From the NCBI GenBank assembly GCA_012026655.1, contig JAAILG010000098.1, forward strand, positions 62,001 through 126,000: a stretch of 64,000 nucleotides of DNA, written 5' to 3'. Shown here in pieces: positions 1 to 64,000 of the stretch. The stretch's first letter is position 1, and each line of letters begins with the position of its first letter. The notes beneath the pieces were generated by a model, which did not search any database, was not told where the DNA came from, and worked only from the letters and a program-made list of their open reading frames with translations. The position numbers and the translations under genes are program-made. The stretch is from Hydrolagus affinis (lineage: Eukaryota).

Positions 1-126
1 ACAGCAAATCTGTGCTAATGTGCTGATTCAGTTTAGATCACCAGTTCACAATTTAGGTGTTTGGTGTCCTTTTTTTTTAAAAAAAGCATTGAATATAAAG
101 AATACTGTTGAATAAGAAGATGTTTA

Positions 127-412
127 ATAATAATCATAATAATATTGTTTACATTTGATAAAGCGCCTTATCGCATCTTCAAGACGTCTCAAAGCATTTG
201 ACAAAATATATTGTCAAGTGAATTGACTATATTTTGTGGGCAAAACACGACAGCCAATTATGCACAGCAGTGTCGCACAAACAGTCGTGGATTGAATGAC
301 CAATTTATATAATAATAATACTTGCATTTGATGTAGCACTTTTCACATCTTATCAACGTTTCAAAGCGCTTCACAGAATATACTGTAAAGTGAATTGACT
401 GTATATTTGTGG
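127..412 (-). mobile_element. Two tandem SINE 3' portions with (TTA)n tails
   Basis: Two copies (about 127-306 and 309-412) of a diverged motif of the form catttgat..agcgc..ttcac..caaagcgcttcacagaatatactgtaaagtgaattgact, shared with copies at 20773, 28200, 50505 and 55405. Confidence 0.8.
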
Positions 413-861
413 GTGTTACATATATAACATATATATTTTTTAAGGAATTATTAGCCCAGAAAGACTAAAACCCAGATGTTTGTAACTCTTGAGTAGTACT
501 GTGCAACTGTAATCCACATACTGTACCTTCAAGGAGTTAATACCCATATGCGATTGATTCCCTTTCCATCTGTTGCTTTGTTGTACACCAAGAAGCGGTT
601 TATCTCGTGCTTTACTTTGACGGATCCTGATGTTGCCAATGCTTAAAAAAAACATAAAACATACATTCGGAAGAGCTCCAGCAAAGGATCAGACCTGATA
701 GACCTCTGAAAGTAGAGCCGTCATCTTTCAAGTTGATTTAAAAAAAAGGACAGGACTGTAACTGCTCCTATTCCAAAGTATTGTCCAAACATTTAAGGGA
801 TTATTAACCCTCAGAAAATGATCCACCAATACCTTCTGCTAGGTAACAGTGTAGATTAAGA

Positions 862-944
862 AAGTTTGCCCAAGGTTTCGCCCCGCTGGGAATCAAACCC
901 TCTCGCTTGCAAGGCAAGTGCTCTAATCATGAGCTACAGGACTC
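862..944 (-). mobile_element. tRNA-derived SINE head
   Basis: Reverse strand reads gagtcctgtagctcatgattagagcacttgccttgcaagcgagagggtttgattcccagcggggcgaaaccttgggcaa: A/B-box-like motifs followed by the same body as the 20773-21090 copy. Confidence 0.75.
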
Positions 945-2594
945 CATATACAGGAAACCTGAATATGGACTTCAGAGACAACAGTAAGGTAATGTGTACA
1001 GCTGAATATCACACTGATTAGATACCTGAATAAAGCATTCCTCAGCCCAAAAGCAAAAATATCCATTTGGAAAAATCTGGTTATAAATTTACAGTCATCA
1101 ACTGTTGAAAGATCTTAAAATACAATATTTACACTGTTGAGGCTTTGACATGTGAAGAATCCACTATTCAGATTTACTACAGTGGAAATTATGGTGTGGA
1201 CTGCCATATGATTCATCTATGAAACGATTATTTATATACCTAAGTGGCTTCCATGGAAATTTATTTTATGAAGAACAACTACAACCTGATTGTGAACTTA
1301 GCACCTTAGCTTCAAATGGACAGACTGTATGATTGTTATTCAAATCCATATTGTATCTTTAAGTACTAGAGGATGATTTTTTGTGTGTGTAGTCTCTGGT
1401 AGTCAGTCATTGAATGCTGGGGGCATTTTTATGCAGCTTTGGAGATATTCAGCTGGCAGTATTTCAGGTTTCCATTGTGAAACTTGGACCACCAGCTGGA
1501 AGTATTGTCCTGGGGAAGCTGTGCACAAATTCTATTTTAATACAAATTGATCCATCCTTAAAACAATCCTTGCATGTTATTGCTCTTCAATCTTTCTCAC
1601 TGCAATACCGTACCATTGAACAATGACAAAAATGTTCCCAAAGTAATTGGCTCCATTCCCGCAAAATGATGCAAAGCCTTGTCCAATGCAATGGTCTGGC
1701 TGTCAAGGCTGCCAGAAGATTTCAAGGCCTGTCACAACATGTTGATGACCACTAAACTCATAATGACATCTGCAGACCTCTGTAAATCTGTTTGCACGTA
1801 ATTTGGGGCTTACCATTCCAACTCCTACAAATGTATCCAAATCCACAAAGGAGGAAATGATTGTCCAACTCTTTTGGCTACTTTGGCCCACATGGATGCC
1901 AATTAACAAATTCTCATACAAGGCTAACTTTATGATAAAAATACAATATTGAAAACAGCAGTTAAGATAATTGCTTGGAAGGGGAAGCATATCCATTTAA
2001 CTGAAGGACATCCCAAATAATTCAGCCTGTTGAGCTAGAATAAGAACATTTATATCTTAGTGGATCTACTCAGAGTTTCACCCATTAAAGACTGATAAAT
2101 ATATATCATGTCTTTTAAAAAAAAATGGTTTTAGCAATGTTGAACCGATTTTGTGAAAGCATGTTTAATCAGGAAGGTTTGTGAATGGTTACAAATGAGC
2201 TTATGTAGACTGGCCCTCTTGAGAGTCAAAAGGGTCAAACCAATGGACTGTCCTTAATGGACAAGTACCTCAATAAGTGGTTGTCATTGTTCAACTAATG
2301 TAAGACACACTACATATTCTGATTAGTGGCATGTTTTTGGTTACGCACGACTAAACTAATACAATCCAGGTCTTCTATGTTGACCTTGGAGAAAATGTAA
2401 AATAGTAAACAAGTGTGCATGAAACACCCATGTATGTGGAGGTACTAATGATTTTTTCTCCAAATTATTCTGTGGTCTATGTGCAACAAACCCATCTTCA
2501 TATGTGCGTATTGAATATCTGGACCCACGTAATAAAATACCACGATAAGTAACTTAACATTCCAGACCCACAGGTGTTTGCATGCAAACAGGTA

Positions 2595-2794
2595 GAGTAA
2601 AAGCCTGTTTATCCAGCACCCGATCAACCATAATTTACATATAACCGACATCGAAAAAAAAAGGTCCGCATTCGATTAACCGGAATTTATCCAGGAATTT
2701 TTTTTTTTTTTGCCGTTTTCGGACGAATATCCGGCACATGCTTTAACCGGCATTGGCCAGGTCCCGAGGGTGCCGGATAAACGGGCTTTTACTG
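2595..2794. mobile_element. MITE, Tc1/mariner (pogo/Tigger-like) non-autonomous element
   Basis: TIRs of about 27 bp (gagtaaaagcctgtttatccagcaccc / gggtgccggataaacgggcttttactg), flanked by TA at 2593-2594 and 2795-2796. Confidence 0.85.
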
Positions 2795-5700
2795 TACTAT
2801 GTTGAAACCTTTCAAAACACATACAGAATGCAATTTCAGGTCAAGTGAGTTGTTACTTGTACTTTTGGAGCTGTGCATGCGTCGGTGCAGCTATCTTCAC
2901 TACAAACGTATGTGGTATTTGTACCACAAAAGTATTGACTTTTTCTATGTTTCCCATAGAAATAGAGTGTTCTGGTTACAACTGGAACAATATGTGCCAT
3001 AATTAACAAGTATTTTTGCAGCAATGGATGATAATTTACCATGGTCTGCCTTCTAAAAATACTTCACTTTATTCTATTTGTAGATCTGAAAGTACTTACT
3101 GTTAAAGTTTGAAAGGATACTGCACAGGTGGTACTCTGAAACAGAGATGCCATAGCTATAGGAGAAATGAATGATCCCAAAGCATCCCATTGAAAGACCT
3201 TCGGAGAAGTTGAGGGAGCTCTGAATGCTGATGTCCCAGAACAATGTACAAGAGAGTTACTGGTTACACATCAGAATAGTGAACAGATTTACTGTAGATG
3301 CAAGCTGTTCTGCAAACTGTATCAGTCCAAATACATAATATTGTCCAGTAGGTCCATACTGTGCGTTTAGGTGTTATCAAAGAAAACACGGGCATATAAA
3401 TTGTTGTTGGTTTTCTGATATAGGGCCAAGTCCTTCATCTTACGTGAGTTCAGACAATGGTGTCTTATTGGCAAGGCATATCCTCACCTAATAACAATGT
3501 GAAGGGATCATAGGATAGCAATCAAGAATGGGAAATCTGGTGTGATTTCCCTTCCACTTTCATGGCAGAAATCAACAAAGTCAGCTCAGACCAAGCATGT
3601 AACCTGAAACCTATATGGTTCTTTGCCGCACGATGCAGTGCAATTGCCCACTGAACCATTGAGGCAGCCCTGTGAGTGTGCTTTCATTGTTCACTTAAAT
3701 TGGTTTAGATTTTGTGGGCAGTAAAAGTTTGCAGAGTATTTACACTGGTCATCTTTAACAAGCGTTTAAACTCTAACCATGTGTGGCTGTCCTACAATAC
3801 TGTTAAATTTCTCTGTTTTAATTGCACCTTGATCCATAATGTGGTGGTGCAATTTATGTACCTGAATGATTGATCTTTTGAGAGACAGTGTATAACATAT
3901 AAGTGAAACCAATCCATTGGATTTTATGATAAGCACATTTTATATATAACTGCAATTGACATTCCTTTCCTACCATTGGTTAATGCGCCTGAAGCTTCTC
4001 TCAGACAAGACCTTGATTTTGTAATTTTAGAAAATAAAACAGACCTTACCCATTAGGACCAGCCCTTAAACAATAGATTCACTTAGGCTGCCTGCTGTAT
4101 GATTCATTTTAAAGTAAACACAGGACCAGAATCATCTGATTTATTATTCGAGTTTCTACAGTATTCATATGGAACCTTTTACTTTTAACATTTGGCAAGC
4201 AATGAAAAAGAATTTGACTTCTAATATATTTTTAAAGTTCAGCATGCATTTGTAATAAAACATATTTTTTCTAAAAAACAATGAGTAATGATTTCAATAG
4301 AATTCACATGCTAGTTTTCTATGAGTGCCTGCAGTTACGGTGTTCTAGTCAACTTTTCAGGGTCAATTTATCTCAGCATTCAAGAGCATTCCTTAAAATA
4401 GAGATTATTCAAACATTTCAAATATTTTATTACATGTGCTGAGCAAATTAGGTTCACAATTAAATTACATTAGAAAGTAAGATTTTCCATTGAAGGATAA
4501 TATCAGGCCAAATTTGGGTCATGTATCTGACTTGCTTCTTTTCAACAGATAATTTTCATCAAACTACTCTGAAGGATGACTGCAGTTTTCATAGAGTTGC
4601 CTCTGAGACTCAATTGAAATATGTGCCGAACCTGAATATTTCTGATCTGGAGAAACTAATGTCACAGGTGGCATATAAAGTCTGTACAAGAGTTTACGCA
4701 TCTCTACTTCTCGAAGGAAACACTTTATCATTGTTTTTTTTATGAGAGTTGAGGAAATTGGCTCTCAGTTTTGTCTGCACTGACCTTTGTTGATTGAACC
4801 CAATTCCATATCTAGTAGCTCTTAAACCTCTCACGATGACCTTTTCCTGAAATAAAATAAATCTTTAAATCCCTACAGCAATATTTGAAGGTATCATATC
4901 AATGCACCTAACAAACGATATACCCTCACATTTAAGCCTTGCTTAAACTTATTACACTTGAAGCGCACTACAAATTATCTTTTTGTACCTGACCAACATA
5001 TATTTTCTCTTTCCTTGACTGCAGATTTTCTCTTCCCCCCACAATCCCCTCCACTTCCCTAAAGGCACTGAGTGATGATCACATATGACATTTGTTTTAG
5101 GTTTCCATGAAACCTGGAAACCTAGAAAACTGTGTTCTGGTGTTACATGTGAGCACTGAAATTGAATATTTGTAAGTTCAATGATGGGGCTATGCCTGGT
5201 TCTGTCATAACATTCATTAGGTAGCAATAAGAAGATAGAATCCAAGCAAATTTATCTGCTGTCTAATCCATGGGTAATCTATTTAAAGTGAGACCCAATA
5301 TTCTGGCCCCCATCCTACTTCCCAATAGTCAAATACCCCAACTAAAATCAAATAACTCAACCAGCAGATTGAGGTTTGAACGTTGGACTTTCTGGTCCAA
5401 ACTCACAGCTGGAACTAATGGTTGAAACGGAAAGTATGAATACATTTAATGTACCAGTGAAGGAGAAAGCAATACTCAAATGGAGTACTGTATAAACAAA
5501 AACATTGACCAATTGGGCTGAATGGCTTGATTCAATGCTGTATATTCTATGTAAGTATGTGTGCTTTCATGTTCTCATCTAAAACATGATTATTGGTCTG
5601 AATATTACTTGTACACTTTAGTACTAAAAAATCCTCCAGAATGTTTGTCATCTATATACAGTACTTAGAGGCTTTGTTAAAATAGCAAACAAGAGATTGT

Positions 5701-6809
5701 TGTGTGTTTTATCGTTACGACCAGTATGGTGTGCACTCAGCCAATCATACTGATTTATGCAACAACTAATCTTATACAGAAATATACTGCTTAGACCTCA
5801 GATTATAAAGTTAACGATGGATATGAGTTTAAAGCAGTATATAGTGTTATGTTTTCATGATCACAACTTTAGATCCTGGGGAGATTGTTTTTTTACGTTC
5901 AGTTGATTCACATGAGCTGTGACATAGCAGCTCCTAGTAGCACAGACTGTGTCTTTAGCTACAGGGATATTTCTGTCAGTTCTTTAGAAACCTAAAGTGT
6001 CTGTATCATTAAGGAAAGGCTGTATTTCCTGCATCCATAATAGCAAAAATTGAGAATTAAAAGTCATAACTTTCCTGGGAGTGAAATTGTACTCTGAAAG
6101 TATCCACAGAGAAATTCTATGATCGCCTTCTAATTTAGGTAACCTTCAATGCCCTTAACGAAACATTTTACTTTTACTTAAACCTTGACGGTACCGGTGA
6201 CATAGGAATGGAAATAGATTTTGTAAAAATCAGTATTGGGTGTTTCCTTCAGCACTACACTTGTCAAGGTGCACTATCATTGGGAGCATCATGATCTACA
6301 CAGTCCACCAGCAATTTTAAACATTGTCTCACCTGCTATTTTCTTTTCAAAACAATAAGAGAACAAAGGTTAGTGGACCTTTTAAAACTACCAATGTTTT
6401 GAATACTCTCTGAAGTCTCATTCATGGTAAGGTGTGAATGAACTGTTTATTCAGTGTGCAGTGTTTCCCATTGCAGTCCGTCTAATGTCAAAATTACTTG
6501 TGTTCCCCTGAACAACTTGAATGGCTTTCTAAAGTTCAAAGAACAGAAATGCATTGTGGAATGTGAAAGCTGTTCAGAAAGAGCACTTAATTCTGAGGGC
6601 AGAAACATCAGAAAGTTGCACCTCAGGTTAAGGGCAAGAGAGCGAGAGGAATCATAGAAAACCATTGAGTTTCATAGATGCCTGGTATCTGACATTTTGA
6701 AATCATCAATGAGTTACTGGTAGTGTTGTGTCCAATTTCATTTTCCATTCTCTACTTAAACCTTTACACTCTGCTGTGTATGTAGTAGTTTATGTATTAA
6801 TTATCTGCT

Positions 6810-7050
6810 ACTGTTCGAAAAGTCGAGGGAGTTTAGTTTCTCCGAGTGTTCTGGCTAACAATCTCCGAAATAAAGTTATTCATTCACTCAATTGTTGTTA
6901 GTTGGACAGTGTTGTGTTCAAATTGGTTGCTTTGCCTGCCTACAAACTACAGTATACAGTTACTCCACTTTATAGTTCATCCTGTGTAAAGCTTTGAGAA
7001 GTCCTCCTGATGTGAAAAGTGTTATGTTTAATGAAAAGATTATTATGAAT
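6810..7050 (+). mobile_element. Degenerate Deu-domain-type SINE fragment
   Basis: gagtgttctggctaaca...caaattggttgc...tgtgtaaagctttgagaagtcc..gatgtgaaaagtgttat...gattattat resembles the other SINE tails; boundaries approximate. Confidence 0.55.
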
Positions 7051-10000
7051 TAAGCTATTTTTGGTGGAAACTGCTCAATCTGAAAAAAACTTGTATTTTT
7101 CAATGCTCAAGATGAGACTGTAAAACCAAACCTGGTACTCGGATTGGTCAGGCTGAAGTTGTCATTTGCATACTTGGTAAGTTAGTGCATTTTGCATAGG
7201 CTTGAGAGGAATGACCGAGAAAGCAAAAAAGGTTAGTTCTCTTAAGCATGTACTTGGATGGCATTTGATAAGATGAAGCCAACACTATTTACAAAATCAT
7301 GACAAGCTTGGTAATCAACTGCTCAAAATAGACAGATCTCAATCTGCATTATATGCTTTGGCAGCATAATGGTGTCAATTAGCCTGCATCAAGCATAATT
7401 CATGCGCAGTATTAAACCCTGTAAGTCCAACATATGTTTAAGACTGTGTAGAAATGTTCCCAATCCTGTGGGATGCAAACCCATCTTGAAAGTCTTGTAT
7501 TGGTGGTCTTCCTGGATGTTTGCCCCAAAAATCTGATGCCTTCAAACTTTTTATTAGATTTATTTTATTAGATAGCTCAATATTTTATTTGATAGCTCAT
7601 ACTTCAACTCTGGTCACTCTGAACTGATCTTAAGAATCTACTGGAGGCACCAGACATGTTTAGGCTGTCTGGTATCAACAGCACCGATGTATTTGCTGAC
7701 AACGGCCTACTTCACTTCCCTGCTTTATCTGCTCTATCAATGATGGGCTTTCAGTCATAGCCTGTCCTCTGGAACTCCATTCCCTTCAACGTGTGTCTGA
7801 AAGCGTACCTCTTGTGACTACATATTTGATCATCATGTGACAATAGACTTGCTATAAGTCGGTGTGTGAAAATACACAGTACATTGTGTCTGGGTATTTT
7901 AACAGAGTTAGTGATCAGTACTTGCTGAATCAATGAACGGCTTCTTTTCCGAAGACCAGGAGAGGTGCTATAGGAAGTAAGCCACTTTGTCGTTGGATTT
8001 TTGTATAATGATAGATTTTAAGGATTGATTTATTTGTCCATTGTTAGCAAATTACACAATTAGGCAGATCTGGATGCATCTTTCTTCAATGCGAAGATGG
8101 CTATTGAAATATCCAAATCAGTATATGTTAAATAACAAATATTGTTATTTTGGACATAGAAATCTAGACTATCTTGCATTATGTAATGTCTTAAAATCTC
8201 AAGTGATCTATACTTATACATCTATGAGGGTGGGGAACTTTTTCTTAGGACTACACTGCAGAGCATTGGACATGAATTGGTTAATTATCAGACTCTGAGG
8301 AATGCTTTGTTAACATGAATGAAGTAATTAGTTTAGGTAAGGCTTCACATCATTTCAAAACATACATATATCATACTTGTCACCAAGTTAAGAAAAGACG
8401 TTAGCTTTTTTTTCCAAAGTGTACTGGATAATTTACTGTTGTTGCATGGCTTTTATTCGCCAGTTGAATCTCCAGGGCCACGGCTTTTAACAGAACAGTT
8501 CTGCAGGCCAAAGCTTTTAGGGATTAAGGGAATAATAAAACTTCCTCTATTGGCTGCAGGAGCACTGAACCTGTCTGGGAATTAAAAAGTTGGATCCCAT
8601 CCACCATCTTTATTAATGACAGCTGTTGTTTGTTTATTCACGTTCCGCTGAAATAACTAATCACCTGGTGATCCGTTGATGAAAAATGATTTGTTTTAAT
8701 CAAAATCTCATTCGAGGGTTAAGAAAACCTGAAAATGATCAATCACTTGGTCTGTGTTGTCACTCAAGAATTTGGTGTGAAGGGAGTTTATGGAGCATTT
8801 TGGAATCCAAGTGCTGATTTCATCTTTCAAAATTAAGGCTGAAAATAAATGGTGCATATTAAATGTGGAGTTGATAAAGTGCCAGGAACACTTTGACAAA
8901 TCACTACATTACCTGCTCTTGTTCAAATCTTTTCTATTTTATAATTAAGAAAAACTGATTTCCATAATATCCAGGCTTTAAGTAACAAACTCGAATTTAA
9001 AAAAGAGTTTTTGTTAGTTTTAAAAAAAAGTTTCAATACTCTCAACTGTTAACTTTAACCAAACCACCTGGAAATTATTAAAAATTGTGATGTATTTGGA
9101 CTTTGTTCAAGCAATACATTTTCTGAAGCATAATAATTTGCACATAAATCTACCAAGTCTGAGGAGAATTCCTGAGTACTCTCTGCCAGAAGTGCTTTGC
9201 TTTGGTTCATTGTGGGAACTCTCATTGTACTGTACTTTTAATTGAGGTACACTTTTTTTGCCTTTGACTGCTTCCACTCATTCTGGCTTTGGTCCCTTTT
9301 CATCTTACAGATTGATTTACTGATTCTGAATGCCTCAGTTACAACCTCAAAAATCAACATCATAAATTACAGCTAATTTGGGACCTTTTCCTGAATTACT
9401 TCAATTTCCCCCCTTGGCAGTAGTTCTCCCCTGCATGTGGTTTCCTTTTTTTAACCCACAATTTTACAAAGGCACACATACTTCAATTCACATCTCTTCT
9501 TTTGCCTTAATGCAGTAAACTCAAGTCATCTAGTTTGAAGAAAGAGAGCACAAAATTAAGACTGTGTTCAAAGTGAGTCTTTTATATCCTGATTGTTTTC
9601 TCAACGTTTATTGGAGTGCGAGTTTGTAGAGCTGGTTTTCTTTCAAAAGTTTCAGTTTGAAGGATTTCTGGTCATCTCTAGGGTCTGTTTTCAAAACAAG
9701 CATGACAGTAAGTTGCCTGTGGCATTCAGCATGTAATTCAGCTTTTCAGATGTGGTTTTAAATAACTTTTGGCTAGATTGCTGCAGTGCGAGTATTCCCA
9801 GTATTAGAAGGAAATTTAATGATTCACAGGCCTCCCCAGTTCTTTTTTTCTACCGTATCCAAGTGTTCAACACAATATCAGTGTATCACAAAGACGGATT
9901 AACTTTAACCCAAAACAGAGGTAATGATTAACTTTTCAATATCTGATTATCCATTAGACAGATCTGTGTCACAATCTGACAGAACTATATTCGAAAGCTA

Positions 10001-12194
10001 GGTACTGTAGTTTTTTTAAATAAGTCTTGTGTCCTGGCTTTTTTATAATCCTTAGCAACTTGTTTCAATTGTACCCAACCTTTGTCTGTGACTTATAATT
10101 ATGCTTTACACCTTGATACCTGTGACTTCCTGCCCCTTATTATAACTGAAAGTATTTCCCTGGATTTACTTTCTCATTCCATTTTAGCATCTCTGATCTT
10201 GGCTGTTTAACTGCAACTCTGATGGATTTTTTAAACTATATACAGAATGTTTGCCAATAAGGGAAACAGGACTGCTCCTACCTGTGAAAACAATGACTTA
10301 TCTTTCTTGTGAGCAAAAGAGCAGGTGGACTGCCCCATCATTACATGAAAAAAATATACAATAACAACTAAAAAAAAACTTTTAGTTTTTGCAGAATAAA
10401 AGTTCAATCAAATCACACTGCCCCTTCAACATATATTTGTCAGGATCAGTATTGGCTCAGAGTCATGCCATACTTTTGCACTTCAAGTTTGCTTTCCGAG
10501 TCATAATATAAAAAGTCCAGTTTTCCCAGAGTTGAATTTCAGAACATCCCACTTGGAGTTGGACCTCCTATAGTAGGCCATGAGCCTATCTGCTCCCATT
10601 CTCTTAACACTATCCTGGAGTCCCTCTGATTTACTCTTTCCCTCATATTGTTCAAGGTCCATCTCAGGACATACCATTTTGACCATGCTTTCAGTCTTCT
10701 ATCTTTTCCCCACCCCACTTGGCTTCCACTCCCAGCTCAAGTCCCAAGCCTTGGGAGATCTTCCGATATGAAAGGTTCTGTATAATTGCAAATTTGTTAT
10801 GTTTAGCATCAGGCTTTATTGTAGGCACAAAACATTGTGAGAAGTTTACTTTAAGATCCCCACTGCTGAAATGGCAGTCACGGAAGCACCCATGACCAAA
10901 GTCGCCTGATGTTCAGAGGCATATCCTGGCCTTCACAGCCATTATTTGTGAATTAAATATCACAGAATATAATTATGACATTGTTTCATGCATGTGTGAA
11001 GTTCTGCCTTCAGCTGTCAACTTAATGTGGTAATGTTAGGACGTTTTTTTGTGCCATCAGTCATTGCAGGTGACCTTGGAAAATGTAACTGGGGTCGTGG
11101 CAAAGTTTTGGGCTGCAGCAAAGCCACATTTTGAGTCTCGGGAGACACATTGTAAAGACAACACAAATGTTCTACTGAAATGGTTAAACACATTCATCCA
11201 TCAGTTATAGCACATGAAAAAAAAGGCATTAAAAAAATGTGTTTTGAAAGCAGTCATGAGCTGTCAGCACTCTTAAGTTTTAATTTTTATGACTGGATTG
11301 GAAGGTTAAATTAATCTCATAGCAACTGCTTGTGGTTCACAATTTTTCACAGGCTTCGTCTCTAGTGTTAGGTGGAGGAGGAAGCCTGTGAGATGACGTA
11401 CTAATGAGAAACTGTCGCTGTGGGAGGTGAGGTGACAGAAATGACTCAGACGGTGAGCTGAGATACAATCAGTTACCTGCAGGGACCATGAGCGACAATT
11501 TAAAACACATTCATGATAATTATTTCATCAAAATTACTCATTTCAGCCATTAACGCTGAGCATTTCAACTGTGACCTTGTTCTGAAAAAATACTATTTAA
11601 TATTATCCTCCAGTTAACATTATTTAACCATGGTTTTAACACCACAGTTCTCTTGCTCAGAGAAAGATACATTGTTTTTTTAACAACAACAACAAAATTA
11701 CATTTGTATAGCTCAAAATAGCTTAAAAAACGAGACTCCCAAAATTGTTTTTAAAAACAAGTGCAGGATTATTATTAGTGAATTTGTTGAGAAATGCAGT
11801 TCTAATGATTATACTGATTTTATAAATGAGATTTCTTATATTGGAATTTGACCCAAGGATACAAAGCAGTAGAAGCCTCCACTGATAATGAGAAACACAA
11901 AATAAAGTCTGTTGTTGCAATGTGCTTCATATGGAGTGAAATTATGAAATTATTACCAGCAGATAGTACAGATCTGAATTCTCACCGGTATTGGTTAATC
12001 TATGTGAATGTATTGGACACTTTATTGAAGGTTGCTATCTCAGACATTTTAATGTGTCTTTACTGAATTCCAGCATTTTTCACAATTAAGCCACTTTGAA
12101 ATTTGTTTTGCTTTCTGGCTTTTTCGTTAATATTTTGGATTTGGTCAGTTCCAGAATCACTCCATATACAGTATTACCCTGGAGCTGGTCACTA

Positions 12195-12520
12195 TGATAA
12201 CAATAATCCTTGCATTTGATGTAATGCCTTATCACATTGACAAAATTCTCAAAGCTCTTCACAGGATTTTTACTGTAAAGGGTAGGCAAACTGTGTTTTG
12301 CAGCCGAACATGGCAACCAATTTGTTCACAGCAACCTCCTATAAGCAGCCATGAAGTGAAATGACCCATGTTATCTTGAGGATTGTTGTCAAGGGTACTG
12401 GAAGAAACAAAAGTTTTCAATCATGACACTGAATCTTTAACATGAGCAGGCACAGACAGGGCCTCAGCTGAAGGACAGCACCACCAACAATGCAGCGCGA
12501 CATTCGAGTGTTAATGTAGA
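12195..12520 (-). mobile_element. Degenerate SINE (Deu-domain type)
   Basis: Tail aataatccttgcatttgatgtaatgcc plus core gaaggacagcaccaccaacaatgcagc; boundaries approximate. Confidence 0.6.
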
Positions 12521-15023
12521 CTGTGAATTCAAAGGCGGGCAGGGGGCAAAGATCTCTGTGCAAGATCAAAGGGAAACATGCCCATCAATCGTACACTGAT
12601 CCCAATATTAAAGACACCGAGTGACCCCCCCCCTCCCCCCCCCCCCCACACGCTCACCCCCAACATCTCTTCAACAATCCAGTTGAGTTCAACAGCTCAT
12701 TGTATCATTTTGTAGGATAGCTGAACTATCCTGCAATAACACTGGCAATAAATCTGTGGGAATTGTTTTAGAATTGAATGGAAAAGAAGTGATAGGGGGC
12801 ACTGCAGCTTTAAGCTGCCTTGTGTAACAGATTGTCCTGGCTCTGCAAATGTTGATCCAGCTCTGTCTGCTGTCTCTCATACTTCATCGATCAGCAGGCT
12901 CCTGACAGTGGAATTTTGTCGTGACAAGCAACATTTCATTCTGAAAGGTTTCTACTGCACAGTTATACCGCTGCTTAAAAACAGCTCTGAGAGCATTTAG
13001 AGTGTTGGGACTAGCAAGCCGTGTGTAATGCTGAATAGCTCAGCCGTCCTGTTACCTTGACTCTGCTCATGCTGACATTTTTGGAATAGAGTGAGTGATA
13101 CTTTTAGGCACTATAAAAGAATAATCACATTAGAGAGCTTTCCAAATCTTTTCCTAAGTTAACTGACGGACGCATAGGCTAACTTAATTCTCTTTACGGA
13201 ACCATGCAAATAGCCTGGCAGTGCATTTCATTGCTTCACTGGCTTGAGGCATTGTGCTATTTTCCCCCTCCTTCTTATCTTCTCTTGTTCCCATTCCACA
13301 TGTGTAAAACGGGACCTGATTGCAGGTCTGTCTGAGGGAGGTTCATGAGGAGGCAGAGGTAATATTCTAGGGGGTTAAGGAATCCCTTATCCCACTGCCT
13401 TCTGTGTCCTGGAAAGACACATTCGCAGAGAGTTGAGAACAGAACACTTGCACCCAACATACTATAGGTATTTCTCTATTTCCTAAACTTTGAGGCATCT
13501 TAAAAAAAAGGTGTGGTCAGTGTGTGGAAAATATCCACATTACATTATGTTTTTCCAATTTATTCACGTCTGCTCTCTCAGCTCCCTCCTTCACTCGAGA
13601 GAAATCATCCCGGGAAGATTCTAATGATTGGGATTAAAAGCCGAGTATCTTGGGATATCGGATTCCAGGACTAAAGGATCAAGCCTGCGAGTTCTTGTAG
13701 GGTAGTTTTAGTTCTCGTAGTTAGGAAGTATGATGCAGAGTTAAGGTGCTGTAAATGCTACATGAAATATATCCCAAATTTTGTCAGATGAACAATATAA
13801 TAGTCTTGGTGCTAGTTTCTCCTTTTGAGGCTGTCTTTGATAAGTGGTGTAATTTTCTCTGCCTCATCCATTTCTTCTCTCATAGAATAGTGAGAAGTGA
13901 TGCATATCCCATGGACTAATCACAAGTGCAGAATACAAAAGTACCAATTAGTTGGGCTGAGCGGCGTCATCAGCCATCATTAAATTGAACATATTGTTAA
14001 TTCAGGAGAATATGCGCGTACAGGTACATGGTTAGAACAACAACTTGCATTTATGTAGTGCCCTTCACGTCAGATAACATCATGGAGTGCCGGATAATGT
14101 CTCCAAGGCCCAGGTTTAACTGTGGCGTTGTACCAAATATTTAAGGTCAAACTATAGGTCAGTGGCAGGACTTTTGCAGCTTTAACAGGATATGGAGGAA
14201 TAGTGATTCTTTGTTCTCGTCTTATTAACTCCACAAGCCAAAGTCCTAAAGGATAGGTGGTCACAAGTGGCCAAGCAAATGGAAGCTCACCATACAGTGC
14301 TCCGAATGGTAACTAAAGTCCCATCTAAAGACCTTCCTTTTTGATCATGCTGATGGTCACCTCCGCCTGGCTCAGGGTCAGATTCCAACACTCTCAAACC
14401 CTCTGGGACGCAACTCTGTGTCAAGGATGCTATATAAATGCAAGTTTTTGTTTTAACTTGTGTGGTTTAATTGATAAAACTCCAGCAATAACCCAACGCA
14501 TAGTCTGGAGTCCTGAAGTCTTGGCTCTCACTAACTCGTGTTTGATCCTCTCTGTAATAGGCATCTAGTGTGCATTCCATTCCAGATAGAGGGAAATTTC
14601 CATGTGTACACAGTGTACATATGTGGAATTTGCAATCTGGTTTGTTTACTCTGAAAACAAGTGTCAGACAACCATCTGACCAAAATAGAGTAATCCCAGG
14701 TTATTATATTATGCTTAAATGCAGGTTAAAACTGCTACTTTAATCCATCCTCAGAAGAAACAACACCACCCCTCCCCAGCCCCCAACTAGTCTAGATTTC
14801 ATATGGCTTTACAGGGCAAGATTGTAAATTTACACAGTCAATGGGGTAATGTTTAGTGGATTAACAAAACAAATCTCAATTCACTTCAAAGGATAACAAA
14901 ATGGTTTGGTTGTATTGACATTATTCTGAGCTAGTTTGCAGCCCACGCTTCAGATATGGTCAAAGTAAAATCAACAGTTTTGGTCACAGATTCTTCAATG
15001 TTCTTTATTTGTTTCCATTGTAG

Positions 15024-15134
<111 letters not shown>

Positions 15135-16099
15135 TAAGTAATGTACTAACCAAATGCTTTCCAGAAGTTCTACCCTTATTTCTAGCTCTGCAATTAAATA
15201 ACAAGTGAGGAATTGTAATAAAAACTCTGAATGATTCCAAATAAATTGGATGTAGATTCAGGGAGAATGCTGATTTCATTTGTGAATATAGAAAGCTTGT
15301 TGCAGGAATATGAATTACAGTATGCTCTGCAATTTGAATAAATCACAAGGAAAGTATTATTGATGAGATTAGTGAAATGTTAGAAATCCTTGATTTGATG
15401 TGTCTCATTTTAGTTAATGTTCTTATAAATTGTAAAGCCCAATGTATCTAATCCTCTGCGGTTTTCACATCTTGGAAGACATTATCAAGCTAGATGCTCT
15501 TATCACAGTGGACTTTAACAACAGGGCTTGTGCTGAGATATTGTTGGTATACTGACCTCTGAAGGACAAGATGACATTGCTTAGGGGCAAGCCTGTGTTG
15601 AGACTTCCAGTTCAATGGTCTTTTGTCTCTTTCTCCACAAAATTGGAAGTGCAAACCTGATTTTCTTTTAAAACTATGTTTTGTTGGTGACTGGAAAGAA
15701 GTATTATGTTTGTGCACTTCAGTGTGCATTTATGAAGCTATCACATTCCCCCTCAATTCTTGTACAGTGAATGGCCAGTGTACCCACTATTTCCTCTTAG
15801 TTTCCTTACCAAAGGTGAGCAGTAGCTCACTTGCAAAGGGATGAGAATTGTTAACAAAACAATGCATTAAGATATTTTCATTTTGATTCAGGATAGTTTT
15901 TTTTAGATTATTTGAAGATTTTCCTACTGCTTTTGCATTCTAATTGTGTTGGACTGAGATACACAAAGTATTCACTTTGGAATGAAGCATCAAATTTAAC
16001 CTAACTCCTCAGAATCATAGAGATGATCATTTAAATGTTTAGCCAGTGAACTACTATCTTGAATAAAAATGGAGGATGGTAGGGTAGACCCCAGGTAGA

Positions 16100-16272
16100 C
16101 CCTCTTTTTTGACCGTGCCTTGAGCTGCCCTCCTACCTCTCTGTCCTCCCTCATTCTAACCCTGCCTCCCCTCACCCCATGCTCAGGTCTGACTCCTGAC
16201 TGTACAGCTTCTTAGGACGTTCTTCCGACATGAAAGGCACTCTAAAATGTAGTTTTGCTGCTGTTGCTGTTG
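16100..16272 (+). mobile_element. L2-type LINE 3' end
   Basis: cttaggacgttcttccgacatgaaaggcactctaaaatgtagttttgctgctgttg; this tail recurs near 19600, 36965, 40125, 51995 and 63840. Confidence 0.65.
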
Positions 16273-19200
16273 ACTAGAAGGTTAGACTGTTGCCCTTTCG
16301 CATTTGGGATCTGAGTTCAGATCTAACTTTGATGCATTCCAACTTTTTATCTGCCCTCCAGCACTATCTCTCTCTGTTGTGTATGCTCTTGCTCTCTCTC
16401 TCTCACACACACAAAGTAGGTTGGCTAATCTCGAACAATTTTGTATTGGATACAGAGCTGCTCACAATTAAGCACATATGGGTAATATAGTACACTGGTT
16501 TCATGGATGACTGGGCTGAGAAGTGGAGCTCTTAATCTGTTTGGTGGTTGACACATTCCCAGGGCAAAGTAACAAGAGCTTTGCAGTTCATTTCCACTGA
16601 TTTGCTTGCACTCAAGTTACACCTGCAGACAAGTAAAAGAGGACAAAAAACATGGTATGAATTTATTTCCTCTATTGGGTGAAACTCTTGCAGTGATATT
16701 GGCTCCAAATCCAGCTGCATCCAAATCAGGCTTGTATAAATATTCCCCAATTAAGTCATTTAACTGGTGAGATTTTCCCCATCGTTCCTTGTATATCAGT
16801 GTAAGATGTGGGCAGGCAATTCAATATTCTTAAGTGTATGCACAGGGTCAGGGCAAAGGCGAGCGTAAACATTGGTGGGGAATCAAAATCAATTGAGCTT
16901 AACAAATCAGAATTGAATGATTCTCCCAGTGAAAGCGGAGTATTTAAAAGCACTAAGCCTTCTGGATGGTAATTATAGTTCAGATATCTGATTTACCCCA
17001 GGGATATGCTGATTACTTTATTACCAGAGCAATATTCATCACCAAACAACAGTCGTCTTGTCATGGTAATGGCTGCTTATGAAAGTCACATCATCTGATC
17101 TCGTGGGGTTAATGAGATTTAAACAAGGAGGGGCTGTTATTGTCGGTTAACGATGCAGTGCTTCAAGGAAGTAATGATCAATGGATCCAGATGGTTCTAA
17201 TGAGATTTAGAAATCGCCTAAAAATCTTCGTTTGACACATAGGTTTTGCCTAGAGACTCAATTATTCTGTTTTCTGGTTCAAATTAAAAGGGCTCATTAT
17301 TCATACACTCTCTTGTCCTTGCTTGTGTGAGATGGATAACTCCCATCCTATTCTGTTTAATTAAGCCCTATGATAATCAATATACCGTATTGTGTATCAT
17401 TGTGCAAATTAATCCATGTTAACATTACAGTAAATACAGATGTTTTATGAAAAAATGTTGTGAGGGAGTATGGTATAATTAAATAGATGAGAAGTTTCTA
17501 AATGTAAATGCTGCAGCTGATTACCATCAAAATGCCACGGTCTCAATGATTTCTATTCCATGTGGGAATGTATGCCAGGTCCCGTTACAAAGTCTACAGT
17601 TAAATGACCTGCTTGAAATTCTGGAGGGCGCATTTAAGGTTATTTCTCAGCAGATTGTTTAAGTCATTGCAGAACAAATGTTAAAAATCCCATCAGTCCT
17701 AAGAAGCCGAGTAAAATCTTTACAATCCGAGATTGTGGAGGAGATTTTGATAGAGATATTGACTTTGAATTGATGCTGGTTATTCAGTGAAAGATATTAG
17801 TACAGTGTATTAAGAGTTAGTGGTTCAGGTGTGTATTATGCACACATTGTACATTGTACTGTGAGATTTTATTCAATTTCAGTGAGCACTGACATCACAA
17901 ATGTTTAGTGTTTTATGTCATTGCTGACTACTCCATTTTATTAATTACCTTGATATTGTATTGAAATATTTAGACAGTCAATGATTGTTCCAATCTCAAG
18001 ATGACTGATAATTATTTTGTCTAATTGATCAGAATTATCATTCACTCAAAACATTTCAGATATTGATCCAATCTTATTTGGATTCCTCTTCTACTTATTA
18101 CATATCCCACAGCCAAACATTTCAAACATTAGTTTTGAGACATAAACTTTATAATGATTAATAATGATTAAACGACTGATAAAAATTGTTTTATGAATTT
18201 TTAAAGTAAATATGCTGCAGTAACTTCTTTATAAGAGAGCAAAGTGATGAACGGCAGGGCCAGAGCTGGAAACATTTGCTTTCTTGACATTTTAGATGTG
18301 TTAATTGACACCAACATGTAAATATACACAGAGAGAAATAATATGGCTAATTATTCTATATTTTTATTAATTCACTCGGGGATAAAGTTGAAATTCTATG
18401 GAATATGCATTCATAATTGTTAATATTTTACAGCAAAAATGCTCCCAGCAGGTGAGCTGATTTATAGCAGACTAACTAGTACAGTTTGCAGTTTCAAATC
18501 CAGCGGGTGAACATTCTTTACAAGTGTGTTTGTGCATGCATTGAGCTGTAATGAAATGAAAAGTTGGCAGTGTATTTGACTAGTGAGTTGTGTTTTTGCA
18601 GACCAGAAGTGAGGCCTCATGCCCTTTTGATACTGTGAATGATAAAACAGAGCATGCCAAGAGTTCTAGCACTGTCAGGTTTATAACCACCAGTAGAAAT
18701 AATGCGGACTGACCATAGTGCTGATTCCACATGAAATTAGAATTGTTCAGGATCCACATACACCAAGCACTGTGATATAAATAGCGTGTTTCCCAACATC
18801 CTTCCTAATATAGTTGCTTCTCCTTCAGCACATTGGTACCTGAACTGTGTTCAGAAAAATGTTCCGCTCAGTTCTTTCTGTAACACATAAAAACTGCCAT
18901 GAAAAGTTTCACTTGTGAACTGTGACGTTGGTGTGGTTCCCAAACACACTTTGTTCCCCTCCCACCAAATCACAGAAGGCACAACTCTGATCGTTTCTAG
19001 ATTGGAGAGATATTTGAGACCATCACATTATCCTGGTTTCTTAATGCTTCTCCAGATGGACAGCTTTGTACTCATGATTATTATTCCTCTACACTTTCAT
19101 CCTTTCACATGAGCTAGGTTTTGTTTAAGTGTAATTGTTTGTGAAGTCAGAATAATCTGCTGGCATCCATAACCTTGTCCTGCAATTGTTGTATCAGCAA

Positions 19201-20090
19201 AACTCATTCCAGTTGGCTAACTACTTAATGTTAGGTGACACCGTGCTTTCCATTTGATAATGTTTAATTGTAGACACTTTTGATTACATTGGAGCTTAAA
19301 CTCTTGGCTTCTCCTCACGGTGGTTTGTATGTGTCTGGAATCTAATTAATGAAAAACTATTGCTTTAACACATTGTTTGGCCTTGGATTGGATCCAGGAC
19401 ACTTATTGCACGTGTAAAAAGAAACAGAATGTAAATGCTTTTTATAGCATGTGATCAAACACCAGCGGAAACAAATCCAAAATGACAGGGTGATAACACA
19501 AAGCAGCCTCAACTGTTCTTTGAACCATGCATCATCTTCCCCCATCCCCCCAGCCCTGCACCACCTTATTTCCCCCATCAGCTCGTTAAGATGTCACTTT
19601 AAGATGTCCTCCTGATCTGAAAAGTGCTATAAAATGTAAGTTGTTGTAGTAAGTGCTCTGGGACCCTGTGTGCGAGGGCGTGACCTCCTGTAGCCCCATT
19701 GTCAGGGTACAGGTGAGCTTGGCGAGTTATATTATTTTGGCGGATTTCCAGACTCTTCGAGCTTTGTGTCAGTGTCCAGTCCCTCCCTCTCGCATCCGAG
19801 GAGGCCGCACAATTTCTGTTACAGAAACCATGAATTTTTATTGGCCACAATCTAGTATGGGTCAGTTCTTCATGTATAGTTTTTTTTAATCAATAAAGTG
19901 AAAAAATGAATGTTTGCAGTAAAATATACCTCAATAGCACTAATCAACTCTTTCCCCACCACACAATCACACAATGCTGTGAATTGTCATAAAATGGTAA
20001 AGCACTTGTCTTGATTATGAGATGGCTTTAGCCATTGTACAGAGAAAGAGAGAACCACAATCAATAACTGGCACTTTGTCTCACAAACAG

Positions 20091-20159
20091 GTTGTGCTAT
20101 GTGAAGCTGAAGCTGCTGCTGATAGCCATAGAGTACAAATCAGACAAAAGGGAGAGCAG
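20091..20159 (+). CDS. KCNMA1: KCNMA1 constitutive exon (69 nt): LCYVKLKLLLIAIEYKSDKRES(S/R)
   Basis: Acceptor tcacaaacag, donor gtgagt at 20160; phase 2 to 2. Matches Slo1 [23 protein letters not shown]. Confidence 0.96.
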
Positions 20160-20469
20160 GTGAGTGTTCCAGCATTTGTTGTGAATCATTAATACTTAAC
20201 TGCTAATTGCTCACTGGATCTTTCCAATCAAGGAGTTTGGTAAAATGTTGACTCCTAATACCCAGTACAGTACTATGGTTACTATGCAGCAAGCATTTTT
20301 AACATTATTTCACAGTGGCATCTCAGTTCTTATCTATAGCGTTAACTGGAGAAGGTGAAGCAGGGAACAGGAAATCTTATAATGCACACGATACAGTTAT
20401 CGTAATCGTGTGGTGTTTCACGCGATTTAGTTTATCAAGCTAATATGAAAAAAAATCCCAACTGATGAT

Positions 20470-20745
20470 TTTTATGTCCTCCCACCACCGCCCATTGATG
20501 GGCAGGATACTGGAGAAACTCCATTCTCTTTTTGAATGTTGCCATGGGATCCTTAACATCCTAAATAGGCAGACGTGATCCCGGTTTAATGTCTCATTCG
20601 AAGGATGGCACATCAAACAATGCAATACACCCCCAGCACTACATTGAAGTATCACCTTAGAATATGTGATTCCAAGACCCAGCATGGAGCTTGAACTCAC
20701 AACCTTCTGACTCAAGTGAGAATGCTACCACTGAGCCAGGCTGAC
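20470..20745 (-). mobile_element. Deu-domain SINE (SacSINE/AmnSINE-like) with tRNA-like head
   Basis: Core cggtttaatgtctcattcgaaggatggcacatcaaacaatgcaatac..cagcactacattg and head cttgaactcacaaccttctgactc...gctaccactgagcc. Confidence 0.7.
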
Positions 20746-20772
20746 ACACAATGCGCATGTGCTTCCAAATAA

Positions 20773-21090
20773 CATAATAATAATCCTTGCATTTGATATA
20801 GTGTTTTTCATGTTTTCTAGACGTCTCAAAGCGCTTCACAGAATATAATGTAAAGTGAATTGACTGTATATTTATGGGCGAAACGCGGCAGCCAATTGCG
20901 CACAGTAGTGTCCCACAAACAGTCGAGGATTGAAACGACCAATTTATTATAGTTTTTTTTTGGACAGATTATTATTTGGCATGTGGAGTAAGGAAACTTG
21001 CCCAAGGTTTCACCCTGACCTGCCTGGATTTGAAACACAGGTCTGACGCTTATAAGCCGAGTGCTCTAACCACTGAGCTACATGACTCCA
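20773..21090 (-). mobile_element. Near full-length tRNA-headed SINE
   Basis: Reverse-strand head ggagtcatgtagctcagtggttagagcactcgg...tttcaaatcc...gaaaccttgggcaagtttcc, running to a (TTA)n tail. Confidence 0.85.
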
Positions 21091-22054
21091 CAAACATCGG
21101 GGAGAGTTTAAATGGAAACAAAGAGGCAAATATTTTGCTTTGTATGCCAGGGTTCATTATAGATTCTGCTACTTTGAAATGTGCAGTGAGTGAATGATGC
21201 TGATTAAAAGCCCTTTCTAAATATAGCCTCTTAATGGAAACAGGCTTTATGTCAACCAAAGTATTCCTTTATCAATTCATTCCCATTTAGTAAGTAAGCT
21301 ATTGATCATGTACTGATCCTAATTGTCAGTAACGTGTTCAAGAACTAGAGCCATTGACCCGTCTCTGACACTAGGCTTGCAGTAGTTGAGGAAAGTAGCC
21401 TATGAGCTTCTTTGGATCTGTTGAATAGCAATAGCACAATCGGTTGAAACGATCACGCTGGTTAGACTTAATCGCACCTGAAAAACCTTCACTGACCTCA
21501 AAGGAAGTTTAACCACGTGCAAACAAAAGCCATTCCTTCCATTTGCAAGTCTGCTCATGCAGACTGAGAATCACCACTATGTAGCATTTGCTACATCAGC
21601 TGACATTTAATCCCACTTTTAGCAAAATGATCTGGTGAAAAAGCATTTAAACAATAAGCACAAGATGACTACAGGCATAGTCTTGGTTGTGTCAAATGAG
21701 CATCCAGTGAAAGTGACGAAGGTATGCTGGAGGAAGGAGATGGGTGGGACAGATTGCTTATCTTCTATGGTCAAAGCTAGCAATACCATTAACTGTTGGC
21801 TTTCTGAAGCACATTTCACAGTAAGTCCCTGATGTAAGGTTCACAGGTCTATAGAAGAACACCTTGTATTATAATGGGTTGAGTTACAGTGGGGCTGGCA
21901 GTCAAATTTCCATGTCATCAGGTCGCCATTGAGTCTTTGACAAACGCTAAATGCTGTGGCAAAGTGAAAAATCTAATTAATAATTGTTGAATGCAGAAAG
22001 CTGGCTGTTCAGTTGCGTTCCCAGTGAGGTTGCTTGTCAGGAGGCATTCTGCAC

Positions 22055-22450
22055 AATAACAACAAGAAAATTACACTTGGATAGCACCTTTCACATTGGG
22101 AGGAACGGTGGAACCACAGGCACCTGTGTGCCTTGCACAGAAAGCTGGCTTGTCAGAATCGGAAGCTGGAAATATTCTGCATGTTTGGTCTGAAGGTCCA
22201 GAGTATGGGGGCAGAGAGGCTGAAAGCCCGGCCACCGATGGTAGAGCGGGTCGGGCGGGAGACGTGGAGTAGACCAGAGCCTGCTGAACGGAGGGGGCGG
22301 GCAGGTTGATAGGGAATCAGTCGGTCCGAGAGGTAAGAAGGGGCAAGGCCCTTAAAGTGAGGACGAGGATCTTGAATTCAATTCTCTGGGTGGGGGGAAG
22401 GGAATAGGAAGACAATGGAGCCGAGCGAAGGTGGGAGTGATGTGGTCACG
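22055..22450 (-). mobile_element. L2-type LINE 3' fragment
   Basis: Reverse complement contains agaattgaattcaagatcctcgtcctcac (RIEFKILVL), catcggtggccgggctttcagcctctctgccccc (IGGRAFSLSAP) and the (TTG)n tail. Confidence 0.8.
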
Positions 22451-22977
22451 GAGCTTAGTTTAGCTTTTCATGTGACAAACGGCACCTCTGACACTGTAGC
22501 ACGATGATAATTTCTGACAAAGTCTGACAATTTCAAAAACAGGAATCACGAAAGATTCATAAATACTGAATTCAACCTATAATTTGATGCATATCACACC
22601 AGCCCACCGACACTGCACCGTGACAGATCTTGAAGTATATCATATATTCATGTACTGTATAATGTTTTCATATTTCACGACAATATATAACGACGATGTG
22701 GACTAGAATTCCAACTCTCCCCTTCATCCCTGTCCTTCACAGTATTGTGTGCTTACCATGAAAAATAATACAACATTCAAGCAAACCCTATGTGTTCTCA
22801 TCTGCAATGCTTTGATCTTGTGTTTTTTTTGCTTATATTGGTGTTTAGAATGAGAAAAGTGTTGTCTTGTTTTTTTGTCAAGAAAAAGATTTTCTCACTC
22901 TGCTTTGTTTTTTGTTGTTGCCACCTGTTTGTTTCTACCAAAGTGTTTGATTTTAAATGTTCTCTTGTTCTTTGCAG

Positions 22978-22989
22978 AACTAGAAAGCG
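22978..22989 (+). CDS. KCNMA1: KCNMA1 site-1 alternative 12-nt microexon, equivalent of the SRKR insert (gives RES-R-TRKR-ILINPG)
   Basis: Sequence tctcttgttctttgcag|AACTAGAAAGCG|gtatgc with a long U-rich tract upstream; frame-preserving, phase 2; sits where the known SRKR insert lies. Confidence 0.9.
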
Positions 22990-23970
22990 GTATGCCCTCT
23001 TCATTCACTCACCTGCAAACAAACCTCAACCCTACCTTCCTTCAACTCTTCCTTCTGATTTCTAACCCAATTCCTATAAAGCTAATTCTTTGTTTTTCAT
23101 CAAGTCAGGAGTATCATATAAATTTTTCTCCATTTAAAAAAAATCCATGCAAAAAAGCATTTCCTTTCTTTACTACCAAAGCAATAATTTCCTTTGTGGT
23201 AAAAATCTACCAATCCACAGCAGTGTCTTATGGTTTTTTTCCTTGTCCTAGCACAGATTGTGATCATTCTTGCTTCATAAAATGTTTGTACTTTACTCCT
23301 CCCCTTTATTAATAATCCTCACCTCCATTAATCGTTTAATGTAAATGTCCATTGCAGCTCATGTGCTGCCTTCGTGTTACTCGTCAGTGTCTAACTGATG
23401 TAGTTTTCCATTATCTTCTTTTAAAGTACACCTCAAGTTGCCCATAATTTTGCAAAATCAGGAATATTTGAAAATCTTGCTAACTAACGAGCCAGTATTT
23501 ATTTTCTGTCTGATTTATACCGATAGTTTTTGAGAAACATTGAGAGTAACAGATCACATTTCATGCTTCATATCGATTTACCTCAAGTTTATTTAAAAAT
23601 CATTGGCTATATTGTGGAATTTTATTTGACATTTCCTTGAAGTTTTTTTATTGCATTAGCATGCTTGTCAACGATTTATTCTGTTCACGTCAAAGATCAC
23701 CACTTGCCCTGTTTGCTGCTTGACACTGAGTGAAAAACATCATACGTGAAACAAAATATTTTTGGTGTTCCTTTATACGGACACCTGTTTGCTATTTACT
23801 TTCATTTTTTCAGACCAGGTTATCCCTTTCTTTTCTCTCTTCATTGAATTGCTCTCACACTCCTTCCCCACACCCACATTTTGCTACTTTGTACCTGTGC
23901 TTCCTTTTACCTTTTGCTTTGTGTCTGTCCCTCACCTCCTTGCTTTGTGTGCCTCCTGTGTTACGTGCAG

Positions 23971-23990
23971 TGGCTATATTTACAACAAAA
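23971..23990 (+). other. Candidate 20-nt frameshifting (poison) microexon
   Basis: About 100 nt of pyrimidine tract, then ttacgtgcag|TGGCTATATTTACAACAAAA|gtaagt (consensus donor); TGCATG at 24125. No transcript evidence. Confidence 0.4.
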
Positions 23991-26244
23991 GTAAGTTACT
24001 TCCTGTCAGTATTGTATTGAATGATACAACTGCAGCGAAGTTACTGCAGTGCCTCCTACCTATTCTGTGGTGGCTATGCTTCTACTTTTGGAGTTTTTCC
24101 TTATGTGAAGTAGTTTGTTGTGGATGCATGCAATCGTAATTCACAGCCTGAAAGACTACCAGATAAACTTGCTTCTGGAATTTCCACTTAATTTTACATC
24201 ATTTAACCACAAATCCACTAAGGTATAAATATGGGACAGTAAAAGGCAGTCTCTATAAATAATCAATTTCTCATAATAATAATAGGTTTAATGTCTGCAG
24301 AGACCTGTTCTCCCATTGGCTGTGTGTTAATCCCTGAACACTGGCAGATTCTAGGAAAAACTGAATTACGCTGACAGTTTTTATAAAATCACTTGATTTG
24401 AATGATGGACCACAAAGGAGCTTCCATCCTCAATCCATATAGAATCATCTGATCTTATCTGAGATGACAGTGAGGAGGAGGGACTGACCTTTTAAGTAAC
24501 ACTTCTGTCTATCCAAGATGCTTTGAATTATTAAACGACACCTGTACCATTGTAGTAGAAATTGTAACAGGTACACTTTACCTACATTAAACAGAGTAGG
24601 ACATGTTGAATAAGCTAGATAATCGAGAGCAGCACACTTAATTTTGCTTTCCTTCAATTAATTCATTAATTAGGACAAATGATGATAACTGCAAATTGCT
24701 GCATTTCCAATGAAATTCTGAAACTTGCCTGAATGAATATATGCCACTGGATTGGTAATTTGTGGCTATGCATTAACTTAATTTCAAATAAATCACCATT
24801 TTGTGAAAGCAACACAATAGTAAATTGCTATTTGATCATTGCAGAAATGCAGTGAAATGTACATTCTTCAGTTTCTTCAGTTGGTGCAATAATATTTTGT
24901 CTGAATACAATCAATCACCATTATATTTGGAAGCAATACTGAAGTAGAGGTACGTAACCAATGAAAGGCCTCTATTCTCGACCAGTACAAGTAATGACCT
25001 TAAAAGCCATGAAGAGCAAGAAGTTAAATCCTGGAAGCAATTTTACTCTTTCTTTTGAACATGCCATGTCATGTCCCAAGTGCGTTTTTCTTTTCTGTCC
25101 TCTTTTTGAGCAGAAAACTGAATATCTTGTCCAACTACAAGTATTGGGAGTGCCCAGAAGAATGAGCTGGATGTTTATTCTGAACAGTTGGGGTTATTGC
25201 ATGATTTCAGTCTGCAATCTGATGCCATACTCAAGCATTGTGAAACTCGTCAGTGTATCAGCCATCTCTTTCCTTTGGGCCAGGTTAACAAAGCTAACGT
25301 ATAGATAGCTGTGCTGTGTACTAGTTATAATCTAGATTTTTATTACCTTTTACATTTTGTGCCTTGTACTTTAAGCTATGTACCATTATGTACATAGCTT
25401 AAACAGTATTAATGAATTACGTTGCAAATAACTTTTCAATCACTGGGGAATTGTACAGGCTACGGTAATTGATTTTTACCATGATGTTTACTCCAGTCTT
25501 GAAAAGAAACATCAGATAACAGATCTGATAGAAGTCTATAAAATGTTGAATAAGTTGAAGAAAGTAAACATCCCAACATTGTTTTCTTTCCTGTGACAAG
25601 TGAGCAGGCAGGATAGGAGAAAACACATTCATAGTTGTGAAGGGCAAGTTGAGAACAGACACCAGGAAATATATGTAAAATATTCCCGTACACTCCTTGT
25701 GGATAGCTCAGAAACAACCTGCCTGAGGGCAAGAGATCACCGATCTTCTCAGTTGGGAAATGTATCATGTTATGGGGAGTGAGCACGCTCAATACATGAA
25801 GGAGGTAATTTGGGTCCCATTGAGTTGGAAAGTGTGTTTTGGAGGGATATAATGGCAAAGCTACAGGAATAAGCAGCTTCAGAACTATAATCTTTACCTG
25901 AATTAGAAACAGTATTTAGTTTGGAGTTACCAACATCCAGAAAAAGGATTTTACTTTTCTTCTGCTTTGTTATCAGAAAGCTATAGAATTGGGGGAAGTG
26001 AGTTAGAACTTATTTTGGGAGATGCTGTCAAGCAGATGGTATTTTGCTACCCATGTATCTAAATATTAACATAGTACAATAGTCCACTTCATTTTAGGCA
26101 TCAATTGAATCATTCACCATCATCTGTGCAGTGTATTCAGCCATTGAACTTTATCAGGAGTTAGTGCAATCCATACAAAAGTGACTTACATTGCAGTAAA
26201 GATGCTTGTACCAGTCCCCTTTGATTATTACATGATCAAGATGA

Positions 26245-26391
<147 letters not shown>

Positions 26392-27063
26392 TAGGTGCTC
26401 CCTCTGATAAGAGAAATTCTCGTCTACTTTCACTTAATTGTTTCATGTGCTAAATGCGGTGAATAAAATCTGCCCTTTTGGTTATGGGTGAGGGGTAGAG
26501 CTTTCATGCACTGTTATCCAAACTTGTATGAGAATGAATCCCAGTCATTGCTATTAATCCAGTGATTGAACAATAAAAATCTTTAAACTATTTTCTGAAA
26601 AGGTCTTGCAGTGATAGCAACTCTTTAAACATTATAGCCGCTCAATGAAAGATTATGAGGTGTGGGACCAAGTTTTGGACTCTCAGCTGGAAGGCTGAGA
26701 TCCAATACCAATTTTGAGCACCAAAGCCACAATTACTACTTGGCACTAAATTGTCACTACAAGGACAGCTGGGGTGGGGAATGGAAATTCTTAATCAGTG
26801 CATTAGGCCATGTTACGAGTTTTGGTCAAACATTGTGGCTGTTGGAGACGATGATAAAGCGATAACCATTACCCGATGAACACATTTCAGGAAACCAGTT
26901 TTGAAACATTGTTGTCATTGCATTGTAAGGTTCGACAAAAAAAAAAGGTTGGATTAGCTGCAGAAAATATTGAGATGGGGGATATTATACAGATCTTGAA
27001 AAGGTCTCTTGCTGAGAGGTGCGGAAAATGTGACAGGAGAAGGTTATTTAACTTGCACTGTAA

Positions 27064-27267
<204 letters not shown>

Positions 27268-28199
27268 TAATTCTCTTATTTTCTTACCTGGAGTCAATTT
27301 GCTACTGTGCCTGAATGTGTTAAAATTAGCAAGATTTTGCAGATATTGCTGGGGTAACTTGTCTGTTGTGCAATGGTTGTTTTTTTTTACCAGTTTGTCA
27401 CTTAAGATGAGAGATAAAATAGAGCAGTTAAAACTCCATTTAGCTACCCATTAGATATTAGATATACAGAGTACACTATAAATGATCAGTATTTAAAAGC
27501 AGCAGGCTTTTATTTTAAACAGTTTTGAAGTGTACAGGTGCACATTTTATTGCATCTCCACCATTAATTATAGCCCTCATTTGGCCGGGGTTTGTTTCAG
27601 CAGCCATAAAAAAATGTTATAGACAATAAACCTTTCGTTCTTGATGTGAAAGGAGGTCAGTGCATTTGAAAAGTCAACTCTTACTAATTATTGAAAGGCA
27701 AGCCTTTATATGTTGTAAAAGCAACGTCGTTTTTATCCTCTCCTTAAGATAATTGTCAAACGAAAATATTTTGAAATAAAATGGCTCTTTATTTACAGTT
27801 GATCCATAACCAATTCTTTAAATAGAGGCTCTTTCTCTGATCTTGAGGTGTTTTCTTCTCCTGCCACAAAATATGCAGCTGATTGGGAGAGCAAAGCAGT
27901 AAACCCGGTTACACAGTCTCTGCTAATGCCGCTCAAAAGTTAATCCTAGAAAATTCTCAAAGGTAGCCCTGGGCAGAGACTTTCTCACCCAATGGCATAG
28001 TTGTCACCTGCCCTCTCAGTACACTGAAAGCCAAAATCACCGCCCCACCCCAAAAAAAGCAGTGGCCGCCTACTCTAACCTACTTGAATAAATATTTAAA
28101 AAATCAAGTAAATGGGAGTAACATTTCATTGGGTTCTTTTCAGAGATGCCTTGATCTGATGTAATGGCAAAGCAGACATTTTCAGATTAATACAATCCC

Positions 28200-28341
28200 A
28201 TCACTGCTGTGTGCAATTGCATGCTGGTTTCTCCCCACAAAATATGCAGTCACTACACTTTACAGTGTATCATGTGAAGCACTTTGAGACGTTTTGAAGA
28301 CTTGATAAGGTGCCACATTAAATGCAAGAATTATTATTATT
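28200..28341 (+). mobile_element. SINE 3' portion
   Basis: Reverse-complement match to about 20773-20910, ending in attattattatt. Confidence 0.8.
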
Positions 28342-29414
28342 ACTGTAAACAAGGAATCTGAGAAAATTAATGGATATTGAGCACCAAAGTGATTAGACGA
28401 CTAACACATCACCTCCCCCCTACCCCCCACCCCCAAAAAATATATAAAAGGTTTGTGGAGAAGAACAACGTTTCAAAAACGAGGAGATCAAATTTGAGTC
28501 TATTAATGATGTGATGTGGAACAGATGTATAAATAAAATGACATGATTAGTGAGGCTGAAGAAGGAGCTTGTCAGAACTAAACTGCCTCTGTTTGAAAAC
28601 TCAAGAGATAATGCTCCAAGTCAGCTGGAAAAACAAAGACAAACCCTTGCCAAATGTATTGTATTTTGCAGCCCATAATGGTGGATCATACAATATGCAA
28701 TACATAAGTACCAGGAAGATGTGGATGATTTTTAAAAAAAAAATACACACATCATAGGATCTGCTGTCGCACTTGGAACCCAGTTCCAGTAGATTTATCA
28801 TTACATTGGCATTAGTCATGTCACATTGTTAACATATACCTGACCTACTTAACCACTTGTCCAAACCTGTTAGGCCCATTATTAATAATTTAAACAAAAA
28901 ACTTGGTGCATCAGCAGAGGTCAAGAATAATTAAAGTGAGTAGGCTTTATCTTTTTAAAAAGACTGCTTGAAAGCTCGACAAAAATTCATCTTAAAAGTA
29001 TCATTATTTTTTCATATTAATCTAAATTATTCAAGGACGGTACAGAATTTGCAAGTAAAGGTTCATATTAGGGGGGAAATAGCTATTTTGAATTTTAAAC
29101 AAGACCTGCCATATAAAAGAAAATGACTCAACAGAAAAACAAAATGTGTGTGTCTTATTGTTTAATATGTATATTTCTTTCATGTATGTGAACTTGGTTC
29201 CTAAACATTCACGGCTTTTTGACATGTGCCACTGTCATGATTTCTGTGAAAGGAGATAAAGAACAAAGATGTGTTTATTGTCCTGATATCAGGCACTCAA
29301 AAGTCCATGTATGAAATGATTGCAAGTATCTTTTGATGATTGACATAATTTTGATTTATTTTTCTCCTTGCTGCCTATGGAACATGAAACTGTAATTTAA
29401 CTGCACACTGATAG

Positions 29415-29423
29415 TGATCTATT
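29415..29423 (+). CDS. KCNMA1: KCNMA1 site-2 9-nt IYF microexon
   Basis: Sequence ctgcacactgatag|TGATCTATT|gtgagt. C+TG ATC TAT T+TT reads L-I-Y-F; when joined to STREX it reads LIYS. TGCATG at 29502. Confidence 0.9.
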
Positions 29424-30776
29424 GTGAGTAAAAATGGGTTCCCTGTTGCCCACAGTGCGGTCCAACCTGTCTTCCTTGAGCAGAGATTTTTTTGTGTGTG
29501 TTGCATGTGTAGCAGTTACATCATACGCACACATCATTTTGAACACGTACCCACAGATCACCCTGAATCTGTAGAGAATACAGCAGCCAGAGTGGCAAGC
29601 TCCTCGAGTAATAAGTGATTCAATTCGAAACCAGGGAATCGAAACAACAGATCATAGAGGGGGGAAGGGGCTCACTCACCTAGAAATCAGTAGCCGTTTG
29701 GCTGGGCTTTTTGTTTGTTTATTAGCATTGATCAAGATAAAATCAACACAACATTCTTACTAAGTTTCAACCTTTTTTTGGTGCGTTACAGGGCAGGTGG
29801 GTGAGGTTCAGACTTGCTGCAGTTTTGTTGAAAGGCAGTGAGAAACCCCATCAACTAATTGACATATCGTAAGAGGAATGGTGGTGGAATTCCATCAACC
29901 CTTCTCTCCCCCCAATTAAGCCAAGTATGTTCCTCTCCTCTGGAGGCCTTGGTTGAGTGTTACAAAATGTTTACATAGACACCTGATGGCCTTTTCCATT
30001 GAGGAGCAGGTTCGCTATTCGTGCAGCAATAAACAACCCATTGCTCGATGAGCAACCCCTAAACTAGTTGTGCAGTTCAGAGGAGGGTCAGAATTTTTGC
30101 ATCATTCAGGCAGTGATGCATAAAAAGTAGCAATTCCGCTACTTTGAAGAAAAGCTGTCCACAATGGTTCCAAAGAAGGCTGAGATCTACGTGAAGGAGT
30201 GTTTTGTGAATTTTATTTTTGAATCCTTACAAATATCATTTAAACCCCACTTGGGCAGAACTAAGGAAATATTGCCCCATTGGATTCCGTTCCTGTAATC
30301 AGGATCAAATGGGCTGATTCAATGTGGACATTTACAAGTTAACTAAACAAGGCAATTTCTAGCTTCAGTTAATGAAAATGCAACTGGCCAAATTCTCCAA
30401 TTCTAGAGAAAGCGAATAGCCGTTAAATGCTTACCAAGGATAGACTGAGTGGTGAATCATTTAGTTGGTCATGAATTTTATGTTGCTGCTGTATTTTCTG
30501 CTGTATTTTCAAAGAATTTACAATAATCTGTGGGAAGCCCCATCAATTAAGAAAGTTTACACAGCGAGTGTTGGGGGTGTGGTATCAATCAAACCAATTC
30601 TTGTATCCTGCTTCTACCCCAAGGCCGTTTCCTCCATTTATTTACTTTTATGTCTGTAATCACTAATACTTACAGAATTGAAATGAATTTGCCCTCATTT
30701 CAATTTGTGTTGGTAGTTGGGCCCTTTTTTTACTCACTACCCATGACTAGACCCTCACAGCTTTCACATTTTTCAG

Positions 30777-30860
30777 AGCTCATGCTCTCCAATGCAGATC
30801 CACTAGATGTCCTCAGAGACCAACCCATTTCTCCTTCTCGTTTTCCTCTGGTCTCCAACC
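30777..30860 (+). other. Weak candidate 84-nt in-frame phase-1 cassette exon: (Q)LMLSNADPLDVLRDQPISPSRFPLVSN
   Basis: Good acceptor (ttcacatttttcag) and an open frame in the site-2 phase, but the donor c|gtacac is weak. Confidence 0.25.
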
Positions 30861-32581
30861 GTACACTGCAGGTTTCCCTGAATGACACAAAAACATTTTG
30901 AATGGCAGAATAACCATGTTTTTGCAATGAATCCATATGGCAGTTTGTGTGTTGCGTTAGTGGAAGTATTCTTCCAGTGTAGCACCACATGCATAACCAT
31001 CAAGACTAACATCTCTCAACATATCATGTCATTGTGTGAAAGTTGCTACTACTGTTTGTGGTTTTTCTCTCTCCCCTGACCACCACCCGCCTCCTCCTTC
31101 CTCAAAACACAACAAATGCAGTGTGCATTACAGCATGGAATTTTTTGAGATATGAGCGCTAATGTTAACATTGATGAATGCTTCAATCCAATAACCATTT
31201 TTGAATCTTTTTTTTCATTTTTTTATTGCCAAGGTTGAAGCCTGTTTTCTCAGCATGCTGCGATTTCAGTAGTTGTGCATGGATTAAGAAACAGCACCTC
31301 CGGTCTTCCTTTTTATTAAAAAAAATTACGAGCTCATTCATACGCGCGCATATTTATTATGTGCATCTTGTGAACGATTCCCCAATGAGCAGAGAGATTA
31401 ATTGGCTCAAGTATTTGGTTTCATTTCAGGAAACAAAATCAAAATGGTTTGTCTCCCTCAAGATTTTGTTCCTTTTAAAAAGTGCCGGATTCAATTAATG
31501 TCACATTGAAACAATTGGTGTAGTTCTAAGGAAGACAAGAGGTTGAGCCACCCAGCATCACGAGCATTTATCAGGCTTTTGATGCTCCTTTCCTAATTAA
31601 GATACCAGTGCTAATGACTGGCCTTGGCATTTGCATTGAACAGGCCTGACGCTGCATGATGTGATGTTTTTTTCTCTCAGCTAACGGGTACTGTAAACAA
31701 CGTTTTGCTGAAAGCTTACACATTTTACCACTCAAAACCCTCAAAATTGCAGAGAAAGGGGATTCTGCTACAAATCCCTCTCATTCATCACCCCCCACCC
31801 CTCCCCCTGCGCCTTTTTTCCTCAGTCATAGAGGTGACCCTTCCTTGGCCAATAATTTTGATATAAATGGCCTTAGGTCAGTGCTTGACTCAGTTGAGAG
31901 CTTGGAATATTATGTCTGCAGTGTGACATAATGGCTTTTTCAACAAAAGTTGATACCTTTCCATTTTTTTAAAAAAGTACTGGGGTTAATATGAAAGAAT
32001 AAGGCTTTATGTTTATTGAACAAGTGCATCAATTAGCACGATTACCATTACCATTTCGACATCATGTGCTTGAAAGAATTAGATCTCTATTTTCTGAACC
32101 AATAAAATCTGACTTGTTCATTTCTCTCGCAATAATTACAATGAACATGTTAATTGTAATCAAATTTCTATGAGCATCCTGTGCACATCCCCCCCAAACG
32201 TATGACAAAACTACTTGTAAAAAATGTGTATCGTGACTCAATTTCCTACAATTGTCTGTTTTTTTTGCTAAATTGTTATAAAACGGGATGCGCGTGTGTT
32301 CTTGAACAGATCTACGATTGAAATTCATGCAAACTTCTTGTGGCCCAGTGGAAAAGTTGCCTCGCTGGCAAACTCGATTGCAAACTTGAAAATACTTTAA
32401 AGTGTTTATCATCAATTTCAAAGTGATATGCTGAAGTTTTTTCTTTCAACTTGTAAAAATGACTTCTTGTTACTGTGCTTCATTTGAATAATCTGGCTCT
32501 TCTTCCTTGTCAAGCCTGCTAACGTTACTAAGGCCTATGTTAGTTCCCTTGTTGATTCCTTCCAACTGCCAGACTAAATAA

Positions 32582-32635
32582 CCTTGCCATTAACCTGCTC
32601 CTCTTCCTCTCCTTCCATCGAAAACATGATTATAG
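32582..32635 (+). promoter_or_regulatory. STREX 3' splice-site region, homologous to the mammalian CaRRE1-containing acceptor
   Basis: ccttgccattaacctgctcctcttcctctccttccatcgaaaacatgattatag: a purine-containing spacer separates the pyrimidine tract from the AG, resembling the rodent ...catccaccacatggttatag (comparison from memory). Confidence 0.65.
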
Positions 32636-32809
32636 CCAAGATCTCCATCTACAAGAGAATGAAACTCGCATGTTGTTTTGATTGCGGAGGCTGTGAGCGT
32701 GACTGCGCTTGCATGTCAGGCAGTGTACATAGTAACATGGACACCCTTGAGAGAACCTTCCCACTTTCTTCTGTCTCTGTTAATGATTGCTCCACCAGTT
32801 TACGTGCCT
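32636..32809 (+). CDS. KCNMA1: KCNMA1 STREX exon (174 nt, 58 aa): (P)KISIYKRMKLACCFDCGGCERDCACMSGSVHSNMDTLERTFPLSSVSVNDCSTSLRA(F)
   Basis: Acceptor tatag, donor gtaagt at 32810; phase 1 to 1; length and cysteine-rich sequence match STREX. Confidence 0.97.
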
Positions 32810-34139
32810 GTAAGTTTAATACCATGCTGTTCCATGTCAATTGTTTGTGGAGTCGTCTCTTTTGTGTTGTATTCTGTGGTCCAGTGAGCTGGTTTTTGTT
32901 TGGCTGCTGCTGCTGCAGTGTTCAATGGGCTTCCTAGTGTAAAATGTTGGCTATATGTGCTTTGCTTGAGCATGGGTCTGTACATGTGCATGTGAGACCC
33001 ACTGTGCAGTGTTGATGTTCTTGGTACTGTGCGGTACTATTGAAATGCATTTTTACTCCATGTTTTTGAATGTTGTTGTGAATAAGCTATGGAGAAGTGA
33101 CTTTATTAAAGTTAAAGAAACTGGCAGAAAGTGGTGCGTGCACAACCCTGGGGAAAATATGTTGTCGAATTTAGCTACTTTCTTTCCAATTATTACTTTG
33201 TTGTCTTTGTTTATGCAAATGTTCTGTTGTCTTCTCTCTCTTTCTTAATTTTCTTTTTCTTTCACAAGTACAAAACCCCCATGGTTTCATTGGCCTGGAA
33301 CAGTGGTAAATGAGATATACAGCAACTCATTTCCATTCAGTCCCTGTTCTTGGCTGTTATTTCGTGTGTGTGTGTGTGAACTCCCCAACTCCAGGCTATT
33401 CGTCCTCAATGCATTGCAACTTGCTTGGTCCCACAGCACTTTGTACTTGCTACTAGTGGCTTAGTTCAATTGCATCCCACCTAGCTGATTCACCCACTGT
33501 CACTACTGCACTAGCACAAGTGTGCAACTTAGCCTTCAGATTCCTGCCCAGGCAGAAAAGGCAAAACCACTTCAGATTTATCTCCCTGACAGGTACCCGG
33601 AACTCCAGATTTAATCTGCTGGAGGAGGACGATTTGAGTTGGTGTGTGTGTATGTGTATGTATAATATATAAAATTATATGTTCTTATGCTCTTATAAAT
33701 ATATATAAGTTGGGGAGTGGGAGGGGTGAAAAGAGAAGAAAGTAAAATAATTCTCCTACGTGCAGCAACAAAAGCTGTCATTATCTCCTGTGGGGAGGGG
33801 GTGGAGAAGAGTGGGTGAAACTAGTCTAAAGTATCTTGCAAAAATATAACTTTAATGCCTTGCCAGACATTGTGTAGATTTAGGCAGCTATTCGTTCCCT
33901 TGGCCTGAAGCTTTTGCTAGTTTTATACAGACAGTTGGATTTGCAAAATTCAAATGATGAATTAAAATATTTGAGCCAGCTCCGCTGTGGTTTGACAGAT
34001 CTCTGTAAAAAAAACAGTAATTCTGTCATTTTGAGTTCACAGTGTAATGCCCATTTCCACTTGGAGGTCACATTCAGTTTGGATCAAGTTGATCTGAACT
34101 GAGCAAAATCTCTTGGCAATTAGGCTCCCCTCTGCCCAG

Positions 34140-34400
34140 AGTCACATAGAGTTACACAGAGTGATACAGCGCGGAAACAGGCCACGCAGTCCAACTAGTC
34201 TATGCTGGTGTTTATACTTTACATGATCCCCCCATCCCTGCGATTTCCCTCTCCCATTCCTTATATTCCTTTCTCCCTTATGTATAAAGTTTTCTCTTCA
34301 AGCACTGGTGCTATTTGCTCCAACCACAGCTTCTGGCAGTGAATTCCACATTATTAATATCCTCTGGGATGAAGAAATTTTTTCTAAACTTCCTATTAGC
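34140..34400 (-). mobile_element. CR1-type LINE 3' end
   Basis: catagagttacacagagtgatacagcgcggaaacaggcc..gtccaactagtctatgctgg...ggcagtgaattccaca is typical of chondrichthyan CR1 3' ends; family call from recognition only. Confidence 0.6.
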
Positions 34401-34569
34401 TGTCTCCAGAGAATTCAGTGAGCTGGGACACTAGCCTGCGTGAAGGTTGCTATTCAAATGCAATTCGTTGTAGTTGTATGATACATGTATTGTGATATTT
34501 TTCCAGGCTGAATGTTTCTGAGTATTCAAATCAAACAGTTTAACAATTCATCATCTAAATCTCTGATGC

Positions 34570-34990
34570 CAGCATTCTTGTCCACATCAATCTGCCCTCT
34601 TGTCTGCACAATCCAGTTCTTGCCAGTCTCTACTAGCAGATCATGGAAGATTGATTTGAAGGTCCTCATCCACACCTACAATGGCACCTTTTTAATCTCT
34701 CTGACCCTCTCCTACCATACTCCTCCACTAGCCCTTGCAACTTGTCTAATTTGGTCTTATTCCACCCTCTCTGCCATCATCTGTGGCAGAGCCTTTGCTT
34801 CCTATGCCCCTAAAGCTCTGAAACTCCTTCCTTTATCAATCCTCCCTTTCTACCTTGCCGCAAACCCTACTCTTCAAATGCAGCTATTGGCGGACTGCCC
34901 TCCCACTTCCCACTCTCTCTTCTCCCTCTCCCATGTGTCAGACGTTATCCTATGTGAAGGGCATGATATAAATCCAGGTTGTTTTTGTTA
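34570..34990 (+). mobile_element. Degenerate L2-type LINE 3' fragment
   Basis: Translates to KIDLKVLIHTY...ICGRAFASYAP (remnant of the L2 ORF2 C-terminus), followed by the tail motif. Confidence 0.65.
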
Positions 34991-37900
34991 TGAGGAAGCA
35001 TGAGTGTTTACTGCAGCTTAGTTTGTCTCTGAATCTACACAGCATATGGAAATTCCAATTGGTACAAAGCAGTAATGTGCAAAGGCAGAAGCACACGTTT
35101 AACTGTGTGTGACAGGAACTGTATCCAGATCCTTAAATAGCATGAGCCCCGGTATAAACAGATATGGTATTACTTAGTATTTCTTTACTTAAACGTAAGT
35201 TGTGATATTTGTTGAGAAGTCTACAAAGTGCAAATCGTTTTTTAAACTTTTACTTTCTTTTTAAGATCAATGCACACACCTATTCTGCCTTCAATTGTAA
35301 TGATTCATTTGACTTGGGTTCCAATCCAAATAAGACAAAAAGTTTATCTCTCCTGTCAGATTGGTAGTTCGAAATTGTAAATCACATACAGTAGAAATCC
35401 AAAAAGAAGCATAAAACGATTCAGAGCCTGTTTAACTGAAATATTTTTCCCCCATCAAAGAACAGTGAGTGGCAAGATTCCGATTTTCATTAAATTAATA
35501 TGAGCAGATGTGAAATGTTGACTATTTGACAATTAGAAATGGCAGCAGTGGGGGTTGAATCAAAGAGAGGTCAGATGTAGAGATCACATTTCCTTTCTTA
35601 CATTCTTCAGCTGCTCTAACAATCAGATTGAATTAATGTCAGTTCAGCTATGATGATTTTTGCCCTTTGTCTTTTACTGTGGTACTAGATTGCTTCCCTA
35701 GATACTCATTAAAGGTCATTATATCATTACTTGGCTTGGTTTCGGTGTGGACCCCAGTAAGGTTAGCACACTTCATGGTTTTGTTAGACAATTTTCTTTC
35801 ATTACAACACACGTTTTTGATATTTCAGTGTGATCGCATAACCCATTCCATGAATTGTCACAAGCAATAGCAGTAACTACCTCTGACTTTTTCTGGCCAT
35901 CTTGCAAGCGCAGACTGCATTTCAAAGGGATTTCAGAGAATCCACAAACTGAAATCCAGACTTTCACTTGTACGGTACCAAAGACAGACTTTGTTTCTTG
36001 AACTAAATCCAAGGCTCACTGCCCTTGATTGTAGCTCATAATATTTAATTTGCAGTAGACCAAATAACACAGGGAAAAGCCACAATTGAAGCAAGCATTT
36101 GAAACACTTTTTCGTAGTATTTTCTCCCTTGTAAAATGCACAGGACAAGCATACACCTCAAGCAAACCTGTATTTTGTTTTGGTTTCCAGTAAGTGACAT
36201 CTGTTTCAGGGTCATTTCGAGCATGTATTTACAGCAAATACAATCACATATTTTAGTGACATTTGAAGAAAAGCTCAGATGCTTACATTGCGATCCTTGT
36301 CCAGTGGTTTTGTCCACAGAACTGTTGACATGACACAGAAGCAGCTGCAAGGTGATATTACCACAGACAAACTAGTAGTCAAACTGTAGGGAGGTGGGGT
36401 GTGGGGTGGGGTACATGGACAAAGAGCAGTGATTGGTGAGGGTACAAGGAGATAAATTACTGATTAGAAACTGCTGACTCTACAAGTTGCTTTGAGTAAA
36501 TAAGCATTATAAATTGGTGGATTGACATGCCATGTCACATAATGGTAAACATAGGGATTTGTTCCCATTATTTCCTCTCTCACCTCCCACCCCGTGAACC
36601 TAATCAAAGCTGAGGCCTTGGGAGAGGTACAGAAAGTAGGGATGGGCAAGGATATCACCCATGGCTGTTCTCACACTGTTGATTCTAAAGCAGCATTGAC
36701 AGAGGCCTGGGAGCAGCTAGGCTGTCTGCAGCCTTAGCCAGGAATGGTATGAAACAGCGGGGAGACCTGGAGAGGACAGAAAAATGACTTGAAACTGTGG
36801 AATTGAATGAAAAAACAAGGGCCATAAATCTACACATAACTTGATGCAGTGTCTGGCACTTTATGGATACACAACAATAGGAACAGGAAGAAAGTATTCA
36901 GCCCATTGGGCCTATTATTTCAGTTTGTTAGATGCCTTTTTCCCCAACTTTGCTCCTTTCCAGCGCCTTAGGAAATCCTCCTGACGTGAAAGGCGCTATA
37001 CAAGTGTAATTTTGTTGTTGTTGTTTCCCCTTCAGGCAAGGAGGGGAGGAGGGTGGCTTGAGGTGGAGGCAGTTTCAAGACAGGCACATAGATTAAACGG
37101 TTCATGTTGAGTAAACCTGCTACCTGGCATTGTACTTGGACCTCTGGAACATCAAGGTGGCTGGCACATCACAGTTGTCCTCTGGGTCCTCCCACCACAT
37201 TGAAGGAGGATAGCCATCAGATAGCTTACAAGGAGCCTCTGAGGCTTCGGACAACAGCTGTTAGAAGATATTAGCCATAGTCCAGGTTCATAAACACACA
37301 TACAGGGCTTGGTATCCACTTTGATTGATGTGCAGAGAGTGAGCAGTTGCTGCTTAGCTTATGAATATCCTTTGAACTGACAGAACTATCATTCAATGGT
37401 TGGTTGTGGGGGAGTCAATACTATAGGCAGGCAGTATTACTCCCCATTGAGAGTGCACATTTCATTCCAGACACTGGGAAATTTCCTCATGCCTGCGGCA
37501 TACATATGTAGAATACTCAGATCTGTTTTGTATACAATTAACCACAGTGACGTTACAGACGTTCAGCTGACCAAAAGAAAAACTTGTTTCTTTAACGCAT
37601 TCAATTGTTTGGTGGGGGGAAGGGCATTCCACTGTTGCTGTTAAGTGAGTGACCAGGGTCTTGAGTTGGGGGAGAGAGCAGTAGGGGACAAACATCTTCA
37701 CCCGACTCTTCTCAACATCTTGTAGTGAAAGCTGGTAGTAGATTTCCTATCCACTTGTCATCTCAGTCATGGCTGACATTTGGTTCAGCAGGGTTATATA
37801 ACGCGGAGGTAGAAAGTACTTTAGTTTTTGAAAGAGTGAAAAGGAAATGCTGCAATCTTCAGGAAACTCCCCAAATCTGGAATTTTAAGAATGGTAAATC

Positions 37901-39344
37901 ACAGCGGACAATATTATTTTTATGGAAAAAAAATTAAATGTTAATCTGAATGGATAGTTGCTGTCAGTTCTTTTGTGAAGTGGAACAAATGGCATCTAAT
38001 GCTGTATCAACACATTAACAAAGCAGATTCGCACTTGTAATTGACCACTCTAGAGCAGCAGAGACAAAGGAAAGCTGTTTCCTTGTTTGAAGCTGCTTTC
38101 TTATTATTAAGGCAAGTGCGCCTTAATAGTGAAGGATAGAAGGTTGGAATTGTTCAGAGAGCACTAGGGTGTCAGCAGAGCAATTGCTATTAAATTTAAA
38201 ATATTCCAAGTTAAGGTAAAAAAAACAAAAAAAATGCTTTTGACTTAGCTGGAGAAACATTCCACAGTTATATTGGAGCTCTGACACAGATGACAGCCCT
38301 CCTTTCATTGCAGTGTTCACAAGTGATCTGAGCTCACTTCCAGCAGGATTTGGAGCAGGAAACCACATTACATTTACCTCTCCAAATCACATTAGCCAAG
38401 GGTTGACGAGAGCTCTGCTATGGTGCAATTAAATGCATGCTCAGAGCTCCACTAACCAAAGCCAAACTCCAGTCAGCTTCTGCAGTGATGAACTGGTCTT
38501 GTGGATAATGCTTGAATAACATTAAAAAACAAGGTTGCTCAAGAACTTTTTAGAAGCCATTCTATAAGAAACAATCTGGTGAAATCACCTTCTCGGTGAA
38601 TTCAAGTGTCATTTGCTTTTGATTGTGAATGTAAAACACTATTTACCCTCCTGCTTAGCAGTTGATTCAGTGACATTTATGTATTAAATCGACGTGTAAA
38701 GCACAGTGTACGTAAGGTTAAGACCTGAGGTTTAGACCTGCTCAAGAATCAAACTCGGGTCCTCTTGCTTGTGGTTCTACAAGACTTCTGTTGTGCATAA
38801 GTTCTGATAAGATGAATGGAGGATTGCAGAATGCCATTCTGTTCTTTCCATTCCAATATGAGTCTGGTGAAAGTACATATTGCAGTGCACGATTCTACCC
38901 AATTTTGCCCTGCGGGAGTCTTCTCCCAAGTGTTAGATTGCCGTAAATCATCTCCACCCAATCGTTGTATGTAGACGTCTTGTCCCAAGTGTAGGATTAC
39001 AGTGTACGTTCCCACTGACTCCTATTATGTATAATTCCTGATCCAGGCACAACCCTGAGCCAAATAGAACATTGCTTGGCAAATGAGTTCTTTCTTTATC
39101 AGGGTTTGACTTTATTTAGCTGCAACAAGCTAGTCTGGATGTTAGACCAACTGTGAAAACAATATTTTAATCTTATTCAATCTGACATTTATTCTTCTTT
39201 TCTGTTAGCATTTGTAGAATAAAAAAGTGCAAACAATACAGGGCGATCCAAATACTTTTGACATTTTTCTATTAACTTTTACTTATCTGTACCTTATTTC
39301 CAACTGTGCTGTTTAAATTCATATAAAAATCTGAACCAATACCT

Positions 39345-39700
39345 CATCCCTTTTGGGGCTTGGAACTCGCAATATAGATTGACATTCTACTGAAGTGCTA
39401 GGGGTGCTTTACATTGTCGGAGGAGCAATCCTTTGGATGAGACAATAAAACTTAAAAATGCCATAGCCCAATTCCAAAAGCGAAGGAAATTTCTCACAGT
39501 GCCCTAGCAATATATTCCCCCTGATAAAATTGGCCAATCACCCATGGCTATTGGTGGGTGATTGCTGCATGCACATTGGCTGCTATGTTTGCCCTTAAAT
39601 AGTCACTGCACTTCACAGTAACATTTTGTGAAGCGTTTTGAGACACCTCAATGGCTTGATGAGGCACTGCATCAAGCACATGTGTAATTGCCATCATTTA
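39345..39700 (+). mobile_element. Degenerate Deu-domain SINE
   Basis: tgaagtgctaggggtgctttacattgtcggagg..cctttggatgagacaataaaac...gtgaagcgttttgagaca; boundaries approximate. Confidence 0.6.
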
Positions 39701-39769
39701 TTATGTAATTGCTCAACCATAAATGAATTATTCAATTACAAAAATTGTTACCTGCATAATTTTGTTTTG

Positions 39770-40185
39770 TTAAATTGCCTTCCCAATTCCTCCCTCCATA
39801 GGCTGCAGATCATCCAGAACTTTGCAGCCCATGTCCTCCACCATTCCAAGCTCCACAACCCCATCTCCCTCATTCTCGCCCGTCTCCATTGGCTCCCCAT
39901 CACCCAGAGGATTCAATTCCAGATCCTGGTCCTCACCTTCAAAGCTCTCCACGGCTTCGCCAAGACCCCCCTCCCCCCACCTTTGTGACCTCCTAACCCC
40001 CTACCAATCTGTCCACTCTCTCCGCTCAGTGGGCTGTGGCCTGCTCCATGTCCCTGACCCACCATCAGCGGGCGAGCCACTCTGCCCCATACCTCCGAAA
40101 TTCCATCCCGCAATCCCTTTGCCTTGGGACGTCCTCCCGACATGAAAGGCACTATACAAATGTCATTTTGTTGCTGTTGGTTGTT
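39770..40185 (+). mobile_element. L2-type LINE 3' fragment (ORF2 C-terminus plus tail)
   Basis: LHRLQIIQNFAAHVL...PISLILARLHWLPITQRIQFQILVLTFKALHG is the characteristic L2 ORF2 C-terminal motif; ends in a (TTG)n tail. Confidence 0.88.
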
Positions 40186-43100
40186 TGCATGCTTTTTGAG
40201 AATCAAAGCAGATTTGGCACTGCCAATCATAGTGAACATCTGACAATTAAGTCACGTTAACGGCAGCACAACTGGCAACAGAGTAAAGTGTCCTATGTTC
40301 TTCCCCAACAAATTCACTGAACCCGAACTTTACAAGAGCAATCCCCAAAGTTGTGACATTTCCATTTTCTCTGCCAGCCACCCGTATTGCCCTCTTTGGG
40401 TGAGATGGCAACATTGTGCAAAATCGGCAACAGTTTTAATTTCTGGAAGCACAGACACGTGGAAAAAGATTGAGAGCAGAAAAAAATAGTAACTGGAAAT
40501 TGTAACAAAGGGCTTCTGGTCCCTGTGTACATTTTATGTGAAGTGGCCTTGTAACGTTTGCTTACCTAAGTAAGCAATTATTTTTCTGCACAAGAAGAAA
40601 TATAAGTCTCTTGATATGTTAATGTTATGAGAATCAATTTGACTCTTTTTTAATTGACAAGAACACTATTGCTTTGCACAATATTGGAGGTAAGCTAGGA
40701 AATGAGTAGAACGGCACAATATGGGTATTTCGATCCATCAACTATATATAAGTGCAAATTGAAACGATTAATGTGAGTGCTTTTGACATTAGTATAAACT
40801 AAAATGCATTTATCATCACAACTATCCTGTTGAACTCTTACAAAGTTAAAATCATGGAAAACATTATTGTCCCATGGAGAACAACTCATTATTTTCTAAG
40901 CAGGCAGCTGTTTGACTGGTGGCAGAAAAAAATATATTGCAGATGATATTGGAGCTGTACAAGCATCTTTCATGTACTGTCAAGGCATTGGACAGTAGGT
41001 TCAGGAATTAATTTATTAAACAGTTAATTAATTAATTATTTTATTGTTTGTAAGAAACCACTTGATATTGTGATAAGAAGACAATAGGACTTTTTTTTCA
41101 AAGATCAGGTCAAAGGCTTCTTTCTCAGAATTTCCCTTGTGATCAGTTGGACAAAGTGGCCATGATAACAGGTAGCTTCCAAATCCTAAGCTTCCCTCAG
41201 AGGAAGCATAGTCTTGTAGCCTTTACTGACGGGCAGGTGCTAACTTGATGTTAGTTAGCCCAATAGAATCATTTAGCATCTCGTACAAACCTGAAGATTT
41301 GTGGTAAATAAAAATTGCTTGTCGAGCATTGTTGTTGGGTTTTGCTTACCCATTTATACAACTGTGCGATCCTGAAAAAAAGACAATTTACATCCCTGCT
41401 TTGCTTATGTAAACAACCAGGCTACCACCATTACATTGTCAAGGCATTTGACACATAACTCTGACAGGTGCTTCTCCAGTAAAGCAAATTGACAGTCAAC
41501 AATCTTAGAAATTGATAACTCATCACATTTCATGGTTGTTTGTGGGACTGTACTGTCACAAAAATTGCTGTCACGTTTTTCCTGCAAGAAATTGCATTTG
41601 ACATTAATTGCTAGTGACGAGTTTGTACCATTCTAACATAAGACACAATAAAAAATTCTTTGCTTAAACAATTGGAAACGAGAAAAGGTAATTTCACCTT
41701 TTTTGCCTAGCCCTGTTTCGACGAGCCGACATCACATTCATGGTACCTGGTAGGATGGTAGTCATTAAGTTAACAATTCTTAAGTGAGAGTTAGTTCTAT
41801 TTTTAGTTGCATTTAAATCTTTGGCTGCAAATATTTTCAGTATGGATCAAAGAAAAGATCTTTGCAAAGAGACCTGTCACTGTGCATTCTATGGTCTGCC
41901 AGATTAAAAGGGCAAGTGCACAACTCATTGATTAGCTAAGACTCATTAGCTTACAGTTCTAAAATTTTACTTAGGGTACTGTGAATAGGAAATTTAGGTC
42001 CTTTTCAGGTTAATAATTGTTTTTGTTTGCTTTTGGGATGGGGGTGGGGGTTGGGAGTGGAGCAGTATATCTTATTTTGTGTATAAGAAATCCCTATGTA
42101 GGTCTAAATACACCATAGGCAAATAATTAAGGTGTTATGTACTCTGTATAATATTTAACACATAAATGCCCCAGGCATGGGAACTATTCCTTTATTAACT
42201 GCAAACCTATTTCTTGGAACTGTTAGCCTGGTATAAACGTGTTAAAGAGGGTGTTGCATTCAACTGGTCGTATAAATGTAGCCAATGTAGGCCAACCGGA
42301 AGAGATACTGAAGCTTTAAGAAGAGAGGTCAGAAATTTCTATTGCTAAAGGCAATTGTTAGCACGGGGCTTGTTACTACTGTGTTTCTTACTAGGGTCAC
42401 TGGAAACTAAATAGCGAGTGGCTTGTTGTGATGTGGACAGGCTGGAAATGATGCTGTCCGCATCTTGTGCTGTGAATTCAGTGGAAGGTTTATATGTGGT
42501 GACATGGAAATTATGTTTGCATTTTCATTTTGGTAGTGCTGCTGGTTGTCATGAAACTCACACTGACAGTTCTTTACCACCAGGCAGTAGATTCTTCTTG
42601 CAACATTTTTTGTGCAAGACAGATGCTACACAGTTATTTTTCAGAGTCCTTTTGCTCTGGACTATTCCAAGCGACAGATGCCAGGACAAGAACTGTTTCC
42701 CATGAACATTTCTGTCACAGCTCTGCCTTGAGCCCAAAGTGTGACCTTTTGTGAATAAAACAAAACCTTTTATGAAGAAGCGAAAACCTTCATCCAGAGC
42801 AAGCTCAAAGCAAATTTCAGGTCCTGTTCCCTTTCTCCGTCCACCTGGATTAGATGTCCAGTTTCACCCCAGCTCTCCAAATGCAGGCAGCAATCGGCCT
42901 TGTCACTTTAGGATTTAATAATTGTCGTGAGGCAGTTCTTATGTGAGTTTTATGCAAATACATTCGGGAGAGAAAAGGATGCAGAGAAGCATTAGATTGC
43001 CCTGGAACTCTTGCATGCTCAGTTCTGGATAGTCACCACACTTTATTTTTTACTGTCAAGACTGTTTGCAGCTTATTTAGGTCTTATCTTGATCATAGAA

Positions 43101-43943
43101 TTTAGCATAATTTTTGGGGGATGGGGTTGATTTTTCCAGTGGAAATCTGGCGGGTCTGATTTTTAAGTGGATGAGCAAACCCTCCTTCCCTGCAGGTCTC
43201 TTCCTATCCTCCCTTCTTCCCTCTGCCTTTCCCTACTCTAATTGCAGACTTTTCCCCCAGCAGTCCTCAAGGAATTGAAGTGGATAGGAATGTTCTGGCA
43301 CAGGATGCTGACTGCATGACGGCAATAAAAACTGCCTTTCGTCTGCCTTGTGCCCTGTTTCCTTGCATTGTAGTTAACCACGACATAAGGTGGTACAGGT
43401 GCACAGGTTGTAAACTTTAAAGCAAACTGAGCCAACGCAAGCAGCACCCTACCATTTCTCCCTTGCTCTGGTCTACTGATCGAGGTAAGAGAGACACACC
43501 TGTGCACTGTTTGGAAAATCCTTGAGGTTGGCATGCTTTGAGACGAACGGGATGCATAACATTCAAAAAGCATTTGCCGATAATGGCACCCATTATATAT
43601 ACCCTTGGTTCATTTCACCAGAGATAGAATTTAGACTCATGTGGAGTATAAACACTGGCATGTATTTGTTGGCACTGTTTTGTGCCAACAATATACTGTA
43701 CAATCTGTGTAAATCTATGTAGAATGTCTGCTGGAGATGAATGGCATTCAAAGTAGCAATTTTCGGGATGAAAGCTCAAAGCATAGTGCATACTCGTGTC
43801 GACCGTTGAAAATCAAGTGGTTTGTACTTAATGCATCTATTCCCCCCCCCTTCTGCTTGTCATGGACAATCTCTCATGGTGCATGACACGCATTTATTGT
43901 TATCCCCTTCCTTAACCTGTCATTTTCTTTCCGTTGTCTTCAG

Positions 43944-43976
43944 CAAAGTATAACTATAACGGATTTATCACCTCAA
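43944..43976 (+). CDS. KCNMA1: Putative site-2 33-nt cassette exon: (P/S)KYNYNGFITS(I)
   Basis: Sequence ttttctttccgttgtcttcag|CAAAGTATAACTATAACGGATTTATCACCTCAA|gtaagt; phase 1 to 1, no stop; TGCATG at 43880 and a YCAY cluster downstream. Confidence 0.75.
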
Positions 43977-45544
43977 GTAAGTCATTGATTTGTCAATAAT
44001 TATTAATTTTTCTGTTGCCTCCCACATGGTTTATTTCTGTATCCCTTCTCATTTAATCCATTTGTCTTGCTGCCCACAAATGTCATTAGCTTCATTCTGT
44101 TTCATCAGTATCGTTCCTTCTGAAGCAGCCCAGTGATCACTCAGTTTTATTTACAATCTGTTTAATCGCTGGGATTTGGGGATCTGAGGACAGCATTGTT
44201 TGAGGCTGGTGACCTTTTTGACAGGTGAAGCAATTTGAGTTTGCCTAACCAAGCTATGACATTACCATGGTAACTGGCCCTTCCCGCATGTACCTTGTCT
44301 TGGTCCCTCTCCCCCTGACCTTGCTTCTGTGCCTGTCTCTCTCACCCCCTGGCTTTTTCCCTCATCAATTCCCCCCACTCCACATTCTAGCCTTGCTCCC
44401 GCTCTGGTCCTGCAATCCTCTCTAGGTTAGACTATGCCTCACTTGCATCATCTGATCAGTCACCACAATCCCAAGTTCGATTGACTGATGCGAACGTTTT
44501 CAAAACATTCAGGCCTGTTTAATCAGATTCTCTGCCTTCACCTGAGCCCATACACATATCTAAGGTCAAATGCTCTTAATCCTTACATGCTGGCCTTGAA
44601 ACTGGACATATTTGCTTCAGCGCATGCTTGCCCCACATTTCCCAAGTACCGATGTCAGCAGTATTTGGGGGAGCTTTCATTTCTTCAACTCCTGCTCATG
44701 GCAAGTCTTACAAACCCTGGTCTGTGCATAGATCAAAAATAATTGCTACACATGGTTAAAGTACCCGCTGAGCTGTCCTCTGTCACTTTCACTGCTCTAT
44801 CTGGATTTGCAGTCTGCTCAGATTTAAAATTTCTAATTTGAAAATGAAACTGGAAAGGTCCTCTGTGGGTTCTCTTAGCCACGTGCAGTGGAGTAAGCTA
44901 AGGGAACCACCAGGTTACATTTTTGATCTCATGGTCAAAAACATGAGAACAAATTACCTGGACACTGAATTTAGAGATTGCAGCCCTTATTCTCTGTTGA
45001 CAATTTCTTTTTCTTTGATGTTATTCATAGTTCACTTTTTACTGTTACGTTGAAACAAAGTACAGTACTCATTTCTTACAGTTGTGTACTGTTGAGGGGT
45101 GATGGGGTGTTGGAGAGGGAGTGAGAGATATGGAGGCGTGAGAGCAAAAGAGGAGAATTTTGTGTTGAAGAATAGCGGTGATGGTTGACAGATAGTGGAG
45201 TATTAGTCTGTCTCTAGGTGCAGCTATTGACTGTATTATGCAATACATGAGTTATCTCAAACTCCACAACATTGCATGGCTAAATTAATTGATGACAGTC
45301 AGAATGACAGTGTAACAAATGCACAAGAAAATTGTGTTTGTGTGCAAAGAAAAAGCTGTTGAGGTTTTCAGTATTTTTGAGATTGAATGTTCAAATAATC
45401 AATCCATCCTTTTGTGCAGAGCAGCAGTGTGGTCACTGTGTTTGTTACTCATAATCAGAACTGGTTGCTGCATCTTAAAACAAAGTGCATGGCACAACTA
45501 TGTGAATGTAAATGATCTTTCTACAAATTCTAGTATTGCTTACA

Positions 45545-46085
45545 GCAACAACAAATTACATTTGTATAGCATTTTTCATGGCAAAAGAATGTACCATGGT
45601 GCTGGACAGTCAAGAATTTACATCCGAGCTGGATGTTAGGATCAAGAGGGGTGAAGAGCAGGGAGGGTGGGGGTGGGAGGATGATTAAAGGCCCTGTCAG
45701 AAGAGGAAGATGTCCATTTAAGGAGGCAAGTGAGGAGGACAAGGCGAAGGGATTATGGGATGAAGTTCCAAAGGTTTGGGGTAGAGAGGTGGAAGGCCTG
45801 ACCAATGATGGTGGGGGGGGGGCATACGATAGTCCGAAGGTTCGATAGTCCGAACATACAAATTTCCTATACCCGGGGTGGTTACCGTGATTACCGCTCG
45901 ATAGTCCGAACCGACAATGAAATAAGGTTTGTTAATCCGAACATTTCCATCCTTAGGGTTAGAGTTAGGGTTAGGGGAAGCTTCGGACTAATGAACCCTT
46001 TCGGACTAACGAACCTTCGGACTATCGAGCTGTAACCGATGGTGGGCAGCCAGGCCTGGGGACATGGAACAAGCCAGAGTCCACA
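45545..46085 (-). mobile_element. L2-type LINE 3' fragment interrupted by a DNA element
   Basis: Tail caacaacaaattacatttgtatagc; body similar to 22200-22290; split at 45816-46037. Confidence 0.65.
45816..46037. mobile_element. 222-bp non-autonomous DNA element with subterminal inverted repeats, internal TTAGGG units and a 9-bp TSD
   Basis: gatggtggg at 45807-45815 and 46038-46046; cgatagtccgaaggttcg.tagtccgaa inverted near both ends; ttagggttagagttagggttaggg at 45953-45976. Confidence 0.8.
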
Positions 46086-48135
46086 GACCTGGTCATTTAC
46101 CACTTTATCTGGTATTGTTTTGAACCTTGATTTCTAATTACAATGTTGGTGGGTATCAAGCAGTCTGTTTTGAATATTGGATGAATTTCACAGACAGCAG
46201 GTGGTGCTACAACTTAAGGAATAAACTGTGACTGAGATCACATACAAAATGCACATATAGACATGATAGCAAGTTTATTTCCTTATTCTCTTGTTTATTT
46301 TCCCCAAGTATTTCACAGCCCTACAGCCATTGCAAATGTTCCAATTCAAATCAATTAAATAAACTGCAGACAGATCTAACCTCTCTTATTTTTCTTTGTA
46401 AGTCTGTAAAGTTTTACAACACCCAAGGAGGCCACCTTGAGCTTAAACTAACTCCCCACTGCTGGAGCTATCTGCTCACAGCCCATTGCCATTGCTCTCC
46501 CCCCTCCCCCCATACATAGACCTTTTGTTTTGTTTCTCCTCTAGTATTTATCCAACTCCCTTTTAAATGTTGCAGTGGAATCGTCTTTCAACAGCTATTT
46601 GGGGAAAGCCATTCATATTGTAACAATCAAGCAAACATTTTCTTCTCATCTCCTTACCCCATGCTCCCTTACTCCCCACCTTTTTTTTCATCTCGTGAAA
46701 AAAATTAAATTTCTGAAGCTTATCCTCTGTTTTAGAGTTTTTAGATGGAATCTGATATTATCCTGTAACCAAAGTTGCAATTCCAATTTATAGTGTTAGT
46801 GCTTATGGCGGAAGTGTAACTTGTGCCTCTGTAACATTAGGGAAGACGGTCTGTTGTTTGTGCTTTTGGCTAATGTAGTGTTCAGTAGTGGAGTTGCTAG
46901 CAATGCTTTAGCACGTGTTGCTTTACCAGCCACCGAACAAAGGCCCTTAAACTCTCAAGTTAACCAGGCTAGAGAATATAAATAATCAGGTTCAAGGAAC
47001 GCCACGTTTTTGTGGATGAAACACATATTTTTCTTTTTGTATCTGATCTTTCAAATTGCCAACCAGTCTTTACATAACTGATAAGAAATGCGCGGCAAGC
47101 TCATCATCTGCTTCGTTTCGCGCAAACAGACAGCAGCCGTCTTGATCATTCTGGATCCTCCGTGAAACTGCCACACTGCGTATTCTCAAACTAATGCTGT
47201 ATATGTTTGACAACGCACAGATGAATCCAGGAGTTATCGGTGCGGGGGTTTGAATCTAAGCGGCAGCTGACGTTAGAATCAGCCTCCATGTATAGCTCTA
47301 AGCTAGTTCGGGGAAGCTGTGCTGCTGTGGTATGAAGGATTTTTAAAAAATGCCTTCAGTAATGTGTGGAAGAGAAATATTTTTCACGAAAAAAAGCCAT
47401 TGGCCTGCATTAAAATTGAAATGAGCTTCATAAGTAATTCTGAAAATTTGTGACACTTTGTGATCATTTAACTAAGATCCAAAATAATGACTGCATTAAT
47501 TAAAACCCATCCAATTACCTGAGATTAGCTATTAAAAACTGAAGTATCAAATGTGGAGTTATATATCTTCGAGCTGTTTGCTTCAGAAATCTAGTCTGCC
47601 TCAAGTATTTGATGTGAATTTTATACGTCTTTCAAAATCGAAATTGCAAAGACTTTTTTCCATAGGAAATCATAAATAATGCAATGGCAGTAATGCAATA
47701 TTTATTTTTAACAAGTTAATTCATGGGGAGATGCTTGTGATTATTCATGGGGCGATGTTTATGTCATTAGATGCGATTAAAGATGTTTGCTCTGAATATT
47801 TATATTTATTATTGTGCATGTCTCCCATGCCTCTCTAAAGTTTAAATTAATCACACTTCTGGTTCAAATTATTTCATACCATTTATGGGGCATTGTTTAT
47901 TACGATTTAGTGTTACTGCACTTACTGTTGAAACTTGGATATTGGTTGCTTGTACTCTGTGGTCTGACCATGTTATCAAACTGTTGGCGAATATGGGAAA
48001 ATCTCCTTAAAATTTGGCATCAATATGATCTGAGATTGGTGTCACCTGTCACTAATACCAATAGTTTGACAGATAAGATGCATTTTCTTTATAAATGTCA
48101 TAATCCTGGGTCCATGGGCTTGGTCAAGTATTAGC

Positions 48136-48232
48136 GTGTGTATGTATGCATGTGTGTCTACATGTGCTGTGTGTATACACATCCGCATGAATGTATATGT
48201 GTGTGAATATGTGTGTGTGTATATGTATGTGC
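48136..48232. repeat. Imperfect (TG/TA)n microsatellite
   Basis: gtgtgtatgtatgcatgtgtgtc...gtgtgtgtgtatatgtatgt. Confidence 0.7.
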
Positions 48233-48759
48233 AGTGGAGGAAGGACTAAACTGATATCATACCTCTAAATATTGACATAAAGTATTGAAGGTAAATTAAC
48301 TGACTTTAAAGCCTGTCAAATTAGGTCTTTGACCATTACAGTTAATGTCTCTCTCATGTTGGCATCAGTGCCTTCTGCTCCGGAGATATTTGGCTTGCAA
48401 TGTTGTGTTGTCGCCAGCGGAAACTTGACATCCTTCTCTGTCCTGCAGTATTTGTAACTCAGTACTTGATTGATTTCTCAGGAAAGGATATACAGTACTT
48501 AGGTTAAGGGCTTATTATTGAAAGAACAAGTTTGTAAAATATTGTTCCGAGTAATGCACGAAATACTGAAGAGTCATGGTGTGGGTATGGGTGGGAGGGT
48601 CTGAGAGATGTCCCATTTGTCTCCTCCCCAAACTGCAATCTGGGTGCTGCTCAGTTACATGCTTTGCAGGAAGAAAGGGGAAGATTATTTGTCTTGCTCT
48701 CAACATCACAATGTTTGCAACTGAGCACCATGACATGTGGAGAACAAGGTTGCCTCGGT

Positions 48760-49085
48760 GATCAAATGTGATCTTGTTTTGATGGTGTAAGGCGGAGGGG
48801 CTCCAGGATACAGATCCGGAGGGTGGGGGCAGAAAGGTCAAAGGCTCAACCACCAATAGTGGAGCAGATAGAGTGGATGTGGAGCAGATGGGTACCTGCC
48901 AAGTGGGGGAGCGGATAGTTGGCAAAGATTTAGTGGGTCACAGAGGTTTACCCCACCAGCGAAGCCAGGAGAGAATGGGGGTGATCGACTCACGGAGTTA
49001 AGATAGGAACTTACAAACAGGGATACAAGGAGGCAGGTCAGCAGCCCAGTGACATTATTCCAGGTGACTCCTTTCAGGTGGGTCA
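48760..49085 (-). mobile_element. Degenerate L2-type LINE 3' fragment
   Basis: Reverse strand ctattggtggttgagcctttgacctttctgcccccaccctccgg is a decayed IGGRAFS.SAP.LWN motif. Confidence 0.55.
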
Positions 49086-49728
49086 AGAGTGACGTCACCT
49101 ATAAAGGAGATCTCCTGCCTGCCTTCCTTGAAGATGGTGGGACTCACAGAAGAAATATTTTTATATTAAGTGTTTTTTTATTTTTGCTGGAATCCAATTG
49201 GCCAAATTTATTTGATTGATTTATGCCTTAATGATTGATACCAATGATGGAAACTAGTCATTTGCACTATGATACATTATTGTGCAAATGGTTAAAAAAA
49301 AGTGTAATGATAGTCACAGGAGAAGGTGATGGAGATAATGAGTGTGTGACATTATACGGTAAGTATTCATGCACACTGGGTCTGGCGGTGCTGATGCTAT
49401 CCAGATTGTGAACTGTAACAGCAAGTAAATAGAGGCCTGGCGCACCGTACGCTTGTTCTTCCATTCCCCAACTTGTCATCGCGTTACCCCACCTTAAAGG
49501 TTACAACTGAGATCAGACCTGGGTATTGATTCATCTTGCTGACGTTTGGCATTCTATGTTTTCCACATCTGTTTTGCACTGACAATTTAACTGCAATGGG
49601 TATTTTTTTTTCTGTTGTTACAGAAATTAAACAAAAATGCCCATTTTTGCCAACAATAACATTGTGAAAATGCAAATGCCTCGTTGTGCTTTGTTTCTTA
49701 ATGTGTCCACTTTTTTTTTACTTGGCAG

Positions 49729-50016
49729 TAAAGGATGAAGCTGAACCAGGTTTGCTAAATGACTCACTTAAAGCCCGCTCCACCAAGTCCCACACATTGT
49801 CAAATGCTGTACCTATTACAGAAGGCCCTGAAGCCGTGCAGCTTGTTAATAACCGTAAAGGAAGCCTCTACTTGTCCAGTGACTCTTCACTCAGGCGCCT
49901 AAGTCTGCTGAATACAAGTGATCAAGGAAGAGGTGCCCAGTGTAGGTTACAGCGTGCACGCAGCTTGCCTGTGAAATACAGATACCACCCCAACAACGCT
50001 ACATGCGACGATCTCT
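49729..50016 (+). CDS. KCNMA1: Putative site-2 288-nt (96-codon) cassette exon: KDEAEPGLLNDSLKARSTKSH...NRKGSLYLSSDSSLRRLSLL...RLQRARSLPVKYRYHPNNATCDDL(F)
   Basis: Acceptor ttttttttacttggcag, donor t|gtaggt at 50017; phase 1 to 1; open frame inside ORF 49686..50168; hydrophilic linker-like composition; TGCATG at 50062. Confidence 0.75.
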
Positions 50017-50504
50017 GTAGGTTTCCCCTCGACTGCACTTGTCAGCCAGTGCAGATACATATGCATGAAATTCTAGCTTTGGGTGTTTTTATTTTGTTCC
50101 TCCCAAAAACCCAAATCTGCCAAGTGATGATAAGACAATGGGGCCCTCCAGATGTGATCCTTTTCTGATCTGGTGTGAACTCAACCTCTGCTCAATAGCA
50201 ACCTAGACATGGGGGAGATGGGGGGTTGGGGATTGGGGGGATAAGCAGTTGGAAGAAGGGGGAATTATGATCTTACATAAATAAATAAAATTTCCTGGTT
50301 AGTACAAAAAAATCTTCATTATAAGAACTGCCATTTTCTGAGTTTATTCCCATGTAAACTTCATTGTGTTTTGAAGTTTAAGTGAGAAAATAGTTGCGTT
50401 ACAATCGCTGCAGTTTTGTTGTGTTGACGTAACATATTGTTGAGCAGAAATTTCAGGATCCCCAAAAAAACAGAAGCAAAGTTATATCATATCTAATCTA
50501 ATTC

Positions 50505-50663
50505 GTCACTAATGATTGTCGGCCTGTGCCTTCCTGTGCAATTGGCTGCTGGGTTTCACCCACAAAATACATAATCACTACACTTTACAGTACGTACTGT
50601 GAAGCGCTTTGGGACATCTTGAAGATATAATAAAGCGCTATATCAAATGCAAAGATTATTATT
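50505..50663 (+). mobile_element. SINE 3' portion
   Basis: gtgcaattggctgctgggtttcacccacaaaatac...gtgaagcgctttgggacatcttgaaga...aaagcgctatatcaaatgcaaagattattatt. Confidence 0.8.
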
Positions 50664-53121
50664 TAGAACTCTTTCTATTTACTGTATGTAAATATCTGTT
50701 GCTGTAGATTCTAACCCACCATTGTACATGTCACTCTGTGTACATTATTCAGAGGGTACAACCTCAAAGTTTGAAGAAGCAATGCACTGTCCCAGTACAA
50801 TGATACCGAAAAGCATAGACAAATCTCTTAGCAACTAGGAAATAAAGAACAAAATGACATTACAAATGAGGATTGAAAACAGCTTGAGTTTTTTTTTGCA
50901 ATAATATATTACACCTTTAAAGGAAAAGAATACGTCTTTCCCAGGTTTTGTGGATCACTCTCTCGGGGAATCATGTCATCTTATCACTTGCCAGTAATAA
51001 CAGTTTGAAGTTTGACTAAACATCTTCCAGAAAATGATTGAGAATTCCCGTGCCAGAACTTTTCTTTTAACTTTCAAACCAGACAACATCCCAGTCCGCC
51101 CATATTAAACAACCCTTGAAATTATTTTCTTTCCAGCTACAAGTCTGGCCGTGGCTCGAGTCTTTTGTAGGCAGACACACTTTAGGAGTTTTTTTTTAAA
51201 AAAGAAATATTTTTTATAAACTAATCTCTTTACTAATTCCATACTAGACAATATAGCCAATTACACACAGAAAGTGCTGGCAGATGTCATTACTAACAGA
51301 TTAAAAGTAACAGTGAAATGCAACTTAAATGATCAAGCTGGATATTTGAGTTGTGTCTAAGCAAAACTTGCACAGTTAAAATAATTCAGTCCACTTCAAT
51401 GGAGGAGCTTTTTTTTGCTCTTTTGTCATGTGCCATTCTTTGATTCAGCCTCGTAGCTATATACACACTCACACACATATACACCTACAACATTCATTTT
51501 GGGAGCCTGAACTAGTTTCAGTTTGGCATGCCTTCCTGAGAGCTCAAAAGGGTTAGCAGAGTATATGGGAGCAGGGAAATGTGTAGTAAGCAAACTCCAG
51601 ACAGTAACCTTGTACAGTACCAAGTTATTTTCTTTTGCAATTCTGTATTTCCATTTATTTCTTTGCCAGTGATGGACCATCCTTCCTGACAATTACTTGA
51701 GGCATTGTTTTTATATTCTCTCTATCAGCTCTCCTCTCATTACTCAATTCTAACTATTTTGTTTCGCTCAGATTGTTGTACAGTACCAATATATGTGGCT
51801 ACTCTCTGTAGGATAGTTGAAATTGTGAAAAAACAATTGAAAAAAAAACATCCTTTATTTCTTGATGTACACAAAGATGTATATGTGTATTTGTGGGCCT
51901 GTTTTTCCACAAGAATATACAGTGTCTCCATTTTACGATATAACTTTTATAACTCCATCCCGACCCCAACTCGGATCCGAAACACTGACTATCCATGAAA
52001 GGCGTTATACAAATGTAATTTTGTTGTTGTTGTTGAAGCACTTTGAGATGTCCTCCCATCTTGCAAGGTTCTAAATCGAATACAAGGATCATTATTATTT
52101 TATCATTATTGATCCCAAAAGCCCTTTATTTGAAGGACTCAGGAAATATTTTATCCCTTCAGTAAATTCATGAATGCAGTCTGACTTTTCATGAATTTTT
52201 CTGAACCATGTCGTAAGCAAGGTTTCGGCTGAATTTAACAAGATATCCAAATCTCTTATTCAGTTAATGTAAACCTTGAACTGAATGACAGATGAGATAT
52301 ACAGAAACAATGTGGTGTGGATTTAAAATCTTTGGAGTGTTAAAATGTGGCTAATGTAGACAACTTGAATTAATAGTGTCTTCTTAATGGATTAAATCCT
52401 TGGGTTACACTTTGCCTGGCTTTTTAACGGGCAACTGCACTGTCATTCTTTGAAAGGCTGGAGATTACACTTGGTAGGATTTTCTCACACACTTGTTTGT
52501 TTTGCTCAATCCTGCAAATTCCTTCATAGTTCCTGTAGTCACTGCTGGTTTAACATTGAAGGCTGTGAGCCGGAAACAGTGCGTTAATGCTGCACGCTCT
52601 AGAGTGACACCTTCTTTAACCCGAGTGGTTTGATTTCTACTTAAAAAGAATTGTCGTATTTTAGATATTTAACCTGCACAAGTCTTCAATTTTGTTATTT
52701 ACGCTTTCTGAATGGGGCAGTTGGTTCCTTCACCCTCAACCACCCAAATTGAAACTGTGTGCCTTCCCTGTGAGTCCTGTTTTGATAAACATTGTTTTCA
52801 ACTTTCTTTTAATTGATATCATGTGTGTGTATGTGTGTGTTTAGTGTTTTGCAATATTGAGTGCTAGATTACCTTAGTCACGCCTTTAGGATTTTGAACT
52901 GGTTTGTTTTTGATTAATACGTTAGACCGTACTTAGTCCTCATTTGATTTGATTTTCTTTTCCCCGAGTAACCCGTTCATTGCTATATAGTGGAGATCTT
53001 TAACTTTCATAATGAGTCACTTTCTGTTTAAATATGCATTTTTAAAAAAAAATGTTTAATTTCCATTTCGGGCATACTTCTGAAAATGGCTCCTAAACTC
53101 ACATCTTCCGTATGTTTGCAG

Positions 53122-53221
53122 TTGCGGTTGAAGATCAACATCCATCAACACTGTCACCCAAAAAAAAGCAGCGCAATGGAGGCATGCGAAATTCACCCAA
53201 CGGTTCACCCAAATTGATGAG
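53122..53221 (+). CDS. KCNMA1: KCNMA1 constitutive exon after site 2 (100 nt): (L)[32 protein letters not shown](R)
   Basis: Acceptor tatgtttgcag, donor gtaaga at 53222; phase 1 to 2; 6 nt longer at the 5' end than the form beginning LEDEQP. Confidence 0.95.
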
Positions 53222-55404
53222 GTAAGAAAAGACAGCTAAAGAACTCTCTGTCTGAAGAGAAAGGGAGCGAGCGAGAAAAATCCTTAAAGGCTGAAGTATT
53301 TATTCTGTCAGGCTGTCAGCGGTTAATGATAGAGCTGAAAAATTTCTGTCATGAAAGAGGGTAGGCAAAGCTGTTAGAGAGAATGCAGGCTTTAAACTCT
53401 CAGCTGTCACCTCAGTCTGTCCACATGTATTTCTTAAACAGCAATGGCACTAATGACAGCGGTAACCAATCAGAGAGACTCATACGGTTACCTTCCCTCA
53501 GGCTATTCCCTGTGTCTACGAGTCCCTTGGAGTACTGTTTTCTGTACTTGAGGCCATATGTGAGATGTATCGTAACAATGAAAAATGAACCCAAATTTTT
53601 ACATTCCTTTTATCTTGTCCATTTGCATTAAATTGTCGTTAATTGATTTTGACTCCGAGGAGAGAGAAAGGGCGCGGGAGTGGGAGGAAGCTAAATAATT
53701 GGCAGGTTCGGTAACGGGAAGTTTACGAGCTGGTGATGAGTGAGGGGAGCACTTGATTGCTGCCATGTCACGGGTTAACCTGCACTCGGTGTTTGACAAG
53801 TAAACAGCTTCATCCACTTAGCATATGAAACAATCATACAAGAAAATTGCTTGGGGTTTACAGAAGCTCCAAACCTTATTTTTTGCAGAACAGAAGGTCC
53901 CTGTTTACCATGTAAAATATGCACCAACCTCTTTTGATCTCTACACAGTAATAATTCCGAGGAGTGGGTTGAACTCTTATGGTGCGCTTCAAAGCTGTGC
54001 CGAACTTTTGCCGCTGTAGGGTAATCCTTTATATTAGTGGCCCTCGGGTGGCTGAATGACAGGTCTCCTGTGCTAGGTGGAGCTTTCTCAAGTTGTAGCC
54101 TTCAGCAAAATGTGGAATTACTGAACAGAGAATCACCCGGGCTTTCAGAAATCCGTTTCCCGCAGATATATCATACCTTAAATATTACATATTTTGGAAT
54201 TACAAGGTACATTTTATGGGCAATGTGAAGTGCTGGTTTAAAGCAGCCTAAGGGGTTCTTATTGCACAAGGTGAAAAAAAATGGTATATATTGTATCAAA
54301 TATGGTTTTTACAGGCAGATATGCCTCAAGGTCTTTGTAAATAAGTAATGATCAACAGTTTGGATGTGGGTTTTGAAAAGCATGCCTTTGTCAGTTTGCA
54401 TGATGGGAGCTCAACATTTCAAAGAGCAGCTTGCTTTCATTGCCTGGCGAAGTGGGACTGAGGGAGAATAGTCATCCCTGCTAGTGCTGTCTAGTCAGCA
54501 TCAAATTGGAATTGCTAAACGCAGCTTGAACACCAAGCGCAGAACTGTTTGAGCCTTCAATATAACAAGTTCTAACGAGTGCCAGCCCAACATTCTTTAC
54601 ATGAAATTAACACCCTTCTGATGGATTGCAGAAGGTCATCGGATACCCCGTTCTAATTGTAGTCTGCGAATGTTAGGTCTATTAATCATAACGCATTTGT
54701 TCAGATCCATCAGAACAGAGCATTACGGTGAAACAAATGTCGCAGTTATTCCCTGTGAGTAGCAGCGTTCAGCAGAGTTTGCCAGTGACAGGCGGTGATG
54801 AGTGACAGTTTGTGAAAGATAGCTATCTTGGTGGAGCTTTACAGCGCCAGTCAAGGCAGTCAGAAAAGATTGAAGTGACAGAGGTCCATTGAGTGAATGT
54901 TGAAACACACAGAGCATCATGAAATATTCAGCCGCGTTGTAAAATCACTAAATGCTTTCTCACTTATTAGCACCTGTACTGACTGCGTACATCGAGACGA
55001 CTGAGATGTTAATGGACAAATGTTTTGTCATGATGATTGCGAAGGGCTGAGCGAGTGTGGAATTTGAAGGGAAATGAACATGAGGTTTTAGAAGGAATAA
55101 TTTCCTTGGAAAATGGAAGGTTTGGGACAGTCAGATTGATGAATAAAACACCAATCCCCGGTTACATGGCCCGGTGGGCTTTGTGGTTTTGCTCCTGGCT
55201 GTCGCTTGTCAGGCAGCACGGGTTGCTGTACACTTGTAATGCATTAACCACAATTTTTGCCCTCGCTGCTGCTCGCAGATTTGATGATACTGGTTTGCAT
55301 TCTCCCCCTCGGCGATGTCATCCGCAGATGTGTGGTCAACTTCCATATGTAGATGGATGACACCCAGATCCGCTGATCTTCTGTCAACTTGTTTGACAGA
55401 CATT

Positions 55405-55815
55405 AAAAATAATAATAATCATTGCATTTGATAAAGCGCCTTATCACATTTTTGAGACATCTCAAAGTGCTTCACATTAAATGAGTGCTACTCACCCGCA
55501 CAAAACTCGGTACCCTGATCACACCAGTTCTTGCAAGGCCCCACTGGCTACCAATTACCTAACGGATTGATTTCAAGATCCTCTTACTGGTTTTCAAATC
55601 CCTTCTTAGCCTCACACCTCCCTACCTTTCTGACCTGGAATTCTCTCCCTCTGCTTTGCCCCCTCTCTCCCCACCTTCAAATTCTGCCTCAAGAAATCTT
55701 TCTTTTTTGATCGTGCTTTTGGTCACCTCTCCCATCCGTTTCCCTCTGGCTCATTGTCAGACTGTCAAGTGCTCCCGCTTGAAGGGTACTATATAAACGC
55801 AAGTTGATATTGTTT
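55405..55815. mobile_element. SINE tail (- strand, about 55405-55480) abutting an L2 3' fragment (+ strand, about 55490-55815)
   Basis: aataataataatcattgcatttgataaagcgcc, then cactggctaccaattacctaacggattgatttcaagatcctcttactggttttcaaatccctt (HWLPIT*RIDFKILLLVFKSL). Confidence 0.8.
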
Positions 55816-57243
55816 GCCACAATGGACATTTACAGACAAGCACAGAGTCTCGCAGAGTGATAGGAAGTGAATTTAGATTGTCGCAAAGTGGAATGTCACA
55901 GGGTTGAACTTTGGCTAGGATGAGTTACACCTTTGTCTCGTGCCAAAATATTTTTGAGTGGCTGCTCCGTATTTCTCCATGACATTTTTACGATTCCCAG
56001 CTAATCCTTTTCAAATATCTGCAGTGTCGACCTGTGTCAGTTGCGGAGAGACAGAGCATTGTGTAACAGAGAGGGGCTGTAAGAACCGAACGAGTCATTG
56101 CATGGCAACGATTTAGGTACCATGTAAGTCAATGCGAGGGGAATAACGAATCATAGTGCAAACCAACATGGGTGAAAGAGTTAAAAGAAAGCAAGTTTTG
56201 GACACTCCAATGCATCTTTTGACACTTTAATGAAGTGGACAGGTGGGTTGGGGAGGAGGAGATGTCTGTATAGACTGTCTTTTTGTACATTAGCACTTAT
56301 GGGGATTGAATTATGTCAGAAATATAATGTTTGGTCATAACGGCTCAAAGTACAGTCGATGACTTTCTGAAAAGTGTACCTCGTTTTATGAAGAGGCAGA
56401 TATTTTAGGTCGTTTTGAGTGAATAATCAGGGCTGTCATACCCCTTTTTTTCCCTGTCATTTCTTAAATATATCTTATGTAGGAACAGCTAAGTGTAAGG
56501 TATGTTGTCATTCTAATTTTGTTTTAAAAAAGGTCCTGGAATTTCAAATAATGGGAATGATGGTAGAGCTTCGGCTGAGTCTGGGGTGAAAAGGTTTCTA
56601 TTGAAAGCTCTATTGCTGAGTATTCAAGACAGAGACTCGGGATGACAGCTGCTGAAGAAATGATAGATGTGCCGAACGCAGTGAAATGTTAGAAGTGCTG
56701 TCACTGATGGCCAGGTGGCAGATGCTGATGACCACTTTTATACTCGATGTTCCTCAGAATAAAAATCATCTGTTCACGACGCAGATGTAAATTAATCAAT
56801 CTGCTCTTGGAACTGACACTTGCTGAAACTTTAATGGCTTCCAGTTTTCAAAAGCAAAATATGATGGGGCAAAATTGCTAAAATATTTCAAGTGCTCGCT
56901 CCCTGTTAAAGCTTTTATTGCACCGCGAAAGGCATCAAAAGTCGTATGCGGTAAAAGCATGTAATTGGCTTTTCATCTTCATGCCAGCGTGAAGCTCTGT
57001 TTCTATCTATTCCACCTCATTGCAGCAGCTAATGTGAGCCCTTTGATAATTTTTTCGGTGGTGGGGGTGAGAGTTGCGGTGCCTCGGAATAAGGACTGCC
57101 AGTAAAAGGATAGCTAGTAAATTAAACGAGCCGCATTCATTAAGCGCGCCTGCCTGGTAGTGACTTGTCATGTGGTCGAAGGTAGATTGAGAGCGATGTC
57201 AAGGCTGACTGACAGCTCCTCTCTTGCGCTTGTGTCTCTGCAG

Positions 57244-57367
57244 GCACGACCCCTTGTTAATTCCTGGAAATGACCAGATTGAAGAGATGGACGCTAATGT
57301 GAAGAAATACGATTCCACCGGGATGTTTCACTGGTGCCTGCCGAAGGACATCGAAAAGGTCATTCTG
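57244..57367 (+). CDS. KCNMA1: KCNMA1 constitutive exon (124 nt): [41 protein letters not shown]
   Basis: Acceptor gtctctgcag, donor gtgggt at 57368; phase 2 to 0. Confidence 0.96.
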
Positions 57368-59960
57368 GTGGGTATCATGAAGAGGCAGTGATCAGTGACA
57401 TTGGGTGGCACAGAGTGACACGACTCCCCAATTACTAGTAACGGACGTTTTACTTAGTGGGAGCTGACAACCACATACACTGAACTTCTCACCGTCTCGT
57501 AAGAACAAAACTGACGTGTTGTTTTACAAACTGCCACGAACAGCCCTGAACCTCGTTAGTGTTCACCGCCTTCTGACCTAACCCTTTGTTTACTGATTTA
57601 CAGTGACTCATGTCCTCCTTTGAAGGAACGGATTTAGTTTGACCAGGATCAGTTGTGTTCCTCACAAATGGTGCCCTCTGCGCACTGGGAAAGTGTGAGC
57701 GAGTTGTGTCGGCAGGGTTTCAGCCTGCTGAAAAGGTTGAAGCCATGCAAATACAATTAGAGCTGCAAATTTGTTAAATAATTGCTATCAAACCAGCAAT
57801 CCCAGGTCTTTTTCTGCGTTTCAGTGCGGTGTTTATCAGCGGCCGGCCCAGACAAACCACATTGCATTCATTGATTGCATAAATGCCACTTCTCATTTGT
57901 AAAATCACTGCACTGATTTGCAGCAAAGTGGCAGTCTTGGTTTGAAATCCATGCTAACCTGCACAATCTCTATTGGAGAGCTGCTTCCTTCAAAGAGACA
58001 TGGTTCAAAGCCTGTTTTGATGGGCAGTCCGAATATAAAGACAAATAACAACAGTCACAGGTTAATGGCATACGACACGCAAGATGTGCTCTGAAACCAC
58101 CTTGTGTTTCCCCCGATCGTGGGAACTAAACGCACGTGCATATGGACAAGTGGATTATGGTCAGCGTAACGAGATGACATCAGTTGCAATGTGCTGTATT
58201 ACAATGACCATCTGTCATATGTGATTCAGTGACATAAGGCTATTTTACAGTGGGCAAGGGCATGGAGGGTTAGAGTCAAGCTGTCAATGCGCCTGGTCCT
58301 CTCCTCACTGATGTTGAAGTGCACCCAGTTTCCAGAAGGTATCATTTTATTGTGATCAGGAGCTGGAACCCTGGCTGCTTTCATTTGCCCTTCCTTGCAT
58401 TGAGCCGCTTTTAGCTCCTTCACCCCAACCGAGATCAGGGAGTGGCTCATGAGAAGCATAAACATCATTACGGACGTGTTGGGCTGAACAGCCCATTTCG
58501 ATGTCTCATCACTCCTTAGCTCCAGGTGCACATTTTCTGCCTGGGTTCGGGTCATTGGATGGTGATGGCAGGAGCCTTGTGTTTTTCCCTCTCTCCATAA
58601 TCCAGAGAGATTGTGGCGAATTATAATGGCCTGCACTGCCTCCACATCTGAGATTAGCTCACTCAACACACGTAGTGGATTCAATTTGGAACCTTCTTGC
58701 TCTTTTTGATTTAATACCACATTTGCATTTACCCATTGAGAAGATTTGCTCGTCCTTTTTTTGAGTCAGCAGAATTGAAAGGGTTTAAAGAGGCACAAAG
58801 ACACACGCACAGTAAGCGCCTTTTGTAGATAATTCTCTGTATCTCTGTAGATAATTCTTCACCATTTATTTCCTCATTGTTTTGTGGCAGATGCAGCACA
58901 TTATTTTAGATCCTTTTATTTACGCCTCGCAATTAGCCTGTTGGCATTTACATAACAAGAAAGTTACGTGGGTTAAACCATGTTCCGGGTGACTGTTTGC
59001 TGATTTATGCAGAGATGATTTTTAATAATTTTGCATTTAGCTTTTGTGTTATTCTTTGTCATAAATTTTCCTTGCATTTTGTTTGGAAAGGTGCAGTTCC
59101 TGGGGTTTCTGACACACTGTCCCACCTATCTTGCTGTTGCATTTCATTTCAAGTTAAAATGATTTTGCTCTGTTAAGTAATTTGGTGGGGATGGTGGTGG
59201 TGGAGGGGGCAGTATCTCTGGAAATTGAGGATTGGACCCAGTGCCTGGAAAGCACGAAGGGTTGGATCCAATCATTTTACCTGACTTTTGAACTCTGCCC
59301 AGTGGACAAGGTGTCCACTTTGAAGTAGGTAGTCAACAAGAAGACAAATCAGGAAAGCAGCTTGATTCCTTATGAGGACAAAAGTTACCATTGTGGCCAG
59401 ATACAGGAAGTGCTGCGGAGCTTTGGGCAGAGTCTGACTCCAGTTTTGTACAACCACGGAACTCTTCTAGTGAAGTATACCATCAACCATCCAGTGATGG
59501 CACATTTACTGCAGGAACTGGGAGAACCGTGGATGGTTGTGTTTGCCAATCTAGTGTTATTGCACTGTGTGATAAATCTCCTGATCCCATTGGAAGTGTA
59601 GCTAACTCCTCCAATTTTATACACATGAAATCAAAAATACCAGGTACATTTATGATACCAGTCAGATTTCCATCAGTATGCTCATATAGCAATGATTGCC
59701 ATTGAAAAGTGATAGAAAAGCATTATCCCACATGCTATTCAGTATGATAGGACTATTAGAGGTGAAAGGGTACATCAAACAGTGGGTGTATGGATGCTTA
59801 CTGTTTCACTTCTTTCCTAACTTCCTGTGTAAAATCAAGTCTTCAAGCAGTATGTACAGGTAATTTTTCTACTGTGGCTTTGTGTATACTGGGCAAACTT
59901 ATGTGAATGAATGTGCATTTATATATTGGTTTTAATTCTGATCTTTTGTTTATGCTGTAG

Positions 59961-60185
59961 ACCCGAAGTGAAGCTGCCATGACGGTGTTAAGCGGACATG
60001 TGGTGGTGTGTATATTTGGGGACTCAAAGTCAGCTCTGGTGGGCTTACGGAATTTAGTAATGCCTTTAAGAGCCAGCAATTTTCATTATCATGAACTGAA
60101 ACACATTGTATTTGTGGGAGCACTGGAATACCTGAAGCGGGAATGGGAAACACTTCACAACTTCCCCAAGGTGACAATAGTAGCG
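59961..60185 (+). CDS. KCNMA1: KCNMA1 constitutive exon (225 nt), start of RCK2: [75 protein letters not shown]
   Basis: Acceptor tatgctgtag, donor gtaagt at 60186; phase 0 to 0. Confidence 0.97.
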
Positions 60186-60384
60186 GTAAGTCCTAGCAAA
60201 GTTTGAAATTACACAGGGGGCCAAAGGAAAACACTAAACAGTTTGAGCTAATGTAATACCTCTCCAGGCACAGAAGGTCAAAAGTAGAGAAAGAATGTTT
60301 TGCATATGAATGTTAATTAGACAAGCTCAGGCTCTTTAGTGTTTAGAGAAGTCGACTCATAGAGATGTATAACATTTTTAATGC

Positions 60385-60645
60385 CATTGAAAAAGTTAAG
60401 CCTGACTCTCCTAAGAAGCAGACGAGAGTTTGTTGGTTTACAGCTGTAAAGGGGATTTTCAGGACAGAGGTCAGGATTTTTTCTTTGCCCAGAGAGTAAA
60501 TAACACCTTGAGCATGTTGGCAGGAAATGTGGTTGAGACCGCGACACTGGACTCATTTAAAAAGTAGCGAGATGCTGGTTACGGATGATGGTAGAGTTGC
60601 GGATTCCGGGAGGATGAGATCAGATGAGCCAAAGGGCCTTCTTGA
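60385..60645 (+). mobile_element. Degenerate CR1-type LINE 3' end
   Basis: gatttttttctttgcccagagagtaaataacacc...ctcatttaaaaagtagcgagatgc...gatgagccaaagggccttctt. Confidence 0.5.
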
Positions 60646-61559
60646 TCCCAACTAATTTGGGGATTTTGTGCATACTGAATGGTATTTAGCTTCAGGCATC
60701 CTGCTTGTGTGTTGGATATCAACTTGGAACAGGCTCCCTGCAAAATCGGTGGGTTGGTAGATAGGGTTATGTGATGAGCAGGGACTGAGTGAAATGAATC
60801 TCTCCTGGACACATGATATTAAGGAGAGGTAGTGGAGAAAAGGCCAGAATATGGGACAAGAGCAGTGTACCAAAACAAAATTCCAGAGAACTGCACAAAG
60901 CAGAAATAGCAAATGAGAGCAAAACATAAAGATTCTTTGAAGTTTGCTACAAGCCAAGGGTTGCCTTCTAAATTTTTGTTTTAAGAGCTGCATGTGACCT
61001 GTCTGGTCTCAAAAGCATTCAGCGGTGTCTTAAGGAATTGGCATTTGCTGAATAGGAGGGCTCATATAAGCGCTACTTGGTCAAAAGAATGAGGAGTTAA
61101 GTTTTTAGGTATCGAGGAACAGTGACTCTGTGAATTCCAAAGCAGCACAAACTATTTGTCTTGTACACGGGCAAGGTTGTGCTTTGCATGTGTGTTAGCC
61201 TGATTCTTACAGACTTCAGGCTGCCGTGAGTGACCATTTGACATTTTGGAGTCAGGATGAGCTGACTGGCATTCACTTCACACGTTCCAAATGCCAGCGC
61301 TTGCCTGTTCGAAACGATTGCTCACAGTTATTCACTTGGCAACAGCGACTCAGATATAGAAAGCTGGCAACGATCCTGTCTCTTATTTGCTTTTAATGGC
61401 TTCACTGAGTATAAACAATGAACCAGAGAGTTGCCATCAGCACCAACTACCCTTTCAGATAAGTGCACATCTCCAATTCCCCAGCCCATAGTTACATCGG
61501 TTTAATGTCGGAGCATAAAAGACGACTTGTTAAGCATTGTCCCGTAGCTGCAGTCTTGA

Positions 61560-61865
<306 letters not shown>

Positions 61866-64000
61866 TAATTCAAACGGTCTCAGATTGCTTTAGTTGACAG
61901 TAAAGCCAAGTGACTGCTATGATGTTTTAAACAGGATGCCGATAAGCAGCAATAGAAAAGAATAGCTTGTAGCACGATAGGAATTCTGAAAAAGGAATTT
62001 TAATGATAAGCAGCGTGCAATTAAACTCAAGTGTATGTGTGGAAGTGGGGCCGGGAGGAAATGATACACCATTTCAAACCTGAAGAACAAATTTTTTTTT
62101 AACACATGTGTCAAATTTTGCCATAATGTTTTTATTCATGGCCGAGAAGATGGGAAAGGTTGCACAACCAGCAATTGTTTCTCTGCGCAAAGCTTGAAAG
62201 GCGTTCCCGAACCGTTTGCTGCTAGCTTAATGTTTTAACGTCCATTCCCGCGCTCCGGTTCCGTCAAGTTCCTCGGGTTGTTGCAAATCGCTTGCACTGG
62301 GATATCCGTCAACAGAACGAGACGGCAAACAATTTCACCTTGTAACATGTTTTGGTCAGAAAAGATGTAGTTTTGTGGCCAGATTCCACAGTTGTTTGTT
62401 TTTTGTGCACGAGATAGCATACTGCTTGTGGAAATATTTAAAGCAGCCAAAGGGCCTAGGAGCGAAAACATAATAAAAAAAAGTTGATACGGCTCTTATT
62501 CATACAGGACTGTAAGCCCCAAGTGAGAAATGATGGGGGATTGTTGTAAATGGCAAATATATGCTGTGCAGTCTCTGAAGCGAGGTATACTCGACCATTA
62601 TATACTGCTTCTCAGTCTACATTATAAATATTTTAATCTCTGTGTTTGCCTTCAGACATTGAATTGTGTTGTTAAGGGAAGTCCATCTCTGATTCTGTAC
62701 AACATGCTGTCGTACTGTTTGAATCTTAAAAAAAAGAATGATTTAATTAAAGCGTACCAGCGGATCAATGTTTGTTTCAACAAAATCTAATGATATATAC
62801 AGATGACTATGCATTACACCAGTTGCTTGGTAACAGGTAAAATATCAACCGCAGCTTAAGGCTGTTTATAAAATTACTGAAATCGATTTGCAACAATTGC
62901 TAAATAACACTCAGCAACTTCGAGAAGTGGTATTAGAAAGCTAACAGTGCAATAGATAATAATGCCGTTGAAATTATTGTGCTTCTGAAATATTTATGAA
63001 AGCACTTTATACCTCCTTTGAGAGTTTGAAAATATTCAGAGTCTTTAATATTAGGCTCGTTGTTACGTGCTGGCTCTTAATTTTTCTCAGAAAAGTAGTC
63101 ACGTTTGTCGACGTTTGACAGTATAGTACAGAAACGCACAGTAGATCTGCAAGTGTCTGGAATAGATTTAGAGCTCCATTGTTATTAGTGTAATTGTGTT
63201 TGGTACCTTATTAGAATGACTTTTGGCCCTTTTTGATGCTTTTTTAAGTGGCTCAGCAATCTTAATTAAATGAAGCCTATGATTGCTGTAAGGACCCCAT
63301 TTAAAAATATTACTTGCAAAATAACATTTAGATATTCTAATTTTAATATTTTACTCATTTTCAGCCAGGCGCAGCAAGCCACCCTGCTGGTATATATTTA
63401 CTAATTACAACCTCAGAGCACTCGCATGAAGCAAGTAAACCACATAACCCTTAAAATCCTAATGAGACTAGAAGGACTCCCTCGGATTATATTGTTTAAA
63501 TGGGTAATGGTTCCACTAATGTTGTAATTGCAGGTTGAAATACATTAGCCTGGTGTCTACATATAAGAAGTTTGCTACAGCAAGCCCTTTAGGGAATAGT
63601 TTGAGAAAGGCTTTACCTCCACATTTCTATAGTTTATGATGCTTTATTGCTTACTGCCTTGAACCGGATGGGCGGCGATATACTTTTGTTCATTGGTATG
63701 AATTTCAGAAAAAGAAATGTGGCAGAGTACGCAGAGGGCAAATGAAAAAATAACACAATTGCAGCCACAGCAGATACTTTGGCTAGATCCCGAGAGTGTG
63801 TCATTTCTGTATGAAAACTTGCCCAGTCGAGCTATGTGAACAACAACAACAAAATCACATTTGTATAGCGTCTTTCATGTCAGGAGGACTTCCCAAGGCC
63901 TTCGGAAGTTGCCATCGACAGCCAAGAGAATAGGAGACTTTTTAACAGATTGGCCTTTTTCCTCTCGATGCGTGAGGAATGTGTACTGTTTCATCACAGC

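What the first reader, a model, noticed from the sequence alone, without database searches (positions are those of the whole stretch)
49729..50016. Large 96-codon cassette exon in the BK RCK1-RCK2 linker, rich in kinase and 14-3-3 motifs
Seen: a strong acceptor, a gtaggt donor, 288 nt, phase 1 to 1 like STREX, an uninterrupted frame and a TGCATG about 45 nt downstream. The peptide has RKGS and RRLS (PKA consensus R-R/K-x-S) and LQRARSLP (CaMKII L-x-R-x-x-S overlapping a 14-3-3 mode-1 R-x-x-S-x-P). Known: it is not among the classical mammalian site-2 inserts (IYF, STREX, 29-aa e22). Inference: an alternative phospho-regulatory module for BK. It may correspond to long inserts I recall from amphibian Slo (96+3=99 aa with IYF) or to predicted isoforms; I cannot verify either, so novelty is uncertain.
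Basis: partly seen in the sequence, partly recalled or inferred. Interest (0 to 1): 0.85.

Follow-up and report, generated by a model that had tools for sequence, protein, structure and literature searches.

The report
Ancient BK channel linker cassette exon
This is the cartilaginous-fish copy of an old optional exon of the BK potassium-channel gene, already predicted in birds, turtles and bony fishes, which adds a floppy segment with two strictly conserved phosphorylation-type motifs that the paper searches did not find described.

Summary
Window 49729-50016 is a 288-nt, phase 1-1 open exon with a strong acceptor and a gtaggt donor. It lies in KCNMA1 between the ...KKCGCKR exon and the ...[14 protein letters not shown] exon.

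It is not a chance ORF. The peptide matches the same insert, at the same splice site, in predicted KCNMA1 isoforms of gar, bichirs, sturgeon, paddlefish, many teleosts, 101 bird rows (chicken included) and a turtle. Identity is 48-53%.

Two blocks are nearly invariant: LVNNRKGSL and L-x-R-A-x-S-L-P-V-K-Y-R-Y-H. Spacers vary in length. The second block fits a basophilic-kinase site and a 14-3-3 mode-1 motif. RRLS is not conserved, and the downstream TGCATG is no more than chance.

The insert is predicted disordered, with no Pfam or PDB match.

Inclusion in this species is not shown. The runs laid were genomic DNA, or an RNA run that did not cover the exon.

Novelty is low: it is the orthologue of a database-annotated exon whose function I did not find described. 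No cartilaginous-fish protein model with it appeared in the listed rows. The scan had not noted this exon before. Function as a phospho/14-3-3 module is inference.

The parts
27186..27262 (+). Upstream constitutive KCNMA1 exon (...[25 protein letters not shown] + 1 base), the splice donor for all site-2/C2 inserts
   Evidence: read directly; same KKCGCKR junction as in the database proteins
29415..29423 (+). 9-nt IYF mini-exon (context only)
   Evidence: tag|TGATCTATT|gtgagt, which reads L-I-Y-(F) in phase 1
32636..32809 (+). STREX-type 174-nt exon (context only)
43944..43976 (+). 33-nt mini-exon KYNYNGFITS (context only). Joined to the exon studied here it would read ...FITS-I-KDE, as in the sturgeon and Coilia models
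49704..49728 (+). Polypyrimidine tract and AG acceptor (tgtccactttttttttacttggcag)
   Evidence: Read-through ORFs from other species keep L-A/T-V (..cag|T) in frame at this point
49729..50016 (+). The cassette exon: 288 nt, phase 1-1, encoding (L)KDEAEPG...CDDL(F)
   Evidence: homology
49842..49868 (+). Conserved block 1, LVNNRKGSL (residues 38-46): basophilic R-K-x-S site
   Evidence: V39 N40 N41 R42 K43 G44 are invariant in 26 sequences. An N[NI][RH][KR]G[ST] pattern is present in 235 of 239 held proteins
49944..49988 (+). Conserved block 2, RLQRARSLPVKYRYH (residues 72-86): L(-5)-x-R(-3)-x-x-S-L-P, a 14-3-3 mode-1-like motif, followed by KYRYH
   Evidence: R75 S78 P80 K82 Y83 invariant. R[AV].[ST][LM]P present in 239 of 239. 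The only predicted helix is 68-77
50017..50022 (+). GT donor (gtaggt)
   Evidence: Read-through ORFs show Cys (t|gt) where spliced models show F/L/I/M
50017..50040 (+). Possible 24-nt coding extension (CRFPLDCT) ending at a second donor, t|gtcagc, at 50041
   Evidence: Gar isoforms X2 and X8 carry ...NHSP-CMFPSAGCT-L EDEH. Use in this species is not shown
50062..50067 (+). TGCATG (Rbfox-type hexamer) in the downstream intron
   Evidence: present, but at chance frequency in this window
53122..53221 (+). Downstream constitutive exon ((L/F)[33 protein letters not shown])
   Evidence: read directly; same ...[14 protein letters not shown] junction as in the database proteins

Best explanation
Shown: 49729-50016 is the cartilaginous-fish orthologue of an ancient alternative exon of KCNMA1 (BK/Slo1). 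It sits at the C2 (site-2) splice site in the linker between RCK1 and RCK2. It is spliced in phase 1-1 between the ...KKCGCKR exon and the ...[14 protein letters not shown] exon, and can be combined with IYF, STREX and the KYxYNG mini-exon. The exon predates the split of cartilaginous and bony vertebrates, and it is kept in both teleost paralogues. Inferred: it adds about 96 residues of intrinsically disordered linker that serve as a carrier for two short linear motifs. The first, NNRKGS-L, is a basophilic (PKA/PKG-type) serine. The second, L-x-R-A-x-S-L-P followed by VKYRYH, fits CaMKII/PKD-type kinases and, once phosphorylated, a 14-3-3 mode-1 site. The most likely mechanism is that phosphorylation of S78, and then 14-3-3 docking on the four linkers of a tetramer, changes gating or surface expression of channels that carry the insert. 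This would parallel the way STREX re-wires kinase control at the same site. I put the exon identity at about 0.95 and the phospho/14-3-3 mechanism at about 0.45.
For: Position, phase and splice signals were read directly. An exhaustive phmmer search gave 25 hits at E<=1e-3, and all carry the two blocks. Spliced, named models carry the insert at the identical junctions: Dissostichus KAK1904963.1 and Coregonus; 12 of 460 candidates; 100 of 371 candidates, all named rows being ray-finned fishes, gar included; 207 of 545 candidates, with the 120 listed being 18 ray-finned-fish rows, 101 bird rows and 1 turtle row. The junction strings are KKCGCKR-L-NDD...NHSP-F-EDEH in gar and KKCGCKR-Q-VKNA...QDL-L-EDEQ in chicken. 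The window peptide aligns over residues 1-90 at 53% to tarpon and sturgeon, 52% to gar and 48-49% to chicken. The conservation pattern is that of a protein: there are invariant blocks, and the variable spacers do not break the frame in any sequence compared. R[AV].[ST][LM]P is in 239 of 239 held proteins. The AlphaFold2 model has mean pLDDT 56.5 and pTM 0.20, with one short helix at 68-77. There is no Pfam family on the peptide, and in gar the insert lies after BK_channel_a (518-605), between the RCK halves. There is no PDB match. For STREX, a kinase-switch insert in the same disordered linker, I read passages of PMC4122160.
Against: There is no RNA evidence in this species. The three holders laid (X4, X2, X5) are genomic contigs that run unbroken across both exon borders. 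The one RNA run (X9, single-cell polyA, a different organism code) covered only repeats. The three differences listed in the closest relative (49840, 49989, 49998) all change the amino acid by my codon reading, so purifying selection is not visible at short range; that table was truncated. The -1 Arg of RARS is not conserved (L in birds, C in bichirs), cichlids have RKGC, and RRLS is not conserved. The 239 proteins were chosen by similarity to this exon and include many isoforms per species, so part of the motif 'invariance' comes from how they were selected. No cartilaginous-fish, amphibian or mammalian model appeared in the listed rows, and 87 rows were not shown. No experiment links the insert to kinases or 14-3-3.
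Confidence: 0.8

Rival explanations
1. The exon is real and conserved, but its conserved block acts mainly as a trafficking signal. An arginine-based (R-x-R) retention motif, RAR, would be masked by 14-3-3 or phosphorylation and would control surface delivery rather than gating.
For: RLQRARSLP holds R-x-R directly next to the candidate 14-3-3 serine, and RARS is the commonest form in fishes. That 14-3-3 masks Arg-based signals in other K+ channels is recalled knowledge, not from a call.
Against: The second Arg is L in 94 held bird, turtle and unnamed rows, and C, H or Q in other lineages. An R-x-R signal is therefore not the conserved feature, whereas R(-3), S and P(+2) are (239 of 239).
Confidence: 0.2
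2. The exon is a relic in this lineage. It was inherited from the jawed-vertebrate ancestor but is no longer spliced into mRNA in cartilaginous fishes.
For: No RNA support was obtained. No cartilaginous-fish protein model with the insert is among the rows listed. Skate BK cDNAs were described without site-2 inserts in passages of bioRxiv 10.1101/274449. The three differences listed in the nearest relative are all non-synonymous by my reading.
Against: The frame, both splice sites and every invariant residue are intact after divergence from bony vertebrates. A close relative's ORF is 94/95 identical and also open. The two skate clones came from a single tissue. The word share in organism A (0.30) suggests about 4% divergence in the exon, against about 10% over the 1.56-kb contig around it (155 other letters). 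That estimate is rough.
Confidence: 0.08
3. It is a chance open frame or pseudo-exon, or a conserved non-coding element, not a coding exon.
For: Forty stop-free runs of 96 codons or more exist in the window, and TGCATG is at chance level.
Against: Protein-level homology at E down to 4.7e-15 in a library of 1.84 billion. Identical junctions in about 200 spliced database models. The variable spacers leave the frame open in every sequence compared.
Confidence: 0.02

Closest known systems
Predicted KCNMA1/kcnma1a isoforms carrying the long C2 insert (e.g. Lepisosteus oculatus isoform X1, Gallus gallus isoforms X4/X5/X14/X15, Pelodiscus sinensis X2, Acipenser ruthenus, Polypterus, many teleosts)
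   Same: Same gene, same junctions (KKCGCKR | insert | EDE(H/Q)[14 protein letters not shown]) and same phase. Same invariant blocks, LVNNRKGSL and L.RA.SLPVKYRYH. Same combinations with IYF, STREX and the mini-exon.
   Different: Only 48-53% identical. The window copy is 96 codons, against 98 in chicken and up to about 150 in salmonids. It has RRLS and a C-terminal CDDL. It comes from a cartilaginous fish, a group not seen among the listed database rows.
STREX exon of KCNMA1
   Same: An alternative, phase 1-1 cassette at the same splice site, in the disordered RCK1-RCK2 linker. It adds a kinase consensus site that changes regulation (passages of PMC4122160).
   Different: No sequence similarity. 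STREX is a separate exon in this very window (32636-32809). STREX works through a palmitoylated CCFDC cysteine cluster and a polybasic patch, and this exon has neither.
Xenopus xSlo alternative exons (Kukuljan et al. 2003, J Neurophysiol 90:3352; only the reference-list entry was seen)
   Same: As recalled, not verified: a long insert named xSlo99 at a single xSlo splice site. Chicken has 99 residues between KKCGCKR and EDEQ, so the number would fit this exon.
   Different: The paper is not held and no held paper contains 'xSlo99' or 'xSlo59'. Identity with this exon is unverified.
Drosophila dSlo-Slob-14-3-3 complex
   Same: 14-3-3 regulates a Slo-family BK channel (passages of PMC3032372).
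   Different: In flies 14-3-3 reaches the channel indirectly, through Slob. Here the candidate site is in the channel's own optional exon, and binding is untested.

Membership tests
Long C2/site-2 cassette exon of vertebrate KCNMA1 (gar/chicken type) | Lies between the ...KKCGCKR exon and the ...[14 protein letters not shown] exon of KCNMA1 | tested here: met
   for the window; for the database models
Long C2/site-2 cassette exon of vertebrate KCNMA1 (gar/chicken type) | Phase 1-1, length a multiple of 3, open frame | tested here: met
   288 nt; only one frame is open
Long C2/site-2 cassette exon of vertebrate KCNMA1 (gar/chicken type) | Invariant blocks LVNNRKGSL and L.RA.SLPVKYRYH in this order | tested here: met
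   both blocks are present unchanged in the window peptide
Long C2/site-2 cassette exon of vertebrate KCNMA1 (gar/chicken type) | Significant full-length similarity to annotated members | tested here: met
   Residues 1-90 align at 52-53% to tarpon, sturgeon and gar (E about 1e-20 in a small local database). E is 4.7e-15 to the chicken-type ORF in the 1.84-billion library
Long C2/site-2 cassette exon of vertebrate KCNMA1 (gar/chicken type) | Actually included in, and skipped from, mRNA (alternative use) | tested here: inconclusive
   One search found no spliced joints, but the holders were genomic DNA and the one RNA run did not cover the exon. Skate cDNAs without site-2 inserts are described in 10.1101/274449
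STREX | Cysteine-rich CCFDCGRSERDC core with a polybasic patch upstream | tested here: not met
   The peptide has no such motif. STREX is a different exon at 32636-32809
14-3-3 mode-1 binding site | R-x-x-pS/pT-x-P sequence | tested here: met
   RARSLP in the window; R[AV].[ST][LM]P in 239 of 239 held homologues. The motif definition is recalled
14-3-3 mode-1 binding site | Phosphorylation-dependent binding of 14-3-3 | not testable with these tools
   Needs pull-down or ITC with the phospho-peptide
Basophilic (PKA/PKG, CaMKII/PKD) kinase substrate | R at -3 (and K/R at -2, or hydrophobic at -5 and +1) relative to Ser | tested here: met
   R42-K43-G44-S45-L46 and L73-x-R75-x-x-S78-L79. The consensus definitions are recalled. 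Phosphorylation itself is not testable here

The most novel reading that the evidence does not exclude
BK channels of the jawed-vertebrate ancestor already had an optional linker module whose only strictly conserved content is a kinase-gated 14-3-3 docking site, L-x-R-x-x-S-L-P-V-K-Y-R-Y-H. This would give the vertebrate channel a direct 14-3-3 switch, which flies achieve indirectly through Slob. The module would persist from sharks to birds and be absent or unrecognisable in mammals, which would explain why BK physiology, built on mammalian clones, has not studied it.
Probability: 0.3. Interest if true: 0.6.

Novelty: new member of a known kind. Interest (0 to 1): 0.35.

Why it matters
BK splice variants at this site set how the channel responds to kinases, and thereby the excitability of neurons, muscle and hair cells. 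This exon is as old as jawed vertebrates, and it keeps two phospho-motifs unchanged while everything around them drifts, which argues for a real regulatory role. It appears in automated gene models. I found no paper describing its sequence motifs among 8.4 million full texts. Placing an intact copy in a cartilaginous fish dates the exon and points to S45 and S78 as the residues to mutate. It does not reveal a new kind of system.

Tried and rejected
1. RNA evidence. The look-up of sequencing runs listed 8 holders, none on record as RNA. Read laying on 47400-53399 with X4, X2, X5 and X9 showed flat genomic contigs across the exon borders. There were no joints at 49729 or 50016, and X9 had depth only on repeats. 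The result is uninformative rather than negative.

2. Chance ORF. Rejected on homology, not on ORF length.

3. TGCATG as a splicing signal. It is present but at chance level. I could not test its conservation because no DNA of other species could be fetched.

I used read-through ORF residues as an indirect proxy instead.

5. Literature.
- 'xSlo', 'splice variants', 'Xenopus': 3 papers, none describing the insert.
- 'xSlo99' / 'xSlo59': 0 papers.
- Motif strings: 0 papers.
- Skate BK preprint 10.1101/274449: passages only, no mention of this exon.
- Chick cochlea paper PMC8456117: passages only. It reports three additional KCNMA1 splicing events whose identity is in Supplementary Table S4, which I could not open.
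- Kukuljan 2003 and Miranda-Rottmann 2010 (PMC2897565) are not held. Fodor & Aldrich 2009 has no PMC id in the reference list seen.
- Searches gave nothing on this exon.

6. Pfam, PDB and the ESM Atlas gave nothing on the peptide.

7. Structure. The model was of low confidence, so I ran no fold search.

8. Mammals, amphibians and other cartilaginous fishes. Absence is not established.

Full report
Observation. The window carries the site-2 (C2) splice region of KCNMA1 on the + strand.
- The constitutive exon ...[25 protein letters not shown] ends at 27262 and leaves one base over.
- A 9-nt IYF exon ends at 29423.
- A STREX-type exon is at 32636-32809.
- A 33-nt KYNYNGFITS mini-exon is at 43944-43976.
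- The next constitutive exon, (L)[32 protein letters not shown], starts at 53122.

The reported feature lies between them. It has a 25-nt pyrimidine-rich tract ending in cag, then 288 nt (49729-50016), then gtaggt. Only one frame is open. In phase 1 it reads (L)KDEAEPG...NNRKGSLYLSSDSSLRRLSLL...RLQRARSLPVKYRYHPNNATCDDL(F). Exon GC is 0.49, against about 0.37-0.43 in the 2-kb bins around it.

Chance. An open frame of this length is not rare here: there are 40 stop-free runs of 96 codons or more in the six frames, although the run holding this exon (166 codons) is the second longest. TGCATG is not enriched (47 found, 60 expected). The case therefore rests on homology.

Homology. I searched the exon alone. 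I did not build or search a joined model of the window's exons.

An exhaustive phmmer search of the 95-residue peptide against 1.84 billion representatives gave 25 proteins at E<=1e-3. One is a 99%-identical ORF from a close relative. One (E 4.7e-15) is identical to the chicken exon. Two are named, spliced models: Dissostichus eleginoides KAK1904963.1 and Coregonus CAB1343840.1.

I then used whole database proteins with the region option:
- A toothfish query found 12 of 460 candidates.
- A croaker query found 100 of 371, all named rows being ray-finned fishes, among them many 'kcnma1a isoform X..' models, tarpon and gar.
- A gar query found 207 of 545. The 120 listed were 18 ray-finned-fish rows (gar, two bichirs, tarpon, two sturgeons, paddlefish, a mormyrid, a moray), 101 bird rows including chicken isoforms X4, X5, X14 and X15, and one turtle row.

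In all of them the insert sits at exactly the junctions predicted for the window, for example KKCGCKR-L-NDD...[23 protein letters not shown] in gar and KKCGCKR-Q-VKNA...NQDL-L-EDEQPST... in chicken. The window peptide aligns over residues 1-90 with 53% identity to tarpon and sturgeon, 52% to gar and 48-49% to chicken. Among 196 full-length models holding the exon, it occurs alone (150), or combined with IYF, STREX and/or the mini-exon (46).

Earlier notes of this scan place the genome in the cartilaginous fishes (NAR-TCR loci, 'probable cartilaginous fish'). I did not test that myself. If it holds, the exon predates the split between cartilaginous and bony vertebrates.

Anatomy of conservation. 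Alignments show two blocks in a sea of variable, length-variable sequence. They are L38-VNNRKG-S45-L46 and R72-L-x-R75-A-x-S78-L-P80-V-K82-Y83-R-Y-H86. V39, N40, N41, R42, K43, G44, R75, S78, P80, K82 and Y83 are invariant in 26 sequences.
- In the 239 proteins held, R[AV].[ST][LM]P occurs in 239 of 239. One eagle species has Thr for Ser.
- The first site is present in 235 of 239. Three cichlid-type sequences read RKGC, and one Tetraodon model lacks that part.
- These proteins were picked by similarity to the exon and contain many isoforms per species, so the counts overstate independence.
- The residue at -1 of S78 varies (R, L, C, H, Q).
- The RRLS of the window is LRLS in most fishes and is lost in birds.

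Unspliced ORF predictions from other species read L-A/T-V just before the exon, which encodes ..cag|T. They read Cys (t|gt) exactly where spliced models have the split codon F/L/I/M.

Reads. The 6-kb stretch 47400-53399 was laid on four runs.
- X4 (about 98.6% identical: 36 other letters in 2539) and X2/X5 (about 90%) are genomic. Their contigs run unbroken through both exon borders.
- No joint at 49729 or 50016 was listed.
- The only run on record as RNA (X9, single-cell polyA, another organism code) had depth only on repeats at 48800-49000, 50400-50800 and 51800-52200.
- Inclusion in this lineage therefore remains untested.
- The three differences listed for X4 inside the exon (49840, 49989, 49998) all change the amino acid by my reading (Q37R, P87S, A90T), and all lie in variable positions. 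The table was truncated (412 rows not shown).

Structure and families. The peptide has no Pfam family. In gar the insert (674-766) follows BK_channel_a (518-605) and precedes the second RCK half. There is no PDB sequence match and nothing usable in the ESM Atlas. AlphaFold2 with the 26-row alignment gave mean pLDDT 56.5 and pTM 0.20, with one helix at 68-77 over QCRLQRARSL. This fits a disordered linker carrying short linear motifs.

Mechanism (inferred). STREX sits at the same site in the same unstructured linker. It adds a PKA serine that turns PKA from activator to inhibitor (passages of PMC4122160). By analogy, and from what is conserved, I propose that this insert is a carrier for S45 (R-K-x-S) and above all for S78. 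S78 has Leu at -5, Arg at -3, Leu at +1 and Pro at +2. By recalled consensus definitions that fits CaMKII/PKD-type kinases and a 14-3-3 mode-1 site. 14-3-3 is known to regulate fly Slo, but only through Slob (passages of PMC3032372). A trafficking role for an R-x-R signal is a weaker variant, because the second Arg is not conserved.

Novelty. The exon is present in many automated gene models, so it is not new as a sequence feature. I found no description of it in print: its motif strings, 'xSlo99' and 'xSlo59' each returned 0 papers. The papers most likely to describe it (Kukuljan 2003; Miranda-Rottmann 2010; Fodor and Aldrich 2009) are not held, and supplements were closed. No cartilaginous-fish, amphibian or mammalian model appeared in the listed rows, and 87 rows were unseen.

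Verdict. This is a real, ancient, orthologous cassette exon. It is ordinary as a kind, modestly interesting for its untested and strictly conserved motifs, and not shown to be used in this species.

Noticed in passing
window 50017-50046: The frame stays open past the gtaggt donor. It reads CRFPLDCT and then meets a second possible donor, t|gtcagc, at 50041. Gar isoforms X2 and X8 include a similar extension (CMFPSAGCT) before EDEH, and read-through ORFs of several teleosts show C-R-x-x-P-x-AGC-I. This may be a conserved alternative 5' splice site adding 8-9 residues.
   Followed up: partly
window 50400-50800 (also 48800-49000, 51800-52200): A very high-copy repeat. Summed contig depth is 10^5-10^6 in three genomic runs, and there are thousands of RNA reads from a different organism code, with many loose ends at 50535, 50581, 50630 and 50663. 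It is probably a SINE-like element shared across related species. I did not classify it.
   Followed up: no
window 49840: The window has A (Gln37). Three laid runs from two organism codes, and the 99%-identical ORF P0001, have G (Arg), as do no other vertebrate groups at that variable position. It may be an allele or lineage-specific change of the window's source.
   Followed up: partly
window 53122-53130: The downstream constitutive exon starts (L/F)AVEDQH, two residues longer than the LEDE(H/Q) of most vertebrates. It resembles the VAVEEDQQ seen in one model of the second teleost paralogue (P0105).
   Followed up: no
window 43944-43976 with 49729: The mini-exon leaves an 'a', which with the 'ta' of the cassette gives Ile. 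The sturgeon and Coilia models read ...NG(Y)(V/I)(R/K)S-I-K(E/D)(D/E), the same joint. The two exons are therefore used together in annotated fish isoforms.
   Followed up: partly
held proteins P0025, P0069, P0073 and P0168, P0192-P0202: Cichlid-type sequences have RKGC instead of RKGS, so the first serine is lost. Haliaeetus albicilla models have RALTLP, with Thr for the second serine. These are natural variants useful for testing which site matters.
   Followed up: partly
window 58229-58765 (-) and 34512-35000 (+): These are the other two stop-free runs of 160 codons or more in the window (179 and 163 codons). I did not examine them; they may be transposon remnants.
   Followed up: no
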